Shown here: piece by piece, positions 1-32,000 of the stretch
Layout of the letters: every line of letters begins with the position of its first letter
Numbering within the stretch: position 1 is the stretch's first letter
Source of the DNA: Gemmata obscuriglobus
GTDB lineage: Bacteria > Planctomycetota > Planctomycetia > Gemmatales > Gemmataceae
Assembly: GCF_008065095.1 (NCBI RefSeq)
Contig: NZ_CP042911.1
Coordinates: forward strand, 8,640,001 to 8,672,000
Direction: 5' to 3'
DNA length: 32,000 bases
The notes under the pieces: model-generated
What the model saw: the letters and a program-made list of their open reading frames with translations, nothing else
The model's database searches: none
What the model was told of the DNA's origin: nothing
Made by a program: the position numbers and the translations under genes

Positions 1-1264
1 GGGCTCACCCAGCCGCGCCTGCCACTGATCCAGTTCGGTGAGCACTTCTCCAACGCGACCCTGCCAGCACGCGCGCATCCAGGCCACGTATTGGGACCAA
101 CCCGACGCCTCATCGGGGCTCACGGCCGCGGCCGACGAGAACACGTAACACACCGCGTGCAGGAAATCCACGATCGGCTCGAACGCACCAAAGTACCCGC
201 GCCAGATGGTCCAGTTGTACGCCTGACCGTCGGCTACGAACGCCCGACGCGGGGCCTCATAGAAGCGCCGCTCCTGGGCCTCGGCGGCCATCATCGGGCC
301 GAACGCGGTACTCCCCTCCAGGCTCGCCACGCACGTCCGCACCAACCGCGTCGGGGACCACCGCTCGGCCCCTTCGGGTTCCCCGGCCGGCACCGGGGGC
401 GTCGATTCGTCCACGGTTTCCGGGGGCGCGACCTCGCCCGCCGGGCCCTTCATCTGCTGCACCAGGCGCCGCACCCGGCGCGGGCAGCGGAACGACTCGG
501 GCGGCTCGGGGCACGGGTCCGTGGCGAACGTGGGGCCACTCAGGGTGGCCAGGCACGCCACCTTGTCCTCCTTGTTCTGGGCCTCGTGAACACCCGGGCC
601 GGCGCCCGCGGCGCGGGTGCGGATGCGCCCCCCATCGACCTCGACCACCACGGCCACGGGCACCACCGCGGTCCGCGGCTCTAACTGGCGGCGCCGGTGC
701 TCGACCGCCTTCCGATCGCGCCGCGCGATCAACTCGTGCCCGACCTCGTGAGCCAGTCGGCGCACCTGGTTGTCGCTGATCGTGACCCCGGTCATCCGCA
801 CCGCCTCGGCGGCATCCCGGAACGAGGAGAACCGGGCGGCGGCCGTGACGATGCGTTGAACGACCGAGGAACTGTACCCGTGCTCATCCAGCCCGAGGGC
901 CAGCCGCAGGGGGGAAAAAGTCCCGCCGGCAGGCGGGACAATGGGCGATCCGTTCGGCCTGTTGAACCGTGGCCCCTTGGGCCGCCAGGGTGCGGGTGTG
1001 TGGTCGGGTCGGGCACGGCTCGCCACACACCGGACACGGAACCTGTTCGGGCACCTTCCGGGCCTGCTGGTGGAGCATCTGCTGGAGGGCACCTTCGGTG
1101 AGCCCTTGTGCCGCCGCGGTGGCGATCTGCTCCATCGTCCGGAAGTCCACGTCCAATCCCGGCCCGTCGTCCCCGAACGCCCGCTTGGAAACGATTTTGC
1201 CCCACTCCGCCGCCAGTGCTCGAAGGCGGTCGAGTTCCTCGGCCGTGAAACGCGGTGTGCTCAT
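1..1264 (-). pseudogene. ISKra4-like DDE transposase, frameshifted; 3' end lies beyond base 1
   Basis: Minus ORF 884-1264 (MSTPRF...CPVCGEPC...HCPACRRDFFPP) is a Zn-ribbon N-terminus. My own translation of the adjacent minus frame from ~905 to base 1 is open (LRLALGLDEHGYSS...VDGGRIRT...FVADGQAYNW...VDFLHAV...). It parallels the 5118-6188 transposase (RGLGLSGY...IDAGKVNT...VLGDGAEWLW...LDFWHGA). The frame switch falls in the plus-strand G6A5 run 909-919. Family name is from memory of the conserved layout, not a search. Confidence 0.6.
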
Positions 1265-1446
1265 GACTCGCCCCGCACGAGAGTTGCGGCGAAATCGCCC
1301 CGCGCTTTTCCTATCCCGTGCCCCGAGGACCGCAAGGCCTACTGCAAACCGTGGCGTGACCTCCGCAGAAACGCTGAACCGGCTACGCAGTTTGACACGT
1401 CACCCGGCCGTGGTTAGCTTCACCCCCCTCCCACCAAACCGGATTT

Positions 1447-2703
1447 CAGTAGTTTCAAGTTGGCGGCTTGGTTTTGTTGGCCGATCGTGCAGTAGTAATG
1501 GACTTATTTTCGCCATCTGTAGGTGCCAGCCCATCGGCCAACAGTATCAGGCATACCGCCGCCAGTGTCCACCCGAGGCCGCGGGCTGAGCGGGACCACA
1601 ACCAGGCGTTACGCAGGATCAGCCCGACGGCCACCCACAGGAGTCGCACGACCCCATCGGTAGTCGAGGTCCGGGGCCGAACCTGCCCCAACTGGCGGTA
1701 GCTGCTCTCGATCCCGAATCGGGTCCGGTACAGGTCCCGAATCGCCACCGGGCTCCCGCTCACCCGCCACGCCGCGTACAGTAACTTCTTGCTCCGCCGG
1801 CCCCCGGTCCGCCGGTACCGGTAGCTCTTGTGAGCGATCACCACGTGCACCCGCACCGAGGTGCCCCGATCCGCGTGGGTGTACGCATATCGACCCGCGC
1901 CCCGCCGCCGCACGGCCCGCAACCCGACCCCCTTCACCCCGGGCCGGGGCTTGCGGCCCCGGACCACGGCCGGGATCACGAACGGCACACCCCGCGCCTG
2001 GAGCAACCGCATCACCGCGATCGAGAAGAACGCCTTGTCCAGCAGCGCGACCCGGACCGTAACCCGTGCCGCCGTCACCTGATCCAACAGCCGGGTGAGC
2101 ACCGCGGTCATCGGCTCCTTCTCGCCCACGGCCGTCAACCCGAGCGTGTACCGGTCCGGTCCCCCGACGAGGCACGCGGTGGCGTACGTGTGGAACGTGT
2201 GGGTGCCGCCGGCCCCCTTGGACCGGGTGGTGTCCCGGTTCGGCGTCCCGAAGTACCCGATCCGGTGGTAGTCGATCGCGACCCGAGCCGCCCGCTTCCG
2301 CTTGCCGAGCGGGGCGTGGAGGGCCGGCCGCAACCGCCGCTCGAGGGTGCGGCGCCGCTTGGGCAGCGTGAGGTACAAGCAATCCCAGATGGCCTGCCCG
2401 GACGGGGCGTCGGCGATCGCGGCACAGGCCGCGGCCACCGAGCGGGCGAACGCCGCGGCGAACAGCACCACCCGCCACACCACCTCGGGTGTACAGGTGC
2501 GGCGACGCTTGGGCAGTTGGACCGCACGGCCGAGCCAGTCGGTCAGGACCGGACGGAGGTGCCGGGTGGCGTGGGCCGGGGTGGCTCGGATAGACTGACG
2601 TTTGGGTCGCATGGGGGCTCCGACAGTGGAGGCGTGGTAACCACCATTGACCGGTAAACCCATGCGGCCCGCTACTCATAAATCGCCCAACTTGAAACTA
2701 CTG
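1447..2703 (-). mobile_element. Complete IS element (IS4-superfamily, ISH3-like), 1257 bp
   Basis: Perfect 17-bp terminal inverted repeats: CAGTAGTTTCAAGTTGG at 1447-1463 and its reverse complement at 2687-2703. They are flanked by a 5-bp direct repeat GATTT (1442-1446 and 2704-2708). A single transposase ORF fills the element. Confidence 0.8.
1455..2663 (-). CDS. DDE transposase of the 1447-2703 IS (402 aa maximal ORF; alternative ATG at 2612)
   Basis: Lies entirely between the TIRs. Motifs LLDKAFFSIAVMRLLQARGVPFVIP and YRTRFGIESSYRQLGQ resemble IS4/ISH3-type DDE transposases (recalled pattern YR.RWGIE..Y). Confidence 0.7.
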   Translation of the reverse strand: MGLPVNGGYHASTVGAPMRPKRQSIRATPAHATRHLRPVLTDWLGRAVQLPKRRRTCTPEVVWRVVLFAAAFARSVAAACAAIADAPSGQAIWDCLYLTLPKRRRTLERRLRPALHAPLGKRKRAARVAIDYHRIGYFGTPNRDTTRSKGAGGTHTFHTYATACLVGGPDRYTLGLTAVGEKEPMTAVLTRLLDQVTAARVTVRVALLDKAFFSIAVMRLLQARGVPFVIPAVVRGRKPRPGVKGVGLRAVRRRGAGRYAYTHADRGTSVRVHVVIAHKSYRYRRTGGRRSKKLLYAAWRVSGSPVAIRDLYRTRFGIESSYRQLGQVRPRTSTTDGVVRLLWVAVGLILRNAWLWSRSARGLGWTLAAVCLILLADGLAPTDGENKSITTARSANKTKPPT

Positions 2704-2745
2704 GATTTGTTCCGGTTCCGGAGTTCCTCTCTTTGGAGATGCGAC

Positions 2746-3228
2746 GTGGCGAAGCCCGCGAAGAACACGATTTGCCTGTGGTACGACAAAGACGCGGCGG
2801 AGGCGGCCCGGTTCTACGCCGCCACCTTTCCGGACAGTCAAGTGACCGCCGTCCACAAAGCTCCCGGCGACTTCCCGGGCGGCAAGGCGGGCGACGAGCT
2901 GACGGTCGAGTTCACCGTCCTCGGCGTCCCCTGCATCGGCTTGAACGGCGGACCGGTGTTCAAGCACAGCGAGGCGTTCTCCTTCCAGGTGGCCACCGAC
3001 ACCCAGGAGGAGACCGACCGGTACTGGGACGCCATCGTCGGCAATGGCGGGCAGGAGAGCGCGTGCGGGTGGTGCAAGGACAAGTGGGGTCTGTCGTGGC
3101 AGATCACCCCGCGGACGCTGACCGAGGCGCTGGCCAAAGGGGGCGACGAGGCCCGGCGGGCGTTCGCCGCCATGATGACGATGACGAAGATCGATGTCGC
3201 CGCGATCGACGCGGCACGCCGCGGTTGA
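2746..3228 (+). CDS. PhnB/YjdN-like VOC-superfamily protein (3-demethylubiquinone-9 3-methyltransferase-domain fold)
   Basis: VAKPAKNTICLWYDKDAAEAARFY...CGWCKDKWGLSWQITP matches the recalled family pattern (CLWFD..AEEA..FY ... CGWLKDKFGVSWQI). GTG start at 2746 with GGAG 8 nt upstream. The longer ORF from 2647 would begin inside the IS right TIR. Confidence 0.7.
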   Translation: MAKPAKNTICLWYDKDAAEAARFYAATFPDSQVTAVHKAPGDFPGGKAGDELTVEFTVLGVPCIGLNGGPVFKHSEAFSFQVATDTQEETDRYWDAIVGNGGQESACGWCKDKWGLSWQITPRTLTEALAKGGDEARRAFAAMMTMTKIDVAAIDAARRG

Positions 3229-3278
3229 GACGGCGCCGCCGCGAACAATGTCACCAACACAATACAAGGAGCGAGCCG

Positions 3279-3696
3279 ATGAAGTGGAACCCGCACATCG
3301 CCTTCAACAACCAGTGCCGAGAGGCGTTTGAGTTCTACGAGAAGCACCTGGGCGGCAAGATCGTCGCCATGATCGGCTACGGTGATACCCCCGCCAAGGA
3401 TCACATGCCGGCCGACACTGGGGCCAGGATCATTCACGCCCGCCTCGTCCTGGGCGACCAGGTGTTGATGGGCTGCGACGCCCACCCCGCCATGCCGTAT
3501 GACGGGATCAGGGGCTGCGATGTCGCGGTCCAGGTCGAGACGCCCGGAGAGGCGGAACGGCTGTTCGCGGCACTCTCCGAGGGGGGCGGTCCAGATGCCG
3601 CTCGGCGAAACCTTCTGGTCCGTTCGTTTCGGCATGGTCACCGACAAGTTCGGCGTCCCGTGGATGATCAACTGCGAAAAGGCCCCGGGGGCATGA
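3279..3696 (+). pseudogene. PhnB-like VOC family protein interrupted by a frameshift
   Basis: MKWNPHIAFNNQCREAFEFYEKHLGG...AERLFAALSEGG (frame of 3279) continues as VQMPLGETFWSVRFGMVTDKFGVPWMINCEKAPGA only in the frame of ORF 3499-3696. The junction is at the G6 run 3581-3586. AAGGAG lies 8 nt upstream of the ATG. Confidence 0.7.
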
Positions 3697-4029
3697 CTTC
3701 GGGGCTCGATTACAACGCCATGCCACGCCCCGCGCCCGTCCGCCGACGGCCTGGGGCACATTGCCGCGCCATTACCTTCGAATCTTCGGTGCCGAAACAC
3801 CTGCGCCGCCATCGCGCGTCCGATTAAAAATCTTATTTTTTCTATTTTGTTGATTCTTTTAATTTATTGATTGCAATCCGCTCACTCTGTGAGCGGTTGC
3901 TCCGCGGCCCCGGTTCGCTCCTCGTGCGGCCGGTCTGGCTACTGTGCGCAACGCACCTCCGAGCCCCAAAGCGACCGCCACGGAATGAGCGGCGCGGCAC
4001 TCAACGGCCAGAAACGCACGGCCGCCACA

Positions 4030-4054
4030 CCAACTTGAAACGACTGGATTCGGT
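4030..4054. repeat. Solo copy of the right TIR of the 1447-2703 IS family
   Basis: CCAACTTGAAACGACTGGATT at 4030-4050 versus the IS right end plus flank CCAACTTGAAACTACTGGATT (2687-2707) is 20/21 identical. I saw no matching left end or transposase nearby. Confidence 0.6.
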
Positions 4055-4055
4055 G

Positions 4056-4700
4056 TCAGTCCGCAACGAAAGGGTTCGTGCGCTTCTCGTGCCCGATGGT
4101 GGTGACTGGTCCGTGGCCCGGGTACACCACCGCGTCCGCGGGGAGCGGCCACAGCACCCGTTGGATGCCGGCCTTCAGTTGCTCGAAGCTGCCCCCCGGG
4201 AAGTCCGTGCGGCCCACGCCCCCGCGGAACAGCACGTCGCCCCCCAGCACCGTAACCGGTTGCGTCTCGCGGACCACGTACACCACGTGCCCCGGCGAGT
4301 GCCCCGGCACCTCAAACACCTCCAGCGCGATCCCGGCGACGGTCAGCGTTTCGCCCTCCCCCACGACCCGGTCGGCCGGCGGGCTGAGCACCTCGAAGCC
4401 GAACGGGCCGCTCAGGTTCTTGTTCGCGTCCGTCAGCATTGCGGCGTCGCCGGCGCCGATGACGATCGGGGCCTCCGGGTGCGCCTGCTTGAGCGCGGCG
4501 TTGCCGGCGATGTGGTCGCAGTGGCCGTGCGTGCAGACGAGCGCGACCAACTTTAGCCCGCGCTCGGCGAGCGCCTCTTCGATCAGATCGGGCTCGAACC
4601 CCGGGTCGATGACGAACGCCTCGGGGCTGCCGTCCTTCCACACGAGGTACGAGTTCTCGGCGAACGGCTGCGACTCGACGGTAAGAATCTGGACCGCCAT
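4056..4700 (-). CDS. MBL-fold metallo-hydrolase (glyoxalase II-like)
   Basis: MAVQILTVESQPFAENSYLV...THGHCDHIAG (HxHxDH zinc motif)...GHSPGH...TLFRGGVGRTDFPGGS. Start trimmed to ATG 4700 (GGAAGG upstream). The longer ORF to 4814 would run into the ISKra4-like TIR. Confidence 0.8.
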   Translation of the reverse strand: MAVQILTVESQPFAENSYLVWKDGSPEAFVIDPGFEPDLIEEALAERGLKLVALVCTHGHCDHIAGNAALKQAHPEAPIVIGAGDAAMLTDANKNLSGPFGFEVLSPPADRVVGEGETLTVAGIALEVFEVPGHSPGHVVYVVRETQPVTVLGGDVLFRGGVGRTDFPGGSFEQLKAGIQRVLWPLPADAVVYPGHGPVTTIGHEKRTNPFVAD

Positions 4701-4830
4701 CGGGGCCTTCCACAATCGGGGACGGGGCGCGTTGACAGCAATCTTACGCGGGGTGCCCCTCTGGATTTTGGCATTTGTGAACGGTATGGGAGCCGGCTGG
4801 GGAAGCCGTGGCAATCTGGGAGGGATACTG

Positions 4831-5121
4831 ATGCCGACGCTGACTATAGAATACAGTACCGAATCCGAACGGTTGGCCTTGGAACAACTGCTGGGCTATT
4901 TCACGGACCTGAATCGTCTGGCCCAAGAAGCTCCCGACGGCACGGTCCTGGCCGCCTGCGAGAAGCATGCACTCGATCAAGGGCGCAAACTGTTGCGGAC
5001 CACACTCGGTGCCGCCTTGGGTTCACGGATCGAGAAGGACGAGCAAAAAGGGGGCGCGCCCGCACCTGCGCGAAGACGCACCCCGGGCGCTCCAAAGGAC
5101 CGCACACCCGAACGGTTGTGA
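4831..5121 (+). CDS. ISKra4-like transposase, N-terminal ORF
   Basis: MPTLTIEYSTESERLALEQLL... lies inside the TIRs. It ends at TGA 5119-5121 and overlaps the downstream ORF. Homology continues in the -1 frame from about 5055. Confidence 0.5.
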   Translation: MPTLTIEYSTESERLALEQLLGYFTDLNRLAQEAPDGTVLAACEKHALDQGRKLLRTTLGAALGSRIEKDEQKGGAPAPARRRTPGAPKDRTPERL

Positions 5122-6188
5122 CCGCCGTTGGTCCGATTGAGCTGGAGCGGAGGTATTTCCACTGCCCCACTTGCGGGCAAGGCGAGTTCGGAGCCGATCG
5201 CGGGCTGGGCCTCAGCGGCTACGTCACCCCGGGCGCCTGTCGGATGGCCGTCTTGCTGGGCGTCCAACAGTCCTTCGCCAAAGCCGAAGTGACTCTGGCC
5301 GAGGTGGTCGGCTGGGAATTGGACGACAACACCATCCGGCAACTCTGCCACGCCACGGCGGCCCAGGCCACCGCCACCCGGCAACACCGCTCGACCGCTG
5401 AAGTCTTCACCCGAGCCCAAGCCGCGGCCAGGACCGAGCGGCCGGTGGACAGCGAGTTGCACATCGACGCGGGCAAGGTCAACACTGTGGAGGACGGTTG
5501 GCGGGATCTCAAGATGGCCGTTTTTGCCCGGCGCGAGCGAAGTGCGCCGACCACGGCGATGGACTGGGAGGGACGCGACCTGCCAACCCCGTTGGCGCGG
5601 TCGGTGATCGCGGCCGTGGAGGAGGCGAGCCTGTTCGGGAAGCGGTGTCACGACGAGGCCACGCGACTGGAGTGGACCGATTCGAGCCAAATGACGGTAC
5701 TGGGGGATGGGGCCGAGTGGTTGTGGAACGTGTCCGAGCAGCACTTCCGTGACGCGACCCAGGTCCTCGACTTCTGGCATGGGGCGGAGTACCTCGCCAG
5801 CGGGGCGAAGGCGGTGTTCGGTCCCGGGGTCCAAGCCGCGACGGCGTTTGTCCGGGGCAAGTCGAAGCTGCTGGAAGACGGATATCCCGGGTTGGTGGAC
5901 TGGATCGGAGAACTGACCGGGCAGATGCCCGCCGGAGGCGACGGAGCCGCCTTGGGCGGCGTATTGAATTACTTTTGTGGCCAACAGGGGCGGTTGAATT
6001 ATGCGGTGCGTTTGCGGCGGGGGCAGTCGATTGGAAGCGGGTTGGTGGAGGGAACGGTTAAGCAATTGCTCAACATCAGAATGAAACAAACTGGGGCGAG
6101 ATGGAATCTGGGGCATGTGGCACCGTTTGTCGAACTGGGGGCATTAGCAGCGGGGCCGGAGTGGAAGGGGTTTTGGGAAAACCAATAA
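5118..6188 (+). CDS. ISKra4-like transposase, catalytic ORF
   Basis: YFHCPTCGQGEFGADRGLGLSGY..., IDAGKVNTVEDGWRDLKMA, VLGDGAEWLWN...LDFWHGAEYL, GSGLVEGTVKQLLNIRMKQTGARW. Homologous to the frameshifted copy at 1-1264. The frame is open upstream of 5118 back to about 5031. Confidence 0.7.
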   Translation: MTAVGPIELERRYFHCPTCGQGEFGADRGLGLSGYVTPGACRMAVLLGVQQSFAKAEVTLAEVVGWELDDNTIRQLCHATAAQATATRQHRSTAEVFTRAQAAARTERPVDSELHIDAGKVNTVEDGWRDLKMAVFARRERSAPTTAMDWEGRDLPTPLARSVIAAVEEASLFGKRCHDEATRLEWTDSSQMTVLGDGAEWLWNVSEQHFRDATQVLDFWHGAEYLASGAKAVFGPGVQAATAFVRGKSKLLEDGYPGLVDWIGELTGQMPAGGDGAALGGVLNYFCGQQGRLNYAVRLRRGQSIGSGLVEGTVKQLLNIRMKQTGARWNLGHVAPFVELGALAAGPEWKGFWENQ

Positions 6189-6213
6189 CGGGCCAAAATC
6201 CAGAGGGGCACCC

Positions 6214-6708
6214 GTACGAGAGTTTGCCGGCGAGTTTCGGTCTGCGACTCGCGGTGCGTGTCCAAGGCGATGCGGTTGTGCGTGTGCTCGCGGGTGCGGA
6301 CCCGGTAGACGGTTTTCTACATCTTGTGGTGGCGGCGGTTGGCGCGTTCCACCGCGTTAGACGCTGACGGCAACAGTGTCAGCTTCCGATTTGGTGTGAG
6401 CGGGAGGGCGGATGCAAAGCCCGAGAGGTCGGCCCGTTTTCGCACTTCATCCGCAGTCCGAATCTCCTCATCATCAGATCGCAGCCAGCACATCACCTTG
6501 GCCTGAAGCGCGCCGCGAGAAACGACCGTTCGTGGGCTCAGTTTGAAGCCAGGTCTCAGCGTGGGCATTTCGAGGCTCGGCCCGAGCGCCGCGGCAATCG
6601 CGGCAAGGACCATCGTTTTGACGCTTGTGTTTAGGCCGACCAGAAGTGTGAAATCGTGCCCCGGCCGAGCGGGTCCGTAAAGTCCAACTCGAACGGTTTT
6701 CCGCCGGT
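6214..6708 (-). pseudogene. Remnant of a RecF/SMC-like (IENFR-type) ATPase gene, downstream part
   Basis: After removing the IS701-like element and one TSD copy, the reading continues ...HLGTGGKPFELDFTDPLGRG, then stops. One frame over it reads HDFTLLVGLNTSVKTMVLAAIAAALGPS, a degenerate Walker A (GLNTSVKT versus G.NGSGKT). An in-frame TAG lies at 6317-6319. The sequence abuts the ISKra4-like right TIR at 6213. Confidence 0.5.
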
Positions 6709-8196
6709 CTGTACTTTCCGCGAATCAGCCGTGCTCACGCGGCCAAGTCCAAGCACCGGTAGGCGAGGTCGCGGATTTTCGTGTGGTCGTGGTGCTCGCC
6801 CACAACGGCCCGAATCTCCTCGGCCAACAGCTCGTGTTGCCAGGCCCGGCGCTTGTCCGCGTGACTCGGGCGCCGGCTCGGATCGTCCCACGGGGACGCG
6901 GACCGGTGCCCCACCAACTCGTCCGCGTTCCGAGCCCAGGCCCACACCTCGGTCAGGGTGTGCGCCCATGCACACAGGTGGAAGCACCCGACGTTCGACG
7001 GCACCCCGCGCACCTGTTGCTGGCCCGTCCCGGCGACTTGTTTGAGATCCCGGAAGCACGTCTCCAGGGTGAACCGGTCGGCCACCCGTTCCAAGATGTC
7101 GGTCACCGTCGCGCCCGGGTCGGTGCTGAAGAACGCGACCCATCCGTGGGGCTCGTCCACCAGCACCACCCGGATCGCCCCACCGGCCGGGCGCCAGGTG
7201 GCCACGAACGTCTTGTACCGCTTCTCGACGGTCTTCCCATACACGGTGAACGTGCCGGTGCTCCACCCGCCGTTGTGCCCGGCCCGCTTGGCCAACGAGA
7301 TCCGTGCCGTTCCGTACACCCGCGGGCGCTCGCGCAGCCCGGGCTCCCGCGCGGGCGGTAACGAGCACAGGGCCGCATCCCGGCGGAGCCGGCTCACCAC
7401 CGTCACCCCGAGCTTCCGCAGCGGCTTCAGCACCGGCTTCAGCACCGGCCCCTGGGCGTACGCCCCGTCGGCCACCACCCACACCGCCATGCCCCACATC
7501 TTCAGCCATCCGTGCGCCCACCGCACCAGGTCAACGGCCATCGCCAGCTTGGTGGCGAACCGGGGCCGATCGGTCGCCCGCACCGCGCCCAGGTTCGCCT
7601 TCCGGATGTACAACCGGGCCAACAGGGGCAGAGCCACGACCCCACCCAGTGGATGCGCCACCAGCAACCCGAGCACCACCCACACGTGCCCGTACACGAA
7701 TGCGCTCCCGGCCGGCCCGGGTGTCGGGTTGTGATGCACCCCGGCCCCTTGTACCTTCGGTCCGTACCGGGCGGTCGGTGTGTCGTCCAACGCCAGCACC
7801 ACCCGCGGCCCGGTCACCAGGGGCTTGAGGATCTCGACCAACAACCGGGTCGCGATGCGCTCGACCCGGCGCCCGACCGCGGCCGCGGTGGGGTAACAGC
7901 GGCGGTATTGGGACGATAATCCGGCCGCCCGAATCCAGCAACTCAGGGCGTGCCGCCCGCGGGCCAGCAGCACACCCAGGAACAGGGCCGCCAACCGCCG
8001 ACCCGAGCGCCGATCCAGTGCCCCGGCCAGAACCGAAAACCAGTGGCAACGCGGGGACGGAGTATGCGCAGATGGCATGGCCGTGTCCGTTCGGGGTGGC
8101 TGGTCGTGTGGTAACGCCATCCTCCCGGACGGGCCGGCACTCGTCTACTCCGAACCCACCATCACCTCCCGACCTACAAATTCGCGGAAAGTACAG
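6709..8196 (-). mobile_element. IS701-like insertion sequence, 1488 bp, apparently intact
   Basis: 17-bp perfect TIRs: CTGTACTTTCCGCGAAT at 6709-6725 and its reverse complement at 8180-8196. Flanked by the direct repeat GCCGGT (6703-6708 and 8197-8202). Encodes a 461-aa transposase ORF. Confidence 0.8.
6735..8120 (-). CDS. IS701-like DDE transposase (461 aa)
   Basis: VVLALDDTPTARYGPKVQGAGVHHNP, AVWVVADGAYAQ and RFTLETCFRDLKQ are the pattern I recall for IS701/IS4-superfamily transposases. Lies fully inside the TIRs. Confidence 0.75.
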   Translation of the reverse strand: MALPHDQPPRTDTAMPSAHTPSPRCHWFSVLAGALDRRSGRRLAALFLGVLLARGRHALSCWIRAAGLSSQYRRCYPTAAAVGRRVERIATRLLVEILKPLVTGPRVVLALDDTPTARYGPKVQGAGVHHNPTPGPAGSAFVYGHVWVVLGLLVAHPLGGVVALPLLARLYIRKANLGAVRATDRPRFATKLAMAVDLVRWAHGWLKMWGMAVWVVADGAYAQGPVLKPVLKPLRKLGVTVVSRLRRDAALCSLPPAREPGLRERPRVYGTARISLAKRAGHNGGWSTGTFTVYGKTVEKRYKTFVATWRPAGGAIRVVLVDEPHGWVAFFSTDPGATVTDILERVADRFTLETCFRDLKQVAGTGQQQVRGVPSNVGCFHLCAWAHTLTEVWAWARNADELVGHRSASPWDDPSRRPSHADKRRAWQHELLAEEIRAVVGEHHDHTKIRDLAYRCLDLAA

Positions 8197-8247
8197 GCCG
8201 GTGCCGAGGTGCCGGAAATTCTCGATACGAATCTTCGCCAGTTTCAC
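8197..8247 (-). pseudogene. First 17 codons of the ATPase gene split by the IS701-like insertion
   Basis: ATG at 8247 gives MKLAKIRIENFRHLGTG, then the IS TIR. IENFR is the typical N-terminal motif of RecF/SMC/OLD/AAA_15-23 type ATPases. Confidence 0.5.
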
Positions 8248-8252
8248 GTTTC

Positions 8253-8283
8253 GCCGTCGCCGGTCATTGTAACCGGCGACGGC
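8253..8283 (-). terminator. GC-rich hairpin downstream of hppA
   Basis: 12-bp perfect stem GCCGTCGCCGGT (8253-8264) / ACCGGCGACGGC (8272-8283) with a 7-nt loop, about 50 nt after the hppA stop. No U-tract, so the terminator role is inferred from position only. Confidence 0.4.
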
Positions 8284-8332
8284 ACGAACACCGCGGCCAG
8301 AGCTCCCCAGAGGTCGGGGCGGTCGCGGTCAC

Positions 8333-11305
8333 TTACTTCTGAACTGGCTCTTTGTCCATCGCGCTCATCTCGGCGGTCTCCTTCTTCGACTGCCACCACG
8401 CCCACAGCACCGCCAGCCCCGCCACGCCCGCGACCGCGGCGCCCACGGTCCAGTTCCCGGCCCCGTCCTTCACGTTGTGCATCATCACCAGCGGCAGCGC
8501 GAGCAGGCTCACCATGTTCATCACCTTGATGAGCGGGTTGATCGCCGGGCCGCTCGTGTCCTTCAGCGGGTCGCCGACCGTGTCGCCGGTGACGCTCGCC
8601 TTGTGCTTCTCGCTGCCCTTACCGGTGTTGCGTTCCTTGTCCCTCGGCTCGTCCTCGATCATCTTCTTGGCGTTGTCCCACGATCCGCCCGCGTTCGACA
8701 TGAACACCGCCATGAGCTGGCCGGTGAGGATCATCCCGGCGAGGAACCCGCCGAGCGCGAACGGCCCCAGCAGGAAGCCCACCACGAGCGGCGTGCCGAT
8801 CGCGAGCAGCCCGGGGCCGATCAGCTCGTGTTGAGCGGTCGCCGTGCAGATCGCCACCACGCGCCCGTAGTCCGGCGTCTTCGTGCCCGCCATGATCTCG
8901 GGGTCGCGGAACTGCTTGCGACACTCGAACACGATCAGGTACGCCGCGCGCCCCACCGCGCGAATGGTCATCGCGCTGAACAGGAACGGCACCGCGCCGC
9001 CGATCAGCATCCCGATGAACACCAGCGGTTCGGCGACGGTGAGCTTCGAGGCCCCTTGCGTGAAATCGCCGATCAGGAGCTGGCCGATCTTCTCCTCGGA
9101 GCCGGTCACCAGCACCGCGATGAAGCTGGCGAACAGCGACACCGCCGCAATCACCGCCGAGCCGATCGCCACGCCCTTGGTAATGGCCTTTGTGGTGTTC
9201 CCGACGGCGTCCAGGTCGGCGAGGATCTGCCGCGCGTCCGCGTTCTCGGCGTCCGGCATGAACCCGGGTTCACCGTCTTTCAAGTTCTGGCCGTTCACGT
9301 CACGGTTGAACGACATCTCGCCGATGCCGTTCGCGTTATCGGCGATCGGGCCGAACACGTCCATGCTGATCGTGTCGCCGGTCAGCGTGAGCATCCCGAT
9401 GCCGGTCATCGCGACCCCGAACGCGAGGTACAACAGGTTCTGCGAGTCGCCGCACACCGCAACCGCAGCGAGGATCGCGCCGGAAATAAGGAGCACCGCC
9501 CACACCGAGCTTTCGAGGCCGAGTGCCAGGCCCGAAATGATGTTGGTCGCGTGCCCGGTGCTGCTGGCCCGCACCACCTCCCGCACCGGACTGTACTCGG
9601 TGCTGGTCCAGTACTCGGTACACTTGTTGAGCAGCACCGCGAGCAGGATGCCGATGAGGCAGCACCACGCGACCGCCAGGTTCAGCCCCGGCCGCAGCGG
9701 CACGTGGTACCGGGCTTGCGCCAGTTCGAGCAGCGTCGCGGTCGCACGCAGCTCCCCGTCCTGGGCCACACGACGGGTCCGCAGGTCGGTGACGAGTTGC
9801 AGTTCGTGCTCGCCCCCGGCCGCGGCCACCTTGACCCGGCGCTGCGCGAGCTGGTCGCGCGCCTCGGGGGCGAGCTTGCGCCACACCGCCAGCGCGTCGG
9901 TCCGGTGCCGGTCCACCTCCGCTTCCAGCGCGACCGTTTTCGGGGCGCTCCGCTCGGCCCCGCTCCGCAGGTCGCGCAGCTCCTTCACCTCGGACGCCAC
10001 GGTCCGCGGGCCGGCGTGCGTGAGCCCCAGTTCGGCGCGCAGGTCGGTGTTGTCGAACAGCTCCTGGTACATCCCGCGGTCGATGCCCCGCTCCACGATG
10101 TAGGCCGCGTCGAACCGCAGATAGATGAGGCCGAACAGCATGAACCCGAGGGTGCTGATGACCGCACTGCGCCAGAACCCGCGGTTGATCGCCCCCATCG
10201 CGGTCGAGCTGCTGCCCGTCGTCATGCCGGCACCGACCAGCGACGTGCTGATGACGCTGGCGACCACGCCCACCGCCTGCACGAGCAGCGGGAAGATCAT
10301 CCCCTTGAACCCGAACGCCGCGTACCCGAGCATCACCGCCGCCACCATCGTGACCGAGTAGCTCTCGAACACGTCGGCCGCCATCCCGGCGCAGTCGCCG
10401 ACGTTGTCGCCGACGTTGTCGGCGATGGTCGCGGCGTTCCGCGGGTCGTCCTCGGCGATGGACTGCTCCACCTTCCCGACGAGGTCCGCGCCGACGTCGG
10501 CGGCCTTGGTGTAAATCCCACCGCCCACGCGCATGAACAGCGCCAGAAGGGACCCGCCGAACCCGTAGCCGATCAGGATCTCGTAAGCCAGTTCGCCGAA
10601 CACGAGCAAGATGAGCGTGCCGCCGAGCAGCCCCAGCCCGCAGGTGAACATGCCCGTGATGGTGCCGGTCTTGTACGCCAGCCGCATGGCGGCGCCGAAG
10701 TTCGCCCTCGTGTCGCCGGCCTCGCGCCGCGCGCGGGCGGCGGCGGCGACGCGCAGGTTGCCCGCCGTGGCGAGCCGCATCCCGGTGAAGCCCACCGCGG
10801 CCGAGAAGAGAGCGCCCATCAGGAACGCCACCCCGCGCCCGACCGCGATCGTCTTCAGCTCGTCGATCGAGTGCATCCCGGGCTCGGCCTCCCACGGCCA
10901 CTTCGACGCGATGATGACGCCCGTCAGCAGCACGATCAGCACGCCGACCACCGCGAACTGGCGTCGAAGGTAGGCGTTCGCCCCCTCGCGCACCGCCTGC
11001 GCGACCTTCTGCATCGCCGGCGTGCCGGTGTCGGCCGCGTACACCTCCTTCATCAGCCGGGCGGCGTACACGAGCCCGCCGACCGCGACCGCGAGGCACC
11101 CGAGCAGGCCGAGCTTCTCACCGAACCCGTAAGCGCCCGACGTAAGAAACGCGAACGGCTCCCAGGCGGAGCCGAACACGGTCCAATCGGCAGTCGGGCG
11201 GCCCGAGAAGTCGCCCGCCCCGAGCAACCCGATCGGGAGGGCGCAAACGACGAGCAGCAGCCACGGGAACCGCGGCCGGCGGGCGCGAGAGCGAGAGAGG
11301 GACAT
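8333..11305 (-). CDS. hppA: Membrane-bound H+-translocating pyrophosphatase, K+-independent type, 990 aa
   Basis: Family motifs GGGIYTKAADVGADLVGKVE, DNVGDNVGDCAGMAADVFESY, TEYWTSTEYSPVREV, GHATNIISGLALGLES, DAVGNTTKAITKGVAIGSA, SNAGGSWDNAKK, GDTVGDPLKDTSGPAINPLIKV. The Lys in GNTTKA (codon 9188-9190) is the known marker of K+-independent enzymes. Confidence 0.92.
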   Translation of the reverse strand: MSLSRSRARRPRFPWLLLVVCALPIGLLGAGDFSGRPTADWTVFGSAWEPFAFLTSGAYGFGEKLGLLGCLAVAVGGLVYAARLMKEVYAADTGTPAMQKVAQAVREGANAYLRRQFAVVGVLIVLLTGVIIASKWPWEAEPGMHSIDELKTIAVGRGVAFLMGALFSAAVGFTGMRLATAGNLRVAAAARARREAGDTRANFGAAMRLAYKTGTITGMFTCGLGLLGGTLILLVFGELAYEILIGYGFGGSLLALFMRVGGGIYTKAADVGADLVGKVEQSIAEDDPRNAATIADNVGDNVGDCAGMAADVFESYSVTMVAAVMLGYAAFGFKGMIFPLLVQAVGVVASVISTSLVGAGMTTGSSSTAMGAINRGFWRSAVISTLGFMLFGLIYLRFDAAYIVERGIDRGMYQELFDNTDLRAELGLTHAGPRTVASEVKELRDLRSGAERSAPKTVALEAEVDRHRTDALAVWRKLAPEARDQLAQRRVKVAAAGGEHELQLVTDLRTRRVAQDGELRATATLLELAQARYHVPLRPGLNLAVAWCCLIGILLAVLLNKCTEYWTSTEYSPVREVVRASSTGHATNIISGLALGLESSVWAVLLISGAILAAVAVCGDSQNLLYLAFGVAMTGIGMLTLTGDTISMDVFGPIADNANGIGEMSFNRDVNGQNLKDGEPGFMPDAENADARQILADLDAVGNTTKAITKGVAIGSAVIAAVSLFASFIAVLVTGSEEKIGQLLIGDFTQGASKLTVAEPLVFIGMLIGGAVPFLFSAMTIRAVGRAAYLIVFECRKQFRDPEIMAGTKTPDYGRVVAICTATAQHELIGPGLLAIGTPLVVGFLLGPFALGGFLAGMILTGQLMAVFMSNAGGSWDNAKKMIEDEPRDKERNTGKGSEKHKASVTGDTVGDPLKDTSGPAINPLIKVMNMVSLLALPLVMMHNVKDGAGNWTVGAAVAGVAGLAVLWAWWQSKKETAEMSAMDKEPVQK

Positions 11306-11522
11306 TACAGTGTCCTGGCGCTTGGGTCTTGGCGGTCCGAGCCGTTCGGTCGCGAGCGGAAAGAGCGAAAGCCCACCGTTCGGCGGTCTCGACCGGAACA
11401 GCGCGGGGCTTGTAACAAGCTGTCACAAACCCCAGCAAGGGTGGTAAGAATACTCTGTGAAGAACGCGCCGTCTACTCGCCAGATTCGGACATTGTGGAC
11501 GCCACTCCGAAGAAGAAGCGGA

Positions 11523-12461
11523 TCACAACCCGGTCGTGGTGCGGAACTCGGCGAGCGTAGCTGCTGTCGCCGCCTGGGTCGTCCACACTTGAAGTTTGAC
11601 GAGGTCGGCGCACGAGCGAACGGCCGCTTCCACTTCGGCCGGGGCGCTTCCGAACTTGGCCACGAGGACGTTCAGGAGCATCAGGACCGCCTGCTCGGCG
11701 CGCCCCTCGGCGCGCCCCTCGGCCACGCCTTTAGCCTTACCCAGAGCGATCCACTCGTTCACGACGGGTGATTCGATCACGTTCCAACCCTCCAGTGCCT
11801 TTTCCCAAACCTCGCGGCGACCAGCGGCAGCGGCGAAGACGAGCGCCAAACCGCCGTAGGTGCCTCGGGCACGGCGGTCCGACTCGCCTTCCGCAAGCAC
11901 CTTCCACCGGTCGATGATACCCGCATCGTCGCCACCGGTCATCAGCGGGAGCCACGGCAGCAGCGCCCGCGACCAGTGCCCGGCCTCAATTCCCGCAAGC
12001 AAGGTGGCGGCGCGCTCGGTTACGAGGTTCCGTTCGACAACGCCGAGGTGCGTGACCAGCGGCGTGCCGGGCCAGCGCATCTCGCGCGAAGCGCGACCCG
12101 TACCGGTCAGGTTTACGACCACCGCCCCGATGTTGAACCGACTGCCGCGCTCCGGGTCCGGCTTCAGCGATTGCCACAGGTGCCCGAGGTAGATCATCAG
12201 CCGCCCAAACATCATCGGGTCCGGCTCGATCTGGAACTCGATCGCGATCGCCCACGGGGCCTCTTCGGTTCCAAAGTTACGGGCGCGGGCCACCGTATCG
12301 CCGATCTGGTCCGGCTCATGCGGTAGGGGAACGGCCCGCGTGTCGAGCCAGCCGCCGAACGTGATTTCCGATGTGGGAACCCCAAACGCCCACGCGAGGA
12401 ACGCAAGCGGGTCCATCTTCGTGACGTATCGCGCCGCCTTATCGAACGGGTTCGCTGGCAT
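11523..12461 (-). CDS. Rpn-family / PD-(D/E)XK putative-transposase-like protein with DUF4351-like C-terminus
   Basis: Start trimmed to MPANPFDKAARYV (ATG at 12461). WAIAIEFQIEPDPMMFGRLMIYLGHLW resembles the recalled ..hiEFQ....m..Rml.Y core. The C-terminal GVAEGRAEGRAEQAVLMLLNVLVAKFGSAPAEVEAAV fits the DUF4351 pattern. Confidence 0.55.
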   Translation of the reverse strand: MPANPFDKAARYVTKMDPLAFLAWAFGVPTSEITFGGWLDTRAVPLPHEPDQIGDTVARARNFGTEEAPWAIAIEFQIEPDPMMFGRLMIYLGHLWQSLKPDPERGSRFNIGAVVVNLTGTGRASREMRWPGTPLVTHLGVVERNLVTERAATLLAGIEAGHWSRALLPWLPLMTGGDDAGIIDRWKVLAEGESDRRARGTYGGLALVFAAAAGRREVWEKALEGWNVIESPVVNEWIALGKAKGVAEGRAEGRAEQAVLMLLNVLVAKFGSAPAEVEAAVRSCADLVKLQVWTTQAATAATLAEFRTTTGL

Positions 12462-13387
12462 CACGCCCTCGCGTCGGTGAACGACCGCGCGACGTCTACG
12501 CCGACCAGATCGGACCACGCCGCGAGCAGTTTCGCCAGCACAGGCCCGAACGGCTCGAACGTTTGCGAGGCGCACACCGTTCCGCCGACCAGCTCGCGCG
12601 CCGCGGCGAGACAGAATCCGGTACCTGTGAGCAGAAATTCGGACCCGTGAGCGGCATCCCGATGGTGAACCAGGGCCTCGGTGTACGGAACACCGACAGC
12701 ACAACACAGCTCGCGCGTCACCTTCAAGCTGATCCCATCAAGGACGGTTCCCGGCGGTGGGCTAACGACCCCTCCGTCGCGCACGATAAGGATGTTCGCG
12801 ACACTGGTTTCTGTGAGGCACTCGTCCTCAACGGCGAGGGCCAAGGCGGTGCTTCCGGCTAGCGCACGAGCCTGGTTGTCCGCGACGTGCCACGCCATGC
12901 GGCTGCGGTGCTTCACCGCCGGCGGAACGACACCGTTTGGCGCCGACCAGACGTTGGCGACGGCACCGAGTCGGACGCCCTCGGTAAAAAACGTCCGGTA
13001 CCGGGCAAATGGAAGTGGGTAAGTGACCATCCCGAGGGTCGGCGGGCCGTTCTGCGGCTCTCCGCGGTAGAAGCCGAGCGGCCCGGGGGTTGCGAACGTC
13101 ACCAACTGAAGTTCGCCGCCGGGCGGCAGCAGTTTCGCGTTGTGCGCAACCAATTCGTGGGCGGCGGCGGTGAGCTGTTCGTCGGTCGAACCGAGTGGAA
13201 CGTAGCACGCGACACAATCCCGCCGAAAACGCGCGAGGTGGTCCGCCCAGCGGAACAGTTTGTGGCGGAAGGTGCGGGCGTTGTCTACCACCGTAGCGCC
13301 CGAAACGAACCCGGCGTCGTGGAGTGAGAGCGCGGCTTCCGAAAAAGGCACGAGCCGACCGTTGAAGTACGCGAGCGGGGCGTTCAC
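12461..13387 (-). CDS. Class IV (fold type IV PLP) aminotransferase / aminodeoxychorismate-lyase-like protein
   Basis: YFNGRLVPFSEAALSLHDAGFVSG, PPAVKHRSRMAW (a KH..R context like the catalytic Lys region of PabC/IlvE-type enzymes), ETSVANILIVRDGGVVSPP, LDGISLKVTREL. Confidence 0.75.
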   Translation of the reverse strand: MNAPLAYFNGRLVPFSEAALSLHDAGFVSGATVVDNARTFRHKLFRWADHLARFRRDCVACYVPLGSTDEQLTAAAHELVAHNAKLLPPGGELQLVTFATPGPLGFYRGEPQNGPPTLGMVTYPLPFARYRTFFTEGVRLGAVANVWSAPNGVVPPAVKHRSRMAWHVADNQARALAGSTALALAVEDECLTETSVANILIVRDGGVVSPPPGTVLDGISLKVTRELCCAVGVPYTEALVHHRDAAHGSEFLLTGTGFCLAAARELVGGTVCASQTFEPFGPVLAKLLAAWSDLVGVDVARSFTDARA

Positions 13388-13450
13388 GGCTTATCCCTGA
13401 GTCCAGCTTCGGCTACGAGGACGGGTCCCACTGCCCGCTCGCGCAACAGA

Positions 13451-14923
13451 TGTAGTTTCCGCGAAGTTATAGGTCTCAAGCGGCGAGATCCAGGCACCGG
13501 CGCGCGAGGGCGCATATTCTCGCGGGATCCTGTTGGTCCCCCACAACGGCCTGAATCTCCTCGGCCAGCAACTGGTGCTGCCAGGCTCGGCGCTTGTCCG
13601 CGTGACTCGGGCGCCGGTTCGGGTCATCCCACGGAGAGGCGGACCGATGCCCGACCAGTTCTTCGGCCTTCCGGTCCCAGGCCCATACCTCGGTCATGGT
13701 GAACGACCACAGGCACAGATGAAAGGATCCGATATCGGCCGGCAACCGGCGCACCTGTTGGCGGCCCGCACCGGCGGTCGGCTTGAGGTCCCGGAAGCAC
13801 GTCTCCAGGGCGAACCGGTCGGCCACCCGTTCCAGGACATGGGCCGCGGTTGGGCCGTGTCGGTGCCGAAGAACGCGCCCCACCCGTGGGGTTCGTTCAC
13901 CAGCACCACCCGGGTCGCACACCCGGCCGGGCGCCACGTGGCCACGAACGTCTTGTACCGCTTCTGCACGGTCTTCCCGTACACGGTAAATGTGCCGGTG
14001 CTCTACCCGCCGTGGTGGGCGGCCCGCTTGACCAGTGCCCCCCGGTCCGTGCCACACACCCGTGGGTGCCCGGGCTCGCGGGCCAGGCACCGAGCACAGG
14101 GCCGCGTTCCGCCGCAACCGGCTCACCACCGTCACCCCGAGTTGCCGCAGGGGCTTGAGCACCGGCCCCTGGGTGTCCGCCCCGTCGGCCGCCACCCACA
14201 CCGCCTTGCCCCACAACCGGAGCCACCCATGGCGCCACCGCACCAAGCCCACGACCATCGTCCGCTTGGTCGCAAACGGCGGCCAGTCGGCCGCGCGGGC
14301 CGCCCCCAGGTTCTTTTTCCGGATGTACAGCCGGGCCAACAGGGGGAGCGCCACGCCCCCGCCCAGCGGGTGCGACACCAATAACCCGAGGACCACCCAC
14401 ACGTGCCGTACGCGAACGCACTCCCGCCCTCTCGTGTCGGGTTGTGATGCACCACGGCCCCTTGCACCTTCGGGCCGTACCGCTCCGTCGGGGTGTCGTC
14501 CAACGCCAGCACCACCCGCGGCCCCGTTGCCACCACGGGCTTGAGCACCTTGAGCAACAGCCGCGTGGCGATGCGGTCGGCGCGGCGCCCGACGGCCGCG
14601 ACCGTGGCGTAGCACCGGCGGTACTGGGTGGAGCGCCCGGCGGCCCGAATCCTGTTGCTGAGGGCGCGGCGCCCGCGGGTCCGGATCAGGCCCAAGAACA
14701 GGACCACCAGCCGGCACCCGGACCGCGGGTCCAACGCCCCCCGCGAGCACCGAAAACCACTGGTATCGAGGGACCGGGGTATGCGACGATAACGTGGCCG
14801 CATCCGTTCGGAGTACGTTGGTGGTGGGTAACGCCATCGTCCCGGGCGGACCGGCACTCGTCTACTACCAATCCCGGGGCTCACGCCAACACGCCAACGG
14901 CCTATAAATTCGCGGAAAGTGCA
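13451..14923 (-). pseudogene. Decayed IS701-like element (second, diverged copy)
   Basis: Degenerate TIRs: TGTAGTTTCCGCGAAG at 13451-13466 and ATTCGCGGAAAGTGCAG at 14908-14923. Homology to the 6735-8120 transposase jumps between three minus-strand frames (ORFs 13476-14837, 14132-14965, 13694-13984), at least four frame changes. No TSD. Confidence 0.7.
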
Positions 14924-15031
14924 GCTTTGCTGAAGAAGGAAAGCAACTGGGGGTGGTTCAGCCACAAGATTTACGAAGTGGATAACGTCGCGGTGCTCAC
15001 CGAGTTGATGCGCACCTGGCGCGAGTGGGCC

Positions 15032-16153
15032 TCACCCGCCTGACCGTAGGCAAATTTGCGCGAGCGCCCACGCGGCGGCTTCGCGGATCGTTTCTTCGGA
15101 ATCGGTGAGCGCCTGCTCCAGCGCCGGAACGGCCCGCGAGTCGCCGATGTTACCTAAAACGATGGCGGCGTTCCGCAGGAGACCGGGCCGGCGGTTGCGA
15201 AACAGGGACGTTTTCTTGAAGCGCTTGCGAAAGGCGTCGGCGTCGAGCCCAAGGAGTTCAATCGGGTCGAGCCAGGCCAGTTCCGGGTCGTGCGGGAACG
15301 CAACGGTCCGCTCGCCCGCGTTCCGGTTCCAGGGGCACACGTCCTGGCACACGTCGCAGCCGTACAGCCAGTGCCCCATCGGCTCGCGGAGTTCGACCGG
15401 AATTTCCGACCGCAGCTCGACGGTCAAATAGCTGATGCACTTGCGCGCGTCGAGGACGTAGGGCTCGGTGAACGCGCCGGTCGGGCACGCCTCAAGGCAC
15501 CGGGTACAGGTTCCGCAGTGCGAAGAGGTAGCAGGCGGGTCGGGTGCCAGTTCGAGGGTCGTGAGAATCGCGCCGAGGAAGAAGAAGCTCCCGCGGCGGG
15601 TGTTAATGAGCATCGTGTTCTTGCCGACCCACCCCAACCCAGCGCGCCGGGCGAAGTCGCGTTCGAGAAGGGGGGCGGTGTCGGCGACCGCTTCGGTGCG
15701 CGATCCGGGCACCTGCTCTTCGAGCCACGCCGCGAGGGCGTTGAGCCGGTCCCAGATGTAACGGTGATAGTCCGGTCCGGCGGCGTAGGCGGCGACCCTT
15801 CCGAAATGCGGAGTGCGGAATTCGGAATGCGGAACAGCAGAAGGGGAATTCGTGCTGCTCGTTTCGCCTTTCTCTTGGGTTTCGTTTTCACTCCGAATTC
15901 CGAATTCCGCACTCCGCACTCCACTATATTCGAGACCCACCATCAACACGCTGCGCACGTCGTCCAGCACGCTCCGCGGGTGCTGTCGCTCCGCCCGCAA
16001 CTTGGGCAGGTAGCTCATTTCGCCGGCGAACCCGCGGTCGAGCCACACCGCGAACCGCCCGAAGCCGTCGGCGTCGGTCGCGGGGGCGATGCCCGACAGT
16101 GCGAACCCCAGCCGCGCGGCCTCGGCCTTCAGACGCTCTTCGATGTCACCCAT
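15032..16153 (-). CDS. queG: Epoxyqueuosine reductase
   Basis: MGDIEERLKAEAARLGF..., GPDYHRY, LGWVGKNTMLIN, GSFFFLG, CGTCTRCLEACPTGA, DARKCISYLTVEL, YGCDVCQDVCPWNR, then HEAT-like C-terminus LRNAAIVLGN. Start trimmed to ATG 16153. The longer ORF crosses the 16220-16291 hairpin. Confidence 0.88.
   Translation of the reverse strand: MGDIEERLKAEAARLGFALSGIAPATDADGFGRFAVWLDRGFAGEMSYLPKLRAERQHPRSVLDDVRSVLMVGLEYSGVRSAEFGIRSENETQEKGETSSTNSPSAVPHSEFRTPHFGRVAAYAAGPDYHRYIWDRLNALAAWLEEQVPGSRTEAVADTAPLLERDFARRAGLGWVGKNTMLINTRRGSFFFLGAILTTLELAPDPPATSSHCGTCTRCLEACPTGAFTEPYVLDARKCISYLTVELRSEIPVELREPMGHWLYGCDVCQDVCPWNRNAGERTVAFPHDPELAWLDPIELLGLDADAFRKRFKKTSLFRNRRPGLLRNAAIVLGNIGDSRAVPALEQALTDSEETIREAAAWALAQICLRSGG
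15807..15918. repeat. Heptamer-armed hairpin element inside the queG reading frame
   Basis: TGCGGAGTGCGGAATTCGGAAT at 15807-15828 is the perfect reverse complement of 15897-15918 (22-bp stem, 68-nt loop). The arms are tandem 7-mers (AATGCGG AGTGCGG AATTCGG AATGCGG). Confidence 0.9.
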
Positions 16154-16219
16154 AAGAACTGGTAGCGGAAGGGGCGAATGACCGTGGCTTCGTTTCAGCC
16201 CTCGTGTTCGCGAAGACAG

Positions 16220-16291
16220 ATTTTGACAGGATCGACAGGATTTCAAATTGATCTATCTTCATCCTGTTTATCCTGTCGATCCTGTCAAAAT
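16220..16291. repeat. Hairpin element with 9-nt tandem units between the ADP-ribosylglycohydrolase gene and queG
   Basis: ATTTTGACAGGATCGACAGGAT at 16220-16241 is the perfect reverse complement of 16270-16291 (22-bp stem, 28-nt AT-rich loop). The unit ATCCTGTNN repeats three times on the right side. Confidence 0.85.
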
Positions 16292-16341
16292 CTTCTGGGC
16301 CTTTCCATCTGAGCGACAGCTACCGGCCCCGTCCGGGCGAA

Positions 16342-17268
16342 TCACTCCAGCCCCATTTGGTGCAGTTCGGCGGCCCGCTGCTCGATCAGGTCGCGCATCG
16401 CCAGCTTCGCACGCCACTCCGCCGGGATGCCGTCGGCGCCGTAGTATGCGCCCGCGATCTGCCCGTACACGGCGCCCGTTGTGTCCGCGTCCTCGCCGAG
16501 GTTCACCACCTTCAGCGCGCCGTCGCGGAAGGTGTCGGTGCCGTGGAACGCCCACAGCGCCGCCTCGAGTGTATGAATCACGTACCCGCTGCCGCGGATC
16601 TGCGGCGGCTCCTTCACCGCGAACGACCCGCCGGCGATCTGCGCGACCTTGCCCGTCAGCGGGCTGCGGAGGAAGTGCGCCAGCGCCGGCTCGTGGTTGT
16701 TGTTCAGGATCTGTGCCTTCGGCATCCCGCTGACGGCCGCGAGCAGCAGGCCCGCGAAGTAGCGGCACGCCTCGACGCACTCGGCAGCAGCGTGTGTGGT
16801 GCGCGAACTCTCTCCGGCGAGGTGAATCGCCTTCTCGGCATCGCGGGCGAACGCCAGCGGCACCGGCGCCAGCCGCATCAGCGACCCGTTCCCAGCCGCG
16901 TTCGGGCTGGGATCGCCACAAAACGGGTGCGGGTTACGCTTGAACAGCGCCAGCGCGCCGCGAGTCGCGTTCCCGATGTCGAAGCACCGCCCCTTGACGC
17001 TCAGGTGCCCGTCGAGCCACCACCGGCAGTACGTTTCGAGCTGGTGAACCGGGTCGAAATCCTGCCGCGTGACGAGGCTTTCTGCCAAGCACAGGGCCAT
17101 TGAGGTGTCGTCGGTCCACTCGCCCGGTTTCAGGTTGAATGGGCCGCCGCCGACCATGTCGGTTAGCGGCTCGAACGAGCCGGGCTGCTCGAACTCCAGA
17201 GTGGTGCCGAGCGCGTCACCGGCGGCCAGCCCGAGCAGGCAGCCGCGGTAGCGGTCGAGAGTTGTCAT
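16342..17268 (-). CDS. ADP-ribosylglycohydrolase family protein
   Basis: RYRGCLLGLAAGDALGTTLEF, GEWTDDTSMALCLAESL and GEDADTTGAVYGQIAGAYYG are the classic family motifs. Confidence 0.85.
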   Translation of the reverse strand: MTTLDRYRGCLLGLAAGDALGTTLEFEQPGSFEPLTDMVGGGPFNLKPGEWTDDTSMALCLAESLVTRQDFDPVHQLETYCRWWLDGHLSVKGRCFDIGNATRGALALFKRNPHPFCGDPSPNAAGNGSLMRLAPVPLAFARDAEKAIHLAGESSRTTHAAAECVEACRYFAGLLLAAVSGMPKAQILNNNHEPALAHFLRSPLTGKVAQIAGGSFAVKEPPQIRGSGYVIHTLEAALWAFHGTDTFRDGALKVVNLGEDADTTGAVYGQIAGAYYGADGIPAEWRAKLAMRDLIEQRAAELHQMGLE

Positions 17269-17329
17269 TGGGCGTTCTCTCGTCAGAGGAGATCGATGCG
17301 CGTCGGCCGCACGGGGCAGCAGACGTGCA

Positions 17330-18472
17330 TCAGTTTAACGGAACGAGCTTCCGCCCCGTGGCCCATTTCTTCTCGGCGGGCGCCTGGCGCACCACCTCGT
17401 TGTACAGCGTGTCGCGCTCGACCGGCACGCGGCCCGCCTCCTCGATCAGCCGCCGCAACTCGCGGACCGTCAGCTCCTGCGGCGAATCGCTCCCGGCGGC
17501 GTGGTAAATCGTCTCGTGGACCACCGTACCGTCGATGTCGTCCGCCCCGTAGCTCTGCGCCACCTGCGCCACCTTCACCGTCAGCATCTGCCAGTACGCC
17601 TTGATATGCGGGAAGTTGTCCAGCATCAGCCGCGCCAGCGCCATCACCTTCAGGTCCATCAGCCCGCTGGGCTTCGGGATGTCCTTGCCGAGCGGGTTGT
17701 TCGTCGGGTGGAAGGCCAGCGGGATGAACGTCTGGAAGCCGCCCGTCACGTCCTGAAGCTCGCGCAGCCGGAGCATGTGGTCGAGGCGGTGCTCCGCGGT
17801 CTCGATGTGCCCGTAGAGCATCGTGGCGTTCGACTTCCCGCCCAGCTCGTGCCACTCGCGGTGGACCCGCAGCCACTGGTCCGCGTCGGCCTTATAGTCG
17901 CAGAGCTTCGAGCGCACCTCGGGGTGGAAGATCTCCGCCCCGCCGCCGGGGAGCGAGCCGAGGCCCGCCTCCTTCATCTCCGCGAGCAGCTCCTTCGTGG
18001 GGCGCTTCGTGATGCGCTCGAACCAGTCCCACTCCACCGCCGTCCACGCCTTCAGGTGCAGGTCCGGGAACTCGCGGTGGATGCTGCGGATGATGTTGAG
18101 GTACCACTCGTACGGCAGCAGGTGGTGCAGCCCGCCGACGATGTGCAACTCGGTAGCCCCCTGGGCGCTCGCCTCGCGGGCGCGCTGGAGGATCTGCTCG
18201 TCGGTCATCACGAAGCCGGACGGCGACTTCAGGTCGGCCCGGAACGAGCAGAACGCGCACCGGTAGACGCACACGTTGGTCGGGTTCAGGTGCTGGTTCA
18301 CGTTGTAATACGTGACGTTGCCGTTCTTCTTCTCGCGGACGAAGTTGGCCAGTTCGCCGAGGGTGAACGGGTCCGCGTTCCGGTCGAGGAACAGTCCGTC
18401 GTCGAACGTGAGTCGCGTGCCCGAATGGACCTTGTCGCGAATGTCGGCGAGCCGGGCTGCGGTCGTGGTCAT
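17330..18472 (-). CDS. mqnE: Radical SAM futalosine-pathway enzyme, aminofutalosine synthase-like (MqnE; MqnC not excluded)
   Basis: Start trimmed to MTTTAARLADIRDKV (ATG 18472, GGAG upstream). NPTNVCVYRCAFCSF radical-SAM cluster motif, GATELHIVGG, NATMLYGHIE, YGADDIDGTVVHETIYHAAG. Confidence 0.65.
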   Translation of the reverse strand: MTTTAARLADIRDKVHSGTRLTFDDGLFLDRNADPFTLGELANFVREKKNGNVTYYNVNQHLNPTNVCVYRCAFCSFRADLKSPSGFVMTDEQILQRAREASAQGATELHIVGGLHHLLPYEWYLNIIRSIHREFPDLHLKAWTAVEWDWFERITKRPTKELLAEMKEAGLGSLPGGGAEIFHPEVRSKLCDYKADADQWLRVHREWHELGGKSNATMLYGHIETAEHRLDHMLRLRELQDVTGGFQTFIPLAFHPTNNPLGKDIPKPSGLMDLKVMALARLMLDNFPHIKAYWQMLTVKVAQVAQSYGADDIDGTVVHETIYHAAGSDSPQELTVRELRRLIEEAGRVPVERDTLYNEVVRQAPAEKKWATGRKLVPLN

Positions 18473-18481
18473 GTGCGCTCC

Positions 18482-18574
18482 GAGTTCCGGGTTCCACGTT
18501 CCGGGCGTCACAAGTCGAGACCCGGGCGGGGCCGGCGCCCGGTCGGAACCTGGAACCCAGAGCCTGGAACGCTC
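18482..18574. repeat. Imperfect heptamer-armed hairpin in the mqnE leader
   Basis: Left arm GAGTTCCGGGTTCCACGTTCCGGG (18482-18505). Right arm GGAACCTGGAACCCAGAGCCTGGAACGCTC (18545-18574). The units GTTCCNN and NNGGAAC are complementary. A nested GC hairpin GACCCGGGCG...CGCCCGGTC lies at 18519-18544. Confidence 0.6.
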
Positions 18575-18730
18575 CACGATGTTTTATCGCTCCCCGCGCT
18601 AACCGCAATCGGCGCCGGAGGGTTAACCCGTATCTCCGGCACGCGATAAGCCCGGAACTCTGGGCGAACTGATTGAACCCGCCGGGTTATGGCGCAGAAT
18701 CGGGTTGGTGCGCGCATTTCAACGCGAACA

Positions 18731-18848
18731 CAGTAGTTCCAAGTTCCAGGTTCCAGGTTCCAAGTTGGTAACGGCTCGGCAAAAGCCCGGGCAATTCGTG
18801 TGCCTCAGCTTTCACGTGGAACTTGGAACCTGGAACTTGGAACGACTG
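18731..18848. mobile_element. 118-bp MITE-like element related to the 1447-2703 IS
   Basis: Left arm CAGTAGTTCCAAGTTCCAGGTTCCAGGTTCCAAGTTGG (18731-18768). Right arm CACGTGGAACTTGGAACCTGGAACTTGGAACGACTG (18813-18848) is its imperfect reverse complement. The termini match the IS TIRs. Flanks are GAACA / AAACA. Confidence 0.6.
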
Positions 18849-18871
18849 AAACAGGCATCACGGAGGCTCTC

Positions 18872-19513
18872 ATGCGCAAGTTGCTACTGGCGGCGGTGCT
18901 CGCGGGCGGTGGGCTGGTGGGTGCGGCGGGCACTGCGGACGCGCAGTACCGCCACCACCGGCCCCACCAGCCGGTGGTCAGCTCGGTGACGTGGCCGTCG
19001 GCGAACCCGCCGGGCTGGTACACCAGCACGTACAAGCACCAGTGGTTCTACCCGTGGTACGCGTACTACGACTTCAGCTACGGCCCGTACGCAAACTGGG
19101 CCGCGAGCGGCGGGTACGCCGGGTACTCGTACCACGGCCCGGCCGGGTACTACAACTACCCGCTCAGCGGGCACACGAGCGGCGACGCCGCGCCGGCCGC
19201 GCCGAGCACACCGGCCGAACAGAAGGACGCGCCGAAGGCCGACCCCGGGACGGCAGCGGCGGAGGTGGCGGTGACCCTGCCGGCCGACGCGAAGCTGCTG
19301 TTCAACGGCGCCCCGGCGGCCGGGACCGGCGCGGTCCGGACGTTCCGCACGCCGGAACTCCAGAAGGGCGTAAGCTACCGGTACGAACTCACCGCGGAGG
19401 TGGCCCGCGACGGGCGCACCGAGCGCGTCACTGAGACGGTGGTGGTGCGGGCGGGTGAAACCGCACAGGTGACCCTCGCGCCGACCGGCATCGCGACCGC
19501 CGGCGCGAAGTGA
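18872..19513 (+). CDS. Secreted TIGR03000-domain (Planctomycete-type) protein
   Basis: Signal peptide MRKLLLAAVLAGGGLVGAAGTADA, a Tyr/Trp/Gly-rich middle, and C-terminal VTLPADAKLLFNGAPAAGTGAVRTFRTPELQKGVSYRYELTAEVARDGRTERVTETVVVRAGE matching the recalled TIGR03000 pattern. GGAGG lies 6 nt upstream of the ATG. Confidence 0.75.
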   Translation: MRKLLLAAVLAGGGLVGAAGTADAQYRHHRPHQPVVSSVTWPSANPPGWYTSTYKHQWFYPWYAYYDFSYGPYANWAASGGYAGYSYHGPAGYYNYPLSGHTSGDAAPAAPSTPAEQKDAPKADPGTAAAEVAVTLPADAKLLFNGAPAAGTGAVRTFRTPELQKGVSYRYELTAEVARDGRTERVTETVVVRAGETAQVTLAPTGIATAGAK

Positions 19514-19545
19514 CCCCGGCGCGGCGGTAACGGATCAGCGGCGTT

Positions 19546-19571
19546 CCCCGGTTCGCGCGAACGAACCGGGG
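19546..19571 (+). terminator. Hairpin between the TIGR03000 gene and the glycosyltransferase gene
   Basis: 10-bp stem CCCCGGTTCG (19546-19555) / CGAACCGGGG (19562-19571) with a 6-nt loop. No U-tract, so function is uncertain. Confidence 0.3.
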
Positions 19572-19576
19572 GCGCG

Positions 19577-20770
19577 ATGGGGATTTCAATGCGCTTGCTG
19601 TTCGTTAAAGACTCGCTCTCCTGGCCGCGGTCGAGCGGGCACGACGTTCACTGCTTCCACATGATGCAGGCGCTCACCCGCCTGGGCCACGAAGTCGGCC
19701 TCCTCACCGCGGCCGATCCACTTCCCGAAGCGGTCGCGGGGCTCCCGCTCAGCTTCCAGCGCACGTTCCCCAAGCGGGGCGAACCGGCGGACGGGCCAGT
19801 ACCCAATTACCGCTGGCTCCAGCGCAAGTTCCAGGGCTACTGGGGCATCGACGAGAACCGCGTGCGGTGCGTCGGGCAGTCCGCGCTCGACATGGGCGCC
19901 GACGGCGTGGTCGTGGTGGGGCTGAACGTCCTTCCCTACCTGGGAGCGGTGAAGGGGAAGCTCCGGGTGTGGTACGCGGCCGACGAGTGGGCCTGGCACC
20001 ACACCTCTCAGGTGCGGCTGTTCCAGCGCCACACGTGGGGCGAGTTCAAGCAGGCCCTCGTTAAGGGACTGTACGAGCGCGCGTACCGCTCCATGCTGGA
20101 CCGCGTGTGGGTGGTCACCAACGCCGACCGCCGCGCGATGCGGTTGGTCGCGGGCGTGCGTGGTATCGATGTGGTCCCCAACGGCGTGGACGCCGAACAC
20201 TTCAAGCCGCAGGACGTGCCGCAGCGCGAGCGGAGCTGCACCTTCTGGGGGCGGCTCGATTTCGGCCCCAACGTGCAGGCGCTCGAGTGGTTCTGCGGGA
20301 AGGTGTGGCCGCGGGTCCGCGCCGCCCACCCCGACGCAACGTTCACCGTCTACGGCTTCAGCCCCACCCCGGCGGTGCGGGCGCTCGTGGGGCGCGACGG
20401 CATCGAACTCATTCCCGATTTGCCGGATTTACGCCCCGCGGTGGCGTCGCATCAGGTCGTGGTGTTCCCGTTCGTGAGCGGCGGGGGCATCAAGAACAAG
20501 TTCCTCGAAGCCGCCGCGATGGGCAAGCCCATCGTCTGCTCGTCGGTCGCGCTGAACGGCCTCCGCAGCCCGTCCGAGAGCGGCACGCGACTCGCCAAAT
20601 CGCCGGAAGACTGGGCCGGCGCGCTAAGCGAGCTGTGGTCCGATGCCGGGAAGCGCGCCGCGGCGGGCACGGCCGCCCGCGCGTGGGTGGTCCGGCACCA
20701 CAGTTGGGACACGGCCGCCCGGACCGCGTCTGAAGGATTGGAACAGTCGCTCGCCGTACTGAAGAAGTAA
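19577..20770 (+). CDS. Glycosyltransferase, GT4/GT1-like
   Basis: MRLLFVKDSLSWPRSSGHDVH N-terminal Rossmann start. C-terminal VVVFPFVSGGGIKNKFLEAAAMGKPIVCS is the typical GT-B sugar-donor motif. Confidence 0.8.
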   Translation: MGISMRLLFVKDSLSWPRSSGHDVHCFHMMQALTRLGHEVGLLTAADPLPEAVAGLPLSFQRTFPKRGEPADGPVPNYRWLQRKFQGYWGIDENRVRCVGQSALDMGADGVVVVGLNVLPYLGAVKGKLRVWYAADEWAWHHTSQVRLFQRHTWGEFKQALVKGLYERAYRSMLDRVWVVTNADRRAMRLVAGVRGIDVVPNGVDAEHFKPQDVPQRERSCTFWGRLDFGPNVQALEWFCGKVWPRVRAAHPDATFTVYGFSPTPAVRALVGRDGIELIPDLPDLRPAVASHQVVVFPFVSGGGIKNKFLEAAAMGKPIVCSSVALNGLRSPSESGTRLAKSPEDWAGALSELWSDAGKRAAAGTAARAWVVRHHSWDTAARTASEGLEQSLAVLKK

Positions 20771-20851
20771 GCCGCCTGATTGCATCAGCGGCTCAGTTCG
20801 GTACGATGGGGCCACTTCGACCCGCCCCGCACCCACCGGACGGACCGCGCC

Positions 20852-21940
20852 ATGCCAGCCACGCACCCCACCCGCCGCGACTTCTTCCGCACCACCGCCG
20901 CCGGAGCCGTCGGGTTGACCCTCGCAGCGAGCGCCTCGGGGGGCTCACGCCCCCCGCTCGCCATCGGAAAAGCGAAGTCGTGCATCTTCATCAACATGGT
21001 GGGCGGACCGGCGCACCTCGACACCTTCGACCCCAAGCCGAACGCGCCTTCTGATGTGCGCGGGCCGTTCAGCCCGATTCAAACGAAGGTGCCGGGTCTG
21101 CACCTGAGCGAACTGTTCCCGAAGCTTGCCGCGGTCAGCGATAAGTTCGCGCTGGTGCGGTCGATGCACCACGACGCCCCGCCGGTCCACGAGAGCGGGT
21201 TCCAGTTGCTGAACACCGGCCGGCTGTTCCGCGACGGCCCCGAGTGGCCGAGCGCCGGCGCGGTGGTTTCGCGCCTGACGCACCGCTCGTCCACTGTGAT
21301 TGCCGACGCCGCCCAGATCGACACCGGAATCGCCGTCTCTCACGGGCAGGGGCGAGGATGGATCGAAAACGCCTGGGCGCCCGACGTCGATATTTTCGAA
21401 TGGCCGTCGAGTCTCGGCGAGAAGTTGAACTACGCCACGAAGTTGATCGAAATCGGCTGGCTGTTCGCGACGGTCAACATGTACTCCACCGTCTTTGATG
21501 CCCCTTCCTGGGACTGCCACGCGGACGGCGGATCACTCCGCACCACGCTCGCGGACGTGCGCAACATCGTTGCCCCGAGCTTCGACACCGCCGTTGCGCA
21601 ACTCCTCACCGACCTCGAAGAGCGCGGCCTGCTCGAATCGACACTCGTAGTGGCGACAGGTGAATTCGGGCGCACCCCGAAGCTCAACTCGAACGGCGGG
21701 CGCGACCACTGGGCCGGGTGCTGGACCGCGCTCGTCGCCGGCGGCGGGGTGAAAGGCGGTCAGGTGATCGGCGCCTCCGACGCCACCGGCTGCGAACCCG
21801 CGGAGCGGCCCGTCACGCCGCAAGAACTCGTCAGCACCGTCTTCCATGCGCTCGGCGTTCCTCACAACGCCACGATCCCCGGGCCGGACGGCACATCGGT
21901 GAACGTGTACCCGGGCACGCCGGTCGCGGAACTGTTCTGA
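20852..21940 (+). CDS. DUF1501 domain protein with Tat signal
   Basis: Start trimmed to MPATHPTRRDFFRTTAAGAVGLTL (twin-arginine motif). CIFINMVGGPAHLDTFDPKP and GEFGRTPKLNSNGGRDHWAGCW...GGGVKGGQVIGASD are DUF1501 hallmarks. Confidence 0.8.
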   Translation: MPATHPTRRDFFRTTAAGAVGLTLAASASGGSRPPLAIGKAKSCIFINMVGGPAHLDTFDPKPNAPSDVRGPFSPIQTKVPGLHLSELFPKLAAVSDKFALVRSMHHDAPPVHESGFQLLNTGRLFRDGPEWPSAGAVVSRLTHRSSTVIADAAQIDTGIAVSHGQGRGWIENAWAPDVDIFEWPSSLGEKLNYATKLIEIGWLFATVNMYSTVFDAPSWDCHADGGSLRTTLADVRNIVAPSFDTAVAQLLTDLEERGLLESTLVVATGEFGRTPKLNSNGGRDHWAGCWTALVAGGGVKGGQVIGASDATGCEPAERPVTPQELVSTVFHALGVPHNATIPGPDGTSVNVYPGTPVAELF

Positions 21941-21996
21941 TCGCGAAAGAGCGCACCGCGTCGGTCCTCTCTGGCACACAAAGGCAGGACGTAACT

Positions 21997-24273
21997 GTGT
22001 TCAAGAAACGCCCCCTTCGTGCGCCTTTGTGTCTCCTTTGTGCCCTTGTCGTGAGTTATTCGTCCCGCGGCGCGGAACCGCTACCGAACACGAAGCTCCT
22101 CACCGAAGACGGCAACCTCGCAGAGAAGCAGGTTGCCGGGATGCACAAGTACCTCGATCGTGCCCTCGCCGCGGTGCGGAAGGAGCGCGACGCGGTATGG
22201 AAGGACGCGCTCGTGTCGGAAAAGGCGCTTGCGAAGTCACTGCCCGCTAAGCGGGAGCGACTCAAGAAACTGCTCGGCGTGGTTGATCCGCGTTCCGAGC
22301 CGAACCTCGAGTACGTGAGCGGCCCGGGGCGGCCGTCACTGCTCGCCGAAATCGGCGGGTGCAAGGTTCATGCGGTGCGGTGGGCGGTGCTACCGGGAAT
22401 CGACGCCGAAGGGCTGCTCATTGAGCCGAAGGGCGCCCCGAAAGCGTGTGCCATCGCCGTTCCGCATTCCGACCAAACACCCGAGCAAATCGCAGGGCTC
22501 GCGAAAGGCGATGCGTTCGCGCTTCAACTCGCGCTGAACGGGTGCCGTGTGCTGGTTCCCGTTCTCATCGACCGCAAGGATGACCTGTCGGGCAACCCGA
22601 AGCTGAACCGGCAAACGAACCTCCCGCACCGCGAGTTCGTGTACCGCATGGCCTACGAGATGGGCCGCACGCTCACCGGGTACGAAGTGCAGAAGGTGTT
22701 CGCGGCGGTCGACTGGTTCAAATCGCAGGACGCCAAACTTCCGGTCGGCGTGATTGGCTACGGTGACGGCGGGATGATCGCGCTGTACGCCGGCGCGATC
22801 GACGAGCGTCTCGCGTCTGTTCAACTCGCCGGCTACTTCAACGAGCGCGAGAAACTACACCAAGAGCCGATCGACCGCAACGTGTGGGGGCTGCTCACCG
22901 AGTTCGGCGATGCGGAACTTGGTGCGATGATTCACCCGCGATGGTTCAATCCCGGGCTCCATGACGAGCCCCCCAAGTGGACCGGTCCTGTTTCGTCGAA
23001 ACCCGGACGCGCGGGCGCTGCCCCCGGAACGCTAGGCGAGATGAGGAACGATTTCGTCGAGGGGCACCGATACCGCAGTTTCTTTGATCCGAAGCTCAGG
23101 AATGATGTGGTCATTGAGGGCGGTGGGTTGATTGACCACGGGGTCGACACGAAGTGCTTCCTGAGCGGGTTGGGGATCAAACAATCGGACCGAGTGCCGT
23201 TTCGAACTCCCAAGGTGAAACTGCCGGCCCCCGAACACCGCCACAAGCGGCAGTTCGACCAGCTCGTTTCGTACACGCAGAAGCTCTGGCGCGACTCCGA
23301 AGCCGTGCGCAAATTGTATTGGGCGAAGGCCGATGCCAGTTCACCCGAAGCGTGGGAGAAGTCCTGCGACGCGTACCGCGATTACTTCCACACAGAGGTG
23401 ATCGGGAAGCTGCCCGAACCGACGATGCCGCTGAACCCGCGCACGCGACAGGTGTACGACGAGAAAACCTGGACCGGCTACGAGGTTGTGCTTGATTGCT
23501 ACGAGGACGTGTTCGCGACCGGCATTCTCTTGTTGCCGAAGGATCTGAAGCCGGGCGAGAAGCGGCCGGTGGTGGTGTGCCAGCACGGGCTGGAGGGCAC
23601 GCCGCGCGACACGATCGAGGTGGAGAAGCGGCCCGTTTACAACCACTTTTCGCGGCGGCTCGTGGAGCTGGGCTACATCGTGTACGCCCCACAGAACCCC
23701 TACTACGGCAAGAACACCTTTCGACAGCTCCAGCGCAAAGCGAACCCGCTGAAGCTCTCGCTCTTCAGCTTCATCATTCGGCAGCACCAACGCACGCTCG
23801 ACTGGCTCGAAACGCTGCCCAACGTGGACCCGAATCGCATCGCCTTTTACGGGCTGAGCTACGGCGGCAAAACCGCCATGCGCGTCCCGGCGGTGGAGAA
23901 ACGGTACTGCCTCTCGATCTGCTCCGGCGACTTCAACGAGTGGATCGGGAAGAACGTGTCCGTCGATCTGGACCGCAGCTACATGTGGACCGGCGAGTAC
24001 GAGATGTACGAGTTCGACCTGGGCAACACGTTCAACTATGCCGAGATGGCGTACCTCATCGCCCCGCGGCCGTTCATGGTGGAGCGCGGGCACGACGACG
24101 GCGTGGGCACTGACGAGATGGTTGCCTCCGAGTACGCGAAGGTGCGCTACCTGTACGCCAACCGGCTCAAGATCCCCGCGCGCACCGCCATCGAGTTCTT
24201 CCCGGGCGGGCACCAGATCAACGCGGAGGGCACGTTCGCGTTCCTGAAGAACCACCTCGATTACCCGAAGTAG
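21997..24273 (+). CDS. Secreted protein with two tandem alpha/beta-hydrolase (dienelactone hydrolase/esterase-like) domains
   Basis: GTG 21997 gives VFKKRPLRAPLCLLCALVVSYSSRGAEP, a signal peptide. The second domain has VVVCQHGLEG and the nucleophile elbow GLSYGG (23851-23868). The first domain has the homologous GYGDGG (22756-22773). The ORF upstream of 21997 overlaps DUF1501 and reads as Arg-rich junk. Confidence 0.7.
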   Translation: MFKKRPLRAPLCLLCALVVSYSSRGAEPLPNTKLLTEDGNLAEKQVAGMHKYLDRALAAVRKERDAVWKDALVSEKALAKSLPAKRERLKKLLGVVDPRSEPNLEYVSGPGRPSLLAEIGGCKVHAVRWAVLPGIDAEGLLIEPKGAPKACAIAVPHSDQTPEQIAGLAKGDAFALQLALNGCRVLVPVLIDRKDDLSGNPKLNRQTNLPHREFVYRMAYEMGRTLTGYEVQKVFAAVDWFKSQDAKLPVGVIGYGDGGMIALYAGAIDERLASVQLAGYFNEREKLHQEPIDRNVWGLLTEFGDAELGAMIHPRWFNPGLHDEPPKWTGPVSSKPGRAGAAPGTLGEMRNDFVEGHRYRSFFDPKLRNDVVIEGGGLIDHGVDTKCFLSGLGIKQSDRVPFRTPKVKLPAPEHRHKRQFDQLVSYTQKLWRDSEAVRKLYWAKADASSPEAWEKSCDAYRDYFHTEVIGKLPEPTMPLNPRTRQVYDEKTWTGYEVVLDCYEDVFATGILLLPKDLKPGEKRPVVVCQHGLEGTPRDTIEVEKRPVYNHFSRRLVELGYIVYAPQNPYYGKNTFRQLQRKANPLKLSLFSFIIRQHQRTLDWLETLPNVDPNRIAFYGLSYGGKTAMRVPAVEKRYCLSICSGDFNEWIGKNVSVDLDRSYMWTGEYEMYEFDLGNTFNYAEMAYLIAPRPFMVERGHDDGVGTDEMVASEYAKVRYLYANRLKIPARTAIEFFPGGHQINAEGTFAFLKNHLDYPK

Positions 24274-24641
24274 CTGCCGGTCTCGTACCCGGTGGCATGA
24301 ATCGGTGCGGCATTGCGGTACTGCGCGTCAGGTGTACTTCTCGTATCGTCACTTGCAATAATGCAACCGCTCGCGGAGCGAGCGGACCACACTGAAGACC
24401 AGAAGCGAATTTTTGTCGCGTCTAACCGGACCACACCGAAGGCGCCACATCAACGCCCCGCCGGGCCGACATCGGTGCTTTTGCGGTCAAGCAATTTTTC
24501 GCGCAGACAATGCGAATTGTTTAGGTATTTCGTGAAAAACGCGCGCCGCCCCCTTTACGTGGCAGAACTCGCCGCATACGCACGTCACGCGTGCTACGGT
24601 TGGGCGAGTTCGGAACCCGTTCCGGTGATCGGAGCACCAGC

Positions 24642-24908
24642 GTGCGACTCATCAAGGAAATCTTGCAAATACCCGTCTGCGTGATCGGGCTCGCGTTCGT
24701 CGGGGGCGCGGTGAGCGTTGTTACAACGATCGCCTGCGAAGAGATCGGGCTTGTCCGGTACGCGTCCGCCTGGGATTCGGTGCAGGCGTGGCTCCGCACC
24801 CTGCTCCTCGGCACGACGGTCGGCGGTCTGATCGGTCTCGTTTGGTCCGCCCGCCGGTGCAACTGGCAGCCGGTTCCGGTGCGGGAAGCGGACGATGAGG
24901 TGTGGTGA
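24642..24908 (+). CDS. Small hypothetical membrane protein (about 88 aa, two hydrophobic helices)
   Basis: VRLIKEILQIPVCVIGLAFVGGAVSVVTTIA...LRTLLLGTTVGGLIGLVWSA, with GC-rich third positions. Start uncertain (GTG 24642 or ATG 24591). No recognisable family. Confidence 0.35.
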   Translation: MRLIKEILQIPVCVIGLAFVGGAVSVVTTIACEEIGLVRYASAWDSVQAWLRTLLLGTTVGGLIGLVWSARRCNWQPVPVREADDEVW

Positions 24909-24910
24909 GC

Positions 24911-24936
24911 GGCGAGCGGGGCGGGCGCCCCGCTCG
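24911..24936. terminator. Hairpin between convergent genes (small membrane ORF and icd)
   Basis: 11-bp perfect stem GCGAGCGGGGC (24911-24921) / GCCCCGCTCGC (24926-24936) with a 4-nt loop, located between two convergent stop codons. No U-tract. Confidence 0.4.
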
Positions 24937-24947
24937 CGCCGGCGGCG

Positions 24948-26177
24948 TCACGCCATCCGCGACTTCAGTTCGGCGTCCACGGCGTCGAGGTACTCTTCAG
25001 TGGTGAGGTACGGCGTCTTGTCCCCGATCAGGAGGGCGAGGTCCTTGGTCATCTTCCCGCCCTCGACCAGATCGACGCACACCTTCTCGACCGTCTCGGC
25101 GAACGTCACGACGTCCGGCGTGCCGTCCATCTTGCCCCGGTAGATCAGCCCGCGGGTCCAGGCGTAGATGCTCGCGATCGGGTTCGTGCTGGTCGGCCGC
25201 CCCTTCTGGTGTTCGCGGTAGTGCCGCGTCACCGTGCCGTGCGCCGCTTCGGCCTCGACCGTCTTGCCGTCCGGCGTCGTCAGCACCGAGGTCATCAGCC
25301 CGAGCGAGCCGTACCCCTGCGCGACGGTGTCACTCTGCACGTCCCCGTCGTAGTTCTTGCACGCCCACAGGTAGCCGCCGTTCCACTTCAGGTTCGCGGC
25401 CACCATGTCGTCGATCAGCCGGTGCTCGTAGGTGAGTTTCTTCGCCTCGAACTGCGACTTGAACTCGGCGTCGAACACCTCCTGGAACAGGTTCTTGAAC
25501 CGGCCGTCGTAGACCTTCAGGATGGTGTTCTTGGTGCTGAGGTACACGGCGTAGTCGCGGTTCAGCCCGTAGTTGAAGCACGCCCGCGCGAACCCGCGGA
25601 TGCTGTCGTCGAGGTTGTACATCGCGAGCGTGACGCCGCCGCTCGGCGCCTTGAACACCTCCTTCTCGACCGGCGGGCCGCCGTCGGCGGGGGTGTAGGT
25701 GAGCTTCACCGTGCCGGCGCCCGGGAACAGGATCTCGCTCGCCTTGTACTGGTCGCCGAACCCGTGGCGGGCGACCACGACCGGCTTGTCCCAGTGCTTC
25801 ACCAGACGGGGCACGTTCGAGCACACGATGGGCTCGCGGAAGATGGTGCCGTTGAGGATGTTCCGGATGGTGCCGTTGGGCGACGGGTACATCCGCTTGA
25901 GGTTGAACTCCTTGACGCGGGCCTCGTCCGGCGTGATGGTGGCGCACTTCACCGCGACGCCGTACTGCTTGGTGGCCTCGGCGCTCTCGAACGTGACCTT
26001 GTCGTCGGTCTGGTCGCGGTACTCGATCCCGAGGTCGAAGTATTTGAGGTCGATGTCGAGGTACGGGAGGATGAGCTTCTCGCGGATCTTCTGCCAGATG
26101 ATGCGGGTCATCTCGTCGCCGTCCATCTCGACGACGGGGTTCTTCACCTTGATCTTGGCCACGGGGAACGGCTCCAA
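24948..26177 (-). CDS. icd: NADP-dependent isocitrate dehydrogenase, type II (eukaryote-like homodimeric)
   Basis: [97 protein letters not shown]. About 409 aa, as expected for this subfamily. Confidence 0.92.
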
Positions 26178-26379
26178 AGGGTAACGAGCGGACGGCGTGA
26201 AGCGGCTAGTTTATCCGTGGCGCGGTGAGGTGAACAGAAGGCCCCGGCGCTTCGGGGCGGGCCGGTTCTCGGGCGGGTGACCGAGCGCGATGTGCCGCGC
26301 TCCGCCTGGGTCGGGCTGGTTGGCATCAAACGGGAACTTCATGGGGCAATCGGGGCGGGAAAGTGAGAGGCCCAGCAGG

Positions 26380-26427
26380 GCACGCGAGCGTGGCCGGCTC
26401 GACGCACGCGAGCGGGGCCGGTTAGAC
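26380..26427. repeat. 2 x 24-bp tandem direct repeat overlapping the mazF stop codon
   Basis: GCACGCGAGCGTGGCCGGCTCGAC (26380-26403) followed by GCACGCGAGCGGGGCCGGTTAGAC (26404-26427), 21/24 identical. Confidence 0.85.
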
Positions 26428-26712
26428 GGCGCCCAGCCGGCGGATGAGCCGGTCCTTGCTGACCGCGCGCACCTGATCGCACAGAACCACGCTCGGCATC
26501 GTCAGCCCGCCTTCCGGCGGGTCAAGCGGAATGTGGGTCGGGAGGGCGTACTTCTTCTTCGACGTGACCGGCAGGACCACGACCAGTTCCGCCTTGCTGC
26601 TGTTGAAGGCGTCCACGCTCAAGATCAGCGCCGGCCGCGTGCCCTGCTGCTCGTGCCCCCGCACCGGGGACAGGTCGAGCATCCACACCTCTCCGCGGAC
26701 CGGGGCCGTCAT
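26422..26712 (-). CDS. mazF: PemK/MazF-family endoribonuclease toxin (96 aa)
   Basis: MTAPVRGEVWMLDLSPVRGHEQQGTRPALILSVDAFN...VVLPVTS...LCDQVRAVSKDRL matches the MazF pattern (GDIW.VDF.P..GHEQ.G.RPALVLS). GGAG lies 7 nt upstream of ATG 26712. Confidence 0.8.
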   Translation of the reverse strand: MTAPVRGEVWMLDLSPVRGHEQQGTRPALILSVDAFNSSKAELVVVLPVTSKKKYALPTHIPLDPPEGGLTMPSVVLCDQVRAVSKDRLIRRLGAV

Positions 26713-26890
26713 CAGCTTCTCCCGTGGGCGCCGGAAGTTCGTCCGCGAGCGTCGCGTCCCAGTGCGCCCGCTCGGCGCGCTCCTCGGCGAGCGCGTCGGG
26801 GGCCGCGGCCAGGGCCTCGTAGCCCGCAACGACCGCGCGCAGAAGCGCCTGTTCGCGTTCGGTCGCGTCGGTCGGTGGTTCGTGCGGCAT
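26522..26890 (-). CDS. Putative cognate antitoxin (unclassified); 3' end uncertain
   Basis: ORF immediately upstream of mazF. The first ~55 aa are helical and acidic (MPHEPPTDATEREQALLRAVVAGYEALAAAPDALAEERAERAHWDATLADEL). There is no stop near the toxin start, so the ORF runs 191 nt into mazF in another frame. Confidence 0.4.
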   Translation of the reverse strand: MPHEPPTDATEREQALLRAVVAGYEALAAAPDALAEERAERAHWDATLADELPAPTGEADDGPGPRRGVDARPVPGAGARAAGHAAGADLERGRLQQQQGGTGRGPAGHVEEEVRPPDPHSA

Positions 26891-26961
26891 GAGGTCGCCT
26901 TATCGCGGTAGGTGTCCCTTCCATCATCTCCGGTCCGCGGGCCGGCGCAAAGGCCGAACCG

Positions 26962-27234
26962 TCACACGGTTCTCAGCCGGCACTGGAGCGCGCGGTTCGC
27001 GGCGAGCGTGTCGTCCAGGGCTGCGTCGAGGCAGACGAACAGGTCGTTGGGCGTCAGGCTCAGTTGCTTCGCGATGTCGGGCGCGAGTTGAGCGTCCGGG
27101 CACAGCCGGAACGACCGCAGAGGGTTGCGTCGGACAGATAGTTTGGTTAGCGACGTACCGAAAAGCAACGGCTTCCCCGCGACAACGTAATCGCCGAATT
27201 CGCGGCGTCGCACGGACAGGAATGTCTGCCCCAC
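26962..27234 (-). CDS. Possible small DUF433-like protein (weak)
   Basis: DYVVAGKPLLFGTSLTKLSV...LSLTPNDLFVCLDAALDD loosely resembles the DUF433 pattern (GKP.I.GTRI ... LT.EDI.AAL). GTG starts are possible at 27234 or 27213. The upstream part of the 207-aa ORF has poor coding character. Confidence 0.3.
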   Translation of the reverse strand: MGQTFLSVRRREFGDYVVAGKPLLFGTSLTKLSVRRNPLRSFRLCPDAQLAPDIAKQLSLTPNDLFVCLDAALDDTLAANRALQCRLRTV

Positions 27235-27414
27235 AAAGACATCAGACAGGAACGGACGCCAGCAACCGGACCGTGAATGAAAGACCGACTCCCCGCTCGC
27301 GCCCGAACCGGACCCAGCCGGGTCGGTTCCCACTCGGAACCTGAAACAACTGTCGCGGACGGTGCTGCGGGCTGAAAATCGGACTGTGAAGAACGGATGG
27401 ACAGTTAGTGAAAG

Positions 27415-27480
27415 AGTAAAAAAGAAGTGGGGCACGGGATTCGGCGGGGGGACTCGCATACCCCCGCTATTCCCGTGCCC
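27415..27480 (-). terminator. Strong Rho-independent terminator on the minus strand
   Basis: 10-bp outer stem GGGCACGGGA (27430-27439) / TCCCGTGCCC (27471-27480) plus 7-bp inner stem GCGGGGG (27444-27450) / CCCCCGC (27461-27467). On the minus strand it is followed by CACTTCTTTTTTAC. Confidence 0.7.
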
Positions 27481-28196
27481 ATGTTTGGTGGGGAAGATCT
27501 TACCTGAGCCGGGACTCGCAAACCGGCTCGACACACTAAAAAGCACGCGATGTGCCAATTGCGCCGTGTGGAATTCGCGAATCACTTAACCAGTTGAATC
27601 TTAACGCCTTACGCTGAGAAATTATTGCGTGACCAGTGGTGGAAACGGGATGACCACCCGTTTTGACCGGCTTTTCGCGTTGTTTCAATACAGGCCGTGT
27701 GCGATCCTGCAAATTGACTCAACGAAAAGACAGAACCTGACGCAAGCTGCGCGCCCCCCTCCGTCCCCGCGGGCAGATCGTGACGCACCTGGACTGAACG
27801 GTGTCGGGCAAGCGTTAACCGACAACAGTCGAGGGCCGTCCACATGATTCCAAATAGAGCTGTTTTGATCCGGTAAATCCTGTCAAAACCGGCCTTCATG
27901 AACGCAAGGCCCGCGTGGGCCGAAACGAAGCGAAACCACGACAGCCGCCCATTCCGCCACCGTTTCTTGGACGCCGCCCCAGTGCCGTGCCATCCCCTGG
28001 GTTTACGTCCTCAAGGTGTACCTCCAGTACACCTGCGACCGACAGCAGTCGCACCCGCGCAACGCCGAATTCCCGCAATCCACCAATGCGGCGGATATCG
28101 GCACCACCGAAGCGGAACAAGCCACCCGAAATACACCGGAGCGGCCCACCGTTTGCGTTCGCTTTACGGCGCGGCTGTACTGCGCGGAGGCACTTC

Positions 28197-28643
28197 ATGA
28201 TCGACTCAATTGCGAGCGGAGCGGCCGGGGCGGTAGCGCTTACCCTGGCCCACGAGGCGACCCGTTGCACCGTGGCCGACGCACCGCGAATGGACGTGCT
28301 CGGCAAGCGGGCGCTCGCGGCCGGCCTTCGCGCGGCCGATGTCGCACCGCCGGGGGAACCTGCCATGCACGCCGTCACGCTCGCAGGCGACCTCGCCTCG
28401 AACGGCGCGTACTACGCACTGGTCGGCCTGGGCGGGGCGGACGGAGCGGTCACCCGCGGCGCGCTGCTGGGGCTGGCGGCGGGATTAGGCGCGGTGTTCT
28501 TACCCGGCCCGCTCGGTTTAGGCACCGCGCCGAGCCGCCGAACCTCGCGTACCGCTCTCATGACGGTTGGGTTGTACGCCCTGGGCGGGCTCGTGGCCGG
28601 CGCGACCTTCGGGGCGCTCGCGGACCGCCGCGCCGGCCGTTAA
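28197..28643 (+). CDS. Hypothetical Gly/Ala-rich membrane protein (148 aa)
   Basis: MIDSIASGAAGAVALTLAHE...AYYALVGLGG...LLGLAAGLGAVFLPGPLGLG...LMTVGLYALGGLVAGATFGAL. GGAGG lies 7 nt upstream of ATG 28197. No family recognised. Confidence 0.5.
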   Translation: MIDSIASGAAGAVALTLAHEATRCTVADAPRMDVLGKRALAAGLRAADVAPPGEPAMHAVTLAGDLASNGAYYALVGLGGADGAVTRGALLGLAAGLGAVFLPGPLGLGTAPSRRTSRTALMTVGLYALGGLVAGATFGALADRRAGR

Positions 28644-28698
28644 TTTGCGCCCGCGGCTGCGGTTCACGACGGGCGCCATACACGGGTGGAGCAAGTCG

Positions 28699-29739
28699 GT
28701 GTCTGAAGATCTGATTTCACTCACCGACGACGGGTTGTACTGCCCGGCCGGCGGGTTCCACATCGACCCGTGGAACCCGGTGCCGCGGGCGGTGGTCACC
28801 CACGCCCACACCGATCATGCCCGCTGGGGGTGCGGCCATTATTTGGCCGCCGCGCCCGGTTCGCACCTGCTCCACACCCGCCTGGGCGCGACGGCCGACA
28901 TCGCAACCGTGCCGTACGGCCAGCCGACTGAGCACAATGGGGTTCACGTCTCCTTTCACCCCGCCGGACACGTTCTCGGTTCGGCACAGGTGCGGGTGGA
29001 GTACCGCGGCGAAGTGTGGGTCGTCACCGGCGACTACAAACTCGACCCGGACCCGACCTGTCAGCCGTTCGAGCCGCTCCGCTGCCACACGTTCATCACC
29101 GAATCGACGTTCGGCCTGCCCATTTACCGCTGGGAAACCCCTGATGTGCTGTTCGGCGGTGTGAACGCCTGGTGGGCGGCGAACAAAGCGGCCGGCAAGT
29201 GCAGCATCGTGTACGCGTACGCGCTCGGGAAGTCACAACGGGTCATGGCCGGTGTCGATCCGTCTATCGGCCCGATCTTCACGCACGGCGCGGTCGAGAA
29301 GGTGACCCGCGCGTACCGCGAGAGTGGGGTGTTGCTCCCGCCCACGGTGCCGGTGAGCGAGGTGACCACCGGACGGGGGAAAGCGAAACCGTGGGCCGGC
29401 GCGCTGGTGCTCGCGCCGCCGTCGGCGGCCGGTTCGCCCTGGGCGCGCAAGTTCGAGCCCGCGTCCGAGGCGGTGGCGAGCGGCTGGGCGCGGGTCCGCG
29501 GGGCGCGGCGGCGCAAGGCCGTGGACCGCGGGTTCGTGCTATCCGATCACGCCGACTGGCCCGGCCTCCTGACGGCGGTGCGCGAGTCCGGCGCGTCCCG
29601 GGTTCTGGCGACGCACGGGTTCGCGGCCGAACTGGCTCGTTACTTGCGCGAGGGCGGGCTCGACGCCGGGGTGATCGCCACGCGCTACGGCGACGAAGAA
29701 GAGGGCAGCGATTCGGGTAAGCAGGAGGTAGAAGGGTGA
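28699..29739 (+). CDS. Ligase-associated DNA damage response exonuclease (MBL/beta-CASP fold)
   Basis: LISLTDDGLYCPAGGFHIDPWNPVPRAVVTHAHTDHARWG, FHPAGHVLGSAQV, VTGDYK, ESTFG, VLSDHADW. It overlaps the ligase start by 4 nt. The GTG 28699 start is chosen by homology expectation and is approximate. Confidence 0.8.
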   Translation: MSEDLISLTDDGLYCPAGGFHIDPWNPVPRAVVTHAHTDHARWGCGHYLAAAPGSHLLHTRLGATADIATVPYGQPTEHNGVHVSFHPAGHVLGSAQVRVEYRGEVWVVTGDYKLDPDPTCQPFEPLRCHTFITESTFGLPIYRWETPDVLFGGVNAWWAANKAAGKCSIVYAYALGKSQRVMAGVDPSIGPIFTHGAVEKVTRAYRESGVLLPPTVPVSEVTTGRGKAKPWAGALVLAPPSAAGSPWARKFEPASEAVASGWARVRGARRRKAVDRGFVLSDHADWPGLLTAVRESGASRVLATHGFAAELARYLREGGLDAGVIATRYGDEEEGSDSGKQEVEG

Positions 29740-31388
29740 AAGCGTTCGCCGACCTGTACGCGGCGCTGGACGAGACCACCCGCACCGCCGAGAAGACCGC
29801 GGCGATGGCCCGCTACTTCGCCGCCGCGCCGCCGGCCGACGCCGCGTGGGCGGTCTACTTCCTTAGCGGTCGTAAGCCGCGGCAGGCCGTGCCGTCGAAG
29901 CGGTTGCGGCTGTGGGCGCGGGAACTCGCCGGCGTGCCCGAGTGGCTGTTTGACGACTGCTACCACCACGTCGGCGATGTGGCCGAAACGATCGCACTAC
30001 TACTGCCGCCCGCTGCCGCCGCGAGTACCCGACCGCTGGCCGACTGGGTCGAGAACCGGCTGCTGCCGCTCCGCGCCATGGACGAACCGGACCAGCGCGC
30101 AGCGGCGGTGGCGGCGTGGGACGAGTTGGACGAGCGGCAGCGGTTCGTGTGGAACAAGCTCATCACGGGCGAGTTCCGCGTCGGGGTGTCGCAACTGCTG
30201 GTGGTGCGGGCGCTGGCGCAGGTGAGCGGGCTCCCGACCGACACCGTGTCGCACCGGCTCATGGGCGCGTGGGAACCGACGCCCGCCTTCTACACCGCCC
30301 TAGTGGCGCCCGACTCGGGCGACGCCGACGTGAGCCGCCCGTACCCGTTCTTCCTCGCGCACCCGCTCGAAGGTAAGCCGGCCGCGCTCGGTTCGCCGGA
30401 CGAGTGGCAGGCCGAGTGGAAGTGGGACGGCATCCGCGCGCAAGTGGTGCGCCGCGGGGGCCGATCGTTCGTGTGGTCCCGGGGCGAGGAGTTGGTCACC
30501 GACCGTTACCCTGAACTGGCGGCGCTCGCCGCGGCGCTGCCGGACGGCACCGTGATCGACGGCGAAATCCTGCCGTGGAAGAGGCAGGAGGGGGTCACGG
30601 GGGAACCCGCGGGGGGTTCCCCCGAATTCGGAGGCACAGTGCTCCCGTTCGGCGAGCTGCAAAAGCGCATCGGCCGCAAGACGCTCTCAAAGAAGTTGCT
30701 TGAAGACGTGCCCGCAGTGCTCATGGCCTACGACCTCGTGGAGGAGGCCGGGGCGGATCTGCGCGAGCGCCCGCTCTCGGAGCGCCGCGCACGGCTCGAG
30801 GCGCTCGCGGCCCGCGCCCCGCACCCCGCGCTGCGGTTGTCCCCGCGGCTGGCGTTCGACTCGTGGGAATCGCTCGCGACCGAGCGCCGGGGCAGTCGGG
30901 CGCGGGGCGTCGAGGGGATGATGCTGAAGCGCCGCGCGGCCCCGTACCGCGTGGGGCGGGTGCGCGGCGACTGGTGGAAGTGGAAGGTCGAGCCGTTCGC
31001 GGTGGACGCGGTGCTCATCTACGCCCAGTCCGGGCACGGCAAGCGGAGCGGCCTCTACACCGACTACACGTTCGGCGTGTGGGACGGCGGGGCGCTGGTG
31101 CCGTTTGCCAAGGCGTACAGCGGGCTGACCGACGCCGAGATCCGCAAGGTGGACGCGTTCGTCCGCGCCAACACGCTGGAGAAGTTCGGCCCGGTCCGCA
31201 CGGTCAAGCCGGAACTCGTATTCGAGCTGGGGTTCGAGGGCATTCAGGCGTCGTCGCGGCACAAGAGCGGGGTGGCGGTGCGGTTCCCGCGGATGCTCCG
31301 CTGGCGGACGGACAAGAAGCCGGAAGAGGCGGACACGCTCGACCGCGTCAAGGGACTGCTGAACGTGCCGGCGGAGGGCGGGGCGTGA
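29736..31388 (+). CDS. ATP-dependent DNA ligase (ligase-associated damage response type)
   Basis: Adenylation motif [11 protein letters not shown] (KxDG), [28 protein letters not shown]. Preceded by the exonuclease and followed by the DEXH helicase, with overlapping stop/start codons. Confidence 0.9.
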
Positions 31389-32000
31389 GAGGCATCCCGA
31401 AGCCCCCCCGCACCAAGACGCCGAAGCCGCGCCCGATCGACCCGGCGGAGGTGGTGCCGCCGGACGAGTGGTTCGCGCGCCGCGGGTGGGCACCGTTCCC
31501 GTTTCAACAAGAGACCTGGGCGGCGTACCGCGCCGGCGCGAGCGGGCTCGTTCACGCTTCCACCGGCACCGGTAAAACGTATGCGGCGTACTTCGGCCCT
31601 CTGTTCGAAGCGGTGAGCGAGCCCCCCGCGGTAACTCCTCCGCCGCTTCGCGTACTATGGGTCACCCCGCTTCGCGCGCTGTCGGCCGACACCGCACTGG
31701 CGCTTGAAGCGCCGCTCCGCCCGCTGGGGCTGAACTGGGATGTCGGGACGCGCACCGGCGACACGTCGGCCGCGGCCCGCACGCGGCAGCAGAAGCGGCT
31801 CCCCACGGTGCTCGTCACCACGCCCGAGAGCCTGTCGCTACTGCTGACCTACCCGGACGCGCGGGAGAAGTTCGCGGGCCTGCGGTGCGTCGTGTGCGAC
31901 GAGTGGCACGAGCTGTTCGGCTCGAAGCGCGGAGTGCTCACCGAACTCGCGCTCGCCCGCCTTCGCACGTTCTGCCCGCGCCTGCGGACCTGGGGGCTAT
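31385..32000 (+). CDS. Ligase-associated DEXH-box (Lhr-like) helicase, N-terminal part (truncated by window end)
   Basis: My own translation from GTG 31385: ...[31 protein letters not shown] (Walker A), [35 protein letters not shown] (DExH). Not in the ORF track because it runs off the window. Confidence 0.8.

Follow-up and report, generated by a model that had tools for sequence, protein, structure and literature searches.

A heptamer-repeat palindrome carried in frame in a loop of Gemmata QueG is probably a tolerated insertion retained since the ancestor of a Gemmata clade

Results

An intact queG gene contains a 121-base palindrome

The window, the whole 32,000-nucleotide stretch of Gemmata obscuriglobus DNA that was analyzed, contains a queG gene on the minus strand (Table 1). 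The mechanically called open reading frame (ORF) covers 15032-16246 (-), reaching a TTG at 16246, and matches the Pfam families Fer4_16, QueG_DUF1730, and HEAT (HEAT_2). The QueG_DUF1730 match takes up 104 residues over a 77-position profile. The product is 97% identical to the protein that NCBI names QueG in Gemmata sp. JC673, and it matches the epoxyqueuosine reductases of PDB entries 5d08 and 5d6s.

Within the gene lies an in-frame palindrome of 121 bases, composed of two arms of five tandem 7-base units each, with 52 to 58 nt between them. The unit reads CGGARTK along the 3' arm and as its complement along the 5' arm (GCGGARY in the mRNA sense), and the arms end in CGAAATGCGG... and ...CCGCACTCCA. 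A first-pass annotation of this DNA had described a perfect 22-bp stem with arms built of heptamers, and both features were confirmed. The 22-mer TGCGGAGTGCGGAATTCGGAAT is exact at 15807-15828 (+) and 15897-15918 (-), where 100 dinucleotide-preserving shuffles of the window gave an expectation of 0.00 matches. A longer inverted repeat of 27 nt with 96% complementarity occupies 15807-15833 and 15892-15918, its arms 58 nt apart. Tandem Repeats Finder (TRF) independently recovered two period-7 arrays, one with 4.3 AATGCGG copies at 15805-15834 and one with 4.9 CACTCCG copies at 15889-15922. The GC fraction dips to 0.47-0.48 at the hairpin, against roughly 0.65-0.75 in its surroundings. The mRNA-sense segment 15790-15935 folds at -66.5 kcal/mol, compared with -41.8 +/- 4.1 for shuffles (z = -6.0; 0 of 200 as stable), in agreement with the stable stem that the annotation had predicted.

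The annotation's further statement that the frame is kept without stops also held. The queG ORF is uninterrupted across the palindrome and runs on for 255 codons downstream of the 3' arm, and all Pfam domains and Fe-S cysteine motifs are kept. A frameshift or bypass signal was considered and rejected because the ORF is continuous. An assembly artifact was likewise rejected, since the window and JC673, which were assembled independently, both contain the element, and many metagenomes carry homologous inserts.

Table 1. Coordinates of queG, its palindrome, and neighboring hairpins in the window
Feature	Position	Strand	Description
queG coding sequence	15032..16153	minus	373 aa from the probable start codon, the ATG at 16153
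Variable insert-bearing DUF1730 loop, residues 77-118 (SGVRSAEFGIRSENETQEKGETSSTNSPSAVPHSEFRTPHFG)	codons 15800..15925	minus	From an alignment of 120 homologs
5' arm (mRNA)	15889..15923	minus	+ strand: CACTCCG AATTCCG AATTCCG CACTCCG CACTCCA; TRF and inverted-repeat search
Hairpin loop	15837..15888	minus	Purine-rich on the mRNA strand, low GC, small internal stem
3' arm (mRNA)	15802..15836	minus	+ strand: CGAAATG CGGAGTG CGGAATT CGGAATG CGGAACA; TRF
Second hairpin	16218..16293		Perfect 24-bp arms of GACAGGAT/CGACAGGAT units, 28-nt loop
Third hairpin	18731..18849		Arms of 4-5 GTTCCAR heptamers, 35 nt, 91% complementary; intergenic

The palindrome is an insertion in a variable loop

The span that had been credited with encoding about 40 residues corresponds exactly to the codons of the variable loop of the DUF1730 domain (Table 1). 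Its peptide is polar, rich in Ser, Glu, and Thr, and free of stops. QueG of Bacillus subtilis and Streptococcus thermophilus (PDB 5d08 and 5d6s) has a short loop at this position. An AF2 model, modest overall (mean pLDDT 66), gives residues 78-126 a pLDDT <50 and assigns them no secondary structure, as for an unstructured stretch. The loop would be dispensable and is probably disordered, and the insert peptide is presumably translated and harmless.

Loop lengths were taken from 80 planctomycete QueG loci and from the 120 closest homologs, mostly Gemmataceae. The basal loop of 13 aa is found in 29 of the 80 loci, and 50 of them have at most 16 aa. Among the closest homologs, the loop ranges from 4 to 99 aa; it is expanded to at least 25 aa in 91 and has at most 16 aa in 17, some Gemmataceae having no insert. 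Occupancy at this level is high for a purely neutral passenger. The queG segment is an insertion, missing from most planctomycete orthologs and from the solved structures. The tolerated repeat insertion in a loop that the first-pass annotation had offered as one of two explanations is well supported by this absence, by the unstructured model, and by the occurrence of the same heptamer arrays at many other sites, other enzymes included.

The insert could instead be kept for the protein, as a selected disordered polar loop (for example, for partner binding or solubility) of which the hairpin is simply the vehicle. An in-frame, stop-free, polar insert and the frequency of expanded loops in the clade are in keeping with this idea, and tandem repeats in Borg elements, which create new disordered regions (PMC9879509), provide a precedent. 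However, the loop peptides conserve neither sequence nor length, the arm peptides merely follow the translation of the heptamer, and insert-free orthologs occur within the family. We consider selection on the peptide highly improbable.

Orthologous palindromes share an origin, and their arms vary together

Eleven orthologous inserts have in common the unit GCGGARY, the codon frame (RNAECG... / ...PHSAFR), and the loop start GGAAYNGAAAAC, and in these inserts TCTTCC precedes the 3' arm. They carry 3 to 5 units per arm in lineage-specific variants, and their hairpin loops differ in sequence and vary from about 20 to 58 nt. Given the common unit, frame, and loop start, this comparison indicates one old insertion that has been retained by common ancestry within a Gemmata clade. 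The JC673 copy aligns colinearly with that of the window, and the two have diverged at the same rate (4 of 121 nt) as the rest of the gene (43 of 1188).

The arms are complementary within each lineage and drift between lineages. Arm complementarity was 0.81 within a lineage versus 0.73 across lineages, and the same arm compared between lineages gave 0.72 (Mann-Whitney p about 7e-4, for non-independent pairs and automatically delimited arms). This comparison replaced a fixed-column covariation analysis of an 11-sequence alignment (paired columns summing to 151 for the window and 144 for ortholog L430), an approach that was dropped once the pairing register proved to differ by whole heptamers from one lineage to another. 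Watson-Crick pairs make up 333 of 385 arm positions, about 86%, across roughly 30% protein divergence. Selection for a hairpin would also explain pairing of this extent. Departures from pairing were found as well. JC673 has one heptamer changed from AGTGCGG to AATTTGG in one arm only (window 15909-15912), an uncompensated three-base change that weakens the stem, and in L430 each unit contains a G.A mismatch. Stem mismatches comprised 19 G.U and 10 A.C, counts that favor neither RNA nor DNA constraint since the stem-finding score favored G.U.

The same QueG loop holds unrelated hairpins in other planctomycetes, all in frame, with heptamer units GGGATTC, GTCCGTN, or GGGGTCA/GGGGCGA; non-periodic GC-rich palindromes also fill it. 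These findings bear on the other explanation in the first-pass annotation, a built-in translational or RNA-stability control. In its fullest form, a selected cis-acting RNA structure in the queG message, with a stem of 27 to 31 bp, would slow ribosomes or feed RNase III and so set expression or stability in Gemmataceae. Stems of this length fall in the size range that RNase III cuts, a point of general knowledge in its favor, as are the very stable fold, the homologous hairpin kept in 11 orthologs with arms co-varying within lineages, and the expanded loop of most of the closest homologs. Yet 17 of the 120 closest homologs and most planctomycete orthologs manage with no insert, other lineages have unrelated hairpin families in the loop, and a like architecture is found in intergenic DNA, unrelated enzymes, and phage contigs. 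The uncompensated change in JC673 and the periodic G.A mismatches tolerated in L430 argue in the same direction, and an excess of G.U over A.C that would point to RNA is not clear. No Rfam family matched: a scan of 15000-19500 against Rfam 15 gave two chance-level matches, both to hairpin-shaped models (21-23 bits versus gathering thresholds of 73-80; E = 0.2-0.6). Nor does the element resemble a terminator or attenuator, its 3' arm being followed in the mRNA by ...CAUUUCGGAAGGGUCGCC without a U-run. The control hypothesis thus found no specific support, and we think it unlikely.

Neighboring hairpins turn over between close relatives

Two further hairpins lie near queG. The second (Table 1) is intergenic, between an ADP-ribosylglycohydrolase gene and queG, and has the architecture of the queG element; in JC673 another palindrome, about 250 nt long, is nested in the loop between the same arms. 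The third, which is built alike, lies between the two copies of a direct AACA duplication (18727-18730 and 18850-18853) and is absent from JC673, the closest relative, where BLAST identified the empty site CGCGAACAGG between flanks that are 98% identical. The AACA repeat resembles a target-site duplication, but a slippage deletion would also produce it. At two neighboring sites, JC673 carries additional nested palindromes.

[quoted passage not shown] Across planctomycetes, the loop houses four or more hairpin families that are unrelated to one another, and the stems of several are perfect, 34-50 bp long, and young-looking. The presence or absence of the third hairpin between near-identical flanks, with its 4-bp duplication, is also suggestive, as are nested palindromes in hairpin loops of JC673 and a phage contig and the two copies with similar loops on phage contig L225. 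Against recent arrival, the frame, loop start, and 3' TCTTCC common to the GCGGARY group of 11 orthologs point to one origin, and the JC673 copy, colinear with that of the window, has diverged from it at the gene-wide rate. Copies elsewhere share no conserved body outside the arms, no transposase is linked to the element, and the 4-bp repeat could equally mark a deletion. A recent insertion at a hot spot therefore strikes us as quite improbable.

Heptamer arrays of the same type are widespread

Heptamer-array hairpins are a widespread class, of which the queG hairpin is one example. Three tandem ARTKCGG units (ARTKCGG x3) were found at at least 120 loci on genome contigs, from many phyla and one archaeon, and at at least 119 loci on viral contigs; among the matches listed, about a quarter of the loci have an inverted partner within 300 nt. 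Control heptamers of the same composition gave 42 and 46 viral loci, with zero +/- pairs among the matches listed. Some other genomes and phage contigs hold several copies each, such as three on IMGVR_UViG_3300037424_002232 and the two on L225. Arrays are found at other places in Gemmataceae and Gemmata metagenome-assembled genomes (L038, L082, and L108) and in several cyanobacterial genomes (L006, L046, L078, L097, L103, and L105). In-frame copies were also present in Pfam-confirmed proteins, namely, a class-III aminotransferase (with a full hairpin), two histidine kinases, PurL, HflX, and a P-type ATPase. The 32-kb window itself holds no other copy of the ARTKCGG element.

BLAST of arm-masked flanks from 279 arrays revealed no conserved element body, and the similarity clusters that did form joined either orthologous sites of related phages or the paired arms of a single hairpin. 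Copy-and-paste mobility was rejected on this ground, there being no common body outside the arms among these arrays.

Discussion

We consider it likely that the queG segment is a palindrome of heptamer repeats that is tolerated by a disordered loop and has been retained in frame since the ancestor of a Gemmata clade, with arms that are kept alike at the DNA level. In that ancestor, a palindrome of two convergent heptamer arrays may have been inserted into, or have grown in, the short DUF1730 loop, and it would have been carried in frame ever since. It could be tolerated because the loop is dispensable and probably disordered, because tandem heptamers repeat seven codons in every frame and the GCGGARY unit yields no stop on either strand, and because the overall length is divisible by three. 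The likeness of the arms would arise as units are gained and lost by replication slippage and as intrastrand template switching (quasipalindrome correction) copies one arm onto the other, and not from selection for an RNA structure specific to queG. Quasipalindrome template switching is a mechanism of homogenization, and homogenization is the likely cause of the complementary arms. The queG hairpin itself would then have no function. The wider class is mostly intergenic, with rapid turnover between close relatives, nested insertions in its loops, and repeated arrivals in permissive protein loops.

Convergent heptamer arrays and in-frame palindromes are already known from Xanthomonas (Rehm et al. 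2015) and, as RPEs, from Rickettsia, respectively. Heptanucleotide simple sequence repeats are the most abundant long class of such repeats and have been attributed to polymerase slippage (PMC4679880, PMC4692102). Xanthomonas genomes have 70-75 pairs of convergent GGGAATC arrays each, with 7-11% of repeats intragenic and lengths that vary between close species, while about a third of the related GGGGAYT arrays of Nostoc lie inside genes; translated copies were outside that analysis (Rehm et al. 2015, PMC4692102). The queG element shows three features of these arrays: at least three head-to-tail 7-nt units, close complementary arrays, and variation between close relatives. Both types consist of tandem 7-nt units, usually about four copies, in close opposite-strand pairs that can form stem-loops or cruciforms, and both are mostly intergenic with a minority in genes and variable in unit number and sequence. 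The Xanthomonas arrays are dispersed, and those of the queG type appear to be so as well. The queG type differs in its unit (GCGGARY/CGGARTK) and phylum, and, since this unit is not G-tract-rich, the G-quadruplex rationale available for Xanthomonas does not apply. In queG, moreover, a whole inverted pair lies in frame in an enzyme, is retained by a clade, and varies in concert between arms, and the CGGARTK unit extends across many phyla and viral contigs.

RPEs are in-frame palindromic repeats of roughly 100-150 bp that are translated within Rickettsia and other genes, as described where PMC3184786 cites Ogata et al. 2000. The queG element resembles them as a palindrome in frame in a gene that stays intact, at a position that the fold tolerates. 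RPEs, however, are multicopy families, restricted to Rickettsia, whose full-length consensus is conserved, whereas elements of the queG type share only heptamer arms, which are internally repetitive, and have unrelated loops. RPE peptides reportedly sit at surface-loop positions.

Cyanobacterial STRR heptamer arrays are reportedly intergenic and able to pair as stem-loops, and very small repeats are said to insert into one another and into hairpins. STRRs are alike in their tandem heptamers but have different unit sequences and are described in cyanobacteria only. REP and REPIN elements are mobilized by RAYT transposases, a REPIN being an inverted doublet that forms a long hairpin with a variable loop and is abundant in intergenic DNA (PMC3116915, PMC3733652). 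They too are short, dispersed, hairpin-forming repeats, but each queG arm consists of tandem heptamers, not of a single 20-40-nt imperfect palindrome, and the location is coding. The queG arm ends bear no GTAG/CGTC tag, and no RAYT (Y1 transposase) was present among 10 window ORFs scanned against Pfam. As for MITEs, the queG arms could count as terminal inverted repeats. Insert-free orthologs are too divergent in sequence to reveal a duplication around the queG copy, and the third hairpin shows a 4-bp repeat opposite an empty site in JC673. No MITE parent was recognized in the window, whose DDE transposase ORFs (6735-8120 and 14132-14965) show no relation to the arms, and the copies compared have no conserved body in common. 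Literature searches for the exact heptamer arrays returned no related report, and those for palindromic repeats in Gemmata returned no relevant one.

A bolder reading, which we hold doubtful, is that CGGARTK palindromes form an uncatalogued class of DNA element in prokaryotes and phages, with arms actively kept complementary and renewal preferentially at existing hairpins, and that the queG hairpin is selected. If this were true, arm copying would be dedicated or linked to replication, renewal at existing hairpins would make loops such as that of QueG DUF1730 long-lived nurseries, and the Gemmataceae hairpin, as an RNA or DNA structure, would tune queG expression.

With the queG insert taken as a tolerated repeat, it is a clean, datable case of an in-frame palindromic repeat in a conserved enzyme outside Rickettsia. 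In predicted proteins, peptides of the type RNAECGMRNAE or IPHSAFRIPHS are repeat-derived, a caution for annotation. Arms that remain complementary while diverging between lineages offer a natural system in which to weigh quasipalindrome homogenization against structural selection. The occurrence of such arrays across phyla, in an archaeon, in phages, and in several enzymes suggests a general route by which slippage-prone repeats may create new disordered protein segments, and within Planctomycetota different hairpin families have repeatedly colonized the QueG loop.

The queG element is an in-frame palindrome of tandem heptamers

The element lies in an ORF whose product is 97% identical to the protein of Gemmata sp. 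JC673, the closest relative compared, that NCBI names tRNA epoxyqueuosine(34) reductase QueG. Counting from the ATG at 16153, the protein has 373 amino acids. Positions 15800-15925 encode exactly loop residues 77-118, which are followed by the Fe-S cysteine motifs and the HEAT domain, and the Pfam match to DUF1730 is stretched (104 residues versus a 77-position profile).

The first-pass annotation had described a 22-bp inverted-repeat stem at 15800-15925 that keeps the frame, has no stops, and would be very stable in the mRNA; all of this was borne out. The 22-mer TGCGGAGTGCGGAATTCGGAAT was located on the plus strand at 15807-15828 and on the minus strand at 15897-15918, with zero matches expected from shuffled sequence. 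The inverted repeat is 27 nt long with 96% complementarity and its arms are 58 nt apart. The finding is real. Folded in mRNA sense, the strand reaches -66.5 kcal/mol (z = -6.0 versus dinucleotide shuffles), Tandem Repeats Finder identified both arms as period-7 arrays, and the queG reading frame is open throughout. GC content is 0.47 to 0.48, versus ∼0.65 to 0.75 in the surroundings. Whichever of the three frames is read, a tandem heptamer encodes the same seven codons, and the ARTKCGG unit contains a stop codon on neither strand. Of the six frames, five are open across the whole element and two across the two intergenic hairpins; shuffled sequence averages 1.1.

Synteny with JC673 ends at 15054, 22 nt ahead of the queG stop codon; past this point (13476-15054), the window has DDE-transposase fragments and JC673 has type II secretion genes. 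The last ∼7 queG codons appear to have been replaced through an IS-associated rearrangement. A second DDE_5/DDE_Tnp_1 transposase gene (461 aa) is at 6735-8120 (minus strand).

Features of the queG region, inserts in the QueG loop of metagenome loci, and contigs encoding the 351-aa phage protein
Feature	Location	Strand	Description
ORF holding the element	15032-16246	minus	Pfam Fer4_16, QueG_DUF1730, HEAT repeats
queG hairpin, arm	15802-15836	plus (as read)	CGAAATG CGGAGTG CGGAATT CGGAATG CGGAACA; five tandem heptamers, direct reading
queG hairpin, arm	15889-15923	plus (as read)	CACTCCG AATTCCG AATTCCG CACTCCG CACTCCA; five tandem heptamers, direct reading
Second hairpin	16218-16293		GACAGGAT/CGACAGGAT units, perfect 24 bp; upstream of queG
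Third hairpin	18731-18849		119 nt; GTTCCAR heptamer arms, 35 nt at 91%
DDE-transposase fragments	14132-14965		Weak PF13546 match; overlap ORF 13476-14837
Loop insert	L122		Heptamer-array arms, unit GGATTGC
Loop insert	L123		Unit ACGCGGA; 46-bp stem, perfect save two G.U pairs; ∼-100 kcal/mol
Loop insert	L124		Heptamer-array arms, unit GGGATTC
Loop insert	L131		Heptamer-array arms, unit GTCCGTN
Loop insert	L139		Heptamer-array arms, units GGGGTCA and GGGGCGA
Loop insert	L134		Ten-unit CAGGART array without partner
Loop insert	L125, L144, L149, L183		One family of non-periodic GC-rich palindromes
Loop insert	L136, L156		Second family of non-periodic GC-rich palindromes
Loop insert	L154		Third family, non-periodic GC-rich palindrome
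351-aa phage protein	L207, L217, L224, L227, L251, L254, L279, L290, L306, L313, L314, L320		In-frame ARTKCGG array

The hairpin occupies a variable, probably disordered loop

Loop length was measured in 80 metagenomic queG loci of planctomycetes as the distance separating two conserved motifs, ...EY/NY and RVAxYA. In 29 of these loci the loop has 13 aa, in 50 at most 16 aa, and in 18 at least 25 aa; the segment is absent from most. In the set of 120 closest homologues, which come mainly from Gemmataceae, the loop spans 4 to 99 aa (at least 25 aa in 91, at most 16 aa in 17). In a profile search, the insert faces a gap in the solved QueG structures of B. subtilis (5d08) and S. thermophilus (5d6s). 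In an AlphaFold2 model built from 44 homologues (a moderate model, mean pLDDT 66), residues 78-126 have no secondary structure and pLDDT below 50, an unstructured stretch between strand 68-75 and a helix from 122. These comparisons show the segment to be an insert in a loop that is short and variable.

Eleven metagenome loci have a loop of at least 66 nt with a folding energy of -0.55 kcal/mol per nt or lower, and the inserts at this site in metagenome loci are all in frame. They belong to several hairpin families, so the QueG loop was colonised repeatedly.

A probable single ancestral insertion whose arms evolve together

We compared the DNA of eleven orthologues with window-like inserts (the window, the JC673 locus L121, L122, L123, L128, and L430-L435). 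All eleven have the unit GCGGARY in an identical codon frame and a 5' arm ending in GGAAYNGAAAAC-like sequence, and in most TCTTCC precedes the 3' arm; these shared features point to a single insertion in an ancestral genome. Across the descendant clade, QueG identity is now only ∼65 to 75%. The hairpin loops vary in length (∼20 to 58 nt) and in sequence. Match scores for the 5' arm are 0.81 against its own 3' arm (reverse complemented), 0.73 against the 3' arms of other lineages (likewise), and 0.72 against other lineages' 5' arms (within versus between lineages, Mann-Whitney p ∼7e-4, with non-independent pairs). Watson-Crick pairing in these stems is 86% overall, and its register shifts by whole heptamers from lineage to lineage, showing that units are gained and lost.

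Because the insert has been retained for long and its arms change in concert, it is possible that the mRNA hairpin is selected, through ribosome pausing or RNase III. Relatives without the insert, and the other hairpin families held by the same loop elsewhere, argue against this explanation, as do uncompensated changes. JC673 differs from the window at 4 of 121 nt in the element and 43 of 1,188 nt gene-wide; three of the four differences alter one heptamer in one arm (AGTGCGG to AATTTGG, window 15909-15912), and the opposite arm is unchanged, weakening the stem. The L430 orthologue has a G.A mismatch in each unit, and on the mRNA strand G.U is not convincingly in excess among the mismatches of the orthologous stems. 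Protection of stem pairing is not strict.

Neighbouring hairpins differ between close relatives

Neighbouring hairpins were compared with JC673, whose flanks are 94 to 98% identical. The third hairpin is absent there, leaving the empty site CGCGAACAGG; the filled site has AACA on either side, a 4-bp direct duplication (18727-18853), and the change may be an insertion or a slippage deletion. The GACAGGAT hairpin of JC673 (L121 ∼5850-6095) has an additional ∼250-nt palindrome nested in its loop. JC673 also has a 167-nt nested palindrome (L121 4626-4792; none at window ∼17318-17321) between the genes for an MqnE-like radical SAM protein and an ADP-ribosylglycohydrolase. AAAGNNN heptamers make up the inner arms of this palindrome. 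Reverse-complementing its left outer arm gives a flank also present in the window, and the 246 nt containing the palindrome (L121 4595-4840) fold at -162 kcal/mol. Judged from these alignments, the same hairpin architecture around queG turns over quickly.

Further repeats were observed in the window. A 19-nt inverted repeat (18473-18491/18651-18669) and degenerate period-7 arrays (TCCGGGT x3.9 at 18479-18505; GGAACCT x3.7 at 18545-18570) coincide with the likely MqnE-like gene start or lie immediately upstream of it; together (18473-18669) they may represent what is left of an earlier hairpin of the GTTCC type. Window 21259-21485 and L121 504-820 are unrelated in sequence (227 versus 317 nt) between conserved flanks. 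The H+-pyrophosphatase ORF (8333-11305, minus strand) has 990 aa versus 645 positions in the Pfam profile, the match to which falls into two stretches, and contains a 27-nt inverted repeat (10396-10422/10476-10502) whose left arm lies within tandem 12-mers (GTCGCCGACGTT x2.7, 10394-10425). This could be a further in-frame insert or an overlong ORF call.

ARTKCGG arrays are widespread and enter other reading frames

A search for other copies placed three tandem ARTKCGG units at at least 120 loci in species-representative genomes and at least 119 loci on viral contigs. Hosts among the matches listed are Acidobacteriota, Verrucomicrobiota, Planctomycetota, Clostridia, Cyanobacteria, Chloroflexota, Gemmatimonadota, Nitrospirota, Bacteroidales, and one Thermoplasmatota archaeon; the unit is not restricted to Gemmata. 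On viral contigs, two permuted control heptamers of equal composition matched at 42 and 46 loci, with no plus/minus pairs visible among the matches listed. About one-quarter of the ARTKCGG arrays, again among the matches listed, lie no more than 300 nt from a complementary array; the stems of these pairs range from -36 to -205 kcal/mol, their loops are unrelated, and nested palindromes occur in some. GTTCCAR x3 gave 24 loci, with close inverted pairs in 3. A classical MITE or RPE (Rickettsia palindromic element) family was rejected because copies share no conserved body once the arms are masked.

In a Chloroflexota MAG (NAM bin18), ARTKCGG arrays adjoin CGCTCCC x4-5 arrays on two contigs (L034 ∼3147-3530, L089 ∼2306-2400), so arrays of different units cluster. 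On viral contig L277 (3874-4216), another long palindrome lies between outer arms of five GGAATGC heptamers; the entire stretch of 383 nt has a folding energy of -205 kcal/mol and is nested like the JC673 palindromes.

A complete ARTKCGG hairpin lies in open frame in a Pedosphaera class-III aminotransferase, and arrays lie in open frame inside or adjoining HATPase_c in two histidine kinases; open frames also span arrays in PurL, HflX, and a P-type ATPase (all Pfam confirmed). A 351-aa phage protein (…WDAKNRYGLPEEIPMEYAQIAQIFSNSEFGMRNSELRGPA…) has an in-frame array at the same position on at least 12 IMG/VR contigs. A second viral cluster comprises 11 arrays on 11 loci, with L207, L224, L251, L279, and L320 common to the first. 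Identical architecture in unrelated genes and in non-coding DNA is a further argument against a selected queG mRNA hairpin.

Relation to known repeats

Heptanucleotides are the most abundant long simple-sequence repeat class in prokaryotes, and polymerase slippage has been proposed as their source (PMC4679880, PMC4692102). Rehm et al. described GGGAATC heptamer arrays in Xanthomonas, with 70 to 75 convergent, stem-loop-capable pairs per genome, 7 to 11% of repeats intragenic, and lengths that differ between close species (PMC4692102). In-frame palindromic repeats within genes are described for Rickettsia (RPE) and a few other cases (PMC3184786). Rfam families gave no match to the window's three hairpins, and a literature search found no paper with exactly these heptamer arrays.

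The first-pass annotation had offered a tolerated repeat insertion in a loop or a translational or RNA-stability control. Short-loop relatives, the disordered model, and arrays elsewhere favor the former; nothing specific spoke for the latter. The simplest interpretation is that a heptamer-array palindrome entered a dispensable, probably disordered loop of QueG and has stayed in frame since. Slippage and template switching between the arms would keep them alike, as we infer from general knowledge of quasipalindromes. The queG hairpin is an instructive example of an already known kind of repeat, not a new type of system.

Follow-up and report, generated by a model that had tools for sequence, protein, structure and literature searches.

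A miniature foldback element with heptamer-repeat arms and insertion sequence-like tips upstream of a TIGR03000-domain gene in Gemmata obscuriglobus

Background

The Foldback (FB) elements of Drosophila, described by Truett, Jones and Potter in 1981, reportedly possess long inverted ends (TIRs) that consist of tandem subrepeats in variable number, with unique tips and a variable centre. In bacteria, MITEs derived from insertion sequences (ISs), such as MITEAba12, Correia/NEMIS and Nezha (PMC10969869), are small, non-coding, intergenic and polymorphic, and they have IS-like TIRs and target duplications of the length made by the IS. The BrickBuilt MITE of Porphyromonas gingivalis (PMC4596501) is also intergenic and carries a tandem array between small inverted ends. 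Tandem 7-nt units are known from intergenic DNA as well, and they cross phyla: (GGGAATC)n in Xanthomonas, the STRR of cyanobacteria and TAACTGA in Beggiatoaceae. The Xanthomonas heptamers most often occur as four units, form about 70 inverted convergent pairs per genome that are able to fold into stem-loops, and were reported as unconnected to insertion sequences or transposable elements (PMC4692102). How the heptameric intergenic repeats originate or spread is not known (PMC4692102, PMC4679880).

Here, we describe a 118-bp element of G. obscuriglobus located in the window, by which we mean the whole stretch of 32,000 nucleotides that was analysed. Like the IS-derived MITEs, the element is small, non-coding, intergenic and polymorphic, with IS-like TIRs and a target duplication of the IS length; unlike them, its TIRs consist almost wholly of four tandem 7-nt units, and its interior is unlike any other copy seen. 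BrickBuilt has a one-way 23-nt minisatellite inside, whereas the 7-nt arrays of the Gemmata element are its inverted arms and the whole folds back. In architecture it is closer to the FB elements than to BrickBuilt, although FB elements are eukaryotic, kilobase-sized and dependent on a different enzyme, and the likeness is one of architecture, not of membership. The element also has the features of a heptameric simple repeat, with at least two tandem 7-nt units in intergenic DNA as an inverted pair. What sets this hairpin apart from the published heptamer repeats is that it was found as an insertion, with a duplicated target and IS-like tips.

A foldback element between mqnE and a TIGR03000-domain gene

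The element lies between two divergent genes, and the features of the region are as follows.

17330-18472, minus strand: mqnE (aminofutalosine synthase; TIGR03700, 526 bits), divergent, ATG at 18472
18673-18700, plus strand: putative promoter-like block TTGAAC-16 nt-CAGAAT, conserved in five orthologous regions
18726-18730: left target duplication GAACA, present as a single GAACA at the empty site of Gemmata sp. JC717
18731-18848: foldback element, 118 bp, non-coding, with 35-nt inverted arms and a 48-nt loop
18731-18765, plus strand: left arm (TIR), tip CAGTA followed by GTTCCAA GTTCCAG GTTCCAG GTTCCAA at 18736-18763
18766-18813: loop, 48 nt, unique, with a small stem of its own in RNA and DNA folds
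18814-18848, plus strand: right arm (TIR), YTGGAAC four times at 18816-18843 and then tip GACTG; reverse complement CAGTCGTTCCAAGTTCC
18849-18853: right target duplication AAACA, which shares 4/5 bases with the left copy
18862-18866, plus strand: Shine-Dalgarno GGAGG, before the TIGR03000 ATG at 18872
18872-19513, plus strand: TIGR03000-domain gene (NCBIfam TIGR03000, 98 bits), 213-aa product in all assemblies

Together with the bases that follow it, the left arm reads CAGTA-GTTCCAA-GTTCCAG-GTTCCAG-GTTCCAA-GTTGG (18731-18768), and the right end, ...AACTTGGAACGACTG to 18848, can be read as GTGGAAC TTGGAAC CTGGAAC TTGGAAC GACTG. The tips are CAGTAGTT and CAGTCGTT. The inverted repeat formed by 18731-18765 and 18814-18848 (35 nt) is 91% complementary, and TRF assigned a period of 7 to the arms, with 4.6 copies on the left and 3.9 on the right. 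The double heptamer GTTCCARGTTCCAR occurs 7 times in the window vs. 0.04 expected, and GGAACNNGGAAC occurs 9 times vs. 0.13 expected. The predicted folds of the element region are very stable (RNA, -74.1 kcal/mol, z = -7.2; DNA, -40.5 kcal/mol, z = -8.5), and no shuffle equalled either of them. Only spurious ORFs cross the 118 bp, the annotated gene beginning at 18872. The size, the lack of coding capacity and the heptamer composition of the arms were thus all as an earlier note on this DNA had read them, and so was the position 24 nt upstream of the TIGR03000 gene start. The insertion point is about 30 nt downstream of the promoter-like block. The loop matched nothing among all other fetched loci, and a search of about 85 kb of further DNA from G. 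obscuriglobus yielded no second copy of the element.

The element was inserted with a 5-bp target duplication

The earlier note had taken GAACA and AAACA for a 5-bp target duplication and had named an empty site as a check. Such a site is present in the sister strain Gemmata sp. JC717, which reads ...caacgcGAACAggcatc... where the window reads ...caacgcGAACA[118 bp]AAACAggcatc.... The flanks match JC717 at 41/41 positions on the left and 51/52 on the right, and they overlap by exactly 5 nt, GAACA, which bears out the duplication and demonstrates a real insertion. The right copy of the duplication differs from the left by one substitution. Blastn placed the breakpoints at 18730 and 18850 of the window, with flanks that are 97.2% and 95.9% identical. 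In JC717, MqnE is 99% identical and the gene order is unchanged, while the mqnE-TIGR03000 spacer measures 276 bp vs. 399 bp in G. obscuriglobus. The element is also absent from three further genomes (L127, L128 and L130, with MqnE 96%, 92% and 91% identical), and the window sequence is identical in G. obscuriglobus assemblies GCA_000171775.1 and CP025958.1. The absence of the element from JC717 and from three more distant relatives indicates a gain in G. obscuriglobus and not a loss in JC717.

We consider it very probable that the element is a transposed insertion that is or was mobile. It falls within the size range of MITEs (about 50-600 bp) and has no transposase gene, and it shows inverted ends, a duplication, polymorphism and IS-related TIRs. 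The MITE-like reading of the earlier note was therefore supported: the element is small and non-coding and has inverted ends, its 5-bp duplication is real, and a sister strain shows the site without it. The 118-bp element is a genuine miniature foldback transposon (MITE). As a structured insertion of 118 nt in a leader, it is also a marker that separates G. obscuriglobus from JC717.

The tips of the element resemble the ends of a resident IS family

The window also contains an IS and a solo IS end, which are listed here with relatives of the IS.

1447-2703, minus strand: resident IS, 1257 bp, DDE_Tnp_1 transposase (ISH3/IS4-like), perfect 17-nt TIRs CAGTAGTTTCAAGTTGG
1442-1446 and 2704-2708: target duplication GATTT of this IS
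4030-4046, minus strand: solo IS-type right end CAGTCGTTTCAAGTTGG (CAGTCG...), flanked by GATTC
Relative in another Gemmata, 83% transposase identity: TIRs CAGTAGTTTCAAGTAGG / CAGTAGTTTCAATTTGG, duplications AACTC / AAATC
Paralog, 70% transposase identity: TIR CAGTAGTTTCGTGTTGG
Relative, 65% transposase identity: TIR CAGTAGTTTCAAGTTTG, duplication AACTT
Relative, 47% transposase identity: TIR CAGTACTTCCCAGTTCG at both ends, duplication AAATT

The transposase ORF of the resident IS encodes 402 aa (385 aa in the annotated form) and matches Pfam DDE_Tnp_1 above threshold. With ISH3/IS4-type ISs it has in common a DDE transposase, a single ORF, a 5-bp duplication and TIRs of short length. In ISfinder, duplications of 4-5 bp are given for ISH3 members, whose ends are typically GGT; the resident IS, unlike ISH3, ends in CAGT.... 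Its score for the ISH3 model NF033541 of NCBIfam was 157.4 bits vs. a cutoff of 225, too low for assignment to ISH3. Four further, identical copies in G. obscuriglobus are likewise 1257 bp long with perfect TIRs (duplications AACTC, GAATC, GATTC and AATTC), so that 5 of the 5 copies examined have a 5-bp duplication. The TIRs across the family (CAGTAGTTTCAAGTWGG, CAGTAGTTTCGTGTTGG, CAGTAGTTTCAAGTTTG and CAGTACTTCCCAGTTCG) gave the consensus CAGTA-sTTyCmA-GTTsG, that is, CAGTA plus one heptamer-like unit, which is kept down to 47% transposase identity.

Compared with the IS end CAGTAGTTTCAAGTTGG, the left (CAGTAGTTCCAAGTTCC) and right (CAGTCGTTCCAAGTTCC) ends of the element were identical at 14/17 ungapped positions. 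On the left, the first 8 nt are the same as in the IS TIR, as are 14 of the first 15; the right end agrees with the solo IS end at 4030-4046 at 14/15 positions, which confirmed a figure of the earlier note. The match of the tip to the TIR CAGTACTTCCCAGTTCG of the 47% relative is also 14/17, its TTCC included. Matches to the IS end with at most 3 mismatches are expected only 0.02 times per window, although the IS-specific part of the element is only 5 nt per end (CAGTA and CAGTC) and the heptamer itself could supply the rest. The earlier note had also collapsed the heptamer array into a 16/17 match to the IS TIR. The identity of the first 8 nt and the 14/15 match stood, but the collapsed match needs GTTGG, which the right arm lacks.

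Further miniature elements derived from these IS ends exist in G. obscuriglobus and JC717, namely the solo end at 4046, a left end CAGTAG at L142 18349, a 54-bp mini-element at L142 18295 and a MITE in JC717. Their left ends read CAGTAG and their right ends CAGTCG, an asymmetry that the hairpin has as well. The MITE is located as follows.

L126 12457-12668: MITE of JC717, about 212 bp, IS-like ends CAGCTATTTCAATTTCG / CAGTCGTTTCAACTTCG, duplication GATCT

It contains internal CCGCTCACTCCGTGAGCGG palindromes, and the orthologous site of G. obscuriglobus is a reciprocal empty site. All of the IS and MITE insertion targets examined fit RAWTY, the fourth base always being T and the fifth C or T, and GAACA, the target of the foldback element, departs from it.

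The length of the element's duplication, which the earlier note had equated with that of the IS, proved to be 5 bp throughout the IS family. Because of the shared A-left/C-right asymmetry and the equal duplication length, mobilisation in trans by the IS family is the best explanation for the element. Judged from the sequences, we assign a probability of about 0.6 to the reading that it was moved in trans by the transposase of the resident IS or of a close family member. The transposase of a CAGTA-ended DDE IS would recognise the tip CAGTAGTT plus a heptamer-like unit, make a 5-bp staggered cut in the target, and cut and paste the element in trans. The insertion into the 5' leader of the TIGR03000 gene took place within the G. 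obscuriglobus lineage. The four GTTCCAR units per arm may be repeats of the unit next to CAGTA in the IS end, and the element offers a natural system in which to ask how additional sub-terminal binding units affect transposase binding.

Heptamer arms with and without the IS-like tips

In a scan of metagenomes, CAGTMG plus three heptamers matched 7 loci with 5 distinct sequences. One of them (L132) has tips on both ends (CAGTAG...CTACCG) and four units per arm. A contig whose proteins are closest to Vicinamibacterales (L133/L138) carries, in 12.5 kb, three long hairpins whose arms have about 11 units each; CAGTA-GTTCC starts two of these and CAGTGTG-GTTCC the third, and the other side is GTC-GTTCC in all three. 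One of the L133/L138 tips lies outside the selection imposed by the search pattern, which indicates that the tip genuinely belongs to that family. CAGTA-tipped heptamer hairpins thus occur also outside Planctomycetes, and all of those found besides the element itself came from other organisms. In L134, L135/L137 and L136, a tip was found at one end only, and these matches are probably due to chance. A comparison of heptamer numbers, which the earlier note had proposed, could be made between the tipped elements: the same CAGTA tip occurs with four units in L132 and about 11 in L133/L138, and such very different numbers are what the idea of an expanded TIR predicts.

The same unit, however, is far more widespread without the tip. 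A scan of public genome contigs for three GTTCCAR units (GTTCCARGTTCCARGTTCC) gave at least 120 loci (L001-L120), and those listed came from Acidobacteriota, Planctomycetota, Verrucomicrobiota, Bacteroidota, Deltaproteobacteria, Methylomirabilis, CPR lineages and others. Among the matches listed, most are one-way arrays of 3-19 units (19 in L074), and about one quarter are inverted pairs. Neither CAGTA nor CAGTC precedes any of the approximately 148 array ends in the at least 120 genome loci listed, and AAGTT after the last unit is the usual end of a GTTCCAR array. Four hairpins from Gemmataceae MAGs (L045, L050, L108 and L096) have identical arms, (GTTCCAGGTTCCAA)x2, and unrelated loops, with neither CAGT tips nor visible duplications. 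A scan of viral contigs for CAGTMGTTCCARGTTCC yielded 24 matches, all of them chance occurrences in coding or unrelated repeat DNA. No description of the GTTCCAR unit was found in the literature searched, where matches to the sequence string were only primers and signal-peptide linkers.

Heptamer-armed hairpins without IS-like tips also occur in G. obscuriglobus itself, one of them in the same intergenic region.

18482-18570: older hairpin, an inverted repeat whose arms are degenerate GTTCC heptamers, in the leader of mqnE directly 5' of the start codon
15807-15925 of the window, L126 13006-13125 (in JC717), and L142 at 7876, 11218 and 15339: KCGGART hairpins

The older hairpin lies 160 bp from the element and has no CAGT tips; its RNA fold is -68 kcal/mol (z = -5.0), and GCTCC flanks it flush at 18477-18481 and 18571-18575. 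It is present in JC717 and in L127 (the 96% relative) and absent in L128 and L130. In JC717, two G-to-A differences in this hairpin keep G-U pairs on the mqnE-sense strand. The KCGGART hairpins (AATGCGG AGTGCGG AATTCGG) represent a second heptamer-armed family, with at least 5 copies in about 117 kb of G. obscuriglobus and no IS-like tips, and their DNA fold is -38 kcal/mol with z = -6.

Heptamer hairpins that lack CAGTAG/CTACTG termini, whose genome-wide occurrence the earlier note had set down as evidence that the match to the IS is coincidental, were thus found in many phyla and in the intergenic region of the element. The tip-less GTTCCAR arrays and the KCGGART family show that the heptamer array is not a private expansion of the TIR of this IS. 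The idea of the earlier note that the arms are an expanded IS TIR therefore fared unevenly: it is favoured by the varying heptamer number behind the same tip elsewhere, but not by the wide occurrence of tip-less GTTCCAR arrays and hairpins. The arms may have arisen by slippage inside a TIR, or IS-type tips may have been joined to a pre-existing heptamer hairpin. On the present comparison, either a hairpin of an already existing kind acquired IS-type tips, or the IS end and the hairpins go back to a common older source.

The same observations bear on whether the IS family moved the element at all. Heptamer-armed hairpins could be an independent mobile class that depends on a different enzyme, one that also duplicates 5 bp of target, with the IS-like tips being coincidental or convergent. 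First, they are widespread without IS-like ends. Second, both the older mqnE-leader hairpin, with its flush GCTCC, and an acidobacterial hairpin (L001 6256-6543), with a perfect flush 5-bp repeat TATCT, lack CAGT tips. Third, GAACA does not fit the RAWTY preference of the IS. Against this, the tips of the element share 8/8 terminal bases with the IS, the A/C asymmetry between left and right is that of the IS-derived miniature elements, and its duplication is as long as those of the IS family. Moreover, only one or two of the 28 heptamer hairpins tested, L001 included, have flush 5-bp repeats; target duplications are not general among heptamer hairpins, and with flush repeats so rare, transposition of tip-less hairpins is not established. 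An independent class is thus a serious explanation but, in our view, an unlikely one, and mobilisation in trans by the IS family is preferred.

The element in the leader of the TIGR03000 gene

Since the insertion lies between the promoter-like block and the start codon, the element is probably part of the TIGR03000 mRNA leader. If transcribed, it would fold into an RNA stem of 35 bp with the Shine-Dalgarno sequence outside it; in the predicted RNA fold, the stem is self-contained and the Shine-Dalgarno sequence is unpaired. A 35-bp RNA duplex would be a plausible substrate for RNase III. The TTGAAC-16 nt-CAGAAT block scores below the threshold of the consensus scanner, and the promoter scan detected no sigma-70 consensus signal in the intergenic region.

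Several other roles were considered and rejected. No intrinsic terminator was found by the scanner in 18400-18900, where the stem is followed by GACTGAAACAGG and, on the other strand, by TGTTCGCG. The best Rfam match, MtlS, reached 22.7 bits vs. a gathering score of 80. A reading of GGAAC as an ECF sigma -35 element has no -10 element at the right spacing. The heptamer GGAACCUG is identical to the loop of 16S rRNA helix 45, and a 7-mer match of this kind is expected by chance; a role through that loop was rejected, the relation being identity and not complementarity.

A selected cis element, either a 5'-UTR RNA hairpin acting through stability or RNase III or a protein-binding GGAAC array that controls the TIGR03000 gene, would make the transposon-like appearance secondary. 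This explanation agrees with the position between the conserved promoter-like block and the Shine-Dalgarno sequence, with the very stable stem, and with the many related hairpins that lie a few nucleotides from start codons. In addition, G-to-A changes in one arm in JC717 and L017 preserve G-U pairing on the strand that carries the neighbouring gene, although this wobble evidence comes from two loci only, and the TAACTGA heptamers of Beggiatoaceae have been proposed as sites for a translational regulator (PMC4679880). However, the element is absent from the leader in four relatives in which the gene and the promoter block are conserved, so it is dispensable there, and it has no Rfam match, no terminator and no sigma-70 promoter signal. 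Arrays are found within 30 nt of ORF starts in 21% of cases vs. 18% for random positions, the control being crude. We therefore regard selection as a cis element as an improbable account of the element.

A purely local origin, in which a heptamer microsatellite expanded by slippage and gave rise to an inverted copy through template switching, is very improbable. Bacterial intergenic DNA is enriched in heptameric repeats, which form inverted pairs in Xanthomonas (PMC4692102), and one-way GTTCCAR arrays reach 19 units. Yet the JC717 site lacks any heptamer, and the 118 bp, the 5-bp duplicate, the inverted CAGT tips and the unique loop all appear at once. HUH/Y1 transposition (IS200/IS605, RAYT) is not known to make target duplications. 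A REPIN-type origin, in which a RAYT tyrosine transposase moves paired REPs with GTAG tags, is hardly credible: the tip does contain GTAG (CA-GTAG-TT), Gemmata genomes do carry REPIN-like doublets (e.g., JC717 L126 11150-11345) and GTAG-tagged REPs have been reported in Planctomycetes (PMC3733652), but the arms are tandem heptamers instead of 20-40-nt palindromes, a 5-bp target duplication is present, and GTAG is merely part of the DDE IS terminus.

Possible implications for heptameric repeats

Mobilisation in trans by a DDE transposase, the reading that we prefer, would give heptamer hairpins a definite and testable way of multiplying and of passing between lineages. A far broader proposal would be that the GTTCCAR (NNGGAAC) arrays and hairpins across phyla are the footprints of foldback transposons spread by one DDE IS family that recognises "CAGTA + heptamer" ends; we put this forward as speculation that is more probably wrong than right by a wide measure. 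If it were true, the excess of heptameric intergenic repeats and the inverted four-unit pairs of Xanthomonas would reflect transposition and not slippage or a shared regulator. Interest in the element would grow if a genome-wide census linked heptamer hairpins generally to this transposase family.

Other repeats and conserved blocks

Several further repeats were observed in the window and in related loci. A small GTTCC cluster, GTTCCGGTTCCGGAGTTCC at 2709-2727, begins directly after the right duplication of the resident IS, and the other IS copies are without such neighbours. Upstream of the solo IS end there is an AT-rich stretch (3822-3880) in this 67% GC genome, and GATTC at 3852-3856 and 4047-4051 could be the duplication of a decayed 190-bp element with an unrecognisable left end. 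L142 18295-18365 contains a 54-bp mini-element with the IS-like ends CCGTAGTTTC...GCAAACTACGG, directly followed by an IS-type left end, CAGTAGTTTCAAGTTCG, that runs into GGTTCTGGTTCTGAG sub-repeats. In JC717, an approximately 165-bp REPIN-like insertion with two inverted GTAG-tagged palindromes (GTAGCACAGGGCGGGAGCCCTGTGCGGCC) lies between mqnE and the following gene (L126, about 11150-11345) and is absent in G. obscuriglobus.

Between queG and an ADP-ribosylglycohydrolase gene, the hairpin at 16221-16290 has arms of tandem 9-nt units, ATCCTGTCG (TRF, 2.9 copies), and its JC717 version has an inverted loop and carries an IS-end MITE. The intergenic block 18581-18640 (gtgttttatc...gctaaccgcaatcggcgcc.gag.gttaaccc) is strongly conserved in five Gemmata-like orthologous spacers, has no Rfam match and may be an mqnE promoter or regulatory site. 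The KCGGART copy at 15807-15925 lies in frame inside queG (15032-16153, minus strand), where it covers residues 76-117 approximately, which recalls the Rickettsia palindromic elements. Another KCGGART copy is split by an IS whose target, AATTC, falls within the array.
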